The translations under genes and the position numbers were made by a program. Below are positions 1 to 64,000 of a stretch of 64,000 nucleotides of DNA, piece by piece; position 1 is the first letter of the stretch, and the number at the start of each line of letters is the position of its first letter. Source of the DNA: Candidatus Peribacteria bacterium (lineage in GTDB: Bacteria > Patescibacteriota > Gracilibacteria > Peribacterales > Peribacteraceae); assembly GCA_023245935.1 (NCBI GenBank), contig JAHFJM010000001.1:6067-70066 (forward strand), in the 5' to 3' direction. The notes under the pieces are model-generated. The model saw only the letters and a list, made by a program, of their open reading frames with translations. It was not told the origin of the DNA and did not search any database.

Positions 1-1
1 T

Positions 2-3000
2 GATGTCTTCCTGAATACATTGAACAAGGGAACAACCAAGCGACTCAATAAAATCCCAAGTCTGCAGCCGGCACCTCAAAAAGGTGCTGATGCGATTAGG
101 CCCAACGCCAAAGGAACCCCTGCAGCTACTCCTGCAGCTCCGAAAGCAAAACCAACGACGGACTATGAGGAGCCAACGACAAAAGCTCCTGATGCGGCTG
201 AATCTGAGCAATCAACGCTAATCGGATATGAGAAAGCAATGCCGAAACCATTTGAAGTAAACAAAGAGCCGACAAAGCCTGCAAAGCAGACCGAGCAAGC
301 TCCGGAAGCAGACAAAAATTCCGACATCAAGAGTGCGATGGACAACCTCGTCTTCTTCCTGGGTGCACACGAATTTGATGACAATGCGAAGAGTGCCCTG
401 GATCAGCTCAACGCAGGACTCGAAAAACGCAAGCTCTTGGACGGAAAATCCAAAGCTCTTGCGTCTGTCGGTCTCATGAAGGAAGGAAATGATGTCGATG
501 GCAGACTGATGCGAACTCCGAAAACAAGAATCGTCGAGAATCCGAATAGTGGAAGTAAGTATGAGATTGGAACCGATATCGACTCGACAAAAGTTTGGGT
601 TGCGGAAGTAAAGCAGGAAGGTGCCAAGCCCAAGTCGGCACCGAATACCGTGCCCAATACAATCAACCCATTGTTTGCATTGAGAAAAACAACCGTCAAT
701 GCAGCGAGACTGATCGCAACGCTGGAGAAAGAAGTGCAGAGCACATCAAATCCGATGGATCCTGCTCTCGTTGCAAAAATGAAACAGGCTCTTGCCGCGT
801 ATTGCGAAGCAGGGCTCAAGGAGTGGGGAGCACTTAAGAATCAGGTCAAAGACAGAGATGAAGGAAGAATGAAAGAACTGGAAACCGATGTCTTGATCAA
901 GAAAGGAAGATTGATCGTTCTCAATAGTACGTTCCCCGACATCGCTCCGGCAGATCTTGCAAGCAATGCGCCGTCACTGCCTGCCACTCCGGAACCGAAG
1001 CCTGCAGGGAAGCCAGAATCGAATCAACCTTCAGCTGAACCGGTAGCACCCGCTTCGTCGCAGAATGCTCCGACAGCTGCAAAAGAGCAGAGCGAGAAAA
1101 CGGATGAGTCTCCGTCGTCAGGACTTCGTCGTCCGAAGGACGTGATCACTGACAGCTTCCCGAAGAATCCGGAGGCATTCGTCAAACGTATGGAGGAGCT
1201 CCAAGAAAAAATCTGGAAGATGCAAGGAGAGAAGATGGAGGCTCGGAAGACAAGGAATGACGTGAAAGTGCGTGATATAGGACATGATCTCTCGGCTCTC
1301 ACAAAAGAATATTCAATGATGAACCAAGCCTTCCGCAAGAATACCGGAATGTCATTCGAGCGCTGGAAGAGTGATGACTCCGAGTACAATCAAGCGATTG
1401 CGGACAGAAAACGTCTGGAGAAGACTGGAGCATTCTCATCGGAAAGATTCAAGAAGGCTATGGCTGCGATGAATCCAGTTGTTCCTCAGGACGCTCCAAG
1501 CACGCCTGATGCAAATCCGAAAACAACACCTGACGCTCCATCCGGAGCTCCGCAGGCAAAGGCGGATGCAAAGACGACACCAAACACTCCGAAAGCTGCT
1601 CCAAAAGGAACCGCTCCAGATACACCGGACGTTCCGAAAGCTACGCCAAAAGACAAAAAGACTGACACTCCGGATAAGCCACAAGAAGCACCGAAAACTA
1701 AAGGTCAAGCTCTTGGACGAGAAATGAAAGCTGCGCTCCAGAAAATGGAAAAAGCCGAAACGAAAGATGAAAAGTGGGAAGCGCTCCTGGAACTTCTCGC
1801 AGCCGCATTCAAGTATCTGGATGCACTCATTCACGGAAGACTGAACGATGCCCACGACAGCAAGAACGCTCCCAAAGACACTCCGGAGCAGCTGAAATCG
1901 AAGGAGGTACATGCTCGTATTGCAGGAGAACTGAAAGCAAGAAGGGATGGAAAGCCTCTCGATGCACAGTTGACTGACATGGAAACGGAGAAGAAAAAAG
2001 AGCTCGCAATAACAGAGAATGACCTGAAGAAAAATAAAACGGATACGGAAGAGGGTGAGAAGAAAGGTACCGAACTCGTTGCTCAGAAAACCGCTCTGGA
2101 AACAGAGCGAAAGAGTATGAAGAGTGATGATCCAAAAGCGGCGGCGTTGGATGCAAAGATCAAAGAATTTGGCGAACAGATCGTCCTCAATCAGGAAGCA
2201 GTCAAGAAACTCAAAGAGCGTCGTCCGGTGTTGCTCAAACAGGAAGAGCGACTTACGGAAGATCTGAAAGCGGTGAAGGAAATCAGCGAGGGAGTCGCGA
2301 CGGTATTGAAGACACTCAAAGCAGGACTTGAGTTCCTTCTCAAAGAAAAAGCATTCGACAGTTACGCACTGAAGCTCTCACCCGAAGGCAATATTATGGT
2401 GAGCTTCGAAAATCCAACAGCAGGATTCTCTGAAAAAGTACAAGCAATAGGCGGAAAGGAGGAAGGGACTGCAGTGATAATCGACATCAGTAAGGTCGAC
2501 ACGGGGAAACTGGCACTACCGGTAAAGAATGCACCGGGTGCAAGGAAAGAAGAGCCAGAAGACAAGATCGAAGCTCCTGCAGATGCGAAGAACCTCACGG
2601 TGCAGGAAATGGGTAAAGTGCTGAAGGACACTTGGACTGTCCTGAATGGAAAAATTGAACGAACGATGGCGAATATTCTTGAAGCCAAGAAAGACCTTGA
2701 TGAAGTAAAGGCATCCGGTAATTGGTTCAGAAAAGGATGGGTCAGCAACGAAATCAAAACCAAAGAAACGAACTTCACTAAATCAACGGACGCGCTTGCA
2801 AAGCTGAATCAGTACAAAGCGAAGATCAGTCAGTACGTCGATCCCTCCGGGGAAATCAAGAAGGATCTGAAACTCGATGAGAAGAAGGTTGCCGAGATCA
2901 ACGACGTTCGAAAACAGCTCGGACTTCCTGCACTGCCACGGAACATGGTTGCGGATTATAAGGCATTCCAGGAAGAAGCAATTGCAAAGCACAAGGGTCG

Positions 3001-4870
3001 CGACAGGGAAATCGAGGTGGATTATGCGGCACTGAACAAGTCTCTACAGGAATCTGAAAAGGTACTACATGAGATCCAAGTGTGGGTTGAGAGAGCCGAT
3101 ACCGCTGCCGCTATCGGTGCATCAATTGCTGTGCCAGTCTGGGGTGCAGGAACCTATGCCGCAGTACGAAACCTCATGGACGTCTACGCAACAGGAGCCA
3201 AGCAGAAAGAAGAAGCACTGGCTGATTTCGCACTGATGTCATTCGCAGGTCTCGTCGGTGGTGCTGCGTCCGGAGTGACAAGCAAAGGAGTGGTTTCACT
3301 CGGAAAACTTGCTCCGGGAGCACAAAAAACGGTAATGGCATGGGCACAGAAGAATGCTGCGTCTCTCTCCATGAGAGCAGCGCAGACATTCCTGGAGTAC
3401 GGATCCAAGGCGGGACTGGGCGCAGTCTCCGGTGCCACGATGGCTGGCGTCGACTCTGGTGCACGCAATGCCTATGACGTTTCACATGGACGGAAGACCG
3501 AAGAACAAGCATGGGAAGAGACGAAGAGTGCCGTGAAATCCGGCGCGCTCACCGGTGCTCTGATGGGTGGAGCGATGCATGGAGTAGGAAAAGTTGCGAA
3601 TCCGGCATGGGAAAAAACAAAAGCAGGAATGAAGAAAGGCGTGGAGAAGGTGAAGGCAAAAATAAAGTCTAAAGGTAAGCCAAAAGAGGAAAATCCTCCA
3701 AAAGATGACGAGTCTGGTGGAACCGCCAAGCCGACCGATACACCTCCGGACACTCCTCCAAGCTCTCCCACAAGTACGCCAGAAACACCGGAAGCATCTG
3801 CAGGAGCTGCGCCTAAGAAGGAAGCACCGAAAGCAGCGCCCACCGCGCCTGCTGCAAGCCCAAGTGTCTGGAAAGAAGGTGAAAACTTCGCGCTGTTCCC
3901 CGGCATCACTCTCAAAGACGCATCCGGCAAACCATTACCACATGGTGATTATAAGATCCTGCAATCCAGCAACTTTACGCCTCCGGGGAAGAGAGTACTG
4001 AACTATCGAGATGGCACTCCGGCAGGAAAGACAATCATTGTGAATGAAAGTGATTTGAGTCAGATCCCGAAAACTCCTGCAGCGCCACCACCGCCTGCGA
4101 TGAAGAATGCGCCAAAGGCAGCGCCTACGGCTGCTCCGTCAAAGCCCAGCGAATGGAAAGCGAATGATGGTTTTGCCATTTATAAAGGAAACTCGTTAAA
4201 AACAGCCGACGGAAGGACGCTTGCGAACGGTGATTACCGAGTGGAGCCACGAACGCCTTCGACGCCTGCGGGCGAGACAATTGTCAGTCGGAGCGACGCT
4301 GGACGAACTGGAGAACGTATAGAATTCTCAGTGAGAACTGAGGATCTTGCTCGGATGCCGAAAACTCCTGCAGCACCACCTCCACCTGCAATGAAAAATG
4401 CACCAAAGACCGCATTTAAGTCGGAAGGAGAGAATAAGCTGGATCAGCTTGTTGCACAGGAGAAGCAACTTCGTGCCGAAGTAGACAAATACAAGCCAGG
4501 AACATCGAATCCGAGTCTTGAGAAAAAACTAGAGGATGTTCGTAGTGACATAAAATTTTTACGTGGAATAAAAGCGGCTGGGAGAGCGCAGGTTGAACAG
4601 ATTCTTTCTTCACCTTCCGCGTCCTTTAGCCAGATTGAGGATAATATGATTACCTATCTGGCATTCCATGAGAACCCAAATATCGCACTTCTACAAAAAC
4701 ATATACCTACATTTACGAGCAGATTGAAAGAATTGGAAACAACCCTACTACCGAAGAGCAACCCATTAACAAAGGATGGGGTGATATTAGCGGCAGAGGC
4801 TCAGCATCTACCTAGTCTAATCTTAAAAATGCAGGAAATCATTGCCAATGGTATCAAGCACGGCAACTAA
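2..4870 (+). CDS. Giant hypothetical protein (>1616 aa, 5'-partial): Pro/Lys/Ala-rich linkers, coiled coils, Gly-zipper hydrophobic region, tandem ~97-aa repeat
   Basis: Frame is open from base 2, so the true start is probably upstream of the window. Stop TAA at 4868-4870 overlaps the map stop. No recognised family. Confidence 0.8.
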   Translation, partial: DVFLNTLNKGTTKRLNKIPSLQPAPQKGADAIRPNAKGTPAATPAAPKAKPTTDYEEPTTKAPDAAESEQSTLIGYEKAMPKPFEVNKEPTKPAKQTEQAPEADKNSDIKSAMDNLVFFLGAHEFDDNAKSALDQLNAGLEKRKLLDGKSKALASVGLMKEGNDVDGRLMRTPKTRIVENPNSGSKYEIGTDIDSTKVWVAEVKQEGAKPKSAPNTVPNTINPLFALRKTTVNAARLIATLEKEVQSTSNPMDPALVAKMKQALAAYCEAGLKEWGALKNQVKDRDEGRMKELETDVLIKKGRLIVLNSTFPDIAPADLASNAPSLPATPEPKPAGKPESNQPSAEPVAPASSQNAPTAAKEQSEKTDESPSSGLRRPKDVITDSFPKNPEAFVKRMEELQEKIWKMQGEKMEARKTRNDVKVRDIGHDLSALTKEYSMMNQAFRKNTGMSFERWKSDDSEYNQAIADRKRLEKTGAFSSERFKKAMAAMNPVVPQDAPSTPDANPKTTPDAPSGAPQAKADAKTTPNTPKAAPKGTAPDTPDVPKATPKDKKTDTPDKPQEAPKTKGQALGREMKAALQKMEKAETKDEKWEALLELLAAAFKYLDALIHGRLNDAHDSKNAPKDTPEQLKSKEVHARIAGELKARRDGKPLDAQLTDMETEKKKELAITENDLKKNKTDTEEGEKKGTELVAQKTALETERKSMKSDDPKAAALDAKIKEFGEQIVLNQEAVKKLKERRPVLLKQEERLTEDLKAVKEISEGVATVLKTLKAGLEFLLKEKAFDSYALKLSPEGNIMVSFENPTAGFSEKVQAIGGKEEGTAVIIDISKVDTGKLALPVKNAPGARKEEPEDKIEAPADAKNLTVQEMGKVLKDTWTVLNGKIERTMANILEAKKDLDEVKASGNWFRKGWVSNEIKTKETNFTKSTDALAKLNQYKAKISQYVDPSGEIKKDLKLDEKKVAEINDVRKQLGLPALPRNMVADYKAFQEEAIAKHKGRDREIEVDYAALNKSLQESEKVLHEIQVWVERADTAAAIGASIAVPVWGAGTYAAVRNLMDVYATGAKQKEEALADFALMSFAGLVGGAASGVTSKGVVSLGKLAPGAQKTVMAWAQKNAASLSMRAAQTFLEYGSKAGLGAVSGATMAGVDSGARNAYDVSHGRKTEEQAWEETKSAVKSGALTGALMGGAMHGVGKVANPAWEKTKAGMKKGVEKVKAKIKSKGKPKEENPPKDDESGGTAKPTDTPPDTPPSSPTSTPETPEASAGAAPKKEAPKAAPTAPAASPSVWKEGENFALFPGITLKDASGKPLPHGDYKILQSSNFTPPGKRVLNYRDGTPAGKTIIVNESDLSQIPKTPAAPPPPAMKNAPKAAPTAAPSKPSEWKANDGFAIYKGNSLKTADGRTLANGDYRVEPRTPSTPAGETIVSRSDAGRTGERIEFSVRTEDLARMPKTPAAPPPPAMKNAPKTAFKSEGENKLDQLVAQEKQLRAEVDKYKPGTSNPSLEKKLEDVRSDIKFLRGIKAAGRAQVEQILSSPSASFSQIEDNMITYLAFHENPNIALLQKHIPTFTSRLKELETTLLPKSNPLTKDGVILAAEAQHLPSLILKMQEIIANGIKHGN
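3830..4410 (+). repeat. Tandem duplication of a ~291-nt (97-aa) domain
   Basis: PKTPAAPPPPAMKNAPK is encoded at both 4067 and 4358. The preceding segments align (WKEGENFALF..LKDASG..L.HGDY vs WKANDGFAIY..LKTADG..L.NGDY). Confidence 0.85.
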
Positions 4871-5628
4871 GCCACCACCTCACACCCCCCTTCGGTAATC
4901 AGCACCGAATGTTCGAAGTGACAGGAGAGACTCCGGTCTTTCGTGATCACCGTCCACTGGTCTTCAGCTGTAAATACGTCGGGTGAGCCCATCGCGGCGA
5001 TCGGTTCAATCGCAATCATCGTACCGACGGGGAGCACCGGACCCGTGCCTGCTTTGCCGACGTTCGGAACATCGGGGAACTGATGCAGCGTCGTGCCAAG
5101 CCCGTGCCCTGTAAGCGTACGGACTGCGCTGTAGCCTGCTTTCTTGAGGTGCTGCTCGATATAGGAACTGATGTCTCCAACCTGCACACCCGCCTTCACA
5201 ACGTTCGCAATCACGTCTTCAAGTGTCTGCGAGACATGCGTCAAAAATTTCTGCGTCGACGGCTTGATGCGCCCCACCCCGACCGTGATGCAGGCATCGG
5301 TGTAGAGATCGTCAACGATCACTCCCCCATCGAGCGAAATAATATCCCCTTCCTTCAGGACTTTGTCGTCACGAGGAATACCGTGCACGACTTCTTCGTT
5401 GATCGAGGTACAGAGCGTGCCGGTGAAGCCGTAGTACCCGAGGAACGCCGGTCTTCCGCCCTTCGTGAGTATGAATTCCTCCGCCATCGCATCGAGCATC
5501 TTCGTCGTGACACCGGGCACCGCCGCCGCACCCACGAGCTTCAGACAATCGCGAAGGATCGCTCCACCCTTGCGAATGGACGCCATTTCCTCAGGCGTGA
5601 AAATTTGGAAACGATTCGAGAAAGACAT
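4867..5628 (-). CDS. map: Methionine aminopeptidase type I
   Basis: Motifs CTSINEEVVHGIP, GHGLG..LH, AIEP, HFEHS. Lies downstream of secY-adk. Confidence 0.97.
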   Translation of the reverse strand: MSFSNRFQIFTPEEMASIRKGGAILRDCLKLVGAAAVPGVTTKMLDAMAEEFILTKGGRPAFLGYYGFTGTLCTSINEEVVHGIPRDDKVLKEGDIISLDGGVIVDDLYTDACITVGVGRIKPSTQKFLTHVSQTLEDVIANVVKAGVQVGDISSYIEQHLKKAGYSAVRTLTGHGLGTTLHQFPDVPNVGKAGTGPVLPVGTMIAIEPIAAMGSPDVFTAEDQWTVITKDRSLSCHFEHSVLITEGGCEVVA

Positions 5629-5672
5629 GAAGGCATACTATCAGAAACTCAGCTGTACGATTGTGCAGCCAG

Positions 5673-6395
5673 TTATGCGGGAATCGCAATAGACTCATCC
5701 TGCAAAGATCCGCTCAGCACCTGCTGGACGCGCGCGTAGACTGCCTGGATACTCTCATGAACCTCATCAGGATGTGCACGTGTCGGATCAAGCCCGGTAT
5801 CACCATCCACATGGATCAATCTTCCCTGACGTCGAAATTCGTCGATCACCGGAACCGTCTCTTCGTAAAACGTGCGAATTCTCTTTTCAACAACCTCCGG
5901 CTTCGCATCATCTGCACGACCTTCAACTTTGGCACGATAGGCGATATTTTTCCTTGCAGTTATGTCTGAGACAGCGATATGGAGCAACTTCGCATCACCA
6001 CGACCGACCTCTGTAAGGGTCTGATCGAGTGCATGCTTCTGCTTGAGTGTTCGAGGGATGCCGTCGAACATCACACGGGAGACACTGTCTCTCTGAAGAG
6101 TAAATTCCTGCACAATGCGCATCACAGTTTCCTGTGAAACCAATGCTCCGGTCTTCTGTGCTTCTCGCACCAACTGACCTAATTCTGTTTCCTGAGCTGC
6201 AATCTTGCGTAGCTGCGCACCCATATCGAACCCCGCATACTCGAAATCCTTTTGCAGCATCTTTCCCTGCGTTCCTTTACCCGAACCCTGTATGCCGGCA
6301 AGAATCAGAGTGTTTGGAGGTGTAATCACTGATTCATGGTGCCGTGCTTCAGCTACATGATGTGAATGGTGCGAGTGAAGATGGAGAGAATTCAT
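5673..6395 (-). CDS. Adenylate/NMP kinase paralog with His-rich N-terminus
   Basis: P-loop GIQGSGKGTQ, FDGIPR and EGRADD motifs. Second adk-like copy in tandem. Confidence 0.88.
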   Translation of the reverse strand: MNSLHLHSHHSHHVAEARHHESVITPPNTLILAGIQGSGKGTQGKMLQKDFEYAGFDMGAQLRKIAAQETELGQLVREAQKTGALVSQETVMRIVQEFTLQRDSVSRVMFDGIPRTLKQKHALDQTLTEVGRGDAKLLHIAVSDITARKNIAYRAKVEGRADDAKPEVVEKRIRTFYEETVPVIDEFRRQGRLIHVDGDTGLDPTRAHPDEVHESIQAVYARVQQVLSGSLQDESIAIPA

Positions 6396-6490
6396 GATAT
6401 TAAAGAATAAAAGATAATAATGTCAAATAACCTGTCTTGCGGCAGGGTAAAGCATTTTCAGAGGAAAAGCAAGGGTAACCAGTCGCAGAC

Positions 6491-7051
6491 TTACGATACT
6501 TTCTGCTTCAAACTGTCATAAATATCGTCTACAGATCCTTTTGCAACGATATCGATCACTTTTTCTGCTTTTTGATAGTGCTGGATTACCGGCATGGTTT
6601 TCTCGAGAAATGTGCTCATTCTGCGCTTAATAATGTCTGTATTTGCATCATCCGCCCTTCCTTCCGCCTTTGCGCGCCCGAGAATGCGGTTTGTCGCCTC
6701 CTCCTGACTCAGGAGGAAATGAATGCACCGGAAATCACGACCGGCAGCCTCCATAATCGCATCGAAATCACGCATCTGAGCATCGTCTCTGGGAATACCG
6801 TCGAAGAGAATCTTGGTGGATTTTGGACGAGCGGCAATCGCCTCTTTCACGACTTGCATGATGATCTCGTGAGGCACAAGGTGCCCTTGGTCGATGGTGC
6901 TCTTCACGAGATGACCCAGTTCGGATCCGGAGGCTGCGATCTTCCGAAGTTCTCCTCCCGCCTCGAAGATGTCGTAACCGAACTCAGCCGCAAGCTTCTT
7001 GGCTTGAGTTCCTTTGCCGCTGCCTTGAATGCCGAAAAAGACTAAATCCAT
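6491..7051 (-). CDS. adk: Adenylate kinase (short-LID type)
   Basis: GIQGSGKGTQA, FDGIPR and GRADD motifs. Canonical position after secY. Confidence 0.93.
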   Translation of the reverse strand: MDLVFFGIQGSGKGTQAKKLAAEFGYDIFEAGGELRKIAASGSELGHLVKSTIDQGHLVPHEIIMQVVKEAIAARPKSTKILFDGIPRDDAQMRDFDAIMEAAGRDFRCIHFLLSQEEATNRILGRAKAEGRADDANTDIIKRRMSTFLEKTMPVIQHYQKAEKVIDIVAKGSVDDIYDSLKQKVS

Positions 7052-7073
7052 ATTGGATGGTAGTACTTCCAGA

Positions 7074-8354
7074 CTACACTAATTTCTCGTAGTCGTGTGC
7101 GAGCAGCTGCGCGTTCACCTGACGGATCAACTCGAGAACGACACCGACGATGATGATGAGCCCGGAACCGGAGACGATCAGATCCTGCGAACTGAGAGTG
7201 GAGTAGCGGGTGAAGATCAGCGGGATGATGGCAACGATGCCGAGGAACACGCCTCCCCAGAGATTGAGGCGATTGCTGGTGCGCTCGAGCATCTTCGCGG
7301 TCTCAAGTCCCGGACGAACGCCCGGAATGAACCCTCCGCGCTTCTGAATGTTCTCGGCAAGTTCGGTCGGCTTGAAGGTGACGGAGACGTAGAAGTACGT
7401 GAAGACGATGACGAGCAGGAAGTAGAGAACCATGTAGAGAATCGACGGATGCTGGGAACTGAGATTCAGGTTGATGAAGTTCACGATCCCCTGAAAGCGA
7501 GGAGCGGTTTGCAGGAACTGTGCGATGATGCCCGGGAAGGTGATGAGCGAGATCGCAAAGATGATCGGCACCATTCCCGCCTGATTGAGGCGGATCGGAA
7601 TATTGCCTTTCACACCGCGACCTGCACCCTGGTTCGCGTAGGTGATGGGAATGGCACGATGTGCATCGGTGAAGAGCACGACCGCGACGAGCATCGCGAG
7701 AGAGACGATCAGAAACAGGTAGAACGCACTCAATTTATCTTGTCCGGCAATGAACATATTGGTGACGGTATTCGGCATGCCGGCGACGATACCCGTGAAG
7801 ATCAGGAGTGAGATGCCGTTGCCGATCCCCTTCTCGGTGATCAGCTCTCCAAGCCACATCACGAAGATGCAACCGACGGAGACGAAGAGCATCGGCGCAA
7901 GAACGGCGGGGAAGGTGAGAGGAACAATGTTGCCGCTGCCGCCCCTGTTCAGGAGGAGCAGGAAACCGTAACTCTGCATGAATGCGAGAACAATGCTGAG
8001 CCAGCGTGTGTACGTGTTGATCTTCTGCTGCCCCTGAATGCCTTCCTTGCTGAGCGACTCCAGTTTCGGGAAGATCACCGTGCAGAGCTGCAGGATGATC
8101 GAGGCATTGATGTACGGAGAAAGACCGAGCAGTGCGATGGAGAAGTTCTTGATGGCGCCGCCGGTGAGTGTCGCGAAGATCCCGAGGGTGCCGCCCGCAT
8201 TGCTGTTCTGGAGAAATTTCTGGAGGAGTGCCTTGTCCGAACCCGGAATGGTGATGTGTGAAATGACGCGGTACAGGAAGAGAATCGCGAGCGTGAACAC
8301 GATGCGCTTGCGGAGATCGTTACTGCGCCAGAGCTGTCGGAGGTAGGTGAACAT
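7074..8354 (-). CDS. secY: Preprotein translocase SecY
   Basis: LGLSPYINASII, GIGNGISLLIF and FIPGVRPG motifs, about 10 TM segments. Confidence 0.98.
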   Translation of the reverse strand: MFTYLRQLWRSNDLRKRIVFTLAILFLYRVISHITIPGSDKALLQKFLQNSNAGGTLGIFATLTGGAIKNFSIALLGLSPYINASIILQLCTVIFPKLESLSKEGIQGQQKINTYTRWLSIVLAFMQSYGFLLLLNRGGSGNIVPLTFPAVLAPMLFVSVGCIFVMWLGELITEKGIGNGISLLIFTGIVAGMPNTVTNMFIAGQDKLSAFYLFLIVSLAMLVAVVLFTDAHRAIPITYANQGAGRGVKGNIPIRLNQAGMVPIIFAISLITFPGIIAQFLQTAPRFQGIVNFINLNLSSQHPSILYMVLYFLLVIVFTYFYVSVTFKPTELAENIQKRGGFIPGVRPGLETAKMLERTSNRLNLWGGVFLGIVAIIPLIFTRYSTLSSQDLIVSGSGLIIIVGVVLELIRQVNAQLLAHDYEKLV

Positions 8355-8359
8355 AAACG

Positions 8360-8803
8360 CTACGCTCTCACAATCGTAATGGAGCCGCCCGCTTTCTCGA
8401 CCGCTTCTTTTGCGGAGACGGAGACGGCGTAGACGCTGAGGGCAAACTTCTTGGTCACTTTACCGCGTCCGAGGATCTTCACCGGCATCTTGCCGCTCAC
8501 GATGCGGAGCGTCGCAAGCGTCTCTTTATCATGCGTTCCTGCGGGGACTTTCGCCTCGAGGGTATCGAGGTTCAAGACTTCGACTTCCACGCGTGACGGG
8601 CTGATGAAACCACCGAGTTTCGGTTGCCTTCGGATGAGAGGCGTCTGTCCTCCTTCAAACCCCAGGCGGCGACCTTTACCCGTGCGGGACTGCTGACCTT
8701 TGGTACCGCGACCCGCGGTAGAGCCGCGACCGGAACCGTTGCCGCGGGCGAACCTGCGACTGGTGTGCGTGGAACCCTTGTTTGGCTTGAGCGTGTGAAG
8801 CAT
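8360..8803 (-). CDS. rplO: 50S ribosomal protein L15
   Basis: RGNGSGRGSTAGRGTKGQ and FEGGQTPL motifs. Start trimmed to MLHTLKP. Confidence 0.96.
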   Translation of the reverse strand: MLHTLKPNKGSTHTSRRFARGNGSGRGSTAGRGTKGQQSRTGKGRRLGFEGGQTPLIRRQPKLGGFISPSRVEVEVLNLDTLEAKVPAGTHDKETLATLRIVSGKMPVKILGRGKVTKKFALSVYAVSVSAKEAVEKAGGSITIVRA

Positions 8804-8911
8804 ATAAGAAAACGATGCAGAGAGATCAAAACGCAGGGGAGTCTTTGTATGCCTCTGCGGACGAAGAGAGTACCGAGAAAAGGAGAGGAGGTAAAGGGAA
8901 AAGGAGCCCTC

Positions 8912-9068
8912 TTGACACACCCCAAAACCACTCTCTAAGATATGCCCGTGATTCATTCCCTGTCCCTTACGCTCAGTCTCTCCCTCCTGCTTACTGCGGG
9001 AAGGCGGCTGGCTGCGTAAGTGATTCGTCACAAAGCAGAGCCTCCTTCCCACGAGAGGCTGGTTTTTT
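8912..9068 (+). promoter_or_regulatory. Putative leucine-type transcription attenuator: sigma70 promoter, Leu-rich leader ORF, alternative hairpins and terminator
   Basis: TTGACA(8912)-18-TAAGAT(8936). Leader 8942/8948-9019 reads (MP)VIHSLSLTLSLSLLLTAGRRLAA*. gggaaggcggct (8998-9009) can pair with agcctccttccc (9039-9050), competing with the agcctc/gaggct stem followed by a T-run. Confidence 0.65.
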
Positions 9069-9099
9069 ATGTTATTATTTCTCACTTCCAATTCTCCCC

Positions 9100-9273
9100 A
9101 TGAATCCCTCAACTGAGACACCGATGCAACAAGGAAACGACAACGTGAAGATCGATCGTGAACCATCCGTGCATGACAGCGTGTATCCGATCCACGCGAT
9201 CATCGCTCACTGCGCGGCAGTGAGATCAAGAATTGAAGAAAGCAATGCAACGATCATCGATATTCCGGTCTAA
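9100..9273 (+). CDS. Small hypothetical protein (57 aa)
   Basis: MNPSTETPMQQ...IAHCAAVRSRIEE. Shares the IAHxAAVR motif with the next ORF. Confidence 0.5.
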   Translation: MNPSTETPMQQGNDNVKIDREPSVHDSVYPIHAIIAHCAAVRSRIEESNATIIDIPV

Positions 9274-9306
9274 ATTATTTATTTCACTTCATTTCCAATC
9301 ACTTCT

Positions 9307-10191
9307 ATGTCTACCATCGATACTCAAGACCAAAGAAATATCGTCGTTGATGAACGCGGCAGAGAATCAAGCGCTCCTAACCCAAACGATGATAAGGTTC
9401 AAACCGAAGCACGATTACTTTCAGAACGTTCCATGGCAAAGTTATGGAAACTTGGTTACGTAGAAGCACCAAGCCCTGAGGCAGTACAGGGGTATATCGA
9501 AAGCCAAGGATTCTATTTACAGAAACATCTGCCTAAGGGGGATGAAGTGCAATTCTATGTGGGGAAAGGCGATGGGAAAAAGATCGGCATCAAGATACGA
9601 AAAGTTCCTGCAAGTCCGGAACAATCAGATACTCAAGAGACAATGAAGGTCTATTCGAGAGTGAGTAAAAGAAGAAAGTGGAGGGGTGGAGGGACGTGGA
9701 AGTTACACGAAGTTCCAGACGTCGTTTCCGGGCTGACAGAAGCTGCCGATATTCGACCGGAGAGACTGGAAAGTTACTGCCTAGAACAGAGACCCACTCG
9801 ACGCTCGAAAAGCCCGTGGGCGCATCGGGATGCAGGTGCCCATAATGCGGTGAGGACGCATGAGACACATCAGGATGTTCTCGAAGCTGCCAAAGTCCAA
9901 CACGAGCCTCCATCCATCCGACCGTACTCGGAAAAGGATCAATGGAACGTTATCGCGCACTCCGCTGCAGTGCGATTCATTCAGCATGTCGTGGCAAATC
10001 CCGATACCGATCCCGAGGATGCCTTTCGGAGAGTATTCGATACTGGATCCATCGATGCACTCAACGAGAGCGGCATCGTTCTGGCTCTCATTAACCTCTG
10101 CGGAGAGATGCGATCCTCACTGGCACCGGAGCAGTTTCAGAGGCTGGATATGATCAAGTCTGCTGCAGTTACACAGTTTTGCATGCGCTAG
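9307..10191 (+). CDS. Hypothetical protein (294 aa)
   Basis: Long ORF occupying the gap between rplO and rpsE. No recognised family. Confidence 0.75.
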   Translation: MSTIDTQDQRNIVVDERGRESSAPNPNDDKVQTEARLLSERSMAKLWKLGYVEAPSPEAVQGYIESQGFYLQKHLPKGDEVQFYVGKGDGKKIGIKIRKVPASPEQSDTQETMKVYSRVSKRRKWRGGGTWKLHEVPDVVSGLTEAADIRPERLESYCLEQRPTRRSKSPWAHRDAGAHNAVRTHETHQDVLEAAKVQHEPPSIRPYSEKDQWNVIAHSAAVRFIQHVVANPDTDPEDAFRRVFDTGSIDALNESGIVLALINLCGEMRSSLAPEQFQRLDMIKSAAVTQFCMR

Positions 10192-10251
10192 CCCATTGAC
10201 TTCCCGCATCACTTCCTCGAACATGCCTTCCAAACTTTTCCCCTTCACGCT

Positions 10252-10632
10252 GTGAAAACCGTCATCGAACTGACCATCAACCTGCCGAATAATCCGGGAG
10301 CACTCGCACGTACCTCGGACGTCCTCCGGGCGGCAGATGTGAACATTGAGGCGCTATCTTGCACCGAGGGACCGAAGCAGACCCTCGTGCACCTCGTGGT
10401 GAACGATCCGGAGACGGCGAAGATCGTTCTCCGCCCGATCAGCGATGTGGTGGAGACCGAGATTGTCGCCTACAAAGTGAGCAACAAACCGGGTGCGATC
10501 GCCGATCTTGCACGCAAGTGCGCGGGTGGCGGCGTGAACATCAAACACATCTATGCGACGTCGCTCGGCAAAGAAGCGATGTGCTATGTCGATGTCGATG
10601 ATCTGGAGAATGCGAAGAAGGCGCTGAAATAA
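10252..10632 (+). CDS. Tandem ACT-domain protein (amino-acid-binding regulatory protein)
   Basis: Two ACT repeats: NNPGALARTSDVLRAADVNIEAL and NKPGAIADLARKCAGGGVNIKHIY. GTG start. Confidence 0.9.
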   Translation: MKTVIELTINLPNNPGALARTSDVLRAADVNIEALSCTEGPKQTLVHLVVNDPETAKIVLRPISDVVETEIVAYKVSNKPGAIADLARKCAGGGVNIKHIYATSLGKEAMCYVDVDDLENAKKALK

Positions 10633-10679
10633 GCCAAGTCCAAAGGGAGCGGCATGCTTGCCGCGTGTTTCAGGCATCA

Positions 10680-11348
10680 TTATCCTCTCGGTCCCTCGCC
10701 CATCTGCTTCTTGTCCTGTTCGTTCATCTTCACTTCCTTGATCGGAAGATTCGGACCGGACGGGATGTGAATGCCGAGATCCGCAGCGGATTTATTTGCC
10801 ACTGATGCCGCACCGGACACTGCGACCGGAGCGCTGTCCGCTGCGACTGCCGCGCGGCTTCCACGAAGCATCGAAAGCGCTTTCATGGCTGCCTGAGCGT
10901 TCACGAGCTTATTACCGGTTCCAAAGCGCTTTGCGAGCGCGTCTTTCACGCCTGCAAGATCAAGAATGACACGCAGCGGTCCACCGGCGATGATTCCCGT
11001 TCCTTTGCTCGCAGGCATGAGACGGAGCTTCGCCGCCTTGTGCTTGATATTCACCTCGTGCGGAATCGTCGAGCCGTTCATCGGCACGATGATCATGTGA
11101 CGCTTCGCATCGCGCTGCGCTTTCTGGATGGATGTCTGCACTTCTGTTGCTTTTCCGGTACCGAGACCGACCTTGCCTTTCTTGTTCCCGAGGACAACCA
11201 CCGCGCGGAAGCGCATGCGGCGACCTCCCTTCACGACACGCGTGACACGATCGATGGCAAGCGTGACATCTTCGTATTCGGACGGTTCGCGCTTCCTGTC
11301 GGAGCGACGATCGTTTTTCTTGCGGTCTGGACGGGAGGATTTAGCCAT
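10680..11348 (-). CDS. rpsE: 30S ribosomal protein S5
   Basis: RVTRVVKGGRRMRFRAVVV and GTGIIAGG motifs. Start at MAKSSR. Confidence 0.97.
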   Translation of the reverse strand: MAKSSRPDRKKNDRRSDRKREPSEYEDVTLAIDRVTRVVKGGRRMRFRAVVVLGNKKGKVGLGTGKATEVQTSIQKAQRDAKRHMIIVPMNGSTIPHEVNIKHKAAKLRLMPASKGTGIIAGGPLRVILDLAGVKDALAKRFGTGNKLVNAQAAMKALSMLRGSRAAVAADSAPVAVSGAASVANKSAADLGIHIPSGPNLPIKEVKMNEQDKKQMGEGPRG

Positions 11349-11353
11349 GAAAA

Positions 11354-11638
11354 TCAGGAGTGAAGAAGAGTATGCGGAACGGAGAGTTGACCTTCGGCAT
11401 TGTGCGCGGGAACTTTCCAATTGGCGATGACATCGCCCTCGAAATCCGGAGACAGGGCAGCGGCAGGGATTTCGAATGTCGCACTCACCTCACCGAGAGT
11501 CAGCAAAGCAGCCAAGCGCGAAGAATACGGGTTTGGAAAAGCCTCCTGATTGTTGTGCCCGACCTCCGTGAGATGCGCTGACAGATGATCGGTCAGTTCG
11601 GGTGTCGAAACGGTGATGGGAGCTTGGATTGATTGCAT
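11354..11638 (-). CDS. Hypothetical protein inserted between rplR and rpsE
   Basis: 94-aa ORF fills the gap exactly (3 nt after the rplR stop, 5 nt before the rpsE start). Confidence 0.6.
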   Translation of the reverse strand: MQSIQAPITVSTPELTDHLSAHLTEVGHNNQEAFPNPYSSRLAALLTLGEVSATFEIPAAALSPDFEGDVIANWKVPAHNAEGQLSVPHTLLHS

Positions 11639-11641
11639 GAA

Positions 11642-11977
11642 TTAAAACGTAAGTCCCGCAGCGCGTGCGGCTTCGGCTAAAGCTTTGATGCGTCCATGAT
11701 ACTTGCGACCGTTGCGGTCGAAGACAGCGGCGGTAATCTTGAGATCTTTCGCTTTCTTCGCGATCGTCTCGCCGACCTTCGTCGCCTCTTTCACGTTCTT
11801 GCCTTTCGTCGAGACAACGGCAGCGAGCGTCTTGCCGGCAGCATCATCGATCAGCTGCGCGTAGACACGCGTGAGCGAGCAGAAGACCGTGAGGCGCGGG
11901 CGCACAGCGCTGCCGATCACCTTGGAACGGATTCTGCGCTTGCGTGCTTGCCTGAGTTGGATCTTGGTTGGCTTCAT
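11642..11977 (-). CDS. rplR: 50S ribosomal protein L18
   Basis: RPRLTVF, VFDRNG.KYHGRIKALAEAAR motifs. Confidence 0.97.
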   Translation of the reverse strand: MKPTKIQLRQARKRRIRSKVIGSAVRPRLTVFCSLTRVYAQLIDDAAGKTLAAVVSTKGKNVKEATKVGETIAKKAKDLKITAAVFDRNGRKYHGRIKALAEAARAAGLTF

Positions 11978-11993
11978 TGAAGAGGGTTAGAAA

Positions 11994-12554
11994 TTATGCA
12001 GCGGCGCCTTTTGCAGCGGCAGCCTTTCCTGCCTTGCGGCGAACCTGTTCGTCGGAATAACGAATGCCTTTGCCTTTATAGGGCTCTGGTGGGCGGAGAG
12101 AGCGGATGTCTGCGGCAACCTGACCCACGAGCTGCTTGTCGATGCCTTTGAAGGTCAGGATGTTCTTGTTCTTCTCATCCTGGATCACTTCGATCCCCTC
12201 AGGAAGAGCAAAATCGATCGGGTGGGAGTAACCGAGATTCAGGTTGAGCGTCTTCCCCTTGATCAGCGCCTTGTATCCGACTCCGACGATCTCGATCTTG
12301 CGCTCATGACCGTTACTGACACCGGAGATCATGTTGACGATCAGAGCACGCGTGAGTCCGTGACGAGCCTTCGCTTCCCCGTTCTCGAGGATGCGCTTCA
12401 CGGTTGCAACGGAGCCGTCGACCGTGACATCCACCTCGGGAAGCAGCGCGTACGTGAGTTCGCCCTTCGAACCCTTCACGTGGACAACGCGATTTTTGAT
12501 CTCGACGGTGACGCCGCTTGGGATGCCGATGGCTTTCGCTCCAATACGAGACAT
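11994..12554 (-). CDS. rplF: 50S ribosomal protein L6
   Basis: MSRIG start and PEPYKGKGIRY motif. Confidence 0.97.
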   Translation of the reverse strand: MSRIGAKAIGIPSGVTVEIKNRVVHVKGSKGELTYALLPEVDVTVDGSVATVKRILENGEAKARHGLTRALIVNMISGVSNGHERKIEIVGVGYKALIKGKTLNLNLGYSHPIDFALPEGIEVIQDEKNKNILTFKGIDKQLVGQVAADIRSLRPPEPYKGKGIRYSDEQVRRKAGKAAAAKGAAA

Positions 12555-12558
12555 AAAG

Positions 12559-12945
12559 TTAGGAAACGGTGCAGAGAATTTCTCCACCGATGTTTTTTGC
12601 TCTGGCATCTTGATGGGTCAGCAGTCCGGAACTTGTCGAGATGATTGCCATCGAGCTGCCATGCAGGAGGGCGCGAATGCCATCCGCTCCCACATACTTG
12701 CGTCCACCGGGCGTGGAAATGCGCTTGAGGAGGAGTGCCGGACGATCCGTCTTGAAGGTCACGATGATTTCCTTCTCACTTCCCTCCCCCTCGACAACCA
12801 CTGATTCGAGATATCCTTTCTCTTTCATCAGATCGCAGATTGCCTGCAAAATCCTGGACCACGGCGCGCTGCAATCGGTCCTGCGACCATGCTGAGCGTT
12901 GCGCATGCGGGTGATGAGATCGCCGATGGGGTCTGTGAGAGACAT
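12559..12945 (-). CDS. rpsH: 30S ribosomal protein S8
   Basis: TDPIGDLITRMRNA, ISTSSG and GGEIL motifs. Confidence 0.97.
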   Translation of the reverse strand: MSLTDPIGDLITRMRNAQHGRRTDCSAPWSRILQAICDLMKEKGYLESVVVEGEGSEKEIIVTFKTDRPALLLKRISTPGGRKYVGADGIRALLHGSSMAIISTSSGLLTHQDARAKNIGGEILCTVS

Positions 12946-12957
12946 GATGGAGGAGGA

Positions 12958-13182
12958 TTACCAGGAAGATTTTTTAATGCCGGGGATATCGCCGTTGATG
13001 GCGAGTTCACGGAAGCAGATACGGCACGTTCCGAAGAAACGCATGTAGCCACCCCTGCGACCGCAGAGCTTGCAGCGATTGTAGAGACGGGTTGGGAACT
13101 TCACTTTCTTGCCTGCCGCCCTGGCACGCTCTGCTTTCGCATGCCTGTCTTTCCAGCTGATGATGAGAGCGTCTCTGGCCAT
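12958..13182 (-). CDS. rpsN: 30S ribosomal protein S14 (Zn-binding type)
   Basis: NRCKLCGR...[19 protein letters not shown]. Confidence 0.96.
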
Positions 13183-13227
13183 AAAGGAGAAAAATCGGGG
13201 AGAAGCGGAGCGGAGAGTATCGCAGAA

Positions 13228-13809
13228 TTACGCCTTCTTTTCAACGGAACCTTTCTTCACGGGAGCCTTTTTGAAAGGCATACCGATATGTTTCAAGAGC
13301 GCCAAACCGCGCTCATCGGTGCCGGCATTCGTCGTGATCTGAATCTGCATGCCGAAGATTTTGTTGGCTTCCGGAGCAGGAAGTTCGGGGAAAATCGACT
13401 GATCAACGATGCCGATGGAAAAATTGCCGCGTCCGTCGAGTTTCATCGGATAGCCGCGGAAATCACGGATGCGGGGAAGGGCATAGTTGATCAAACGATC
13501 GAGGAAGTAATACATGCGCTTGCCACGGAGCGTGACCATCATGGCAACGATCATGTTCTCCCGGATGTTGAAATCGCTGATGGATTTCTTCGCACGGCGA
13601 ATCGCCGGCTTCTGACCTGTAATCGTCGTGAGTGATTCAAGAATGAACTGCTGAATGTCTTTCGCAGAGTACTTTTTCTGACTCAAACCGGTGTTCACGA
13701 TGACTTTGGTGATCCTCGGAAGAGCATGAATATTCTTCACCTTCAGTTCAGTCTTCAGCGCTTCCGCGATGTCAGTTTTCAGCCGTTTCTGGAGGGGAAC
13801 GAATGCCAT
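13228..13809 (-). CDS. rplE: 50S ribosomal protein L5
   Basis: ITGQKP, VTLRG and LPRIRDFRG motifs. Confidence 0.97.
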   Translation of the reverse strand: MAFVPLQKRLKTDIAEALKTELKVKNIHALPRITKVIVNTGLSQKKYSAKDIQQFILESLTTITGQKPAIRRAKKSISDFNIRENMIVAMMVTLRGKRMYYFLDRLINYALPRIRDFRGYPMKLDGRGNFSIGIVDQSIFPELPAPEANKIFGMQIQITTNAGTDERGLALLKHIGMPFKKAPVKKGSVEKKA

Positions 13810-13812
13810 AGA

Positions 13813-14316
13813 TTAAGAACCGCGACCGGCGGAACGGGTGGGAATGGCGGCTTTGGCCGGACCTGTCTCTCCTTTCACACCTTCGGCAGCGGCATCCGCA
13901 CCGAAGCCGACTTTGTTCCAGAATCCCGGCTTCTTCGTCTTCATGGCTGATGTGTCGGTTGCCGAAGCTTCTTTCTTTTCCTTCGGCGCGGCTTCGATCT
14001 TCGTTCTCGTAAGAGGAGTTCCGCTTTTCTTGGCAATGCGAACCTTCTGTCCGGTCTTCTGGTCGATTCTGTACCCGACGCGACTCGCCTTTCCGGTCTT
14101 GGGATCGACGATCTGAACGTTGCTGACGGAAATCGACGCTTCAAGACGCATTTTCTTTCCCTCCGATTGCGTCGTCTTCTTCACGTGCTTCGTCATGATA
14201 TTGACGCCGCTCACGATGACACGATTCTGGGCGGCAAGCACACGCATGATCGTGCCTTTCTTGCCCTTGTCCTTGCCTGCGATAACGACGACGGAGTCGC
14301 CTTGAGAGAGCTTCAT
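13813..14316 (-). CDS. rplX: 50S ribosomal protein L24 with C-terminal extension
   Basis: KOW motif GDSVVVIAGKDKGKKG. Confidence 0.96.
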   Translation of the reverse strand: MKLSQGDSVVVIAGKDKGKKGTIMRVLAAQNRVIVSGVNIMTKHVKKTTQSEGKKMRLEASISVSNVQIVDPKTGKASRVGYRIDQKTGQKVRIAKKSGTPLTRTKIEAAPKEKKEASATDTSAMKTKKPGFWNKVGFGADAAAEGVKGETGPAKAAIPTRSAGRGS

Positions 14317-14319
14317 AAA

Positions 14320-14688
14320 TTAGAGAACGTCAGGAGCCTGGGAAATAATTTTCTGATAACCGCTTGCGCGGAGTTCGCGGGCAATGGGACCGAAGACACG
14401 CGTGCCTTTGGGTTCTTTGTTGGCATCGATGATCACGCAGGCATTGTCATCGAAACGAATGCCGCTGCCGTCTTTCCTGCGCTGCACATTGCGCGTCCGG
14501 ACGATCACCGCACGCTCGACGGCATGCTGGCGAACCGTCCCGCGGGGAGCCGCACTCTTGATGGCAACGACGATCACATCACCGATTCCGGCGTAGCGCC
14601 GCTTGCTGCCGCCGAGCACTTTGATGCACATGCAGGTCTTTGCACCCGTATTGTCGGCAACGTTGAGGACGGTCTGCTGCTGGATCAT
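14320..14688 (-). CDS. rplN: 50S ribosomal protein L14
   Basis: [17 protein letters not shown] and GTRVFGP motifs. Confidence 0.98.
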
Positions 14689-15050
14689 TTTTTGAGAGAG
14701 GAAACCATGGACACCAAATCTTTTGCTTTCTTGATTGTCTTTTCATACGTGGAATCGCGGTGATCGCGCTTCGTGTTCATTTCGATCGCCTCGGTCTTCA
14801 TCTCCGACACTCTCGGAGCCTTCTTCAGGACTTCCGTCACTTTGAAACACTTGCGCTTGCTGAGGGGGCGACACTCCGAGATCGTCACCTCATCTCCAAC
14901 CGCGAGATCGTGACCGTTCGTATCCGCGAGGAATTTCTTGCTCACACGGTACCGCTTGTCGTACGTCGGATGCATGACGGCACGGTGGACGGTCACCGCG
15001 ACGGTGTTCTGCATTTTTGCCGATGTCACGGTCCCTATTTTCGTACGCAT
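14685..15050 (-). CDS. rpsQ: 30S ribosomal protein S17
   Basis: KMQNTVAV and ECRPLSKRK motifs. Confidence 0.96.
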
Positions 15051-15051
15051 A

Positions 15052-15375
15052 TTATTTTGAGCGGGTAACTTTTACAGGCTTTTTGACGGTTTGGGAAGCC
15101 TTATTCTTGGGTTTCTCTGCTTTGAGTTCTTTCACCGGATCCGATGACACCGATGGCTTCGAGGGTTGTACCGGGTTCTTCTCCATCTCCGTCAGTACCG
15201 TCTTCATCGTCGCAATTTCGCGGCGCTTCGACTTGTAGAGCGCATGGTTCTTCTCTTTCTGCATCTCGATGCCCATGCGCATCTTGGCGTACTCCGCGGT
15301 ATGCAAAGCAATATCCTGACGAAGTTCTTCTTTCGTCATGCGGCGCAGCTCGGTGGTGGTGGAAGAAGTACTCAT
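15052..15375 (-). CDS. rpmC: 50S ribosomal protein L29 with Lys-rich tail
   Basis: [10 protein letters not shown]...[11 protein letters not shown], located between rplP and rpsQ. Confidence 0.88.
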
Positions 15376-15806
15376 ATGGCGAGGGCGTGCTTGTGAATGC
15401 TGACGATGAATTTGGTGGCAACGGGGAGTTTGTGACCGCCGAGACGGAACGCTTCTTTCGCTTTCGCTTCAGGCAAACCATCCATCTCGAAGAGCATTGT
15501 TCCCGGCTTCACGACGGCGGCGTAGAACTCGACCGATCCCTTGCCGGATCCCATCGGCACCTCCGGAGATTTCCTCGTGATCGGCTTGTGCGGGAAAATG
15601 CGACACCACATTTTTCCTTCACGAGCGATTTCATGGGTGATGGCGCGACGACATGCCTCAAGCTGTCGGGAGGTGATCTCTCCGGCTTCCTGACACTTGA
15701 GTCCGTACGTGCCGAACGCGAGCGTTGCTCCACGAGTCGCCTTGCCTGCGAACTGTCCGCGGCCGCGGTGGTGCTTGCGATATTTGGTGCGAATGGGTTG
15801 CAGCAT
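15372..15806 (-). CDS. rplP: 50S ribosomal protein L16
   Basis: [20 protein letters not shown] and MGSGKG motifs. Confidence 0.97.
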
Positions 15807-15810
15807 ATTT

Positions 15811-16482
15811 TTAGTGAGTATCGAGAGTAAGAGCGGCTGATTTCGCTTCCTGAATCTTCTTGAAGACCATGCCCTTGTAGACCCAGACCTGCACACCGAT
15901 CGTGCCGTAGGTTGTCACGGCATGACGCGTGGCGAATTGAATATTCGCACGCAGTGTTTGGAGCGGTACGTTTCCTTCCTTGAAGGAATCCGTCCTCGCG
16001 ATCTCGGCTCCGTTGAGGCGCCCGGACACTCCGATCTTGACACCGATCAGTCCGGCTTGCATCGCACGTTCGATCGCCATCTTGCAAGCCCTCCTGTAGG
16101 GCATGCGGCGCTGAATCTGACCCTGAATGCTTTCGGCGATGCATACGGCATCGGCATCCGGATTCCGAATCTCCTGCACGTTCACTTCAAACGATCCTCC
16201 GAACTTCTTCTCCAGTTCCTTCCGGAGTTCTTCAATCGCTGCTCCCTGCTTCCCGATGATCACGCCCGGCTTGCTCGTATGAAGGAGCACGGACGTCTTC
16301 TTCCCTCGCTCGATCTCGATGAGGCTCAGACCCGCATCAGGAAATTTCTTCTCGAGGAAGCGGCGGATACGCACATCGGCAAGGAACAACGTCTGGAACT
16401 TTTCCTTCGTTGCAAACCACGTGCTCGGCCACGAATGCGTGATACCGATACGGAAGCCGTTGGGGTTTACTTTTTGACCCAT
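15811..16482 (-). CDS. rpsC: 30S ribosomal protein S3
   Basis: [13 protein letters not shown] and [10 protein letters not shown] motifs. Confidence 0.98.
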
Positions 16483-16483
16483 A

Positions 16484-16912
16484 TTATTTGGAAGGGGCGG
16501 AAGAAACAGATGTTTTCTTGGTTGGCTTGTTCATGGGCTTCGCTTCGATTTTTTCAGCCGACTTCTTGCTCTTGACCTTCGTCTCTCCTGCGAATCCAAG
16601 CGTGATGGCAATATGACAAAGGAATTTCCGCAGCGGTCTGACTCTGCCTCTCGCCATCGGCGTGCCTCTCCGGTACGCAGTTCCCTGGTTCACGATCACG
16701 GTCTTGAGGATCATCGACTGCGCATTCTGCTTGAAATTGTGCTCGGCGTTCGCGACGGCGGAGCGGAGGACGGTTTCAAAGAGACGGGCGCTTTTCTTGC
16801 TCGTATTCCTGAGAAGCTCGGTGGCATCGGGCACCGTCATTCCACGCACCATCTTGGCCATGATGTTGGCCTTCTTTGGAGCGAGCCGAGCGGATGTGTG
16901 GTGAGCGTGCAT
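16484..16912 (-). CDS. rplV: 50S ribosomal protein L22
   Basis: SAVANAEHN and PMARGR motifs. Confidence 0.96.
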   Translation of the reverse strand: MHAHHTSARLAPKKANIMAKMVRGMTVPDATELLRNTSKKSARLFETVLRSAVANAEHNFKQNAQSMILKTVIVNQGTAYRRGTPMARGRVRPLRKFLCHIAITLGFAGETKVKSKKSAEKIEAKPMNKPTKKTSVSSAPSK

Positions 16913-16924
16913 GAGAGTGAAAAA

Positions 16925-17245
16925 TTACTTGGCGGGTGCGGGAGCGGGTTTCGGAGCGGATGCGACAGCGGTTTCAGCCTTACTCATCTTGCCTCCGTGG
17001 ATCCTAAACTTCGTCGTCCAGCTGAACTCTCCCAGTTTGTGACCCACCATTTGCTCCGTGACGTAGACGGGCGGGAACTCTTTGCCGTTGTGAACCGCGA
17101 AGGTGAATCCGACGAACTCGGGTGGAATGTCGCAGTCGCGAGCCCACGTTTTGATGATCTTCTTCTCCTGACTCTGGATCATTTTCATGACCTTCTTCAG
17201 GAGTTTGACATCAACGTAGGGGCCTTTTTTGAGGGAGCGTGTCAT
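16925..17245 (-). CDS. rpsS: 30S ribosomal protein S19
   Basis: [15 protein letters not shown] and MVGHKLGEF motifs. Confidence 0.98.
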
Positions 17246-17251
17246 GGGAGA

Positions 17252-17314
17252 TTAGAGAGCGGTCGTGGTAAGGATGAAAGCAATGGCGATGAGCGGGATG
17301 ATGACTTGAACCAT
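17252..17314 (-). CDS. Putative 20-aa hydrophobic micropeptide MVQVIIPLIAIAFILTTTAL
   Basis: ATG-to-TAA ORF in the 112-nt rplB-rpsS gap, ending 6 nt before the rpsS ATG. Codon style resembles the neighbouring genes. Confidence 0.45.
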   Translation of the reverse strand: MVQVIIPLIAIAFILTTTAL

Positions 17315-17357
17315 GGAATGTGGGGGAAGATTGTGGACGACAAGGAAGTGTACACTA

Positions 17358-18203
17358 TTATTTCTTTCTCTTCTTGATGCGACGACGGAGAATGAGACCG
17401 TCGCTCTTGCGGTGCGGGCGACGGGTCTTCACGCCGAGGGCATGCTTGCCCCACGGAGTCTTGGGGTACTTCAGACCGATCGGCGAGTGACCTTCTCCTC
17501 CTCCGTGCGGGTGATCGACGGCGTTCATGGACTTTCCAAGCACTTCCGGCTTCTTGCCGAGCCATCGATTGCGTCCTGCTTTTCCGATCGTGATGAGGTG
17601 GTGGTCGACGTTGCCGACCGTCCCGATGGTCGCATAGCACGCGGCGCGGACTTTGCGCATTTCTCCGCTCGGAAGCTCGATGAGCGCGAAGGGCCCGTCG
17701 AGTCCCACGAGCACGGCGCTCGTACCGGCGGAACGGACGATCTTGCCTCCCTGACCGATCTGAATTTCAACGTTGTAGACACGGTATCCGACCGGAACGT
17801 GCTCGAGCTTCATGCGGTTCCCCGGCTTTACTTTCGTGCGCTCGCCGCAGACGATTTCGTCCCCCGCTTTCAGCCCTTCCGGAGCCAGGACATAGCGTTT
17901 CTCGCCGTCCATGTAATGCACCAGTGCGATGTACGCCGAGCGGTTCGGATCGTACTCGATCGCAGCAATACGCCCGACGATGCCGTGCTTATCGGTCTGC
18001 TTGAAATCGATCTGACGCAGGAGCCTCTTGTGTCCTCCGCCGCGGTGACGCACGGTCACGCGACCGAGGTTGTTGCGACCCGAGATGCGCTGCTTTCCCT
18101 TCGTCAGGGACTTTTCAGGACGCTTCTTGGTCAGGAGGGAGAAGTCGGCGATCGACATCTGCCGTCTGGCGTTGCTCGTTGGTTTCTGCTGGATGACAGG
18201 CAT
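17358..18203 (-). CDS. rplB: 50S ribosomal protein L2
   Basis: IEYDPNRSAYIAL and MNAVDHPHGGGEG motifs. Confidence 0.98.
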   Translation of the reverse strand: MPVIQQKPTSNARRQMSIADFSLLTKKRPEKSLTKGKQRISGRNNLGRVTVRHRGGGHKRLLRQIDFKQTDKHGIVGRIAAIEYDPNRSAYIALVHYMDGEKRYVLAPEGLKAGDEIVCGERTKVKPGNRMKLEHVPVGYRVYNVEIQIGQGGKIVRSAGTSAVLVGLDGPFALIELPSGEMRKVRAACYATIGTVGNVDHHLITIGKAGRNRWLGKKPEVLGKSMNAVDHPHGGGEGHSPIGLKYPKTPWGKHALGVKTRRPHRKSDGLILRRRIKKRKK

Positions 18204-18212
18204 GAGAGAGTG

Positions 18213-18512
18213 TTAGGCGAGTTGGAAGTTGGCGAGATCGAGAGGTCTGCTCTTCTTGGTGAGAGTGACGATCATACGTTTCTGGCGATGACGTTTCTCC
18301 ATGATCTTTCCCTGACCGACGATGCGAGTTTTCGGAACGGTGCGCAGCACGCGGACGGAATCGATCTCGATATCGTAATGCTTCTTCAGCGCATTCTTCA
18401 CATCGATCTTCGTGGCTTCAGGCTTGACGCGAATCACGTATTTTCGCTCAAGCTTCAGCTTCTCCGCTTTCTCCGTGACGATGGGGCCGATGATGACAGA
18501 GGAGAGATGCAT
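18213..18512 (-). CDS. rplW: 50S ribosomal protein L23
   Basis: PIVTEKA and ATKIDVKNA motifs, plus position in the operon. Confidence 0.95.
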   Translation of the reverse strand: MHLSSVIIGPIVTEKAEKLKLERKYVIRVKPEATKIDVKNALKKHYDIEIDSVRVLRTVPKTRIVGQGKIMEKRHRQKRMIVTLTKKSRPLDLANFQLA

Positions 18513-18520
18513 AGTGAGGA

Positions 18521-19294
18521 TTAGGCTTTGGGTTTCTTGGAATCGGAGGCAGTTTTTGCAGTCTTCGGCTTCTTGACTGTTTTCGTCTTTTTTGCAACTT
18601 TTTTAGTCTCTTTCTTCTCCTCTCCGGAAGCAACCTCCTCTTTCTTCGGCTTCGTGAGCACTCTCTCTTTCGTGAACGTGTCTTCCGCGACTTTCACGGC
18701 ATCCGTCAGGAAGATGATGTTCCTCGACACGAGGAGATCTTCCGGATTCAGGTACTGTGCGAGGATGGTCTTCACGCGCGGGATGTTCCTCGCAGAGAGC
18801 TCCAGCCCGCGGTGACGCTTGTCCATCACGATCACGATGCGACGACCAAGTTCGACCGGCAACTTCTTCAGAAGTGCCATGAAGGTCTTCGTCTTGATGT
18901 CCTCCGGGTAATTCTCAAGACCGATGATCGCTCCTTCTTTTGCACGCAGAGAAAGGCAAGAGAACAGTGCGGCCCTTCGCATCTTCTTCGGCATCTGCTT
19001 GATGAAATTCGCCTCATTCCTCGGACCGAACGCCTTGCCTCCACCTTTGAGGAGCGGGCTTCGGATCGGACCGCGGCGAGCTCTGCCGGTTCCCTTCTGC
19101 TGGAACATTTTCTTGGTGGAACCGACGACTTCTCCTCTGTGCTTCACGTGAGCGATGGGCTTCCTGCGGTTGCTCTGCTGACGCACGACGGCAAGGTGCA
19201 TCAGCCCCGGATTGATCTTCGCCTCGAACATGGAAGAGGGAAGCTCCAGAGAGCTTTTTTTGATTCCCGTTGCTGAGTAGACATCGATCTTCAT
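18521..19294 (-). CDS. rplD: 50S ribosomal protein L4
   Basis: QKGTGRARRG and GGGKAFGP motifs. Confidence 0.97.
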   Translation of the reverse strand: MKIDVYSATGIKKSSLELPSSMFEAKINPGLMHLAVVRQQSNRRKPIAHVKHRGEVVGSTKKMFQQKGTGRARRGPIRSPLLKGGGKAFGPRNEANFIKQMPKKMRRAALFSCLSLRAKEGAIIGLENYPEDIKTKTFMALLKKLPVELGRRIVIVMDKRHRGLELSARNIPRVKTILAQYLNPEDLLVSRNIIFLTDAVKVAEDTFTKERVLTKPKKEEVASGEEKKETKKVAKKTKTVKKPKTAKTASDSKKPKA

Positions 19295-19300
19295 AAAAAA

Positions 19301-19930
19301 TTATTTCTTGGAGGGAGTTGCTTTTATGACAGCGGGTTCGAGTGTGAGTGTGACAATCGTTCCATTCGGACCCGGAACCGGACCCTTCACGCCGATCACC
19401 TTGCGTCCTTCGTCACAGACGAGGACTTTCCGGTGTTTGACGGTGACGGTCTCCAGCCCCATGTGACCCGGCATTTTCTTGCCGGCATGAATGCGACCCG
19501 GCCACGTTCTCATACCCACGGAGCCCGGCTCTCTGATGAAGTGTGAGCCGTGACTGGCAGGACCTCCCGCGAAGTGGTGACGCTTCATGACACCTTGGAA
19601 ACCCTTTCCTTTGCTGGTTCCGGTGATCGTCACGAGACTCTCGACCGGGAGTGCGGCAACCGTGAGCTTCTTCCCCTTTTCATACTCGGCAATCGAATCG
19701 ACCGTGAACTCTTTCTCCTTGCGGTAGCGACTGACCTCTTTCCCTTTCCTGGTCTTCACGATGCGGTGCCCCATCCCGAGAACGACAGCCTGGTAGCCGT
19801 CTTTCTCCTGCGTCTTCGTGCGGATCACCTCATTGTCATCGATCTGCAAATACGTCACGGGAACCGCTTCTCCGGTCGGGAGGAACACGCGAGACATGCC
19901 GATTTTGCGAGCAATAAGACCGAAAGCCAT
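19301..19930 (-). CDS. rplC: 50S ribosomal protein L3
   Basis: KIGMSRVF, SKGKGFQGVMKRH and KMPGHMG motifs. Confidence 0.97.
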   Translation of the reverse strand: MAFGLIARKIGMSRVFLPTGEAVPVTYLQIDDNEVIRTKTQEKDGYQAVVLGMGHRIVKTRKGKEVSRYRKEKEFTVDSIAEYEKGKKLTVAALPVESLVTITGTSKGKGFQGVMKRHHFAGGPASHGSHFIREPGSVGMRTWPGRIHAGKKMPGHMGLETVTVKHRKVLVCDEGRKVIGVKGPVPGPNGTIVTLTLEPAVIKATPSKK

Positions 19931-20061
19931 AAAAATACTTGGAGGTTCCATCGCATCCGTTTATCCCTCGATTCTTTGGGAGACGGATCGGAACGTAAGT
20001 TCGTAGCCGACGCACTCTACGGACAGGAAGAAGGGGGGTCAAGGGAAATAGTGAGAAAAAG

Positions 20062-20107
20062 CTCCCCTCTCCCAAGCCTCGGCGAGGGAGAGGGGTTGGG
20101 GGTGAGG
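20062..20107. repeat. REP/MITE-like palindrome (cccctctccc...gggagagggg...gtgagg family)
   Basis: Same motif family as 42511-42626 and 63081-63207. Confidence 0.7.
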
Positions 20108-20154
20108 CGAAGATATTGAATAAAAACGGTTTTTGAGGTACAATAGAGAGATTT

Positions 20155-20454
20155 ATGGCTGAAGTTCTGCCAAAAACGGCTCGGTCTCAAGAAGATGAAA
20201 ATCTTGGATCGAAACAATCCAGACAAAACGTCGAATCTGTTCGCCATGGTATCGGATCCACAATAGGATCGATGATGCAGTGGACTGATAGGAAAATCGA
20301 TAATGCTGCAATGAATATTGGAGACGCTGTTTTCGACGGGATAGAAGTAGGAATAAAAACATCTGTTGCCCGCTTATGGAATTGGAAAACAGATGATGCA
20401 ACTCCATCAAAAAAAATATCAAATAACCGAATCTTTTTCTCCAGACGATTATGA
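20155..20454 (+). CDS. Hypothetical protein (99 aa)
   Basis: Stop overlaps the next gene's start (ATGA coupling). Confidence 0.55.
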   Translation: MAEVLPKTARSQEDENLGSKQSRQNVESVRHGIGSTIGSMMQWTDRKIDNAAMNIGDAVFDGIEVGIKTSVARLWNWKTDDATPSKKISNNRIFFSRRL

Positions 20455-23400
20455 AAACAAATATCAACGATAATCATTTCGGCGGTGAGCACAGACTCTG
20501 TTATGAAACCGCACCGGAAGCAAATCTGCAGAAACTTGCAGAGACGCTCTCCGCGATGCAGCAGTCAGTAGAGGCGCCAACTCCCACTGAAGCTCCTGCA
20601 GCAGCAGAAAAAAAGGCTGTGCGCACTGAAACAACGGAAGCGAGAACGTCGATCAAACTTGATGTCGCAGCCTCGCAGCTGCCAAAAGTTGACGCTGCCC
20701 CAGTCGCGCCTCCTGCGAGCAAAGAGACTGCTCCAGAAAAAACAAAGGCATCCGCCAAGCCAGAGGAGGCAAAGGATCAAACGCTTTTGGGGCAAGCACA
20801 AAAAATGTTTGAGGATGGAAAAAATTATGTGATGGGCACGGACAAGAAACCTGAAATTCCGGCAAAAGAAGGAGAGCCAAAGCCGGAAGCGAAAGGAATT
20901 TGGGAAGGTGCCAAAAAAATATTCAATGACGTCAAAGACGATTTTCAGAAAAGCAGCCCCGGCGTAAAGGCAGCCTATATCCTCAGTGCTTTTGTCGGTT
21001 TTCTTGCTGCTCGTTGGGCCTGGCGTAAGGCGTTCGGAGACGGAGAAAAAGAAGGGTTTGTAAAAAGTTCAGGGAAATGGCTCGCCTCTCTCGGCGCTGC
21101 CGGAGCAGCCGTTATTGCAGGAAAATCGACAATGGACTGGTGGAATAAGAAGACAGCCTCACCATGGGCTCTCGCCGGAAATATGGTGAGCGATCTCTGG
21201 AAGTGGGCGAGTGGAGCAAAAGGTGGGGATGAAACACCACCTCCAAATGGCTCAGGCAATGACAACCCACCCGCGGCAGGAAACGATGTCTTGGATGCAG
21301 TGCGGGATGGTGTAAAAGGAGCCGGAAAACAATTTGGGGAGACCGTACCTAAAGGCGTGAATCTTGCAGTGCGAGACGGAAAGTTTTGGGTTGATCTCTT
21401 CAATACAAATAATATGGATGAGGCAATGAAACTCGTGGCAAATGATGGTGCGACCCTCGCATACGAAAATGGTGAATTTATTATCTACGACCTCGCATGG
21501 CGTTCTGTCGTGAAGTTACCGATGTTAAGCTTGAGCAAAATGTATGACTGGAAAGCCAATGGAAAGAAGCCAGACGATTTCTGGGAAGTGTATGCAGCAT
21601 CAGGAGTTTCCTACTTCTTGGGGAAGAATGCACTGACAGGAAATTTTAAGGCGTTCGTTCCTCTCACAAAAAAAGATATGGCATGGACTATTATGAAAAT
21701 CGGATCGGGACCCGCAAACTTCGTGATTGATGGAGCAAAATTCCTAACAGTTCCAATGCAGTCCGGCGGCATGAGTGCAATGAAATTGCGTTACTTAAAG
21801 TACACACTGCCGGTGAAACTAAAGCGGTTCGCAACTGATGGTCTTGTGTTCAGCACTTGGTTCCAGAACGAGAAGCGAATCATAAACGATATCGAGAAAT
21901 GCGTTCAATATGCCGATGAAATTAAAATCATGGAACAATTTGGACCCTCGAAGAACGGATTTACCCGTCTATTCACAGCAGCGGAAATAGAGTCTTCTAA
22001 ATCTCTCAAGAATGCCATCGCACAAAAGGTGCAGGGCTTCCTAAGGAATATGACAGTGCAAGAAGATACTCCTGAAATTTTGAGGGAAATGAAGAAGATA
22101 GCGAATATGGGAGAAGGTGATGAGTTCTATCGAGAACTGGAAAAAGTACGTAGTCATGTCATGAGCACTGCTGCGGAGACTGCGAAAGCCGCAAAAGCGA
22201 CAACTGAAGCAACTGAAACTGCAACAAGTGGAGGGAAAACTTCTGCAAAGAAAATGCAGCAAGCTCCCGATGCAAAAACGACTGCAGCGAACGGTAAGTC
22301 AGTCGTATCGGATGCGAAGACAGCGGGCAAAGCAACCGAAGCAGTACCCGCAGAAGTGGGTGCGGTGCCTGGCGCACGTACTGCAACAGCGACAGCAGAA
22401 GGAATGTCGTCTGAAGCAAAAGTTGCATCAGGAACATCCGAGGCTGCAGCCGATGTCTCGAAAGCTGCAAAGACCGGAAAAGTTGCCGCTGGTGAAAAAG
22501 CCGCCGTGGAAACTGCCGAGGAAGGAGGAAAAGTTCTCGGAAAATTGGAACAGGCAATCCGCACGAACCCGAAACTCGCAGCAATACTCGAGCATCTGAA
22601 GGTGAGTCCGAAAGGTTTCCTCACAGTTCTCAGGAATGCGAAAGCAATGAAGCTCGCGGGGAAAGCGTTACCGTATGCCGGAGCGGGTCTGCAGTGGTGG
22701 ATCTACACGTTCATCGACGAGCCTGAGTGGGAGGCAAAACTGGAGAAGGAGACGGATCCCCTCAAAAAGAAGATCATCGAGAATGAAATGTTCTCCGCGA
22801 GAGTGAACTGGAAGCTCGATGCTGTCGGTACTCCTGCCGCACTCAGCGGTGCAGGATTGACACTACTCATCGGCAATCTGGTGCGACAGCAGACGAACGA
22901 AGGCATCGTCGAAGGATCGAAATACATGCTGCAGGATCGCAAGGAACTGACAGAGAAATCTCCGGGTGCCATCCTCGCAGAAATCCAGAAGAGCAGCCCG
23001 GGTTCAATGGTGACGTACGGTCAGCGAGCCGCCTCTCTCGGAGAATCCAAAGCATTCGAGAAAGGAAACACATCCGCACGCAGTGAAGCGTACGCAGCGT
23101 ACTTCGAGAAAAATGTCGTGCTTCCGCCGGTCACGGTGGATCTGCTGAGCGCAGCGGAATCCAAAGATCCGGCAAATGTCGAAAAGCGCCTGAAGATTCT
23201 GAATCAGGATCAGGACAAGTACTTCACGCAGTCGGCACTCTCGTACATCGCCAATGTGACGAAGAATACCTTCGCGATGGTCAGCCCCGATGAACTCCAC
23301 AATGCAGAAATCTATGCGAAGAAATCGTGGCGGGATTGGGTCCATGCGAGGACGGGACAGCCAAGCACTTTCACAAACCTCAGTGCGAGTGAGAAGCAGA

Positions 23401-23861
23401 AGCTCGTGTCAGAAACCGCAAGAAAAGAGAAGACTGACCGCATCGCCGAGATGAAGAAACAGATCGAGAGCGGAGTGGCGACACGCGAAGCCATCTCATT
23501 CGCAATGCTCGAGAGCATCAACAACGATCTCTCAGTCGCAGAGAGCAAGATTCTCAGCAAAGACTACTCGAACTGGAGTGTTGCCAATTGGACAAATGAA
23601 AATGAAATGCAGCAGATTGCACGCGGTCAGTATCAGAAGAAGATCGGAGAGAAACTCAGACAAATTTCCTCGAGTGCTGCTCCCCTCACGGAACAAAGTT
23701 TCGATGCGGCGCGCCAGTTGGTTCTGAATATCCTGCAGCTGGATCCGGATGCGCTTGCGGTCGAAGGACTGAAGAGTACCGAGCGAGCGAAACTCGCTGA
23801 GAAAGGCAAAGATCCTGCGAGTATGACGATGGCAGGCATACTCTATGGCATGGCAGCCTGA
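20451..23861 (+). CDS. Large hypothetical membrane-associated protein (1136 aa)
   Basis: Long ORF with hydrophobic helices, an Ala/Thr/Lys-rich linker and N-terminal EHRLCYE. No recognised family. Confidence 0.85.
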   Translation: MKTNINDNHFGGEHRLCYETAPEANLQKLAETLSAMQQSVEAPTPTEAPAAAEKKAVRTETTEARTSIKLDVAASQLPKVDAAPVAPPASKETAPEKTKASAKPEEAKDQTLLGQAQKMFEDGKNYVMGTDKKPEIPAKEGEPKPEAKGIWEGAKKIFNDVKDDFQKSSPGVKAAYILSAFVGFLAARWAWRKAFGDGEKEGFVKSSGKWLASLGAAGAAVIAGKSTMDWWNKKTASPWALAGNMVSDLWKWASGAKGGDETPPPNGSGNDNPPAAGNDVLDAVRDGVKGAGKQFGETVPKGVNLAVRDGKFWVDLFNTNNMDEAMKLVANDGATLAYENGEFIIYDLAWRSVVKLPMLSLSKMYDWKANGKKPDDFWEVYAASGVSYFLGKNALTGNFKAFVPLTKKDMAWTIMKIGSGPANFVIDGAKFLTVPMQSGGMSAMKLRYLKYTLPVKLKRFATDGLVFSTWFQNEKRIINDIEKCVQYADEIKIMEQFGPSKNGFTRLFTAAEIESSKSLKNAIAQKVQGFLRNMTVQEDTPEILREMKKIANMGEGDEFYRELEKVRSHVMSTAAETAKAAKATTEATETATSGGKTSAKKMQQAPDAKTTAANGKSVVSDAKTAGKATEAVPAEVGAVPGARTATATAEGMSSEAKVASGTSEAAADVSKAAKTGKVAAGEKAAVETAEEGGKVLGKLEQAIRTNPKLAAILEHLKVSPKGFLTVLRNAKAMKLAGKALPYAGAGLQWWIYTFIDEPEWEAKLEKETDPLKKKIIENEMFSARVNWKLDAVGTPAALSGAGLTLLIGNLVRQQTNEGIVEGSKYMLQDRKELTEKSPGAILAEIQKSSPGSMVTYGQRAASLGESKAFEKGNTSARSEAYAAYFEKNVVLPPVTVDLLSAAESKDPANVEKRLKILNQDQDKYFTQSALSYIANVTKNTFAMVSPDELHNAEIYAKKSWRDWVHARTGQPSTFTNLSASEKQKLVSETARKEKTDRIAEMKKQIESGVATREAISFAMLESINNDLSVAESKILSKDYSNWSVANWTNENEMQQIARGQYQKKIGEKLRQISSSAAPLTEQSFDAARQLVLNILQLDPDALAVEGLKSTERAKLAEKGKDPASMTMAGILYGMAA

Positions 23862-23862
23862 T

Positions 23863-23908
23863 GCATGGTTCGAGACGCACTCGCTACCACTCGTGCTCCT
23901 CACCATGA
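23863..23908. repeat. REP-like palindromic element
   Basis: catggttcgagacg...ctcctcaccatg hairpin directly after the stop codon. Confidence 0.5.
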
Positions 23909-23947
23909 CAATTCAATAAGAGTTTCGAACCGTGATATGCTATCCGC

Positions 23948-26098
23948 ATGGATCCCGTTCGCCATGCAAAAGCCGAGAAGCTTCGCGCACTGAAGCGCAC
24001 GCCGTATGCGGCGAAGTTTGAACGCAGTCACACGCTGAAGGCGGGGCAAGAGAGCAAGGACGGAACGAAGGTAACGGTTGCCGGGCGAGTGATGCTCTTT
24101 CGCGAGATGGGAAAGCTGACGTTTGCGACGCTGCAGGATCAGACAGGGCGATTGCAGATTGCTTTCCGTGACGAGCAATTGGGCAATGATGAATACAAAT
24201 TGCTGCAGAAACTCATCGACCTTGGTGACATCGTCGGTATCACCGGCGAGCGCTTCACGACGCAGAAAGGCGAACCGACGATTCTTGTGAAAGAGTGGCA
24301 GATGCTCAGCAAAGCACTCCGACAACCTCCGGAGAAATGGCATGGGATCAGCGACAGAGAGACTGCATACAGGCAGCGCTATCTCGACCTAACGAGCAAT
24401 GAAGAAGCATTCGACCGATTCGTCTTCCGATCCAATTTTATCAAAGCGATGCGAGAATTCTACTGGGAGAACGGGTTTACGGAGGTCGATCTCCCTGTCC
24501 TCGTGAACTCCGCATCGGGCGCACTGGCGACTCCTTTCTCAACGCATCATGCAGCGCTCGACCTCGATGTGTATTTGCGGATCGCACTCGAGACGCATCA
24601 GAAAGAATGTTTAATAGGAGGCTTCGACCGAACGTTTGCCTTGGGTCCCGTATTCAGGAATGAAGGCATGGACCCATCGCACCTTCAGGAATTTACGATG
24701 TGCGAGCACTACGCAAGTTACTGGGACTACGAAGATAACATGCGCTTCACGGAAGAGATGCTCAGGACACTCCTTAAAAAGACGCTTGGCACGACGAAAG
24801 TAAAAATTCCGAATCGTGACGGAGCCCTGATCGAAGCGGATTTCAGTGGTGCATGGCCGCGTCTCAGCATGCGGGAAGTGATTCTGAAGGACTGTGGCAT
24901 CGACTACGACACATGCGACACAGCTTCAGCCCTGAGGAAAGCCATAAAGGACAAGAAAATTCAGCTTGAAGTGGATATCGAAAATCTCGGTCGCGGCAAC
25001 CTGATCGACCAGCTCTACAAGAAGGTCAGTCGTCCGAAGATTGTCTCACCGACATTCATCACGAAGCACCCGATCGATCTCTCCCCTCTCGCACGCAGGA
25101 ATGACGAGAATCCTGCCATCACCGATCGCTTCCAACTCGTCGTCGGTGGCTGGGAGATCGTGAATGCGTACAGCGAGCTTGTGGATCCTGTGGATCAGGC
25201 GAGCAGATTCGAATCACAAGCTTCAGCCAAGAAAGCAGGAGACGCTGATGCGCACGGCAAAGACGATGAGTTCGTGGAAGCCCTCGAGTACGGCTGCCCA
25301 CCCTGCTCCGGCTGGGGCATGGGCATTGACCGCATTGTTGCACTGCTTACGGCACAGGAGAACCTAAGGGACGTGGTGTTGTTTCCGTTGATGAAACCTC
25401 AAAAAGCTATGAGCGATGAGCTGAGAGCTTTGAGTAAAGCTGCTCCTCATAGCTCAAAGCTCATAGCTCAAAGCTCCTCAGAAAAATCTCTACCCGCAGC
25501 TAACTCAGCTCATTTATTACAACATGCCGACTACGGTCATCTCCTTCCTGCCGCGCACGGCTTAATCGAAGCACATGCAGACCAGACGAAAGCACATCTC
25601 ATCGCAACCGGTGCAGCCATGGAAGCACTCGCAAAGAAATTCGGAGGGGATGCGCAAACATGGCGCGTGGCAGGCATGCTGCATGACCTCGACTGGGACA
25701 AACTGCAGAAGGATGCCGAAGAACACTGTGGTAATACGTTGGAACAACTGCTTGCGACGATCAAAGCACCCGCGGAACTGCTCGCCGATATCCGCGCTCA
25801 CTATGCAGACAAGTACGGCGAAAAATATCCTCTCGATACGATGCTCCGGAAGTGTCTGTACTGCGTCGATGAGCTCACCGGATTCATCATTGCTGTCACG
25901 AAAGTGCGTCCGAGCAAGAAGATTGCCGATGTGGAAGTGAAGAGCGTGACGAAGAAACTGAAAGACAAAACATTTGCAGCACAAGTCAGTCGTGAACAGA
26001 TAGGGAAGTGTCAGGAACTGCTTGGAATGGGGCTGGAGGAGATGGTCGCTCTTACGCTGGAGGCAATGAAGGGAGTTGCTGTAGAAATTGGATTATAG
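23948..26098 (+). CDS. lysS: Lysine--tRNA ligase (class II) fused to a C-terminal HD-domain hydrolase
   Basis: YRQRYLDL, FRNEGMDPSHLQEFT and GWGMGIDR motifs, followed by a C-terminal AGMLHDLD...VDELTGFI...KDKTFAA domain (COG2316-like HD family). Confidence 0.95.
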   Translation: MDPVRHAKAEKLRALKRTPYAAKFERSHTLKAGQESKDGTKVTVAGRVMLFREMGKLTFATLQDQTGRLQIAFRDEQLGNDEYKLLQKLIDLGDIVGITGERFTTQKGEPTILVKEWQMLSKALRQPPEKWHGISDRETAYRQRYLDLTSNEEAFDRFVFRSNFIKAMREFYWENGFTEVDLPVLVNSASGALATPFSTHHAALDLDVYLRIALETHQKECLIGGFDRTFALGPVFRNEGMDPSHLQEFTMCEHYASYWDYEDNMRFTEEMLRTLLKKTLGTTKVKIPNRDGALIEADFSGAWPRLSMREVILKDCGIDYDTCDTASALRKAIKDKKIQLEVDIENLGRGNLIDQLYKKVSRPKIVSPTFITKHPIDLSPLARRNDENPAITDRFQLVVGGWEIVNAYSELVDPVDQASRFESQASAKKAGDADAHGKDDEFVEALEYGCPPCSGWGMGIDRIVALLTAQENLRDVVLFPLMKPQKAMSDELRALSKAAPHSSKLIAQSSSEKSLPAANSAHLLQHADYGHLLPAAHGLIEAHADQTKAHLIATGAAMEALAKKFGGDAQTWRVAGMLHDLDWDKLQKDAEEHCGNTLEQLLATIKAPAELLADIRAHYADKYGEKYPLDTMLRKCLYCVDELTGFIIAVTKVRPSKKIADVEVKSVTKKLKDKTFAAQVSREQIGKCQELLGMGLEEMVALTLEAMKGVAVEIGL
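25406..25476. repeat. Heptamer (GAGCTAT/GAGCTTT) inverted-repeat element inside the lysS linker
   Basis: agctatgagcgatgagctgagagctttgag ... ctcatagctcaaagctcatagctcaaagctc. Confidence 0.8.
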
Positions 26099-26110
26099 TA
26101 CGGTATATGT

Positions 26111-26296
26111 ATGAACAACACTCCTCCGTCCGATCGATCATCCAATGGTGAATACCAAAGATTATCCAAGGTGCAGAAATCTGAAACACCTCAAGCCATT
26201 TCAGAAAAAAATCTGAAACTTCAGCAAGATTTGGCTGCTAATCAAATAGAAACACTGGTGGAAGGAGGTGCAAGTTCGATCAATGCCTTCATGTAA
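26111..26296 (+). CDS. Small hypothetical protein
   Basis: 61-aa ORF directly after lysS. Confidence 0.45.
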   Translation: MNNTPPSDRSSNGEYQRLSKVQKSETPQAISEKNLKLQQDLAANQIETLVEGGASSINAFM

Positions 26297-26322
26297 TATT
26301 ATTTTCTATCGTACATATTCCT

Positions 26323-26535
26323 ATGGCAACCGCACTGGAAACAATGGATAGAGTCGATCATAACCTTGCTGATTTAGACCGTTTGATGACGGCAGGAGTG
26401 AGTGAACATGATGCAGAATCTTTCCTTGCATGGAGGGCAATGGAACTCGATGGAATGGAAACTGATTTTTCCAAGAAGAGGCTCCGTGAACTGCGACTGC
26501 AGTACGGTGAGAAACTTTTGGCACAGGTGAGGTAA
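26323..26535 (+). CDS. Small hypothetical protein
   Basis: 70-aa acidic helical ORF ending convergent with the MBL gene. Confidence 0.55.
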   Translation: MATALETMDRVDHNLADLDRLMTAGVSEHDAESFLAWRAMELDGMETDFSKKRLRELRLQYGEKLLAQVR

Positions 26536-26536
26536 A

Positions 26537-27946
26537 TCAGGAGAGGATGTACTCCTTCTCCTTCTCCGGCATGACGATATCGATCGGTTTGGCTGCTGCG
26601 GTTCTTTCTGCGAGAGCAAACATTGCTTTTTCCTCTCCGTGCACGAGGAAGAGCTGCCGGAGTCCCGGAACGGCCTGAATGAAGCGATCCAGATCGTTCT
26701 TGTCCGCATGACCGGAGTACGCATTGATGTACTGAATCTCCGCTTTCTTCCTGACCACCTCATCGAAGATCTTCACATCCGTTGTGTCCGGATCCAGAAG
26801 CTTTCTGCCAAGCGTATTCTCCGCCATATAACCCACGGCGAGGACGCAGTTCCGGGGATCTGCAAGCTCGTTCTTCAGATGATGACGGATGCGTCCCGCC
26901 TCGCACATACCCGAACCCGCCATCAGAATCATCGGACCGGGTCTGCCGTTCAACGCCTTACTCTCGTCTACGGACTCGGTGTACGTGACGAGAGAAAACT
27001 GAAAGGGATTGTGGGCGCGGCTCAGGAAACGATCGAACATATCCTGGTCGTAGCATTCCGGATGCTTCTTGAAAATTTCTGTCACCTTCGACGCAAGCGG
27101 GGAGTCGATGATGATCGGAATCGCGGGGATCTCTTTCTTGTCCCAGAGAATATGCAGGTCGTAGACAATCTCCTGCGTGCGCTCGAGAGAGAACGCGGGG
27201 ATGAGGAGCTTGCCGCCGCGTGCTGCTGTTTTGATGATCACTTCTTTCAGCTTGTCTCTGGCAGTCGTAATGCTGTCATGCTCGCGATCTCCATATGTGC
27301 TCTCGCAGATGAGGTAATCCACCGCAGGCATCGACTCCGGATCTCTGATAATCGGAAGCGTGTTCCTGCCGATATCGCCGGAGAAACCGATCCTGACCGT
27401 CTTTCCCGCACCGTTTTCCACTTCCAGAAGCATCATGGCGGAGCCGAGGATGTGACCGGCTTCGAAGAACTGGCAGGTGATCCCCGGGACGACCTGAAAT
27501 CTCTCATGGAGATCGCGTCCCACGAAGAGATCCATACATTCGGTCGCATCTTTCTGGGTGTAGAGGGGACCTTCGGTCGACAGCATGGATTTGTCGAGAT
27601 GCTTGCGAAAAAATTCATCATCTTTCTCTTGAATATACGCGCTATCGAGAAGCATCACGGCAGACAAATCCTGCGTCGCATGCGTTGCGTAAATCGGACC
27701 TGCAAAGCCGAGCTTATACAGAAGCGGTAAACGCGCTGCATGATCAGCATGAGCGTGACTCAGAACCACGGCATCGATATCCGTCTTCGGCTTGAAATTG
27801 AACGTCGCATTCTTGACAGCGGACTCGCTGCGCTTGCCCTGAAACATCCCGCAATCCAGCAGGATGCGCTTATCTCCGATTTGAATTTCGTGACACGTGC
27901 CCGTCACTTCTCGCGCGGCACCGTGGGAGATGAGTTTGATATCCAT
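26537..27946 (-). CDS. MBL-fold/beta-CASP metallo-hydrolase (RNA-processing exonuclease family)
   Basis: SHAHADH, AGHILGSA, SGDIG, ESTYGDR and AYSGHAD motifs. Confidence 0.93.
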   Translation of the reverse strand: MDIKLISHGAAREVTGTCHEIQIGDKRILLDCGMFQGKRSESAVKNATFNFKPKTDIDAVVLSHAHADHAARLPLLYKLGFAGPIYATHATQDLSAVMLLDSAYIQEKDDEFFRKHLDKSMLSTEGPLYTQKDATECMDLFVGRDLHERFQVVPGITCQFFEAGHILGSAMMLLEVENGAGKTVRIGFSGDIGRNTLPIIRDPESMPAVDYLICESTYGDREHDSITTARDKLKEVIIKTAARGGKLLIPAFSLERTQEIVYDLHILWDKKEIPAIPIIIDSPLASKVTEIFKKHPECYDQDMFDRFLSRAHNPFQFSLVTYTESVDESKALNGRPGPMILMAGSGMCEAGRIRHHLKNELADPRNCVLAVGYMAENTLGRKLLDPDTTDVKIFDEVVRKKAEIQYINAYSGHADKNDLDRFIQAVPGLRQLFLVHGEEKAMFALAERTAAAKPIDIVMPEKEKEYILS

Positions 27947-27987
27947 GGTTTGGATTATGAACGTGCAAGAAAAAAATAGACAGTGCC

Positions 27988-28761
27988 TTACAGCCCAACG
28001 GATCTCAACAAATCCTTCTTCTCCCCTCTCGTCAGTACCCGTACGCTTCCGATCGGCAATTTCTCATCGATCAGCGTCATGATGCGTATGCGCTTCAGGT
28101 CTTTCACGGTATAGCCGACATGCTGACACATGCGCCGTATCTGCCTGTTCTTCCCTTCCGTCAGAATAATGCGAATCACGTTCGGTTTTATTTTTTTGCA
28201 GAAGAGAGGTTTCGTCTTGTGTCCATCCATCTCGAAACCCTCCTCGATTTTTTTGCACGAGAGAGGATCGATGGGACGATCCAGCACGACCTCGTATTCT
28301 TTCTCATGCTGAAAAGACGGGTGCGTGAGGCGGTAGGCAAGCACGCCGTCATTCGTGAAGAGAAGCAGCCCTGAAGAATCTTTATCGAGTCTCCCGACCG
28401 GAAAAATCTTCCCCTGCAGTTCTTTCGGTAAAGCATCGCGGACGGAGGGAACATACGTCACTACGGGAGTGATCTTGGGTACGGCAGCTTTCTTCAGCTT
28501 TTTTTCGCTCTCAGGCGCTTCTCTATCGATATTCGTTGTCTCGACACCCACCGGCTTATTCATCACGTAATACAGCATTTCTATGCGATCCTGAAGGACT
28601 TTGCCATCCACCTCGATCTGATCTTTGTTGGGATCTGCTTTTTGCCCGAGTATCGCTACTTCTCCGTTCACTTTCACCAAGCCTGCCAAAATGTACTCTT
28701 CTGCTTTTCGACGAGACGCAATCCCACGTGCAGACAATATTTTTTGTAAACGCTCAAGCAT
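27988..28761 (-). CDS. rRNA pseudouridine synthase (RsuA/RluB family) with S4 domain
   Basis: ERLQKIL..GIASRRKAE, GRLDKDSSGLLL and EGKNRQIRRM motifs. Confidence 0.95.
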   Translation of the reverse strand: MLERLQKILSARGIASRRKAEEYILAGLVKVNGEVAILGQKADPNKDQIEVDGKVLQDRIEMLYYVMNKPVGVETTNIDREAPESEKKLKKAAVPKITPVVTYVPSVRDALPKELQGKIFPVGRLDKDSSGLLLFTNDGVLAYRLTHPSFQHEKEYEVVLDRPIDPLSCKKIEEGFEMDGHKTKPLFCKKIKPNVIRIILTEGKNRQIRRMCQHVGYTVKDLKRIRIMTLIDEKLPIGSVRVLTRGEKKDLLRSVGL

Positions 28762-28775
28762 ACGGGCAGTGTAGC

Positions 28776-29000
28776 TTAGTTACTTTCTGCATTGCCTGCC
28801 TGCACTCTGCTCGCATGACCGACGATTGCCTCATTGACCTGCAACTGCCGTGCCTGTCTGAAGAAATCGAGAGTTTTACTGACACCGAACGTGCCGTGTA
28901 TTCCCGCTTCCAACGAAGCATCCCTTCCGCGCAATGCTTCACGCGAAGGCTGAGTGCGTGAAACGCCGTCACCGCCTGCATCGGGAACATGAAGTTTCAT
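28776..29000 (-). CDS. Small hypothetical protein
   Basis: 74-aa ORF in tandem with 29006-29260. Confidence 0.45.
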   Translation of the reverse strand: MKLHVPDAGGDGVSRTQPSREALRGRDASLEAGIHGTFGVSKTLDFFRQARQLQVNEAIVGHASRVQAGNAESN

Positions 29001-29005
29001 GGAGA

Positions 29006-29260
29006 CTAGGCTGCTGCCTCTTCCAGTTTCTTTGCCAAATCGGGGAGTCTGGCATGCAAAGCGTCCTTGATGTCCGGATGCCTCCCAAGCGCTCTCGTCA
29101 GCAAGTCAATTCGTGCCGACTCGTTGGAAATATTATGAGTGACAAGGCTTGCGAGGGCATCCACTCTCCCTTCAGGCGTGAATGTCACTGTTTGCGGTTC
29201 CGGCAATGCATTGCGGTCAGAATGTCCGATTGTTTCACCGAGCCTTGCAAAGGAAGACAT
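29006..29260 (-). CDS. Small hypothetical protein
   Basis: 84-aa ORF preceded by a TTGACA...TAGAAT promoter (29293-29320, minus strand). Confidence 0.55.
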   Translation of the reverse strand: MSSFARLGETIGHSDRNALPEPQTVTFTPEGRVDALASLVTHNISNESARIDLLTRALGRHPDIKDALHARLPDLAKKLEEAAA

Positions 29261-29386
29261 TGTTTAGGGTTGAAAAAATAAAAGTTGACGGGATTCTAGT
29301 GAAAAAAAATCCTCTGTCAAATAACCCTCACACGAGGGTTGATTCTGCTCCAGAAGATGCGGTAAAAGCCGATACGGCAACTTGGT

Positions 29387-29689
29387 TCAGAGATCGATAC
29401 CCGTGAGGAAGCCGATTGTTTCGGTCACCAATTCCTTCCCAAGCCTCTTCGCCATTTCCAGACGAGTTTCTTCCTGCTGATCATCAACATGACTGGATTT
29501 TTCAACAACTCTGGTCGTATAGCCAGCGGATATCCCCGACATCGGGCTCTCACGCTTCGGCTCTTCCCCCTCCCCAGAGCCTACGGCTGTGAGCACGGGC
29601 GGTTTGCGCGGCGGAACGGAATCTTGTAACTGCGAAGCTGTTTGTAGTTCTGGAACTTCAGAGAATGAGTGAGGTGAACTCATACACAA
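29387..29689 (-). CDS. Small hypothetical protein
   Basis: ~100-aa ORF with a disordered N-terminus. Start uncertain. Confidence 0.5.
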   Translation of the reverse strand: MCMSSPHSFSEVPELQTASQLQDSVPPRKPPVLTAVGSGEGEEPKRESPMSGISAGYTTRVVEKSSHVDDQQEETRLEMAKRLGKELVTETIGFLTGIDL

Positions 29690-29854
29690 ATAATCCTCTC
29701 AGCAGCAAAGACAGGCAAGCTTTTGAAGCCTCCTTCTTCAATTTTCGCTTGCGCAGCAAAAAAGCCGCCGAAGACCGGCTCCGCCGGTCTGGAGGCGCTC
29801 CGTTTCAGGGAGAGCCCGTGAGAGGGACGAAGTCCCTTTCACGATATCAACACT

Positions 29855-29976
29855 CTGTCTTGGCGCCGATCTACTCTTGCATAGCGCATGCCATACTACC
29901 ATCGACGCGCCCGAGCTTCACTGCCGTGTTCGGAATGGGAACGGGTGTTTCCCCGGGGCCATAGGCACCAAGACGG
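29855..29976 (-). rRNA. rrf: 5S rRNA
   Basis: Minus strand carries ACACCCGTTCCCATTCCGAACACGGCAGTGAAGC, with a terminal helix cttggtgcc/ggcgccaag. Confidence 0.95.
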
Positions 29977-30236
29977 AATGTTGGTAAAAGAACGATCACA
30001 ATCACAATACGAGAGCAAATTCGTGGAGAATATCCACGGATTGCCCGCCTTGCCCTGTACCGGAGCCCGAAGGCGACTGGTACGGGGTGTGACGTGTGAA
30101 CAGCACAGAAAATAAATGTATATGTTCAATCTCCCGTTAGTACTACTCGGCTGAATGCATTGCTGCACGTACACCTGTAGCCTATCTACCTCGTAGTCTG
30201 CGAGGGGGATTATGGGGACAATCAATCTTGAGATGA

Positions 30237-30267
<31 letters not shown>

Positions 30268-30326
30268 TCGACCAAACATAGCTACCCTGCACTGCCGCTG
30301 ACGCGACAACAGGTACACCAGAGGTT

Positions 30327-30358
<32 letters not shown>

Positions 30359-30399
30359 GTTCTCGCAATTGTCCAATTGATCACGGAGGATAGAGGCCA

Positions 30400-30444
<45 letters not shown>

Positions 30445-30457
30445 TGGCGAACAGCCA

Positions 30458-30516
<59 letters not shown>

Positions 30517-30802
30517 GATTCGTCGCTATGGGCGCTTGGAATCAATCAGCCTGTTATCCCTAGAGTAACTTTTATCCGTTGAGCGATGTCCCACCCACGT
30601 GGTAAAGAGCACGTTAAATGCTCGGACACCGGATCACTATCACCAGCTTTCGCTCCTGATCGACATGTTCGTCTCACAGTCAGGCTACCTTGTGCGATTA
30701 CACGACGACGCCGATTTCCATCCGGCGCTAGGTAACCATTGCGCGCCTCCGTTACTTTTTAGGAGGCAACCGCCCCAGTTAAACTGCCCAGCAAACAATG
30801 TC

Positions 30803-30995
30803 CCTATGGCTGTAGAAAAACTTGGGATGTAGCTCGTTTCTGAGCAAATGAGAGGTGGGGTAGGTTGGGTATGTGGGGTACGTTTGGTAGGTTTGTGCAA
30901 CTTGTGCACCTACCGTACCTACCGTACCTACCAAACCTACCGTACTTTCAAATCTATCTAAACAACTACACTCTAAATTCTTCTAAAGCCATAGG
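30803..30995 (-). other. ~190-nt intervening sequence/expansion in 23S helix 79 with 9-mer inverted repeats
   Basis: cctatggc...gccatagg closes a long hairpin replacing the short H79. Arms are ggtaggttt-like and tacctaccg repeats. Confidence 0.8.
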
Positions 30996-31305
30996 TGAGT
31001 GACGTTCAAACACGAGGGTGGTATCTCAACGGCCCCTCCACGGAAACCAAAGTCTCCGCTTCAAAGGGTCCCACCTATCCTGCGCACGTAAATAAACGGC
31101 ACAATGCCAGCCTACAGTAAAGCTTCATAGGGTCTTTTCGTCCTACCGTGATTCACCAGGCATTTTTACCTGGTCTGCAATTTCACCGGGCCTTGCGTCG
31201 AGACAGTGCCCCCACCGTGATACCATTCGTGCGGGTCGGAACTTCGTTATTGGTTCCTCTCGGTGGTTAACCGAGAACTCTGTTTGAAAGCAGAGCGCAC
31301 AACCT

Positions 31306-31379
31306 TGAATTATGAAGTATGAATTACGAATTATGGTTTCTTCTTCGTGCATAATTCATAATTCTTGATTCGTAATTCA
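31306..31379. repeat. Heptamer (TGAATTA) inverted-repeat hairpin in the intron P9 region
   Basis: tgaattatgaagtatgaattacgaattatg ... cataattcataattcttgattcgtaattca. Confidence 0.8.
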
Positions 31380-31446
31380 CGTATGTTTTTTAACAGGCAG
31401 ACGAATTTCTGCCACCCAGTATCGCTACTGGGATCGGACTATATCA

Positions 31447-31743
31447 TCACCGTGAACCCGAAGGCATCAGCCTGAGTGGTTCATGGGCGTCGCGTGTAGT
31501 CTCTGAGGGTCTTATCGCACCTACTAAATGCGTGGTTGCTTCTACAAGAGATCGAATTTCTTCATGCAACTCACGCTGTCTTTCCGAACTTACCCCGCTT
31601 TCTAATTCTCTTCTGATCTCTGCCCATCGCTGGGCAATACCAGAAGGAGGAGATCCCATATTCTTGTCGACTTCACGCATTGATGACAATGCGGGGACTT
31701 CAGACTTGGGATGCTCGCCGGAGAAAAATGGAATTCTAATCAT
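31447..31743 (-). CDS. Intron-encoded ORF (98 aa) with no LAGLIDADG/GIY-YIG/HNH motif
   Basis: Starts just after the Q element and runs into the P7/P3/P8 core (…PSETTR…). Confidence 0.55.
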   Translation of the reverse strand: MIRIPFFSGEHPKSEVPALSSMREVDKNMGSPPSGIAQRWAEIRRELESGVSSERQRELHEEIRSLVEATTHLVGAIRPSETTRDAHEPLRLMPSGSR

Positions 31744-32089
31744 AGGTTATGATAATTTCCTGCTGATTGTCCGCAGGAGACAGATTGTTACATGGACAAT
31801 TTTACTTGTCAATGTACTGCTCCATTCTCGGATATTCCAGCATATAGCGACGTTTCTCACTATGAATGGTTTCGACTAGTAGTTACTGTCTCTAAAAAAT
31901 TTCGTCTTGGAACTGATCTTCACAGACAGAGTCTGTGTTAATTGAAAGAGATTTCGCAATCTTTTAAGTCCGCTCTACACCTTACGGCTAGAGCACCCTG
32001 CAATGAATTGCAGGGGACTTCACCAAACATACACTGCTGATTCCTTAGTGCTGCACCTTGCGATGCATGCGGGCAAGTGTCTTGCGACC

Positions 32090-32136
<47 letters not shown>

Positions 32137-34487
32137 GCGTTCGCTAGGGCTTAGATCGGAGGCGTGAACCCCCTCACGTGACCTTCTAGCACTGGCCAGG
32201 CATCAGCCCCTATACATTGCCTTACGGCTTCGCAGGGACCTGTGTTTTTGGTAAACAGTCGCAGGGACTCTTTCGCTGCGGCCCCATGTAAACATGGGGC
32301 AGTCCTTATCCCGAAGTTACGGACGCTATTTTGCAGAGTTCCTTAACGCAAGTTGTCCCGATCACCTTGGTCTACTCGACCATCCCACCAGTGTTGGTTT
32401 ACGGTACGGTCTCATGTGTCTCTCAGAGCGACGGTTTTCTTGGAAGCTGAAACAGTCAGACTCAGCCGCACAAGTGCGGGTTATCGGTTGGCGCTCGACT
32501 CGAACCGGGGATTTGCCTCCGGCTCTCAACGTTTCGCGCTTTCCACGTCCAGTCAATGCAGACGTTCTGGTGTTCCGTCTCCGTCACGCCTCTCTTAGAT
32601 CCGAGTCATCGTTCCAAACTGACATACTCCCTCTTGCGAGGGAACAGAGGCCGGCTCGGCTTTCAAACTCTTCTCTTGGGCGATACACACGAGGTGCAGG
32701 AATATTCACCTGCTGTCCATCGGCTACGCTTTTCAGCCTCACCTTAGGTCCGACTAACCCCACGCCGATCGACGTTGCGTGGGAAACCTTGGGAATTCGG
32801 CGGGCAGGGTTTTCACCTGCCTTGTGGTTACTCATACCAACAGTCTCACTTCTCTCCGCTCCACAGCACCTTACAGTACTGCTTCACTGCTGAAGAGAAC
32901 GCTCCTCTACTGCGCCTCACGTTCGAAAACGTGCGGCACTCGCTGCGTCGGTTATCAGTTTAATCCCGGGAATCTTCGGCGCGCTATCGCAATCGACCAG
33001 TGAGCTGTTACGCTTTCTTTAAAGGATGGCTGCTTCTAAGCAAACCTCCTGGTTGTTTATGCGATGGCACTTCCTTTCATATACTTAACTGATATTGGGG
33101 ACCTTAGCAAACGATCTGGGCTGTTGCCCTCTCGACGATGGCACTTCGCTGTCACCGTCTCACTCCCGTAACAATTAGAAGCAGGTATTCGGAGTTTGTC
33201 AGGATTTGGTAGGCCTAGAAGGCCCCCGCATCGAAACAGTAGCTCTACCCCCTGCTGTGCATTACGAGGCTGTTCCAAAAAACATTTCGAGGAGAACCAG
33301 CTATCTCCGGGTTCGGTAAGCTTTTCACTCCAATCCACAAGTCATCCCAATGTCTTGCGATACATTATGGTTCGGACCTCCAGCTATCTTTCGATAGCCT
33401 TCATCCTGCTCATGGATAGCTCACCCGGTTTCGGGTCTAGTCCCAGCGACAAACGCCATATTTAAGACTCGCTTTCGCTACGGCTTCGGCTGATACTGCC
33501 TTAGCCACGCCGCTGAGAACTAAGTCGTTGGTTCATTAGGCAAAAGGAATGCCGTCACCCCTTGCGGGGCTCCGACTCTTTGTTCGCATCACATTTCAGA
33601 AACTATTTCATCCCCCTTTCGGGGTGCTTTTCACCTTTCCCTCACGGTACTATCCGCTATTGATCTCTGCACCTGTTTAGCCTTGGATGGTGGTCCACCC
33701 GGATTCGGGCCGGATTTCACGTGTCCGACCTTACTCAGGAATCCTCCACCGTGCACTTCTGTTTCGGCTACGGGGCTCTCACCCTGTGTCGCCGACCGTT
33801 CCAGGTCGTTCGCCTACAGTTATGCAATCGGGTTTCGAAGGTCCTACAACCCCCACAAATAAATTTGCGGGTTTGGGCTATTGCCTGTTCGCTCGCCACT
33901 ACTGGGGCAATCTCGTTTGATTTCTTTTCCCCCGTTACTGAGATGTTTCAGTTCACGGAGTATACCTTCCCGCGTGAGCGGGATCATAAACTATTATGTC
34001 TATGGGGTTTCCCCATTCGGAAATCTTCGGCTGGTAGCGCCTGCCTAGCGGCTGACCGAAGCTTATCGCAGCTGGCCACGTCCTTCATCGGAGTACAGAG
34101 TCGAGGCATCCGTGTGATGCGTTGAGTAACATATACATTCGAGACTCTTACTTCCCTCCTTGCGGAGGAAGGCAAAAGTGAAATTGTGCTGTTCACGCAT
34201 CACTGAGCGGGCAATACGTAGATACGTATTGTCGCGCGTCATGCGCAAACAAATTTATTGAATCATGATCATTTTTATACCAACCGATGGTGTCAATGAT
34301 CATGATGGGCAGGGTCACCCGCAGAAACCCTTCGACTCGTTTGGCTGATGCCAAACTCGCTCAGGGTTATTTTCACGCGCGACGCGCTGAAAATAAAAAC
34401 GGGTGGCTCGCGCGCACCCGTAGAATCACAGCTCAGAGAGCGATTGATGCTACGGGTACGAGCGGGAAAGATGCATAGTGCTGAGGC

Positions 34488-34515
34488 ATTGTACTCAGAG
34501 AAAAACCTCGGTCAA
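34488..34515 (-). promoter_or_regulatory. Putative sigma70 promoter of the 23S-5S unit
   Basis: TTGACC-16-TACAAT about 350 nt upstream of the 23S. No 16S or tRNA in between. Confidence 0.6.
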
Positions 34516-34555
34516 GAAGAAAAACAGGAAAAATGAGGAGAGAAGCTTACAGATT

Positions 34556-34858
34556 CTAATCCTTCACCGATGCACCAGCTCTGCAAAGATTAATATCTTC
34601 TCCCGTAGCAAATATATCGGGACGCTGTGCACGGATGCGATTGCCTATTACGTGAGAAAACTCACTCACATGGTGAGCGACTTCTCGAATAGCTACATGT
34701 GACAATTCTTCACGCTTCATTTTTTCGAGACATACATCGGCAAGATTTCTGTTGTGCTGGTCTCGTTCAGACTGAGAACCATCGTATTTAATATGTTGAC
34801 CGACCCAATCAATCGTATCGTGGACGGCATCGGCGTGTGGGGAAGACGAAGGGGGCAT
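34556..34858 (-). CDS. Small hypothetical protein
   Basis: 100-aa ORF with an upstream TGGACA...TAGAAT promoter-like motif. Confidence 0.55.
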   Translation of the reverse strand: MPPSSSPHADAVHDTIDWVGQHIKYDGSQSERDQHNRNLADVCLEKMKREELSHVAIREVAHHVSEFSHVIGNRIRAQRPDIFATGEDINLCRAGASVKD

Positions 34859-34962
34859 GGTTTGGAGGTGAGGAAGTAGAGAATGGAGACGGATTCTAAC
34901 GATCTGAAAACGTTTGTCCAGAAAGAAAACTTCGCTCCAAAATTTGGTGGAGTTTTTCCTTC

Positions 34963-35262
34963 TCAGGCTGCAATTTTTCGCAGTTCATCATGATTGCAGA
35001 GACGCAAAAGAAGAAGCTCCAAACGCTCTTCAACGATCTCGTAGACCAAAAGCAAGTCATGATCGATATGGCATTCGCGCAGAGATTTGAGACGCCCCCT
35101 CAGCGTGTGATCGCGAAAAGAAGCAGGCAATTCCCGGCGCTCCTGTAGAAAGAGCAAAGCCAACCGAAGTTTCGGCAAAAGTTTGGCAGCCTTTCCGCTA
35201 TGGAGAAAACGCCCGAGGTCACGTTCGTACCGAGGTCGCGTGACGATGGTCAGCAGTTGCAT
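34963..35262 (-). CDS. yafQ: Type II toxin, YafQ/RelE family mRNA interferase
   Basis: DHTLRG...RECHIDHDLLLVY...NHDEL. Start at MQLL overlaps the antitoxin end. Confidence 0.88.
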   Translation of the reverse strand: MQLLTIVTRPRYERDLGRFLHSGKAAKLLPKLRLALLFLQERRELPASFRDHTLRGRLKSLRECHIDHDLLLVYEIVEERLELLLLRLCNHDELRKIAA

Positions 35263-35527
35263 AGGCGGAGCGGAAAAGGTTGTCGACATTCTTGTAGCGT
35301 TTGACTTCTTTGCCTGCTCGCGCTGCATGCGAGTCTTGCAGCAGTGCTTCCTCCTCCTCAACGCTGAATCCGTTTTCCGTGAGAATCTGGAGCGGAACGC
35401 CATCGGTGATGCAAATTTGATGAATGAACAAACGCACAACCTGACTGAGATCGAGCCCCAGTTGAGCCAAAATTTTCTGTGCTCGCTTCTTGTGCTTCTC
35501 GTCGAGACGGACATGGAGTGTGGTCAT
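35219..35527 (-). CDS. dinJ: Type II antitoxin, RelB/DinJ family
   Basis: RHH-like LHVRLDEKHK..AQKIL..LGLDLSQVVRLFIHQI...GVP. Confidence 0.88.
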   Translation of the reverse strand: MTTLHVRLDEKHKKRAQKILAQLGLDLSQVVRLFIHQICITDGVPLQILTENGFSVEEEEALLQDSHAARAGKEVKRYKNVDNLFRSAYATADHRHATSVRT

Positions 35528-35533
35528 GGTTCC

Positions 35534-35569
35534 ATGATACTTTTTTGTGTAAACAATGTCAACACAAAA
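35534..35569 (-). promoter_or_regulatory. TA promoter with overlapping inverted-repeat operator (probably leaderless mRNA)
   Basis: TTGACA-17-TATCAT ending 6 nt before the ATG. A ttttgtgt/acacaaaa palindrome overlaps it. Confidence 0.7.
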
Positions 35570-35606
35570 GTTGGAATGCTTTTACGTACGGAATTGCAAG
35601 GAAAAT

Positions 35607-36155
35607 TCAATCATGACGAGTTCTACGCCTATCAGGTCGTGATAGCAGATGAAAAAATGGCAACCTTGTGAAACTGTGAACCCCAACAGAACGTCCTGCT
35701 TCCGTATCAAAATATGAAAGACGCATATAGCCACCTTCCCGACGACCTCTGTCTACCTGCCAACCTGGAGCTGCCGCGATATCTCCTTTCACTTCAATTC
35801 CCCACTCTCGACTTTTCAAATAATCCTGGATTCCTTTTACTAACACCTTTGTTGCTCGTTCTCCTTTAAGTTTCAAAAACTCTGCCTGCGCCAATTCCAA
35901 TTCATTTTTTCCATTTCCTTTGATTGCTTCAAGCGCTTGGAAAATTTTCTCTTGCTTCGGTGTAAGGCGCGAATCTTCTTGAAGAATTTTTCCCTTTCCA
36001 AGCAGAAGTGTACGCAATTCCTCAATCACTTTTTGCTGGGCATCGATAATTCGCTGCTGTTCATCACTTTTTTCCTGAAGCACAAGAACGTGCCCTTCAA
36101 GACTTGCGATCCTCTGCTCAATCGCGCCAGCCGGAGAATTTGATGAACCAGACAT
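35607..36155 (-). CDS. Hypothetical coiled-coil protein (182 aa)
   Basis: Lower-GC ORF with its own TTGACA-17-TATTAT promoter at 36173-36201. Confidence 0.7.
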   Translation of the reverse strand: MSGSSNSPAGAIEQRIASLEGHVLVLQEKSDEQQRIIDAQQKVIEELRTLLLGKGKILQEDSRLTPKQEKIFQALEAIKGNGKNELELAQAEFLKLKGERATKVLVKGIQDYLKSREWGIEVKGDIAAAPGWQVDRGRREGGYMRLSYFDTEAGRSVGVHSFTRLPFFHLLSRPDRRRTRHD

Positions 36156-36202
36156 AAATATACAAGAAATTCATAATAAAACTAAAGTATATTTATGTCA
36201 AC

Positions 36203-36231
36203 AAAAAAACCCCGCTTTCGCAGGGCTCTTT
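36203..36231 (-). terminator. Probable intrinsic terminator after rpoB
   Basis: Short imperfect stem-loop followed by a T-run on the minus strand. Confidence 0.5.
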
Positions 36232-36264
36232 TCTCAGCCCGCGGCCAAGGATGGCCGCACTGAT

Positions 36265-39200
36265 TTATTTCTTCTTGGCCTCAACCTCATCATCGTCGCT
36301 TTCGACCGCTTCTTTCATTTCATCTTTCGCAGTCTCGGCTTCGATATCACCTTCTTCGATCCCCTTCTTGATCTCGTCGGGGTCTTCTTCGTCGAGGTTC
36401 AGGTCGGAGATTTTATCCGTGGAAGGAATGAGTTCTTCCGTCTCCTGCTCTTCATCGAAACGGGTCTTGAGCTTCACCACTTCAGCCTCACCTTCGGCAA
36501 GCTGCACAACCGGAGCTTCTGCAGGGACTTCGTCCGCAAACTTCAGGAGATCGACCTTGAGACCGAGTGCCTGGAGCTCTTTCACGAGAACGTTGAAGGA
36601 TTCCGGAGTGGACGGCTTCTTGATGGTCTCGCCTTTCACGATCGACTCGTACGCCTTGCTGCGACCGACGACGTCATCGGACTTGATCGTGAGCATTTCC
36701 TGCAGCGTATGTGCAGCACCGTACGCTTCGAGTGCCCACACTTCCATTTCTCCGAAACGCTGACCTCCATGCTGCGCCTTGCCTCCGAGAGGCTGCTGCG
36801 TGACGAGGGAGTACGGTCCGACCGAACGAGCGTGGATCTTGTCTTCGACCAAGTGCAGAAGTTTCAGCATGTACACCTGACCGATCGTGGTCTCGTGTGC
36901 GAACGGTTCGCCCGTGCGACCGTCGAAGAGCTGGATCTTGCCGGTATCCGGCAACTTCGCGAGTTTCAGGAATTGGAGAATCTGATCCGTGGAAATACCG
37001 TTCAACGCCGGCGTTGCGATTTTGAAACCGAGCACCTGCGCCGCCCATCCGAGATGCGTCTCGAGGATCTGACCGATGTTCATGCGGGAGCTCACACCGA
37101 GCGGGTTGAGGATGATATCGACGTAGCGACCATCCGCGAGGAAGGGCATGTCCTCTTTGGCAACGATGCGTGCGACCACGCCTTTGTTTCCGTGACGACC
37201 CGCCATCTTGTCACCGACTTGGATCTTTCTGGTCTGTGCCACGAAGACTTTGATCTGCTTGATGACACCGGTCGGCAATTCGTCCCCTTCGGATCGATCG
37301 AAAATATGCACGTCGACGACTTTTCCTCCGGCTCCACCCGGCAAACGCAGCGAACTGTCCTTCACATCTTTCGCTTTGTCACCGAAGATCGCCTGGAGAA
37401 TGCGTTCCTCCGGCGTGAGTTCGGTTTCTCCCTTCGGCGTGATCTTGCCGACGAGGATGTCGCCCTCGTGCACGGTTGCACCGATTCTGACGATACCGTC
37501 GACATCGAGATCTTTCAGCTTTCCCTCACCGACGTTCGGGATGTCGCGTGTAACGGTTTCTGATCCAAGCTTCGTATCACGGACATCCGTGATGTAGGAC
37601 TCGATGTGAATCGAATCGAAGTGACCCTGCTCCACGATGCGATCGGAAATGATGATGGCGTCCTCGAAGTTGTATCCACCCCATGACATGTACGCGACGA
37701 GCAAGTTCTGACCGAGAGCAAGCTCTCCTCCTTCGACGGCGGAACCGTCTGCCAGCACTTCGCCGGCGCGGACTTTCTGTCCCGACTCGATGCGCGGACG
37801 CATGTGGAAACACGTGCCCTGGTTGCTCCTGGCAAAGTTGTCGAGCGGATGGGTGACCTTCCGACCCGAGTGATAGAGAAGAACGATCTCGCGAGCATCG
37901 ACTGTAAGCACTTCACCGTCCTCCTGCGCGAGGAGCACATGACCGGAAGCCCTGGCAGCGACGCTTTCCATACCGGTACCGACGAGCGGAGCATGCGGCT
38001 TGATGAGCGGAACAGCCTGGCGTTGCATGTTCGTACCCATGGACGCGCGGGTGTTATCGTCATGCTCGAGGAATGGGATGAGCGATGTGGAGACCGAGAG
38101 AATCTGCTTCGGAGAAATATCGGAATGCGTGACATCGCGAACGTGCGCGAGCACCGGCTCGCCTTTCTTGCGTGCGTGAACGCGAGTGGCAAGGAGCTCA
38201 TTCAAGCCGTTGATCTTGCTGTTCGCTTCGGCAATCGTCAGGTGACGCTCACGATCCGCATCGATGTAAATTTCTTTCGGAACGATGAATGCGCGCACCG
38301 GAATATCCTTCAGATCCTGAGACTTGAGGAGGGAAATCACTTTGGATGCGAGTTGCTTCGTATCAATGGTATCGCCTTCTTTCGCGAGAACTTTGTGACC
38401 GTCGCGAACGGTGACATCGATCATGCGACCGACGAGGGCATCCGCATCCGGTTTCACGGAGTGCTTCACTTCGTAGTACGGCGTCTCGAGGAATCCGTAC
38501 TCGTTCACTTTCGCATAGGATGCCAAGTGGACAACGAGACCGATGTTCGGGCCTTCCGGAGTGGCAATCGGACAGATGCGACCGTAGTGACTGGGGTGCA
38601 CGTCGCGGACGTCGAAGCTGGCGCGCTCACGGGAGAGTCCGCCCGGACCCATCGCGGAAAGACGGCGCTTGTGCGCGAGTTCCGAGAGCGGGTTCGTCTG
38701 ATCCATGAACTGCGACAGCTGCGAACTCGCGAAGAACTCGCGGAGTGCCGCCGTGATCGGACGACAGTTGATGAGCTGGGTCGGCGTGATTGTCTCGAGA
38801 TCCATCACCGTCATACGGTCTTTCATGATGCGCTCCGTGCGCATGAGACCGACACGGTACTTGTTCTGCACGAGTTCACCGACGGAGCGAACGCGTCTGT
38901 TTGAGAGGTGATCGATATCATCCGGGGTTCCCTCGCCATTGTTCAGACGCACGAGTTCCTTGAGAATTTCGACGAAATCGCTGACCTGGAAGACGCGGTG
39001 TGCTTCGTCGTTGGGCGTCGTGAATCCGAAACGGCGATTCAGTTTATAGCGTGCGATATTCCCCATGTCGTACTTCTTGAAATCGAAGAACAGCGCATCG
39101 ATGAGGGACTTCGCATTCTCCGCCGTCGCGAGATCTCCGGGGCGAATCTTGCGGTAGATGCTCTGGTACGCCTCGTCGACGGTGCGGATGCTGTCTTTCT

Positions 39201-40278
39201 CAAGGGTTGCGAGAATGTAATCCTTCTCCGACTTCACGACATCCTTGAAGAGATCGATGATATCGCTGTCATTCTTGTATCCGAAGACTCTGAGGAGCTG
39301 GGTGACGGGAATCTTGCGCTTGCGATCGATCTTGCACGTGACAATGCCTCTGCGATCGGTCTCGATCTCCATCCAGACGCCGCGTTTCGGAATGATCTTC
39401 GCCGCATGGTGCTTGGGAAACTCCGTCATTGAAGAGAAGAACACGCCGGGAGACCTGACGAGCTGACTGACGACCACGCGCTCGATGCCGCCAACGACGA
39501 ACGTGCCGTTGTCAGTCATCAGCGGAATGCTGCCGAGGAATACATCCTGTTCCTTGATTTCTCCGGTCTCTTTGTTGATGAGCTGGACATGCGCTTTCAT
39601 CGCGGCCTCGTAGCTGAGGTTTCTGCGCTTGCAGGTGGCGGGATCGTACTTCGGTCGGTCGAATGTGTGACCGAGGAAGTTCAGTTCCATTTTCTTGCTG
39701 GAGAAGTCGGTGATCGGGCTCACTTCCTTCAGGAGCTCCGCAAGACCCTCCGTCAGGAACCAACGGTAACTGTGAATCTGTACTTCGATGAGGGATCGCA
39801 TCATCTCGATCGAGTCGTCCTTCGTGAGGAATACGCGCCCTCCAATCGTCATTCTCGGCTTCAAATCGGAACCGACATCTTTGAGGGACGGTGGCATGCG
39901 CTCGGAACTCGTGAGTTTGAACGATGTGTGCTGTGCGAGAATCGCCTCCTCAACATCGTAGGCATAGTCGCGCTTGCGAGCAGTCTTTTTAGACAGGAGC
40001 GGCTTCTTTGCTTCGGACACGAGCATCTTCGATGCAATCTTCGTCTGTCCCGGTTTGATCACCGCCTTCTGCATCTGCTTCTGGGGCTTACTTGTGATGT
40101 GTTTCGGCTGAGGAGCAGCGTGCTTCGCTTTCGCCACAACTTTCTTCTGCGCATGAACCGGCTTCTTCGCAGAAGCTTTCTTTGGAGCAATTTTCTTCGC
40201 GACCGGTTTTTTCTTCGGAGCCGGCTTTGGAGTTTTCTTCTTCGGAGCGGACTTCTTGGGTTTGGTTTTCTTCGCCAT
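36265..40278 (-). CDS. rpoB: DNA-directed RNA polymerase subunit beta with Lys/Ala/Pro-rich N-terminal extension
   Basis: SQLSQFMDQTNPL, GDKMAGRHGNKG and GQRFGEMEVWAL motifs. Start at MAKKTKP. Confidence 0.98.
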   Translation of the reverse strand: MAKKTKPKKSAPKKKTPKPAPKKKPVAKKIAPKKASAKKPVHAQKKVVAKAKHAAPQPKHITSKPQKQMQKAVIKPGQTKIASKMLVSEAKKPLLSKKTARKRDYAYDVEEAILAQHTSFKLTSSERMPPSLKDVGSDLKPRMTIGGRVFLTKDDSIEMMRSLIEVQIHSYRWFLTEGLAELLKEVSPITDFSSKKMELNFLGHTFDRPKYDPATCKRRNLSYEAAMKAHVQLINKETGEIKEQDVFLGSIPLMTDNGTFVVGGIERVVVSQLVRSPGVFFSSMTEFPKHHAAKIIPKRGVWMEIETDRRGIVTCKIDRKRKIPVTQLLRVFGYKNDSDIIDLFKDVVKSEKDYILATLEKDSIRTVDEAYQSIYRKIRPGDLATAENAKSLIDALFFDFKKYDMGNIARYKLNRRFGFTTPNDEAHRVFQVSDFVEILKELVRLNNGEGTPDDIDHLSNRRVRSVGELVQNKYRVGLMRTERIMKDRMTVMDLETITPTQLINCRPITAALREFFASSQLSQFMDQTNPLSELAHKRRLSAMGPGGLSRERASFDVRDVHPSHYGRICPIATPEGPNIGLVVHLASYAKVNEYGFLETPYYEVKHSVKPDADALVGRMIDVTVRDGHKVLAKEGDTIDTKQLASKVISLLKSQDLKDIPVRAFIVPKEIYIDADRERHLTIAEANSKINGLNELLATRVHARKKGEPVLAHVRDVTHSDISPKQILSVSTSLIPFLEHDDNTRASMGTNMQRQAVPLIKPHAPLVGTGMESVAARASGHVLLAQEDGEVLTVDAREIVLLYHSGRKVTHPLDNFARSNQGTCFHMRPRIESGQKVRAGEVLADGSAVEGGELALGQNLLVAYMSWGGYNFEDAIIISDRIVEQGHFDSIHIESYITDVRDTKLGSETVTRDIPNVGEGKLKDLDVDGIVRIGATVHEGDILVGKITPKGETELTPEERILQAIFGDKAKDVKDSSLRLPGGAGGKVVDVHIFDRSEGDELPTGVIKQIKVFVAQTRKIQVGDKMAGRHGNKGVVARIVAKEDMPFLADGRYVDIILNPLGVSSRMNIGQILETHLGWAAQVLGFKIATPALNGISTDQILQFLKLAKLPDTGKIQLFDGRTGEPFAHETTIGQVYMLKLLHLVEDKIHARSVGPYSLVTQQPLGGKAQHGGQRFGEMEVWALEAYGAAHTLQEMLTIKSDDVVGRSKAYESIVKGETIKKPSTPESFNVLVKELQALGLKVDLLKFADEVPAEAPVVQLAEGEAEVVKLKTRFDEEQETEELIPSTDKISDLNLDEEDPDEIKKGIEEGDIEAETAKDEMKEAVESDDDEVEAKKK

Positions 40279-40521
40279 AGGGGGAGGGTTAAGGATGAGG
40301 GCTAGGGTTGGGACACAACAAAACACCGCGCAATCATCCCAAACAGACAAAAGGGAAGACTGCACAGCTCTCAAAACACAATCGGAAGCCGCTGTGACGA
40401 AAGGATCTTATTGAGCTTTTCGCTCAATTGAAAGCGAAGATTCCATCGTGTGCTTTGTGTTCTATTGATAAATTACAATAAATATTGTATAATATACATA
40501 TTATTATTTACAATACAATAT

Positions 40522-40788
40522 ATGAGTCATCTACAAGGACCACATTTTTCTACCGCTGAGTTTGAAGCAATCCCCGAGCTAGAGGCTCAACTTCTTCAGC
40601 AGAGTCCAAATCTCAGAGAAGCTGTCGAGTTCAAGGCAGGCTTCCTCGATCAGAACGAATATCTTGAATGGCTCATGGGAGAAGTGACTCACAGAGTCTA
40701 CAAAGTTACGAACCACAGCTCTCCGCGCAGAGAAAGAGGCAGTGGAGGTCGGAAGGCAGGTGCGCATAGCGAGGGAAAGCATCGCTAG
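40522..40788 (+). CDS. Small hypothetical protein (88 aa)
   Basis: MSHLQGPHF... follows an AT-rich promoter region. Confidence 0.55.
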   Translation: MSHLQGPHFSTAEFEAIPELEAQLLQQSPNLREAVEFKAGFLDQNEYLEWLMGEVTHRVYKVTNHSSPRRERGSGGRKAGAHSEGKHR

Positions 40789-40799
40789 AAGCACGCTCT

Positions 40800-41411
40800 C
40801 TACGCACACGCATCGATGTACCGCTGTTCGACTTCTTTCCAGTTCACAACGTTCCAGAATGCTTTCACGTAGTCCGGGCGCCGGTTTTGATAATTCAAAT
40901 AGTACGCATGCTCCCAGACATCGAGCCCGAGAATTGGTGTCTTGCCCTCGGTGACGGGGTTATCCTGATTGGGTGTGCTTTGAATGGAGAGATGTTTTCC
41001 GTCAACGACAAGCCATGCCCAGCCGGAACCAAAACGTGATGCTGCTGCGGCGGCAAACTGTTCCTTGAATGCATCGACACTGCCGAAGGTTTTCTTGATG
41101 GCTTCCAACAATGCGCCTTGAGGCTCAGTACCATTTGCCGGAGCGAGTATCTGCCAGAAGAACGAGTGATTCAGATGTCCGCCTCCGTGATTGCGAACAG
41201 CGCCGCGTATGTCCTCGGGGATCATCTCCAGATCGGCAACGAGTTCTTCCACTGACTTCTCGTGAAGTTCCGGATGCTTATCCAAAGCTTTGTTCAGGTT
41301 ATCGATGTATGCCTGATGATGCTTCGTGAAGTGAATCTCCATCGTCTTGGCATCGATATGCGGCTCAAGAGCGGTGAAGGCGTAGGGGAGTGTCGGAAGA
41401 GCGTGAGCCAT
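40800..41411 (-). CDS. sodA: Superoxide dismutase (Mn-type signature)
   Basis: [22 protein letters not shown] and DVWEHAYY motifs. Confidence 0.95.
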
Positions 41412-41445
41412 GATTTTTTTGGTGGAAATTATTTGGAGTATAGCA

Positions 41446-41878
41446 GCTTTGAGCTATGAGTTATGAGCTATGAGCTTTAAGATTTTCATGATGCGGGTAC
41501 GAACACTCACCAGCGGCGAAGATCTAAGACGATACAGCGAGTGGGTTCTTACGCATCCGCAGGGAAACCTGTGGCAATCGCTCGAGTGGAAACGGTATCA
41601 GGAAAGCCTCGGTCGATTAGTGAAGATCTATGTTACAGAAGAAGCAGAACACATCACCGCATCGGCAATGGTTATGATTGACCGTACTGTTTTCGGACTC
41701 AGTACATGGGATATTCCGAGAGGACCACTTTCCAGCTATGAGCTATTAGCTATGAGTGATGAGAAAAAGATACTATTCCTCGAATATATCTTCCAAGAAG
41801 CAAAGAAAGACCGATGCTTTGCTCTCTATCTCTCTCCGCCTCCCTCACTCAAAGCTCAAAGCTCAAAGCTCAAAGCTT
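41446..41878. repeat. Three tracts of the GAGCTAT/AAAGCTC heptamer at the start of and within the FemABX gene
   Basis: Tracts at 41446-41478, 41734-41762 and (inverted) 41848-41877. Confidence 0.8.
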
Positions 41879-42498
41879 CGCCACGCTGCGAACAACTGGA
41901 ATCAACGATCGTCATCGACGTGAGCCAATCGGAAGACTCTATTCTGACTCAAATGCATCAAAAGGCTCGATATAACATCAAAACTGCGCGAAGACACGGC
42001 GTGGCTGTCTCAGAGCACACTGGAGATGATCAAAAAGCACTGGATTCGCTTTATACGCTGCTAACGCAGACCGCAGCTCGCGATGGCTTCACCCATCTAC
42101 CGAAGTCGCATTACGAGGCATTTCTGAAGCATCTCGAAGGAAGTTTTTTCCTGATGGCTTGGCACAACCAAAAACCTGTCGCCGGACTACTGGGAGTTAT
42201 GTGGAAGGATCTTGGTTTCTACTACTACGGCGCATCGTCCTATGAGCATCGGCAGCTCATGGCTCCGTACCTGCTCCAGTGGGAAGCGATGTTGCACTGC
42301 AAAAAAGCGGGATGTACCCGCTATGACTTGCTCGGAATTGCTCCGGAGGGAACCGGTAGCGATAACCCGTGGGCGGGAATCACTGAATTCAAGCGCAAAT
42401 TTGGCGGGACGATTGTGAACTATCCGCAAGAACAGATGATCGTACTGAAGCCGATGACGAAGAAGCTGCTGGAGTGGAAGAGGAAGGTGGTTGACTGA
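41470..42498 (+). CDS. FemABX/MurM-family peptidoglycan interpeptide bridge aminoacyltransferase
   Basis: QSLEW, IPRGP, KARYNIK, YYYGAS, YLLQW and FKRKFGG motifs. Confidence 0.92.
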   Translation: MSFKIFMMRVRTLTSGEDLRRYSEWVLTHPQGNLWQSLEWKRYQESLGRLVKIYVTEEAEHITASAMVMIDRTVFGLSTWDIPRGPLSSYELLAMSDEKKILFLEYIFQEAKKDRCFALYLSPPPSLKAQSSKLKASPRCEQLESTIVIDVSQSEDSILTQMHQKARYNIKTARRHGVAVSEHTGDDQKALDSLYTLLTQTAARDGFTHLPKSHYEAFLKHLEGSFFLMAWHNQKPVAGLLGVMWKDLGFYYYGASSYEHRQLMAPYLLQWEAMLHCKKAGCTRYDLLGIAPEGTGSDNPWAGITEFKRKFGGTIVNYPQEQMIVLKPMTKKLLEWKRKVVD

Positions 42499-42510
42499 GC
42501 CACTAACGGT

Positions 42511-42626
42511 CCTCACCCCCGTCCCCTCTCCAACGGCCAGAGAGGGGTGACTCGTGCTTTTCTTAAAACAAATCTTCCTCTCTTCGCCACAGCGGAGAGA
42601 GGTGGCTCCGCAGAGCCGGAGTGAGG
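42511..42626. repeat. REP/MITE-like element with cctcac...gtgagg termini and two internal hairpins
   Basis: Same architecture as 63081-63207. Confidence 0.7.
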
Positions 42627-42639
42627 ATTGCTGTATACC

Positions 42640-42669
42640 AAAAAGACCTCCCATTTCTGGGAGGTCTTG
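42640..42669 (-). terminator. Intrinsic terminator of the S-layer gene
   Basis: aagacctccca/tgggaggtctt stem with a T-run on the minus strand. Confidence 0.8.
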
Positions 42670-42705
42670 TGGTTTCGGATGCGACCGAAAGGAGATCAAG
42701 CGAAA

Positions 42706-45700
42706 CTAGCCGTTGTAGCTGGTTCCGTTGATGCTCGTGTCCGGATACTCAACCCACTTGAGGATCGTCGTCGTGCTGTTGTCCTTGTCGAGCCACGAGA
42801 TGTGGGAATCGGCAGAAGTAAAGGCACTCGAGAGAGGATCCGTGAAGCCCTGGAGCGAGACCTGGAGGGTCGACGTCGAGGAGTTGCTGATCTTGCCGTT
42901 TGTCACGTTCGCCTCAAGGACGAAGGTGGCATCGGAACCCGGATCAATTTCCGTGTTCACCACGGACTGAGTCGGGATCGCGGCACAAGTGATGATCAAG
43001 CTGGAACCGGAAGCGGTTGCAACGTTGGCGGTGCAGGGGCTCTTTGCCGACTGGTCAGCCTTGTTGTAGATCTTGAACTCAGTCGATGTGCGGGCAGCCT
43101 GGCTCGTGCCGGCTGTACCGAGCATCACGTTCGTGGCATTGACGTTGAAGATCACACCGGAGAGCGTGAACTTGTTCGTGCCGTTCTTCAGGTTGTTTGC
43201 GGCAGCCGTGGAGAACTTGAACTGAGCGATCTGGCGCTGTGTTCCGGTCGGAACAGCAGTGCCGTTGGCATTCGGATCAGCATTCGTGATCGACGTGATC
43301 TTCGCGAGCACAACGTTGTTGACGTTGGACTTGATGATCGTGTTCGAAGCAGCGGAGCTGACACCGATGAATACCTCACCCGCAGCGGTGCTATTGCCAT
43401 CGTTTCCACTCAAGTTATTGCTCGAGAGTGCACCGCGTGCGCGGACGGAGCCCGTCGCAGTGGTACCCGGTCGATCAAGCTTGAGAGCGATACCGGTGCC
43501 GGAGATGGCACCATCGACGTCCGTGCGCATTCTCGGACGGATCAAGATGTTCGTGTTGCTTCCTTTCGGAACAATGAACTCCTGATTCTTCATCTTGGCA
43601 CACATGGACTCGGCGAGGACGGCGTCTGTTCCGCAACCCGCTGGGGTGGCGATTGCAAACGGAGTCGTGGCACCGACCTTGTAGAGCTCAAGACGGTCGA
43701 CGTTCTTCGCGAGCGTACCGGTCGTGACTCCGCCGGAACCCGTGAAGACGAGGTCTGTCACGTCGATGTCCTCATACTCAGAGTGGAACTGCAAGCGGAG
43801 GATTTCATCGGCGAGCGTACCGCCAAGGAGCTGGCGAGAACGGACCGGCGTCGAAGACTTGGTGACGTACAGATCACCCTGAGAGCGCAGCGTGTAAAGA
43901 GTTGCGTACTGCGTCTGAACCTGGATCTCAGCCGTGGAACCACCGTTGGTGAAGCTGCTGTTTGTGGAAACAGCCGTACCAGCCGGGTTCTTTGCCTGGA
44001 TACCGGAGAGTGAACTGCCATCGTTGACTTGCTCTGCCTGGATAAACGTCGCACCCGTGTCGAAGCGAATCGACAGGATCGGAGTTGTTCCGGAGAGAGA
44101 AGCCGAGATGTCAGAGTGAATTTCGAAGATGATCGACTTCTGCTTCGGAATGACGTATCCGCCACCCGTCAGCTTGTCGAACGTGAGCTGGCTGCTCTGA
44201 GAAGAAACACCTTTCTGGAGGATCGTGTCGACGACACCGTCGTCGTTCGTGTCGACCCAGAGAGTGTAGTTCTGACCATTCACCAGGCTGGAGCTCGATG
44301 CTGCAGCGAAGATGAGGTTGGTGACCAGAATGTCTGCTGCTTCGGAAGCGCGACCCTCAAAGCGGAAGAGGTTCACGTTCTTGGCGTTCGAGACAGTCGT
44401 GTCCGTGAGAGCCGTGACCTTACCAGTGACGGTGAGGCCTGCGGTCTTGATCTCCTGGAAGTTACCCGTGATGGTTCCACCTGGGCGGAAGTCACCGACG
44501 CGGTCATTCGTGGAGAGACCCTTGATCTTCATCTGGTAGGACGTAACGGTGGAAGCAAAGAAGCCACCCATCGTACAACCGGTCGTGTTTGCGACGAGAT
44601 CATTCGACGTGTTGAGCTTGTGCGTTGCCTCTCCACAGATGTGGATGCGGAACTTGTCACCGTTGCCCGGAGCAGCGAGAGAGCTGATACCGGAGTTGTC
44701 GATGAAGTTGACGCGGAATTCGTACTTCTGCTTGCCCGTGACCGTGAAGTCATCGAAGCGGTAGACCTGGAAAGCACCGGAACCGGAGACACCCGTAGCG
44801 TCCGTACCGAAATCGGAGGACGTCGTCAGGCGGACACCGGAGATGGTGCGACCGGAGGTCGTGTTTCTGAGTTCGACTTTCTCGAGTGCCTCATTGATGG
44901 CATCGCCTGCAGCCGGAGCTGCACGACCAACGACGAAAGCAGCACCTGTGGAAGTCGTTCCCTGCACGAGGATGAAGAGGTTTTCGACATCGATATCCTC
45001 ACCACCCGTCTCGAACCAGACGTTCGCGATCACAGCGTTCTTGTCCTTCCTCGTGAACTGCTGCGTGACCGGACCGTCGATACTGATCGTGAATTGACCT
45101 GCATCGATCGTGACCGTACCCGGGAGGGTAGAGGTCTCCGTCGGAAGGGTGATCGATGAGCCGTAGAGCTGACCGTTCACACCGTATCCGTAGAGAGAAC
45201 CGACAGCGAAGATGTCGCCCGTCTCATCAAAGTGAATCTTGATGTTCTTGGCGGCACCTCCTGCAATATCGGAGACAACGTTCATCGTGATCCTGTCACC
45301 CTCGAGCACCGTGAACGGTGGGTCGAAGACGAGCGTGGCGTAGTCACCAACCGTCGAAGTGACAGTCTTCGTGAGTACGGTTCCGTCGGAACGGCGGATT
45401 GCGATGTTCGTGTAATCACCGTCTCCAGCCGTTCCATCATTCTGGATCGTCATGGAGTAGATGGTCTGATCTTCGGCAGCGTCGAGCGAAAGCTCCCACT
45501 TGCCGATGGTTGCACCCTTGTCACCGACTTTAATATTCGTCGGAGTGACGGAGCGGTAAGCAATCGTCACAACACCGGAGGACACGGCAGCCACGCGGAA
45601 GGCCTTACCCTTGAGAGGGAAGTTGCCTGTCACTGCTTTGGCATTGCTGGAGAAGTCCGTCGGGAGTTCGACAGTCAGAGAGTGCTCACTGGAGACCGTT

Positions 45701-46992
45701 GCGGTCGTCGTGAGGTCACCCGCGAGCTGGATCGTCACCGTCTTGCCGGACTTGACAACGAGCGGCTTGGTGAAGCGGAGCGTCGCGGTGTAGCTCTGAG
45801 AGTCGATCGTGCGCTTGCGGGTCACGCGAGCACCGTCAACAACGGCGTAGACACCGGAGAAATCGTCGCTACTACCGAAGCCTTCATGCAGAACCGTGAG
45901 GTTCTCAAGAACGACGTCATCGCTCGTGGCGGTGAGGTCGATGCTCGTGAAGACAACGCCCTGAGCTCCCTTCGGGATCGTGTCACCGACCGGGTTCTTG
46001 GCGGACAAGGTAGCCTCGAGGTTTCCGTTACCGAGAACGACAGAGGTGTACCCCGTGAATGTCTGGGAACTGGAGAATTTCTTACCGTCCGTCGTGAGCA
46101 TGTCAACGACAGTTGCGGTGTACGTGTGACCGGCGTCCAAAGCGGAAGTGAGAGTCACTTCGACTGTGTCCTTGCTGGTCAATTTGACAGAATCGACTGG
46201 GATCTCGGGCGAACCCGTGATCGTGTAGTGCGTCTTGTCCTTGGCTGCAGTCTCGTCGAGGGAAACGTTGAACGTGAGCTCAACGACCATAGCGGAGATT
46301 GCGGTTGCAGACTTGACCATTGGCGTAGAAACAGCGGATGTACCACAGTCCTTGCCGTAGGTCAGACCGAGATCCACGCGGTGCAACATGACCGTCATTT
46401 CTGCGCGGTTCATATTGTCGCTTGGACGAACGCGACCCGTGGAATCGTCACCCTGAAGGACACAGTGGTCTGCAGCGGTCTGAATGTCAGCCGTGTACCA
46501 CTTTCCTGCCGGGTTATCGACGAACTGGGCGGCAGCACCAGCAGACTCGAGACCGAAGGCGCGGACGATGATCGCCGCAGCTTCAGCACGGTTGATGTTG
46601 GCAGCCGGGCGGGCGTAGCAAGGGTGCTTGCCGTAGCAAGAACCGTCACCGCGAACCCAACCCTCTTTACCGGCCTCCTCGAAGTACTTGTAGTACCAGG
46701 CGCCGGTGGCGACGTCATCGAAGCTCGGCGTTGCCGGAGCTGTATTGATGACACCACCATTCAGCTCGACGACGAGCTTGATGAACTCTGCGCGGTTCGC
46801 GTTATCCGTACCGCGGAACTTTGTCTGTGCGGCATCGAGGTAGCCGGCGTCAACGAACGCCTTGACTGCACCCTCGTACCAAACGCCTGCGGGGACATCG
46901 GAGTAAGCAGCCAATGCCGTCGCAACTTGCGACAACATGATGGCAGCAGCCGACACGCCTGCGAACGTTTTCTTCAAAGAAGAAATGTTCAT
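42706..46992 (-). CDS. S-layer protein with N-terminal SLH domains and Ig-like beta-rich repeats
   Basis: Signal peptide, three SLH repeats (YSDV..W, NRAEF, NRAEA, NRAEM), Thr/Ser/Gly/Val-rich body and strong codon bias. Confidence 0.9.
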   Translation of the reverse strand: MNISSLKKTFAGVSAAAIMLSQVATALAAYSDVPAGVWYEGAVKAFVDAGYLDAAQTKFRGTDNANRAEFIKLVVELNGGVINTAPATPSFDDVATGAWYYKYFEEAGKEGWVRGDGSCYGKHPCYARPAANINRAEAAAIIVRAFGLESAGAAAQFVDNPAGKWYTADIQTAADHCVLQGDDSTGRVRPSDNMNRAEMTVMLHRVDLGLTYGKDCGTSAVSTPMVKSATAISAMVVELTFNVSLDETAAKDKTHYTITGSPEIPVDSVKLTSKDTVEVTLTSALDAGHTYTATVVDMLTTDGKKFSSSQTFTGYTSVVLGNGNLEATLSAKNPVGDTIPKGAQGVVFTSIDLTATSDDVVLENLTVLHEGFGSSDDFSGVYAVVDGARVTRKRTIDSQSYTATLRFTKPLVVKSGKTVTIQLAGDLTTTATVSSEHSLTVELPTDFSSNAKAVTGNFPLKGKAFRVAAVSSGVVTIAYRSVTPTNIKVGDKGATIGKWELSLDAAEDQTIYSMTIQNDGTAGDGDYTNIAIRRSDGTVLTKTVTSTVGDYATLVFDPPFTVLEGDRITMNVVSDIAGGAAKNIKIHFDETGDIFAVGSLYGYGVNGQLYGSSITLPTETSTLPGTVTIDAGQFTISIDGPVTQQFTRKDKNAVIANVWFETGGEDIDVENLFILVQGTTSTGAAFVVGRAAPAAGDAINEALEKVELRNTTSGRTISGVRLTTSSDFGTDATGVSGSGAFQVYRFDDFTVTGKQKYEFRVNFIDNSGISSLAAPGNGDKFRIHICGEATHKLNTSNDLVANTTGCTMGGFFASTVTSYQMKIKGLSTNDRVGDFRPGGTITGNFQEIKTAGLTVTGKVTALTDTTVSNAKNVNLFRFEGRASEAADILVTNLIFAAASSSSLVNGQNYTLWVDTNDDGVVDTILQKGVSSQSSQLTFDKLTGGGYVIPKQKSIIFEIHSDISASLSGTTPILSIRFDTGATFIQAEQVNDGSSLSGIQAKNPAGTAVSTNSSFTNGGSTAEIQVQTQYATLYTLRSQGDLYVTKSSTPVRSRQLLGGTLADEILRLQFHSEYEDIDVTDLVFTGSGGVTTGTLAKNVDRLELYKVGATTPFAIATPAGCGTDAVLAESMCAKMKNQEFIVPKGSNTNILIRPRMRTDVDGAISGTGIALKLDRPGTTATGSVRARGALSSNNLSGNDGNSTAAGEVFIGVSSAASNTIIKSNVNNVVLAKITSITNADPNANGTAVPTGTQRQIAQFKFSTAAANNLKNGTNKFTLSGVIFNVNATNVMLGTAGTSQAARTSTEFKIYNKADQSAKSPCTANVATASGSSLIITCAAIPTQSVVNTEIDPGSDATFVLEANVTNGKISNSSTSTLQVSLQGFTDPLSSAFTSADSHISWLDKDNSTTTILKWVEYPDTSINGTSYNG

Positions 46993-47795
46993 ATAAATAA
47001 GGTGTAGGAAGAAAAGAGAAATAAAAAGCAATGGAAATACCCCTAGAGCACGCCTTCGTTGGCATGCGGTTGTCGTCGTACTGATGGTCTTCCTTTCGTC
47101 CCTGCAAGCAGGGATACGGAAAACATCTCATTAACTATAAAGAGGATAGTCGAACCGACAACGCAGATAGTCACTCTCTAAGCACGATTCGCCCTCCTTA
47201 GAGTCTAAGGAGAAGCGTCTGTGAAACTCCGGAACATCCGCCTAAGGCGGAGTGGAGTGGCCGATACGTGAATGAGCGTGCACGGATACAGGCGCTTTCT
47301 GAAGCCTGATCGGGAAGATCCTACTGGCCAGAGCCCTGTTTAGGCAAGACCTGCAGGCTCTCCTGCGTGTACTTATGGAAACGCAGCTTTGCATGAATTG
47401 TTACAAGTTTCTTGGTGGCACTGTTAGGCTTATCTACGCCAAATATCCGCTGTAGACTGCGGAGAAAACGACGAAAGTGACGTACAAATTGGGCATGGCA
47501 GATTTCTGAATTGGATTGATCAAAGATAGTGTTCATGTTGTTTTTATAATTGCGTCTGTGAACGAACTGATTTGAATAGTGAAAAAAAGATAACTTCTTG
47601 ACAAGTTGAGTAGACTAGATCATGATCTTTTGGCTTACTGAAGCCAAAAGATTACTGTATAGCGAGAAAGCAAACAGACAGGGCATGTTTGAGAGCGATA
47701 CAGCGTTGAGGAGACTTCACTTCGGGGAATGTATCGTTTGCCGGCATGAACCGCGTATAAGCGAAAAGAATGAGAAGGCTGACAAATAGACATTA

Positions 47796-47830
47796 TTGCC
47801 CTTTCTTTTTGCGCGAAAAAGAAAGGGCAA
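47796..47830. repeat. Near-perfect inverted repeat ttgccctttcttttt...aaaaagaaagggcaa
   Basis: 15-bp arms in the long intergenic region. Confidence 0.75.
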
Positions 47831-48139
47831 AAGAAAACGCGTGCGCCAACTCCCGCCAGCAGTCCCCCACCTGTGGCGCACGCCTACCCTTTGGATGTTT
47901 CTATTTTTATAACTGACATGAAACCACGATTGCAGAATTACTTACATGAGCGTTTATATTCTGAAGAGAAAAGTACAGTTAGGAGGGTAATGGGGGTTTG
48001 GGGGAGATAGGGAATCCCCACAGGGGACTGCGCAGCAAGCCTTTCGCTGTGGCTCAAGTGCTTGCTGCTGGGAGCCGAACAAGGTTCCCTGCTCCCCCAA
48101 GAAAGGAATCGTAAACAACATCAATGATTAATCGAAGTT

Positions 48140-49624
48140 TTATAACTTCTTTATTTTTTGCTCCTTCATCTCATCCCTCACTTCATACCCCAATTTTTTT
48201 ATTGCATCCCGCAGTCGATCAGATTCTTGAAAATCTTTTTTCGCACGAGCTGCTGCACGCGCATCGACAAGTGCCCGTACAGCAGAAGGAATCGCCTCAG
48301 CAATCTCCGACTCGAAGCAACCGAACGTATCGCGAATTTTCTGAATGAATTTCTGTAATGCAATTTTTGTCGGCTCATCAGGCGTGATCGATGCGTTCAT
48401 TTTGCGCATGCAATTATGAATGACAGCGAGTGCACCAGAAACGTTCAGATCCGTATCCATTGCAACGGAAAATTCATCATCAAATTCCTGAATATCGTTC
48501 ACCGAAACCGATGGCAATTTTGCACCCGGTTTTACAACGGGTGCGTACGCACCAACGCCTCCTTTTTTCATCCATTCAAGAATCGAACGCCTCGAATCGC
48601 GTGCCTGACCCAATCCTTCCCACGAGAACTTCAGATTCGTTCTGTAGTGCACCGAAAGAAGGTAATAGCGAAGATCGAGAGGTGAATATCCCTTTTCAAC
48701 CACTGCAGGAACACTTAACACGTTGCCAAGGCTCTTTGACATTTTCTCGCCTGCAAGGTCGATACGCCTCTTGTGGAGCCAGAATCGTGCGAATGGTTCC
48801 TTGAGACCGAAAGCGCAATCGCTCTGCGCAATCTCGCACTCATGGTGCGGGAAGATATTGTCTTCACCGCCGGTATGAAGATCGATCTCCTCCCCAAGAA
48901 TTTTTGCACTCATCGCGGAGCATTCGATATGCCAGCCGGGGAAACCGGATGCAGGATCCTCTCCCTCTGTCTCTGTGCGCTGACCCGTTTGGAATGACCA
49001 ACGAAGAAGATGATGACCGTTCGTTCCTACGCATTTTTTCCAGAGCGCAAAATCCGCCGGGTGACGCTTCGCTTCGTCGACTTTGATGCGTGCGCCTGCA
49101 TCGAGTTTGTCGAGCGTATTTCCGGAGAGCTTTCCGTACGGTTCAAACGTTTCCACGGAGAAATAGAAGCCGTCCGGAGTTTCGTACGCGTTCCCCTTCT
49201 CCAGAAGAGTGTTGATGATCGCAAGCATCTCCGGAATGTACTCCGTCGCACGCGGACGAGCCTCGGGCTCACGAATGTTGAGCGCTTTCTCGTCTTCCAG
49301 ATACTGCTGCGTATACCTCTTCGCAATCGCAAGAGGATCGGTCTTCTCCTGCTTCGCCTGCTTCTCAACTTTGTCTTCACCGTCATCACGGTCGGCAATC
49401 AGATGTCCGACATCCGTAATGTTCTTCACGTGCTTCACTTTGTAGCCATGTCCAACCTCCAACCAACGTCGCAGCAAATCCGCCATCAGGAAAGAGGAGT
49501 AATTTCCGATGTGCGGGCGACCGTAGACAGTCGGACCGCAGGTATACATCGTCACGACACCCGGCTTCAGGGGTTTGAAGTCCTCCTCATGCTTACTGAA
49601 GGTGTTGTAAAGGCGGAGAGGCAT
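48140..49624 (-). CDS. cysS: Cysteine--tRNA ligase
   Basis: YTCGPTVY..HIGN, PGWHIECSAM, FPHHECE and KMSKS motifs. Confidence 0.97.
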   Translation of the reverse strand: MPLRLYNTFSKHEEDFKPLKPGVVTMYTCGPTVYGRPHIGNYSSFLMADLLRRWLEVGHGYKVKHVKNITDVGHLIADRDDGEDKVEKQAKQEKTDPLAIAKRYTQQYLEDEKALNIREPEARPRATEYIPEMLAIINTLLEKGNAYETPDGFYFSVETFEPYGKLSGNTLDKLDAGARIKVDEAKRHPADFALWKKCVGTNGHHLLRWSFQTGQRTETEGEDPASGFPGWHIECSAMSAKILGEEIDLHTGGEDNIFPHHECEIAQSDCAFGLKEPFARFWLHKRRIDLAGEKMSKSLGNVLSVPAVVEKGYSPLDLRYYLLSVHYRTNLKFSWEGLGQARDSRRSILEWMKKGGVGAYAPVVKPGAKLPSVSVNDIQEFDDEFSVAMDTDLNVSGALAVIHNCMRKMNASITPDEPTKIALQKFIQKIRDTFGCFESEIAEAIPSAVRALVDARAAARAKKDFQESDRLRDAIKKLGYEVRDEMKEQKIKKL

Positions 49625-49634
49625 ACGTGGTAGG

Positions 49635-50708
49635 TTACGCAACCGTCACCTCTTTGCAGAGGTACACCGACTGAATGGCATTGAGGATCTCGATACCGTC
49701 TTTCTTCGGCTTCTGGAAGGCTTTGCGACCGGAAATGAGACCGGTACCGCCTGCGCGCTTGTTGATGACGGCAGTCGCGACTGCGGCGGCGAGATCGTTC
49801 TTCCCGGATTCGCCGCCGGAGTTGATGAGACCGATTCTGCCCATGTACCCGTTTGCCACCTGGTAACGACAGAGATCGATCGGATGATCGGAACAGAGCT
49901 CTGTGTACATGCGCTCGTCGAGTTTTCCGTAACTGCTGTTTCCCGTATTCAACGCCTTGAAACCGCCATTCAACGTCGGCAGTTTCTGCTTCACGATATC
50001 GGCTTCGATCGTCACACCGAGGTGGTTCGCCTGCCCCGTGAGATCGGCGGCATTGTGATAATCTTTTCCATCGATCTTGAACCCGCTGTTTCGGAGGTAG
50101 CACCAGAGCACCGTGAACATGCCGAGGGCATGTGCTTCGCGGAAGGCTTTTGCGACCTCCACAATCTGGCGGCCGCTGTCGGCGGATCCAAAGTAGATCG
50201 TCGCACCGACACCGAGCGCGCCCATGTTCTTCGCCTCTTCGACCGTCCCGAACATGATCTGCTCGAACTTGTTCGGATGCGTGAGGAGTTCGTTGTGATT
50301 GATTTTGACGATGAAGGGAATTTTTTCAGCATATTTCTTTGCGACGATTCCAAGAACTCCGAACGTGGAAGCAACAGCATTACATCCTCCATCGATGGCT
50401 AATTTCACGATGTTTTCCGGATCGAAGTAATCAGGATTCTTCGCAAAACTTGCGCCTCCCGAGTGCTCGATGCCCTGGTCGACGGGAAGAATCGACAGGT
50501 ACCCCGTTCCCTTCAAATTACCCGTATCCATCATCTGCTGAAGGCTCTTCTGCGTTGCCGCACTCCTGTCCGACTGGCTGAAAATATCCTTCACGAACGA
50601 ACCCCGCGGAAGATGAAGGCGCTCTTTTCCGATCTTCGGATTTGAGAAACCGAGGAGGGAATCGGACTGGTCACCGAGAGCGGATTGGATCTGGGAGAAA
50701 GAGAGCAT
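49635..50708 (-). CDS. fbaB: Class I fructose-bisphosphate aldolase
   Basis: [19 protein letters not shown] and [10 protein letters not shown] motifs. Confidence 0.95.
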
Positions 50709-50773
50709 GGGGGCGGGGGAGATTGATTTGAGTATAACATGCAATAAATAATACTTCGATTTTCAGAGGTTCC

Positions 50774-52018
50774 TTATTTCTTCTTCATCACCACCCACTG
50801 CTGTCCTATTCCAAACAGTGTGGATACTCCCCAGTACAGAGACACCGCGACCGGGAACTTGAGAGCGAAGAAACCGATCATGAACGGAAGAATGTAGGTC
50901 ATGATCGTCTGCTGATCCATATCGATCAACGGTTTTTTCCCTGCAGGCTTCACGACGATTTCATTCGCCGGCTTCTTCTTCCTGCCGAGCATCATCCGCA
51001 TCTGGACAAACTGCAATGCAACGAGGAGTACCGGAAAAACGACGTAACTCGGCTTCAGGAGATCGAATCCGAACAAACTGTTGCCCAGATAATTCGCAGG
51101 AAGATGGCTGTAGAACGAGTACAGAAGATGCTGCGACGTCGCGATCGTCACGCCGTTCTTGATGACATAGAAGAGTCCGATGAGGATGGGGAACTGCAGC
51201 AGCGTCGGCAGACACGATTGCAGCGGATTGATCTTCTGTTCCTTCCAAAGTTTCATCGTCTCTTCCTGAATGCGTTTCATATCGCCCGGATATTTTTTCT
51301 TGATCTCCTCCATCTGCGGCTGAATATCCTGGATTTTCTTCTGTCCCTGCAGCGCATGCTGATTCGGGACGAGCAGCAGAATCTTCACGAGAATCGTCAG
51401 GACAATAATGGCAAGACCGAGATTGTGTCCCGGCATGAACGATGCGATGAAGAGAAGACCGTTGAAGAGCGGCTTCGTCACGAACGTGCGGAAGACTTTG
51501 GTGATGAATCCCGGCTCCACGACGGAGAACGCAGCGGAAAGACGCGCGCCTGTTCCCGCCTGTACAAAGTCATCCGGCAGATCGAGAGTGGCTTCGTAAT
51601 CACCCGTACGCTCGAATAAGACATACTTCCAGCCTGCAAGGCTGATGGTTGCCGTCCCGTGAGCTTTCACGGAACTCAGCTCCGTGCACGGAAGCACCGA
51701 GCTGTTTGCGATGAGATCGGAGCGGTTTTCACTGCCATCGGAACGGTGCTCGATGTAGGCAATGTCGACCGGAGGTTGGGGGCAACGAGCAGGGAGCGGA
51801 AGATCTTTGTCCGTATCGTTTCGGATCAGTATCACCGGATCATTGCCGACACTCACGTGCTTGCTCTGAGCGGAAAGAGTCACCGAGGGCTTCTTCTGTT
51901 CCGCCGAACCGAACTGCCTCGGAAAGAAATGCGAGAGAGCCGCATTCGTCACAAAATAGATCACGAGGAAGATCGCAATGAATTCGAGAATCGATGTCTT
52001 GGACTTCTGATCAGCCAC
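50774..52018 (-). CDS. yidC: Membrane protein insertase YidC
   Basis: GLAIIVLTILVK, NPLQSCLPTLLQFPI and SLYW motifs. Downstream of rnpA; start (GTG) uncertain. Confidence 0.92.
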   Translation of the reverse strand: MADQKSKTSILEFIAIFLVIYFVTNAALSHFFPRQFGSAEQKKPSVTLSAQSKHVSVGNDPVILIRNDTDKDLPLPARCPQPPVDIAYIEHRSDGSENRSDLIANSSVLPCTELSSVKAHGTATISLAGWKYVLFERTGDYEATLDLPDDFVQAGTGARLSAAFSVVEPGFITKVFRTFVTKPLFNGLLFIASFMPGHNLGLAIIVLTILVKILLLVPNQHALQGQKKIQDIQPQMEEIKKKYPGDMKRIQEETMKLWKEQKINPLQSCLPTLLQFPILIGLFYVIKNGVTIATSQHLLYSFYSHLPANYLGNSLFGFDLLKPSYVVFPVLLVALQFVQMRMMLGRKKKPANEIVVKPAGKKPLIDMDQQTIMTYILPFMIGFFALKFPVAVSLYWGVSTLFGIGQQWVVMKKK

Positions 52019-52412
52019 GTGAAGAGAGGAAAGAAAGAAGGTGCTTGGCGTCGGCAAGAATCTCGCCGAAAGGCGAAGATAGGCTAGAGGAACGAGGGAG
52101 GATCAGCAACTGTGCGGAGAGTTGGGGACGGGGGTTGGGGACTGGGGTTTGGGTGAAGGCTTGGGGAGTATCTCGAAGCGTGATTCGCAGAGCTTCTCTG
52201 CAACGACGGCGCATGCGATTGCGTTTGACTGCAGACTTATGAAGCCTTGTTGAAGTAAGAATGCCCACAAAAATTGCGGGGGGCGTCGTGTCCGGAAGAT
52301 TTCTCGGAAGCCCATGCAGAATACGCACTTGCATGTGTTTCCCCCTCCAGAGAATGCCTTTGGTTTTCACACGCTCGCAGACTTTGCGACCGGAGAGGCG
52401 ACGAAGTTTCAT
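52011..52412 (-). CDS. rnpA: Ribonuclease P protein component
   Basis: KSAVKRNRMRRRCRE (RNR motif). Contains a repeat-derived insert TQTPVPNPRPQ. Confidence 0.88.
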   Translation of the reverse strand: MKLRRLSGRKVCERVKTKGILWRGKHMQVRILHGLPRNLPDTTPPAIFVGILTSTRLHKSAVKRNRMRRRCREALRITLRDTPQAFTQTPVPNPRPQLSAQLLILPRSSSLSSPFGEILADAKHLLSFLSSRG

Positions 52413-52486
52413 TGCGTAACAGCATAGAGCGAATAGTTCGCTCACCGCTACCCGCTTCTAGATTTTTGTTCTATTCTCCGTCATGC

Positions 52487-52783
52487 ATGACCTCCCTCAC
52501 CAAAGAACAGGTTCTCCATATCGCGAAGCTTGCACGACTCACTCTGACGTCAGACGAAGTCACCAACATGACAAAGGAACTTTCCTCGATTTTGGGGTAT
52601 GTTGAAGTCTTAAACGAGGTAAATACATCCAACGTTGAGCCGACGGCACAAGTCACAGGACTGAAGAACGCTTTGCGGGAAGATACGGTGCACGCAAGCG
52701 AAGCGACGCCCGACAGTCTCCTCGCCGCCTCCCCTCTTCCGATCGTCGAGCACCAGATACAGGCTCCGCATGCACACGGATAA
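52487..52783 (+). CDS. gatC: Asp/Glu-tRNA amidotransferase subunit C
   Basis: EQVLHIAKLARL, VEPT and LRED motifs. Confidence 0.93.
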   Translation: MTSLTKEQVLHIAKLARLTLTSDEVTNMTKELSSILGYVEVLNEVNTSNVEPTAQVTGLKNALREDTVHASEATPDSLLAASPLPIVEHQIQAPHAHG

Positions 52784-52785
52784 TC

Positions 52786-54243
52786 ATGCTCTCCGCTCTC
52801 ACCATCTCACAGGCGCATGACAAACTGAAGAAGAAAGAAATTTCTTCGGTCGAACTGACAACATCCTGCATCGAACGCATCGAGTCGGTCGACAAGAAAC
52901 TGAATGCAGTCGTGCATCGAAATTTCGACCGAGCCCTGATCGAAGCCAAAAAAATTGATACAGCAGGTAAATTTGATACGCCGCTTACAGGCATCCCCTA
53001 CCTCGCAAAAGACGTGTACTGCGAAGCGGGCATTCCAACGACGGCCTGCTCAAACATGCTTCGAAATAAAGATTATATTCCACCATTCGACTCGACGACG
53101 ACGAAACGGTTGAAAGCAGCCGGAGCCATCAGTATCGGAAAGACAAACACCGATGAGTTTACGATGGGCGCCTCGACGGAAACTTCCTGTTACGGTGTCA
53201 CCAGAAATCCATGGGATACAAGTCGAGTTGCCGGAGGATCCTCAGGAGGATCTGCTGCTGCAGTTTCTGCAGATGAAGCACTCTTCGCACTCGGCACCGA
53301 CACGGGAGGATCGATCAGACAACCGGCAAGCTTCTGCGGTATTTCCGGCATTCGGCCGACATACGGTCGCACCAGCCGTTACGGCGTGATGAGTATGGCG
53401 AGTTCTCTCGACACCATCGGACCGATGTGCAAATCGATTGAGGATCTTGCGATTGTTCTCGAAGCAATTGCAGGAAAAGACATGATGGACGGAACAACGT
53501 CGGAAAAACCTGTAGAACCTTATAGCAAGCTTCTCAGGAAAGACGTACAGGGCCTAAGGATAGGGCTCCCGAAGGAATATTTTATCGACGGTATCCACCC
53601 TGACGTGGAGCAATGTGTACGTGCGGCAACCGAGACAATGAAGAGTCTCGGAGCCAAGATTGTCGATATCTCATTGCCACATACGAAGTACGCCGTCGCG
53701 ACGTACTACATCCTCTGCCCCTGCGAGGTGAGCTCGAATATGGCACGGTACGACGGAATCCGGTACGGGCACACGCCGAACAAGCCGAAAGATCTGATCG
53801 ATTACTACCAACGTGCAAGAAGCGAGGGCTTCGGTGCGGAAGTGAAGCGTCGCATCATGATTGGAACGTACGCGCTGTCCGCCGGATACTACGATGCGTA
53901 CTATGTGAAGGCGCAAAAAGTACGAACACTCATCCGGAAAGATTTTGATGACGCATTTTCAAAGGTTGATCTTATCCTGTCACCCGTCTCACCTCACACG
54001 GCTTTCACCATCGGCGCCAATAGCAATGATCCGGTTGCGATGTATCTGGAGGACGTCTTTACAATTGCACAAGTGATGGCAGGCATTCCATGCCTCTCAG
54101 TCCCCTGCGGGTACAGTAAGGAAGGGCTTCCGATAGGGCTCCAGATGATGGGACCGCAGTGGGGGGAAGCAGGGCTCCTCAGTGCCGCATACGCGTATCA
54201 GAACGCAACGGAATGGCAGAGAAAAAAACCTCACGTATCTTAA
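52786..54243 (+). CDS. gatA: Asp/Glu-tRNA amidotransferase subunit A
   Basis: GKTNTDEFTMG, GGSSGGSAAAV, GTDTGGSIRQPA and EVKRRIMIG motifs. Confidence 0.97.
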   Translation: MLSALTISQAHDKLKKKEISSVELTTSCIERIESVDKKLNAVVHRNFDRALIEAKKIDTAGKFDTPLTGIPYLAKDVYCEAGIPTTACSNMLRNKDYIPPFDSTTTKRLKAAGAISIGKTNTDEFTMGASTETSCYGVTRNPWDTSRVAGGSSGGSAAAVSADEALFALGTDTGGSIRQPASFCGISGIRPTYGRTSRYGVMSMASSLDTIGPMCKSIEDLAIVLEAIAGKDMMDGTTSEKPVEPYSKLLRKDVQGLRIGLPKEYFIDGIHPDVEQCVRAATETMKSLGAKIVDISLPHTKYAVATYYILCPCEVSSNMARYDGIRYGHTPNKPKDLIDYYQRARSEGFGAEVKRRIMIGTYALSAGYYDAYYVKAQKVRTLIRKDFDDAFSKVDLILSPVSPHTAFTIGANSNDPVAMYLEDVFTIAQVMAGIPCLSVPCGYSKEGLPIGLQMMGPQWGEAGLLSAAYAYQNATEWQRKKPHVS

Positions 54244-55769
54244 AAGGCACCCGGGACATCCGCTGAATACACCTTGCCGCTGTCGAAGACCGTTCCGAAC
54301 ATCCAGAGCCGATTCTTGAATGAAAGAATTGTGTGATATCGCAGAGGCAGCCAACAGGGGCTGATGGATGACTTGCCCCAATGGATGCCGTCAAGCGACG
54401 AGAGAACCGTTTTGAAGCAATCAGGATGCGAGATCGTAGCGGCTGCAGAAGGCGCATTTCCGATGGCAAGGAGGTACTTGCCATGAACGACGAGCATGCC
54501 GGGGTTTGCCACGTACTGATCCGTCGTGAGCCACGCCGGAAGAATGCTCTTTGACTGCAAACCGCCGCCTGCTCCATCATCGGAACTCAGAACGGAACGA
54601 CCGTTGATCATCCACGCCTTACCCAGAAACGTCACCATGGAACTCCCAAAAAGGGATCCGACAGGCTTCCATGAAGACTCTGCATTCGCAAGGGAGTGAA
54701 TTTTTGTGTTACCGATAAAGAGTTTTCCGTTCAGGACATAGAGCGATTGGTTATGGACATACAGATCGCCCGGAGTTTCCGGACCGTCCTGCCATGTGAC
54801 ACCGTCTGACGAATGCAATGTTCTGTGAATGTAACAACTTGTCTGCGATCCGCAATTCGACCCTCCGACGATCCAGAGTTCTCCGTTCCATTCGATGGCA
54901 CCGGCACCGTAGACGCTGTAGGGAAGCGTCCCCACCTGAGACCACTCCTTGCCGTCGGAGGTCGCATACACTTTGTTCATGATGCCGGCACCCGCCGGAT
55001 CGTATCCCCCGATCGCCCACATTTTCCCAAGGGCGACGGCGAATGTGAAATCCCGTGTCGTCGAAGGAATGGAAGGTTCGGCAGTCCATGGCAGTGAAAG
55101 TGGTGGCGGAGCGTTCTCGACAACGCAAAGATTGCTGCAGCCGTCGCCGTTGTTCGTATTTCCATCGTCGCACTCCTCGGTATTCTCAAGAGTATTGCTG
55201 CCGCATCCGACGATGCGGTGACAGCCGCCGTCGCAACCAAGCGTGCCGTCACACTGTTCTCCCGATTCCACTTTGTTGTTGCCACAGACGGGAGCAATCG
55301 TACAGACGCTCGGGCTCCCGCCGGAACAGAGAAACCGGGGTTCGACTGCACACTGAGGGCTGCAACCATCGCCGCTCGCCGCGTTCCCGTCGTCACACTG
55401 CTCACTCGATTCGACCGTACCATTGCCGCAGACGGCACTGAGGAATGAGCGGATGCTCTGGATCAGCAGCCTGAGATCGCTGCGATCGGTCGTGCCACTT
55501 GAATCAAGATCATACGCAAGGTCATGAACCGCCATTGCACGGATCATGTTCGAGACAGCTTTGCGCATTTCACGAACCGAGAGGGTGCCATTATGATCAG
55601 TATCCGCGAGGGTCAGCACACGATCGTCGGTGAGGGAACCCTTGAGAACATGCGTTGAAGACGAGAATGTGAAGATCAGTCCGATCGTTGCAAGAAGTAC
55701 CAGAGAAATCAGAACAAGCCGAGAGCGGAGGAGAATCGAGAAAGTCATAGAGATCGTTGTTTTTTGCAT
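54240..55769 (-). CDS. Surface protein: TM anchor, dockerin/EF-hand-like pair, Cys-rich DUF4215-type repeats, Kelch-like propeller
   Basis: DTDHNGTLS..E and DLDSSGTTDRSDL loops, CGNG..E..EQCDDGN repeats, WAIGG/WIVGG repeats. Start may be 55748. Confidence 0.85.
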   Translation of the reverse strand: MQKTTISMTFSILLRSRLVLISLVLLATIGLIFTFSSSTHVLKGSLTDDRVLTLADTDHNGTLSVREMRKAVSNMIRAMAVHDLAYDLDSSGTTDRSDLRLLIQSIRSFLSAVCGNGTVESSEQCDDGNAASGDGCSPQCAVEPRFLCSGGSPSVCTIAPVCGNNKVESGEQCDGTLGCDGGCHRIVGCGSNTLENTEECDDGNTNNGDGCSNLCVVENAPPPLSLPWTAEPSIPSTTRDFTFAVALGKMWAIGGYDPAGAGIMNKVYATSDGKEWSQVGTLPYSVYGAGAIEWNGELWIVGGSNCGSQTSCYIHRTLHSSDGVTWQDGPETPGDLYVHNQSLYVLNGKLFIGNTKIHSLANAESSWKPVGSLFGSSMVTFLGKAWMINGRSVLSSDDGAGGGLQSKSILPAWLTTDQYVANPGMLVVHGKYLLAIGNAPSAAATISHPDCFKTVLSSLDGIHWGKSSISPCWLPLRYHTILSFKNRLWMFGTVFDSGKVYSADVPGAF

Positions 55770-55790
55770 AAAATAATCTCCACAGTATTA

Positions 55791-57356
55791 CTAGCAACCA
55801 GAGACAATCTCTGACGTATTGTTCTGAAGATTAGGATCGTAAAGATCCGTCTCTACCGTTGCTCTCGGACCTCCGCATGCTATGCTATGATGGTCGAAAG
55901 CTGCCCACTCGACGATGCTCTGACCAGGTGAGATCACTGATCCCTTGCTATCGTAGATGAATACTCCGTTCTGAATATAGCCTCCAGGCGTAGATTCCGG
56001 TAGAAAGAGTGTCCATCCGGGAGGAACTGGCATGGAAACCTTGTAAGAGGCAGACGCAGGACCATCATTGGTCACCACCATCCCGAAAACCAGTTCATCG
56101 CCACTTCTTGAAAAGCCAAATTTGACCGATAGATCAGCTGTATGTTGAGGATCTTCATACACGCATTCTGCGCTGCAACGATCACCGTTCTGGATATTAT
56201 GATCATCACATTGTTCCGTACCTTCTTTAATCCCGTCTCCGCAGGTGGGGTTCCTCCCGCATCTATTGCTACAGGCATCATCATTGATCGTATTGCCGTC
56301 ATCGCATGCTTCACCTGGTTCGACGATGCTGTTACCACAGAGGTAACACCGATTCGGCTGTTCATTCGTGCATGAATAGGAAGGTTCGAAAGCACACGCA
56401 GAGCTGCAACCGTCACCGTCAGCGATATTCCCGTCATCACACTTTTCCAGGGCCTCTCTCACGCCATTGCCGCAGATGGGAATCGTACAGGCATTTGAAC
56501 AAGTGTAGGGGGTGCTCATTGGATCACACTGCTCGCCTTCCTGCACAATGCCGTCACCGCAACGCGGAGTGGCGCACGCATTCGTACACGCATCATCGTT
56601 CACCTGATTCCCATCATCACATGTTTCGTGAGAGTCCTTTATTCCATCTCCGCAGACAATTTTCTCGCAGTCGTCATTGCAGGCCGGCTTGCCGACATCG
56701 TTGCCATCGCATTGCTCATGACCGATCCAAACGATCTGATCGCCGCAGACAGGTTTCTTGCATGCAATCGTACAATCGTCGGTAGAAATCTGGTTCCCGT
56801 CATCACACTGCTCGTCATTTGAGATCTGAGGAATCCCATCACCGCAGAATGGAAGTGAGCAACGATTTGAGCAAGCATCGTCATTGATGGTATTGCCATC
56901 ATCACACGCTTCGGAAGAACCCTGTCTCACGCCATCGCCACAGACAGGACGCTTGCAGAGATTGCTGCAACTATCGTCGTTATCCTGGTTGCCATCATCA
57001 CACTGCTCGTCGAATTCCTTACGCGAATTCCCGCAGACTGCATTCAAGTAGAGACGCATGCTTTGGATAAGCAATTTGAGATCCATGCGATCTGTGACAC
57101 CGCTCCGGTTCAAATCGTACGTCAGATCATGCGTCGCAATCGCACGAATCATTCCCGAGATCACTTTGCGCATCTCTTTTGCAGACATCGATCCGTCCTT
57201 CGGAGTGGTATCGGCAAGGACAAGAACACGATCGTCAGTAAGGTTCCCCTGAAGAATATGCATTGATGGCGAGACTGCGAAGATGAATCCGACTGTCGCA
57301 AGCAGAGTCAGAGAAATCAGAACGAGCCGGGAGCGGAAGATGTGAGGAATGGTCAT
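55791..57356 (-). CDS. Surface protein: TM anchor, dockerin/EF-hand-like pair, ~9 Cys-rich repeats, DUF11-like Ig domain
   Basis: CGDG..EQCDDGN..DDAC repeats and ADLSV..VTNDGP..DPNLQNN. Confidence 0.85.
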   Translation of the reverse strand: MTIPHIFRSRLVLISLTLLATVGFIFAVSPSMHILQGNLTDDRVLVLADTTPKDGSMSAKEMRKVISGMIRAIATHDLTYDLNRSGVTDRMDLKLLIQSMRLYLNAVCGNSRKEFDEQCDDGNQDNDDSCSNLCKRPVCGDGVRQGSSEACDDGNTINDDACSNRCSLPFCGDGIPQISNDEQCDDGNQISTDDCTIACKKPVCGDQIVWIGHEQCDGNDVGKPACNDDCEKIVCGDGIKDSHETCDDGNQVNDDACTNACATPRCGDGIVQEGEQCDPMSTPYTCSNACTIPICGNGVREALEKCDDGNIADGDGCSSACAFEPSYSCTNEQPNRCYLCGNSIVEPGEACDDGNTINDDACSNRCGRNPTCGDGIKEGTEQCDDHNIQNGDRCSAECVYEDPQHTADLSVKFGFSRSGDELVFGMVVTNDGPASASYKVSMPVPPGWTLFLPESTPGGYIQNGVFIYDSKGSVISPGQSIVEWAAFDHHSIACGGPRATVETDLYDPNLQNNTSEIVSGC

Positions 57357-57462
57357 GGAGATCGTTGTTTCTTTTACAAGAAACAATCCTCTTATTTTAG
57401 CAGAAATAAGGCAAAAAAACAATATTCAGACCGGCATAACCGGAAGAGGAACTCCCACACTG

Positions 57463-59709
57463 TTAGCAGGCGAAAAATGGATCCGATGTATTGTTTTTGA
57501 GGTACGGATCATAGAGACCTGGCGCAGGCTTCACGGTTGCTTGCATACCAGGCCCCCCATCATCCAAGTTGCATGATGTGCCATGGGTATCGAAGTTCAC
57601 CTGTAGGGAGATGCCCTGACCGGGAAGTCTCGATTGCGTATCGCTATAAGTGAATACTCCGTTCTGAAGGGAAAGACCCGGGTTTGAATTCGAGCCGAGC
57701 GTCCATGTGGAAGGAACAGGCATCGAAATAGTGTAGGTGGCATTCGCAGGACCGCCGTTATAGACCGTGATCCCGAAGGTCTCCCCCTCAGCGCTTCCTA
57801 CCCTACCAAGCGTCACGGATAGGTCTGCCGTATGCGCAGGATCTTCAATCGCACACGCTGCGCTGCAGCCGTCACCATTGGTGACGTTCCCGTCATCACA
57901 CTTCTCCGTTCCCTCCCTCAAACCGTCGCCACAGGCGGGATTTCGTCTGCAGGTATTGCTGCAGACGTCACTGTCGACGGTATTCCCGTCATCGCAATCT
58001 TCAACCGGATCGACGATGCCGTTTCCGCAGAGAAAACAGCGATTCGGCTTTTCCTCCGTGCATGTGTAGGAAGGTTCGAGGGAACATGCATGATTGCAGC
58101 CATCACCGTCGGCGACGTTTCCGTCATCACATTTCTCACGTGCGCGCTCGAGAAAACCGTTCCCGCAAACAGGAATCCTGCATCGATTGGAGCAGGTGAC
58201 CGTATCAGTGGAACTGCCTTCATCGCACTGTTCGCCTGCCTGTACGATGTGATCGCCGCAGATCGGCGTGGCGCATGCATTCGTACACGCATCATTGTTC
58301 ACCTGATTCCCATCGTCACACTGCTCGGAGTCTTCCTTGATGCCATTGCCGCAGACGGATTTCGTACAGTTAGAATTACAGAAGCCCCAGTATCCCGTCG
58401 CATCGGCGTCACACTGTTCGTGGCCGGACCAGACGATCCGGTCGCCGCAGACGGGCTTCTTGCACTTGTTCGTGCAATCGTCGGTCTCAATCGAATTTCT
58501 GTCATCACACTCTTCGTTATTGGAAACCTGAAGAATCCCATCGCCACAGAACGGCTGCTGACAACGATTGGAACACGCATCGTCGTTGATCTGATTTCCG
58601 TCATCACAGTATTCGGAGCTCTGCTTCACGCCATCACCGCAGGTCGTGATGGAGCATTCGCCGGTACAACCGTCGTTGTCAATCGTATTGCCATCATCAC
58701 ATTGCTCACCGGTGTAAGCCTGCAGGATGCCGTCACCGCACGCGGCAACGGGGCACGATTGAAATTGACCGAACTCCAACCCAAGACCCTCATGGTACAG
58801 AGCACTTATTTCCGCCGGGGAGAGCACGCGTTCCCAGAGTCCCGTTTTACCGAGACTGTCTCCGAGCGAATCTTTCTCCGTGGTGATCAGCCCGAACGTA
58901 CTCCCCATCGTATTCGTCACATCCCGCACCGAAAATCCGACCGATTCCGCCGTCGTATCCGGAGCTCTTCCATTCACACTGATGGAGATCTTATTGGTGT
59001 GCTGATCGAATGTTGTCACAACGAAGTACCACTGACCCGTTTTGATGCTGCCGAAGCTCTTGGCAAAGACACTGCTGCAATTCGGGCATCTCTGTCCGAT
59101 TCCGGAGAAAAATCCCGTGCTATTACGGGCGAGGTACCATGCATAACCCAGAGACGAAGTCCCCTTCGCATACGACAAATACGTGCTCGCCGTACCACCG
59201 AGATCGCCCAATTTCACCCACTCCGCGATGCTAAAACTCCGATTGATGTAAAAAAATGAATTTCTTGCCGAAGAAACGTACTGATAGGTGCCACTGCTTT
59301 CGTCAAACTTCGAATACGCATTCAGTCCGGAGAGAAGGCAGACTGGTTCACTTCCCGCTATGGAACTTGAAGAACTGCTGGAGGACGAAGGAGGTGCGCT
59401 CAGGAATGAACGGATGCTCTGGATGAGCAGTCTGAGATCGCTGCGATCCGTCGTACCGCTGGAATCAAGATCATATGTGAGATCATGCATCGCAACAGAA
59501 CGAATCATGTTCGTAATCGACTTGCGCATCTCGCGAATCGAAAGCGTGCCATTATGATCGGTGTCCGCGAGTGTCAAAACACGATCATCCGTGAGAGAAC
59601 CGCGAAGAACATGTGTCGACGACGAATACGTGAAAATCAGCATCACTGCCGCGAGCAACACCGCGGAGATGATGACGAGCCGGGAGCGAAAGAGATGCGG
59701 GAGAGTCAT
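57463..59709 (-). CDS. Surface protein: TM anchor, dockerin/EF-hand-like pair, LamG/concanavalin-like domain, Cys-rich repeats, DUF11-like domain
   Basis: FSIAEWVK..WYFVVTTFD..ISVNG..LWERVLSPAEI, Cys repeats, and ADLSV..YNGGP. Confidence 0.85.
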   Translation of the reverse strand: MTLPHLFRSRLVIISAVLLAAVMLIFTYSSSTHVLRGSLTDDRVLTLADTDHNGTLSIREMRKSITNMIRSVAMHDLTYDLDSSGTTDRSDLRLLIQSIRSFLSAPPSSSSSSSSSIAGSEPVCLLSGLNAYSKFDESSGTYQYVSSARNSFFYINRSFSIAEWVKLGDLGGTASTYLSYAKGTSSLGYAWYLARNSTGFFSGIGQRCPNCSSVFAKSFGSIKTGQWYFVVTTFDQHTNKISISVNGRAPDTTAESVGFSVRDVTNTMGSTFGLITTEKDSLGDSLGKTGLWERVLSPAEISALYHEGLGLEFGQFQSCPVAACGDGILQAYTGEQCDDGNTIDNDGCTGECSITTCGDGVKQSSEYCDDGNQINDDACSNRCQQPFCGDGILQVSNNEECDDRNSIETDDCTNKCKKPVCGDRIVWSGHEQCDADATGYWGFCNSNCTKSVCGNGIKEDSEQCDDGNQVNNDACTNACATPICGDHIVQAGEQCDEGSSTDTVTCSNRCRIPVCGNGFLERAREKCDDGNVADGDGCNHACSLEPSYTCTEEKPNRCFLCGNGIVDPVEDCDDGNTVDSDVCSNTCRRNPACGDGLREGTEKCDDGNVTNGDGCSAACAIEDPAHTADLSVTLGRVGSAEGETFGITVYNGGPANATYTISMPVPSTWTLGSNSNPGLSLQNGVFTYSDTQSRLPGQGISLQVNFDTHGTSCNLDDGGPGMQATVKPAPGLYDPYLKNNTSDPFFAC

Positions 59710-59744
59710 GGTGAAGGTTTTTTTGAATGAATCCGCACCATGTC

Positions 59745-61277
59745 TTACGACTGGGGGGCAAGAACTTCGAGTTCAGTGGAGATGGCCGAGAAATCCGCAT
59801 TATCGACAACTCCATCAGCATTGATGTCGTACTTCTTCACGGTGTCGTAGGGTTGACCGGGCGCATCCGCAAGATCGAGCGTCACGAGGAGCGCCTCGCT
59901 ATCACTCACCGTGCCATTATGATTGGTGTCGGCAAGAGCTTTCACAAAATCGTTGTAACTGATGCACACGCTCGGAGAATCTTTTGTGCAACTGAAGTTC
60001 GCTTCGACGGTACACGTCACACTGCAACCGTCACCGGAAGTCGTATTGTGATCATCACAAACTTCTCCTTGGTCGAGCGTGCCGTCGCCGCATGTCGATA
60101 CCGTCGGTGCCGGATCTCCTTCCACGATCACGTTGGCGCAGGTCGATGAGCAGTAGGTACAGACCTCTCCTGCAGCAGCGGTACACACCTGCCCGTTTGC
60201 AGAACCGCTATCGCACTGCTCATCCCCTTCTTTCGCTCCGTTGCCGCAAACCGACGGAGCAGGCGATTCACAGACCTGCTGACCACAGTAACCGCAGGAT
60301 GAACCTTCATAATGACAGCCCGATTCAGGTGCAAGGCAGGCCATTGCGACGTTGCAGGTGCACACGCTCGGACTGGCATCATTACAAATGAATTTTGACT
60401 CCACGACACACAAGGAAGAGCATCCGTCGCCATTTGCCGTATTACGATCGTCACACGCTTCTCCGGAATCCAACGTGCCGTTGCCGCACACAGCAGTACT
60501 CCCAACGCTCTGCTCCCCATCAAATGGAATCGGCGTAACGACCTCACAATCGTTGCTACATCCGTCCGTGTCATTCTTATTCCCGTCATCACACTGTTCG
60601 CCACTTTCGACGATCGCATTCCCGCATCCGACAGTGCGCCGTATCGAAAGATCCGCACCTCCCTCGGAATTCACCACGAAGACATACAGTGCACCTGCAG
60701 GATCGAGACGCACGGCACCGGGGGTGCTGTCCGTCTTCAGAAACACAATGTTATTCACCGTCTCGAATGACGAGAGCGCATTCCCGTGCGAGGAATCATT
60801 CGCTCTCCCCGTCTGCGACAAGAAAAACTGTCCTGAGAAACGATCTTTGAAGCGAATGGCATTGATGTCACGTTTCTCGAGCGTCGCCGACGTATCGGAG
60901 TAGCGATAGCCGTAGTAATCGACGAGATGCCCGCCGTTACTGAGCGTCAGTGCGCCGTCGAGCGGACCATCGGCAATCGAGTCTCCGTTGGGGATATGCA
61001 CAAGGTAAATCGTATCGGGAGCAAGATGCACTGAAGCCTCACCGTGATTGAACGTCACGTCGTAGACACTGATGCCACCACTGCGAGTACCTGAGAACGT
61101 AAGGTCACCCTTCAGAGATGAATGCTGCTGCGCAAAAGGAAGAGGAATATCCCCCTCCATCTTCGGATGACTCGACGGTGCAATGTTGATCGTGACGATA
61201 GTGGCGATCAGTACCGTCAGCGCCACTCCTCCAAGGAGCGCTTTTCGCTTGGACAACACTGTAGGAAAAGTTGACAT
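59745..61277 (-). CDS. Surface protein: TM anchor, unnamed domain, Cys-rich repeats, C-terminal dockerin/EF-hand-like pair
   Basis: CGNG..GEQCD repeats, then DTNHNGTVSDSE and DINADGVVDNADF. Confidence 0.83.
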   Translation of the reverse strand: MSTFPTVLSKRKALLGGVALTVLIATIVTINIAPSSHPKMEGDIPLPFAQQHSSLKGDLTFSGTRSGGISVYDVTFNHGEASVHLAPDTIYLVHIPNGDSIADGPLDGALTLSNGGHLVDYYGYRYSDTSATLEKRDINAIRFKDRFSGQFFLSQTGRANDSSHGNALSSFETVNNIVFLKTDSTPGAVRLDPAGALYVFVVNSEGGADLSIRRTVGCGNAIVESGEQCDDGNKNDTDGCSNDCEVVTPIPFDGEQSVGSTAVCGNGTLDSGEACDDRNTANGDGCSSLCVVESKFICNDASPSVCTCNVAMACLAPESGCHYEGSSCGYCGQQVCESPAPSVCGNGAKEGDEQCDSGSANGQVCTAAAGEVCTYCSSTCANVIVEGDPAPTVSTCGDGTLDQGEVCDDHNTTSGDGCSVTCTVEANFSCTKDSPSVCISYNDFVKALADTNHNGTVSDSEALLVTLDLADAPGQPYDTVKKYDINADGVVDNADFSAISTELEVLAPQS

Positions 61278-61295
61278 GGTAAAAGGAGGAAAATT

Positions 61296-61874
61296 TTAGA
61301 TGGCAACAGGAAGAGTTCTGCTGCGATAGTTTGAGTATGCGAAGGTACATGCGGCTGCAAGAAGCATGGCAAGAACACCGAGAACGCTTGCCGGACCCGT
61401 GGAAGAAACATTTGGCGCACCGCTGTGAAGCACGTTGCCGTTGCCGTCTCTCACTTCGGTTCCACCGCCGATGATAATCGTCGGTGCCTGCGTCCTCTGC
61501 TCATCGATCCTTTGCTTCCGAAGTTCATACTGAGCGTTCTGATCGAATAAGCCTTTGCTCTCCGGCGAGGAAGGCGAAACGGACGGAGCGACGGGAGGAG
61601 CGTCGACCCGCACCAGTGCCTGCTGCGCCTGTAAACGCTGCTCCAAAGCCTGCTGCTGTTGAACGGCAACCGCAGCTTCGCCTTCACGCTGCGTTGGCGG
61701 CGGTTGCAGATTGTCACCTGCTGCACCGTGTACTCCGGAGCTCCCACCGAACACCTGATCCGGCGTGAGGTACGCATGCGTCGTCATCGGCAGAAGAACA
61801 ATCGTGCCGACGAGAGCACTCATTCCAAACAGAGAGAAGAGTCTTTCCATAGAGAGTGGTGTGTATTTGTGCAA
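61296..61874 (-). CDS. Secreted protein with LPXTG-like C-terminal anchor
   Basis: Signal peptide (…THA), then VSSTGP, a hydrophobic helix and a basic tail. Confidence 0.7.
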   Translation of the reverse strand: MHKYTPLSMERLFSLFGMSALVGTIVLLPMTTHAYLTPDQVFGGSSGVHGAAGDNLQPPPTQREGEAAVAVQQQQALEQRLQAQQALVRVDAPPVAPSVSPSSPESKGLFDQNAQYELRKQRIDEQRTQAPTIIIGGGTEVRDGNGNVLHSGAPNVSSTGPASVLGVLAMLLAAACTFAYSNYRSRTLPVAI

Positions 61875-61936
61875 CTATTGTACTTTATTTCCGATGAAAT
61901 GACAAGAGATCTCATGCACACGGAAGACACATTCCT

Positions 61937-63028
61937 CTACTGGGGAAATTCCGGAATCGGGAAGAGTCGTGGAGCGATGGTCCCCGGATTCGGAGTACCT
62001 CCCAGCAGGTTCCACTTGTAGGTCCAGTCGTTCACGCCAAAAGTCTCTGCGTTGGTTGGATCGGTTTCACCCTCATCCACCGCACAGTTCTGATTCATGT
62101 CTTCGCCGTAGACAGGGGAGGTGAGACGACTGTCGCACACTTGCTCACCGCTCCGGTCCCGTGTACAGACGACCTGTTTTTTCTCGGGACAACCGCTTCC
62201 TGATCCGTTGCCGTCGCAGAGTTCGTCACGATCGGTATCGGCATTGAAGGGGCTTGTCTCGTGAAGATCGACCGTGCCGTTCTTGTTCTGGTCCTCGCAC
62301 GGATCGGTGAGACCATCGTGATCGGTGTCCGGATCTTTGGGGCTCGTCTTCGTCACGAAGACCTCGACGCCATCCGAAATCCCGTCATGATCCGAATCCG
62401 GATCTTTGGGATTCGTCCCCGACAGTTGCTCGCGCTTGTTATTGAGATCATCACCGTCGGTGTCGATTGCGGCGGGAAGTTCGCTCGAACTCATGACGTA
62501 ACACGTCTCATTGCTGTTGAAAATCTCTGCGATGGATGCCCTCTCCGGGGGAGCCGGATGACCGTCCTTGAGGATGCCGAGAAGACCGGAATCCGTCGGA
62601 TCCGGAGGCGCGGCACCCGCCTTTCTCTCTGCCAGCGAGTAGAAGAATTGACCGTCGTAAAGTTCACTGCCTCTTTTTCCTGCAGCCTTATTCGAGCTCT
62701 CTCTCCCCGAGTAGCAGTACCCCCAGTATCGAACCTCCTGGTCTTTATCCTGACCGCCGAGAAACGTGATGCGCGGAATGCGGATGTTGTTTGGGATCGT
62801 AAAAATCACGTTGGTATCGGCAGGAACGGAGAAACCGTCGATCGACCTTTCAGCCTCTATGTGGAGTGTGGGCGTGATGCCGTTCTGCTGGGGAGAAACC
62901 AAACGTCCCGTCAGAGAAGCGGTTGGTGTTCCTTTCAGGATTGCCGCACCGGCGATGACGACCACGGCAACGGCAAGTGTGAGTGTTGCGTACTTCAATG
63001 CGTGAACGATGTAAGGACTGACAGGCAT
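61937..63028 (-). CDS. Surface protein with DxDxDG (thrombospondin type 3-like) Ca-binding repeats
   Basis: N-terminal TM, then DTDGDDL, DSDHDGISDG, DTDHDGLTD and DTDRDELCDG repeats. Confidence 0.83.
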   Translation of the reverse strand: MPVSPYIVHALKYATLTLAVAVVVIAGAAILKGTPTASLTGRLVSPQQNGITPTLHIEAERSIDGFSVPADTNVIFTIPNNIRIPRITFLGGQDKDQEVRYWGYCYSGRESSNKAAGKRGSELYDGQFFYSLAERKAGAAPPDPTDSGLLGILKDGHPAPPERASIAEIFNSNETCYVMSSSELPAAIDTDGDDLNNKREQLSGTNPKDPDSDHDGISDGVEVFVTKTSPKDPDTDHDGLTDPCEDQNKNGTVDLHETSPFNADTDRDELCDGNGSGSGCPEKKQVVCTRDRSGEQVCDSRLTSPVYGEDMNQNCAVDEGETDPTNAETFGVNDWTYKWNLLGGTPNPGTIAPRLFPIPEFPQ

Positions 63029-63080
63029 TGGCTTATTCTATACATAGAAGAGTGATGACGGAAAGTTGATGCACCGCAAA

Positions 63081-63207
63081 ACAGCCCTCATCCCCGTCCC
63101 TTCTCCAAAATTTGGAGAAGGGTGCGCTGCAATTTCTGATTACGGACATTTCTCTCTCCAAATTTTGGAGAGAGATGTCCCGCTCGGCGGGACAGAGTGA
63201 GGGCTGT
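63081..63207. repeat. REP/MITE-like element with 10-bp terminal inverted repeats
   Basis: acagccctca...tgagggctgt with internal ctccaaaatttggag-type hairpins. Confidence 0.75.
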
Positions 63208-63239
63208 CAGTCGAGAATGAAAAGCACTAAACTCTTCGC

Positions 63240-64000
63240 ATGGCGAAAGATTACTACGGCATTCTCGGCATCCAGAAATCCGCTTCCGAAGCGGAGATCA
63301 AGCAGGCGTACCGAAAACTTTCGAAAGAATTGCATCCCGACAAGCATAAAGGGGACAAAGGAAAAGAGGCGAAGTTTAAAGAAGTGAACGAAGCGTACGA
63401 AGTCCTGGGCGACGCAAAGAAGAAACAAGCCTATGACCAATTCGGATCGACCGACGGCAGCAATCCTTTCGGTGGCGGAGGAGGATTTGGCGGATTCAGG
63501 AGCCAGGGGTTCGATCCCTCGCAATTCTCCGGAGGAGATTTCTCCGATCTCTTCGAGAGCTTCTTCGGCGGTGGCGGACGAAAACAGAGAGCGAGTGACA
63601 CGCGGGGGCGCGACATCCAGGCTGAGGTGGCAATCAGTTTCATGGATGCCGTGAGCGGGATGGAACAACCGATCAGTATGAAGGCGCAGATGGCCTGCAG
63701 CGAGTGCAAAGGATCGGGCAGCGAAGCGGAAAGCAAACTTGTAACGTGTTCCGAATGCGGGGGAACAGGAAGCACCGAACGAGTCACGAACTCGCTGTTC
63801 GGACAAATACGGCAGAGTGTCCTGTGCTCACGCTGCAAAGGCTCCGGAAAAATCCCCGAGAAACCGTGCAGGAAGTGTGACGGTGAAGGACGCAGCGTGG
63901 AGAAAAAAACCGTGAGCGTTCACATTCCCGCGGGCATCGATGACGGTCAGACGCTTCGGATCAAAGGCGAAGGTGAGGCGGGACAGCGCGGCAGCGCGAG
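63240..64000 (+). CDS. dnaJ: Chaperone DnaJ (3'-partial)
   Basis: MAKDYYGILG, HPD motif, G/F-rich region and CxxCxGxG zinc fingers. Runs off the window. Confidence 0.96.
   Translation, partial: MAKDYYGILGIQKSASEAEIKQAYRKLSKELHPDKHKGDKGKEAKFKEVNEAYEVLGDAKKKQAYDQFGSTDGSNPFGGGGGFGGFRSQGFDPSQFSGGDFSDLFESFFGGGGRKQRASDTRGRDIQAEVAISFMDAVSGMEQPISMKAQMACSECKGSGSEAESKLVTCSECGGTGSTERVTNSLFGQIRQSVLCSRCKGSGKIPEKPCRKCDGEGRSVEKKTVSVHIPAGIDDGQTLRIKGEGEAGQRGSA

Follow-up and report, generated by a model that had tools for sequence, protein, structure and literature searches.

A leucine-codon-rich leader conserved in Candidatus Peribacteria, most likely a ribosome-mediated transcription attenuator

The window, a stretch of 64,000 nucleotides from the genome of a Candidatus Peribacteria bacterium, carries a cassette on the plus strand that is slotted between the ribosomal protein genes rplO and rpsE. 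A first-pass annotation had placed this cassette in the slot of rpmD; no L30 family match was found in this 99%-complete genome. The sequence features that it had described were all found in place. The cassette and its surroundings comprise the following features:

8360-8803, minus strand: left-flank gene rplO (L15), oriented divergently to the leader promoter
8912-8941, plus strand: sigma-70-like promoter, -35 TTGACA at 8912-8917, 18-nt spacer, -10 TAAGAT at 8936-8941 (10/12 consensus matches)
8942/8948-9019, plus strand: leader ORF of 23 codons from GTG 8948 (25 from ATG 8942), stop TAA at 9017-9019, encoding MPVIHSLSLTLSLSLLLTAGRRLAA
8960-8992, plus strand: Leu-codon run, the proposed sensing window (CTG 8960, CTT 8966, CTC 8972, CTC 8978, CTC 8984, CTG 8987, CTT 8990), overlapping region 1 (8970-8991)
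8996-9016, plus strand: region 2, the antiterminator 5′ arm, made up of the leader's final 7 sense codons, with an alternative pairing to region 1
9020-9031, plus strand: hairpin at the apex of the antiterminator (GTGA/TCAC), preserved as a hairpin in almost every relative, though with varying sequence and length
9035-9050, plus strand: region 3, the antiterminator 3′ arm, of which 9039-9045 doubles as the terminator 5′ arm
9053-9062, plus strand: region 4, GAGAGGCTGG, which with region 3 or region 1 would form the intrinsic terminator
9063-9068, plus strand: T-run (T6), directly after region 4
9100-9273, plus strand: ORF57, first of the two cargo genes, with its start 31 nt downstream of the T-run
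9307-10191, plus strand: ORF294, second cargo gene, an ORFan
10196-10224, plus strand: promoter of the ACT gene, TTGACT at 10196-10201, 17-nt spacer, GAACAT at 10219-10224
10252-10632, plus strand: gene for a 126-aa, stand-alone ACT-pair protein (matching Pfam ACT, ACT_AHAS_ss and ACT_8), convergent with rpsE
10680-11420 as listed, likely true start 11348, minus strand: rpsE (S5), the right flank

Transcription is predicted to start near 8948. Taken by itself the promoter scan is within chance (2 sites against 1.6 expected); the whole leader stretch folds better than its shuffles, with a z-score of -2.57 and 1 of 200 shuffles equally good. A single sequence is insufficient here, and the element stands beyond chance because it is conserved in relatives. 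A minus-strand reading, in which the stretch is the 5′ leader of rplO or encodes an N-terminal extension of L15, was rejected: the ORF at 8360-9166 (-) is out of frame with L15 in a congener, and a covariance model of the element, R1, scores 32 bits on the minus strand against 83 bits on the plus strand. The G-U pairs, the T-run and the promoter are compatible with the plus strand only.

The core motif of the element occurs in 38 of 200 family genomes and in 17 of 84 genera, while a reversed-pattern control gives 2 matches. R1 detects the element in 74 of 151 genomes, representing 48 of 84 genera, and the score of the window copy is among the best; the compared sequences are kin, so that such counts overstate independence. 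An exact-motif scan of 185,579 species genomes returned 27 matches, 22 of them Peribacteria MAGs and the other 5 at what is estimated to be chance level. The family consists of tiny bacteria from groundwater, and the relatives that carry the element are Candidatus Peribacteria MAGs. Positions 8910-9100 are 75-84% identical in 10 of 40 relatives, and among congeners the identity of the element stays near 84% with the cargo wholly replaced. Tandem copies are present in three lineages. A candidate second copy in the genome under study, a weak 23-bit match (G000:C6:485959-486045), was discarded as a CT-rich stretch lacking the hairpin arms. Rfam has no matching family: a cmscan of 8300-11500 that allowed E values up to 10 yielded only two chance-level microRNA matches, and none of the T-box or riboswitch models matched the element. 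On the grounds of sequence, the element is a family specific to Candidatus Peribacteria and missing from Rfam. Its leader ORF, antiterminator and terminator are kept across many genera, as the first-pass annotation had expected of a genuine attenuator.

Within 8960-8992, an 11-codon stretch of the window copy's leader, 7 codons are for Leu, compared with 10.1% Leu in the genome as a whole. An in-frame ATG or GTG is found 20-27 codons before the stop in 38/38 motif copies, in which the stop codon itself is TAA (29 copies), TAG (3) or TGA (6). The ORF is also present in 40/40 further divergent copies, and all 39 Leu-type leaders among these hold 5-14 Leu each. A 3-nt indel among relatives leaves the frame intact, and the Leu codons swap synonymously. 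Enrichment for Leu is limited to the ORF frame, where it accounts for 207 of 465 codons in 31 distinct leaders, compared with 63 and 29 for the two remaining frames. Since the distance from start to stop is fixed, the stop codon varies and the Leu enrichment is frame-specific, comparison of the copies indicates that the leader ORF is under selection. The need to pair could by itself account for part of its Leu and Pro richness. The encoded peptide combines a basic N-terminus with a Leu-rich core. A promoter-like pair precedes 37/38 of the relatives' copies under a lenient criterion used without a shuffle control, and in 34/38 copies, again from a scan without shuffle control, the -10 box ends 6-12 nt before the in-frame ATG or GTG. 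The leader is probably translated from a leaderless mRNA, an early suggestion with which the conserved spacing from promoter to start is consistent.

Regions 1 and 3 of the element are pyrimidine-rich and regions 2 and 4 purine-rich, so that region 2 can pair with 1 or 3 and region 4 with 3 or 1. In the 2:3 pairing, GGGAAGG.GGCT..CTGC (8998-9015) faces GCAGAGCC.CCTTCCC (9035-9050) at -28.2 kcal/mol. The 3:4 pairing joins AGCCTC (9039-9044) to GAGGCT (9055-9060), followed by T6, at -8.9 kcal/mol, and in the 1:2 pairing region 2 is able to pair with the Leu codons. These three competing pairings had been proposed at the outset and each was recovered at its position, but the side-by-side arrangement of 1:2 and 3:4 was not: the minimum-energy fold of the window copy nests 2:3 inside a 1:4 helix (8974-8982 with 9053-9061). 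The antiterminator has 16 pairs, with 92.7% of cells in the alignment paired against 49-56% when the partner is slid, and its covariation score is reached by 0 of 500 shuffles. In one second, tandem copy the middle of the stem is fully compensated. Antiterminator and terminator are mutually exclusive, the 5′ arm of the terminator lying inside the 3′ arm of the antiterminator (region 3) in 32/35 copies; the part of region 3 that the terminator uses differs between lineages. In minimum-energy folds free of ribosomes region 4 is paired in 35/35 copies. The terminator helix ends no more than 3 nt from the T-run in 31/35 copies.

The effect of ribosome position was modelled in silico with partition-function folds of 35 copies and of the window copy, in which the segments covered by the ribosome were masked. 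With a ribosome stalled 6-12 codons before region 2, the median probability over the 35 copies is 0.99 for the antiterminator and 0.00 for the terminator; with the ribosome at the stop codon these values become 0.00 and 0.64. A ribosome stalled in the Leu run thus goes with the read-through fold and a ribosome at the stop with the termination fold, the behaviour that the attenuator model predicts. For the window copy the read-through fold is predicted only when the A-site lies at about 8972-8987.

The element is quite probably a leu-type ribosome-mediated (leader-peptide) transcription attenuator. Judged from its sequence, it most likely switches the downstream genes on when leucine is short, in cells that are unable to make leucine. 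Transcription would begin at or beside the leader start codon, yielding a leaderless mRNA. With no ribosome on the leader, or with one that has travelled on to the stop codon within region 2, pairing would occupy region 4, the helix would end just before the T-run and transcription would stop at about 9068. If Leu-tRNA is scarce, the ribosome would stall in the Leu run and cover region 1, leaving the strong 2:3 hairpin to form and region 4 single-stranded, and RNA polymerase would read through. In this genome read-through would reach ORF57 and ORF294 and possibly add to transcription of the ACT gene.

The first cargo gene, ORF57, has no match in Pfam, NCBIfam, PADLOC or PHROGs, but tblastn finds relatives of it behind the same element in two other genera (41% identity over 54 aa in one and 44% over 39 aa in the other). 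For ORF294, a near-length search of 5.8 billion proteins finds only the protein itself, and there is no match in 40 relatives and no Pfam, NCBIfam, PADLOC or PHROGs family; its Atlas model has a pLDDT of 0.43. The description of both ORFs as ORFans therefore holds for ORF294 and fails for ORF57. GC content is 0.42-0.46 at 9100-9700, a segment that includes the first part of ORF294, against 0.55-0.60 in the flanks. Two origins for the cargo were rejected. A decayed leuA is not apparent, the best E value being 0.38 in a tblastn of LeuA- and CimA-like proteins against 9060-10260, and a defence or phage origin found no family among 15 proteins searched against PADLOC and 14 against PHROGs. None of the 118 relatives of the ACT-pair protein has a name more specific than 'ACT domain-containing' or 'hypothetical'. 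The position of the ACT promoter is conserved at 16/16 loci; the consensus scan missed this promoter because its -10 matches at only 3/6 positions. With its own conserved promoter, the ACT gene would be gated by the attenuator at most through read-through and not primarily.

Among the relatives' copies of the element, 11 of 78, spread over 9 genera, have a LeuA-like gene directly behind them, and that of a congener reaches an NCBIfam cut-off for 2-isopropylmalate synthase. Genus g40 combines this scaffold with a Pro-rich, Leu-poor leader (24 of 90 codons are Pro), which precedes a ProB-like kinase in 4/6 genomes; two g40 genomes bear a separate Leu-type copy as well. In the same genome as the window, an Ile-rich leader with a terminator, unrelated to the element and conserved in a congener, precedes a citramalate-synthase-like gene. 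The rest of the pathways is not in evidence: leuB and leuC have no family match in 10 genomes, and proA and proC none in 5. Amino-acid biosynthesis genes are reported to be few in the group (PMC4736985), and together with the absent leuB and leuC matches this fits the premise, made at the outset, of an auxotrophic cell of the Candidate Phyla Radiation. The conserved parts, the LeuA-like cargo of relatives and the masked folds all favour the original interpretation of the locus as a leu/ilv-type attenuator.

Several observations count against the attenuator reading. The Leu codons in use (CTC, CTG and CTT) are the commonest of the genome and not rare ones. No two-sided covariation supports the 1:2 helix, which does not rise above shuffles and could be no more than pyrimidines opposite purines. 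For 6-9 of the 35 copies, the 'stalled' state retains a separate hairpin ahead of the T-run. The cargo of the window copy is without a link to leucine, ORF57 and ORF294 being unrelated to LeuA, and 25 of 33 first cargo ORFs scanned across copies have no Pfam match. The LeuA-, CimA- and ProB-like genes are, moreover, orphans.

A rival reading is a general sensor of translation capacity, in which any slowing of leader translation, be it from few ribosomes, a shortage of any amino acid or poor leaderless initiation, would cause read-through with no tie to leucine. The common Leu codons, a cargo unrelated to leucine in the window and in most copies, and a CT-rich sequence that is needed anyway for pairing with region 2 all fit such a sensor. 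It is nevertheless unlikely: the Leu enrichment is frame-specific and kept through synonymous changes, LeuA-like genes recur as cargo, and Pro-rich and Ile-rich counterparts are accompanied by matching enzymes. Folds free of ribosomes still put a helix at the T-run, so that poor initiation would terminate transcription rather than allow read-through. The window copy could also be a relic, the family being a real leu attenuator elsewhere and this copy having lost any useful regulation once ORF57 and ORF294 replaced its LeuA-like cargo. The ORFan cargo, of low GC and without a predicted fold, and the small share of copies that keep a LeuA-like gene would suit a relic, which is nonetheless improbable given that the promoter, start, stop, Leu run, both hairpins and T-run are all intact, that R1 ranks the copy so highly, and that the element is retained within the genus through full turnover of the cargo, a pattern of purifying selection.

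Other readings shift the function away from codon-specific stalling. The near-invariant hairpin (GGGAAGG...CTGC GUAA...) might be the binding site of a protein- or ligand-controlled RNA switch, with translation of the small ORF secondary and with, for instance, the ACT-pair protein encoded nearby, in an amino-acid-bound form, as the putative binder. Both hairpin arms are conserved beyond the needs of pairing, an ACT gene follows in 16 of 36 genomes with the motif and in 8 of the 40 further copies, and protein binding has been proposed for the actinobacterial LEU element (PMC1262725). We regard such a switch as highly improbable: the double constraint of coding and pairing explains the invariance equally well, the kept start, stop and frame show selection on translation, many copies have no ACT gene nearby and no known RNA family matches. 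Least probable is a gene for a small peptide or a dual-function sRNA with its own terminator, be it a hydrophobic, signal-peptide-like peptide of 23 aa or a trans-acting RNA of about 120 nt, the downstream genes being unrelated neighbours; as a variant, the peptide would be a secretion-monitoring arrest peptide next to secY. Conservation of the element beside hypervariable cargo, the basic N-terminus and Leu-rich core of the peptide, and the trans-acting attenuator RNAs and leader peptides described for Sinorhizobium can be cited in its favour. Such a gene would have no need for a terminator arm buried in its own stable hairpin. Against it, too, polar residues (S, T, N, Q, R, G) separate the Leu residues, the core is Pro-rich and non-hydrophobic in g40 with the RNA structure kept, and the C-terminal residues change along with the pairing partner. 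The cargo ORFs also start 20-60 nt past the T-run, and in the window the scan detected no promoter belonging to them. An arrest peptide of the SecM/MifM type was rejected in particular, as the RNA pairing persists where Leu gives way to Pro as the abundant residue among the N-terminal 15, and as the C-terminal residues vary jointly with their pairing partners. A role in trans on top of attenuation may exist and is compatible with the attenuator reading.

If the element is an attenuator, it poses a paradox: textbook control of biosynthesis in cells without the biosynthesis, driving orphan first-step enzymes and hypervariable genes of no known family. One wider reading, possible but doubtful, is that Peribacteria use leaderless, codon-specific attenuators (Leu, Pro and Ile) to gauge external amino acids, the outputs being orphan first enzymes and lineage-specific small proteins and not pathways. 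Peribacteria may be unable to make most amino acids and the gauges may be ribosome-based, with stand-alone, feedback-type first enzymes (LeuA-, citramalate-synthase- and ProB-like) as possible outputs. ORF57 and ORF294 may exemplify a fast-turning slot for lineage-specific small proteins, and the tandem copies in three lineages lead to the attenuator and its cargo being regarded, within this wider reading, as a duplicable module. The outputs could make a precursor or signal for a partner cell or alter the interaction when amino acids run short.

To our knowledge, the Candidate Phyla Radiation has hardly been explored for cis-regulatory RNA, and a search of full-text literature found nothing in print on leader-peptide attenuation in Patescibacteria or this radiation. 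The element is a clearly delimited and widely conserved family and as such a candidate addition to annotation pipelines, and genes found behind it can be flagged as likely, from their position, to be starvation-induced. Should it report amino-acid supply, it would offer a handle on how an uncultivated symbiont senses the provision of its partner and a natural inducible switch for future genetics in Peribacteria.

Leader-peptide attenuators are classically known from the enterobacterial amino-acid operons leu, ilv, trp, his, thr and phe, for which we take the Rfam family Leu_leader as an example. The Peribacteria element shares with them a short leader ORF rich in cognate codons, alternative 1:2, 2:3 and 3:4 pairings across four regions, a terminator followed by a U-run and, in some copies, the cognate first enzyme LeuA as cargo. 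It differs in that it has no Rfam match at E up to 10, its mRNA is probably leaderless and its stop codon lies at the end of region 2. Its regions 1 and 3 are, furthermore, so alike that the nested fold of 1:4 and 2:3 is an equal alternative, its host lacks the rest of the pathway and its cargo in the window consists of ORFans, strictly so for ORF294. T-box and amino-acid riboswitch leaders are likewise cis-acting terminator/antiterminator switches that report amino-acid supply, but the Peribacteria element is only about 120 nt long and includes a conserved translated ORF.

Leu-codon leader ORFs outside the proteobacteria have been described for the actinobacterial LEU element of leuA and the leader peptides of ilvB and leuS (PMC1262725), and a Leu-rich attenuator peptide is reported to precede the branched-chain amino-acid genes ilv-leu of S. 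aureus (PMC5794164). The LEU element is portrayed as a pseudoknot that has no terminator and in which the Leu run and the Shine-Dalgarno box of leuA come together in the base stem (PMC1262725). The Peribacteria element, by contrast, has a clear terminator, and no Shine-Dalgarno sequence is seen by eye before the cargo start. The same paper reports that mutation of the candidate codons in the actinobacterial leuA and ilvB leaders did not act as in classical attenuation (PMC1262725), which counts against the attenuator reading. A further parallel comes from the leaderless polycysteine short ORFs of mycobacteria, termed a 'ribulon' (bioRxiv 10.1101/834739). As that preprint describes them, they too are leaderless sensory short ORFs rich in one codon, occur as several independent copies per genome and exert amino-acid-specific control in which stalling remodels the mRNA structure. 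The two systems differ in the amino acids concerned, which are Leu, Pro and Ile in Peribacteria and Cys in mycobacteria, and in the terminator hairpin and T-run of the Peribacteria element, which point to control at the level of transcription.

In many bacteria rpmD lies between rpsE and rplO. In the window the ribosomal-protein cluster is on the - strand (genes 4867-8803 and from 10680 onward), and the rpmD position between rpsE and rplO is taken by a cassette of 1.9 kb that runs on the other (+) strand. Read backwards from the S5 gene the cluster runs S5, L18, L6, S8, S14, L5, L24, L14, S17, and the other flank carries L15, SecY, two adenylate kinases and methionine aminopeptidase. A family search of the 99%-complete genome found no match to L30. 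The promoter, Leu-rich ORF, two hairpins and T-run that the first-pass annotation read as a Leu-type attenuator are all present exactly as described.

Features of the cassette
8912-8941, +: promoter TTGACA-18-TAAGAT (consensus scan)
8942/8948-9019, +: leader ORF, product MPVIHSLSLTLSLSLLLTAGRRLAA, seven Leu codons within 8960-8992
8998-9015 with 9035-9050, +: strong hairpin, -28.2 kcal/mol
9039-9044 with 9055-9060, +: weaker hairpin, -8.9 kcal/mol
9063-9068, +: T6 run after the weaker hairpin
9100-9273, +: ORF57
9307-10191, +: ORF294
10196-10224, +: ACT promoter-like element
10252-10632, +: ACT-pair protein gene (Pfam ACT, ACT_AHAS_ss, ACT_8)

Region 1 is the Leu-codon part, regions 2 and 3 are the 5' and 3' arms of the antiterminator and region 4 is the terminator 3' arm before the T-run. 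Several further features of the locus can be recorded. Although the opposite-strand cassette interrupts the ribosomal-protein operon, a consensus scan of the - strand at 8804-9100 detected no sigma-70-like promoter that could serve rplO-secY-adk-map. Conservation of 8804-8905 among members of the genus is about 83%, and the 3:4 hairpin read on the - strand (9060-9039) is a weak terminator too. The tandem adenylate-kinase-like ORFs after secY lie at 5673-6395 and 6491-7051 (- strand), the downstream one (5673-6395) having a His-rich N-terminal extension. Long C-terminal extensions are found in S5 (246-aa ORF, window 10680-10830), whose tail is kept in the loci of relatives, and in L24 (167 aa, window 13813-14100).

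Taken alone, the window element is only mildly unusual (fold z-score -2.57), the scan gives no excess of promoter-like sites over shuffled sequence, and no Rfam family matches. The DNA at 8910-9100 is 75-84% identical in all five congeners and in five more genera. We found a 24-base core motif in 38 of 200 family genomes and 17 of 84 genera, against two matches for the reversed pattern used as control. An exact-motif scan of one genome per species (185,579 species) gave 27 matches, of which 22 are MAGs with Candidatus Peribacteria, Peribacterales or Peribacteraceae in the title; the remaining five are at about chance level by our estimate. Matches to the covariance model R1, built from 37 copies, are present in 74 of 151 genomes of the family and in 48 of its 84 genera. 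The window genome has one real copy, scoring 83 bits on the + strand vs 32 bits on the - strand; a second, weak match was dismissed on inspection. Conservation of leader ORF, antiterminator and terminator in relatives is borne out across many genera, and the element belongs to no sequence family described so far.

The leader ORF was analysed in 38 motif copies from 36 genomes. Every copy has an in-frame ATG or GTG 20-27 codons upstream of the stop (TAA 29, TAG 3, TGA 6), a 3-nt insertion in several genera preserves the frame, and the Leu codons swap synonymously among CTC, CTT, CTG and TTG. Over the 15 codons before region 2 in 31 distinct leaders, genus g40 being left out, Leu takes 207 of 465 codons in the ORF frame vs 63 and 29 in the other two, and Pro is reversed (7 vs 51 and 131). 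Leu is enriched and Pro depleted in the ORF frame, so the pyrimidine-rich stretch consistently spells Leu; with the kept start, stop and frame, this indicates that the small leader ORF is under selection as an ORF. The model search added 40 more divergent copies, all with a leader ORF; 39 are Leu-rich (5-14 Leu) and one is of Pro type. By a lenient criterion without shuffle control, 34 of the 38 copies have 6-12 nt between the end of the -10 and the start codon. The distance is mostly 6 nt when the start is GTG and 7-12 nt when it is ATG, and this spacing would imply a leaderless or nearly leaderless message.

The Leu bias could be a by-product of base composition; the genes that follow the leaders weigh against this. 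In congener G001 the cassette starts with the leader and continues with an unknown ORF of 168 aa, a gene for 2-isopropylmalate synthase (NCBIfam NF002086, 581.8 bits vs a cut-off of 532; Pfam HMGL-like and HCS_D2 also matched), ACT and convergent rpsE. By tblastn, a LeuA-like gene directly follows the terminator in 10 of the 40 further copies, six of these genes being also seen in a Pfam scan of 33 first ORFs; all four that were scanned against NCBIfam have 2-isopropylmalate synthase as best match at 327-331 bits, under the cut-offs. Overall, LeuA-like cargo is found in 11 of 78 copies from nine genera. Genus g40 carries a Leu-poor, Pro-rich leader on the same scaffold (Pro in 24 of 90 codons vs 12 and 5 in the other frames). 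Its first gene is an amino-acid kinase in four of six genomes, with glutamate 5-kinase as best NCBIfam match (E 1e-39 to 1e-53, under the cut-off), and two g40 genomes have a separate Leu-type copy elsewhere. A third pairing lies outside the window, in the same genome:

G000:C5:131550-133320 (L122:551-2318), -: unrelated putative Ile-type attenuator and citramalate-synthase-like gene

Citramalate synthase is the best match of this gene (TIGR00977, 412.9 bits; cut-off 450). Its leader has a promoter, a start codon 5-8 nt past the -10 (near-leaderless), a 20-codon ORF that packs five Ile into seven codons, a hairpin, and a GC-rich terminator hairpin plus T7 ending at the gene's ATG (fold z -3.0); G001 (locus L123) has a homologous Ile-rich leader and terminator upstream of a same-family synthase. 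Because codons match enzymes three times (Leu/LeuA, Pro/ProB, Ile/citramalate synthase), an amino-acid-specific codon bias appears much more likely than a base-composition by-product.

Isolated folds give the same antiterminator hairpin in 37 of 37 foldable copies. Over 16 aligned pairs, 92.7% of cells are paired vs 49-56% with the partner slid by 1-3 columns; three pairs vary on both sides, and the covariation score is matched by none of 500 shuffles, a control to be read with the kinship of the copies in mind. Many cells hold G-U pairs, which fit only the + strand. At the apex both sequence and length differ between copies with the hairpin kept, and the second tandem copy of genus g71 has a fully compensated mid-stem. 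Terminators were compared in 35 of the 38 copies, with one locus left out as too short and two for having no T-run by the criterion used. In 32 of the 35 the T-run adjoins a helix whose 5' arm lies within the antiterminator 3' arm; in 31 of the 35 the helix ends within 3 nt of the T-run. The part of the 3' arm used differs by lineage, AGCCTC or CCTTCC, a pattern that is difficult to account for without selection for mutual exclusivity. The region 1:2 helix, formed by the last Leu codons with region 2, is paired in 89.6% of cells vs 50-66% when slid; none of its pairs covaries on both sides and it does not exceed shuffles, so the data allow this helix without proving it. The likeness of regions 1 and 3 permits two alternative ribosome-free folds: 1:2 and 3:4 side by side (13 of 35 copies), or 2:3 nested in 1:4 (18 of 35, the window among them). 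The remaining four have a separate extra hairpin at the T-run, and region 4 is paired in all 35.

Folds with and without a ribosome mask, a check proposed in the first-pass annotation, favoured the antiterminator on stalling and the terminator with the ribosome at the stop codon. The values below were obtained in 35 copies with 30 nt around the assumed A-site hidden, and are equilibrium calculations that do not reach kinetics or ribosome-RNA polymerase coupling.

Median fold probabilities
Stalled 6-12 codons before region 2: antiterminator 0.99, terminator 0.00
Ribosome at stop codon: antiterminator 0.00, terminator 0.64 (>0.5 in 22/35)
Free RNA, no ribosome: antiterminator 0.58, terminator 0.53

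In the stalled state a terminator above 0.5 persists in 6-9 copies, which we read as mostly copies that have an additional hairpin of their own. The window folds leave region 4 single-stranded only if the A-site stands at about 8972-8987, midway along the Leu run; moving the A-site to 8960, 8990 or the stop gives a helix whose end is 1-2 nt short of the T-run.

The ACT gene had been proposed as a possible target. Among motif genomes a same-strand ACT-pair gene lies downstream in 16 of 36 and rplO lies divergent upstream in 17 of 36; such an ACT-pair gene also follows 8 of the 40 further copies. At 16 of 16 loci examined, TTGAC(T/A), a 16-18 nt spacer and a cANNAT-like element stand about 25-35 nt before the ACT start, and an in-frame 'peptide' there is probably just conserved promoter DNA. 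This conservation argues that ACT has its own promoter, which limits the attenuator's contribution to possible read-through and does not favour ACT as primary target. The direct targets would be the ORFs between the terminator and the ACT promoter.

This cargo differs greatly from genome to genome. ORF294 is low in GC and has no confident fold, no relative in 40 related genomes and only a self-match among 5.8 billion proteins; relatives of ORF57 follow the same element in two other genera. GC at 9100-9700 is 0.42-0.46 vs 0.55-0.60 in the flanks, which fits recent acquisition or fast turnover. Several small group-specific protein families recur as cargo, with no PADLOC or PHROGs match. Attenuator-plus-cargo modules occur in tandem in G003 (L003), G070 (L022) and genus g71 (L075/L076; G119, G121), where the second copy sits within the operon without its own promoter. 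At most loci the cargo start codons are preceded by pyrimidine-rich TTCC...CCC-ATG and no Shine-Dalgarno motif (window 9083-9102, 9285-9309), perhaps a group-specific translation-initiation context, and many first ORFs open with Met-Asn-Thr.

The matching enzymes appear to be orphans. Iso_dh (leuB) and the aconitase family (leuC) had no match in five genomes of the window's genus or in five with a LeuA-like gene after the leader, one a single-contig genome; proA and proC had none in five g40 genomes. The searches covered G000-G003, G005, G162, G179, G184, G190, G193 and the five g40 genomes, and positive controls matched in 14/14 reference genomes every time. Excerpts of PMC4736985 describe Peribacteria as having few amino-acid biosynthesis genes and taking up external amino acids. 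Together with the missing pathway families, this suggests a leucine gauge in cells unable to make leucine. The puzzle is such a predicted gauge set against a window cargo of two uncharacterised genes.

The conserved leader ORF and hairpins, the masked folds and the LeuA-like cargo of relatives support the attenuator interpretation: the element would act like a classical leu attenuator, and shows each structural feature of such attenuators that in silico analysis can address. It differs from classical leu attenuators in its predicted leaderless geometry and symmetric four-region design, and chiefly in the genes that it would control and in its host setting.
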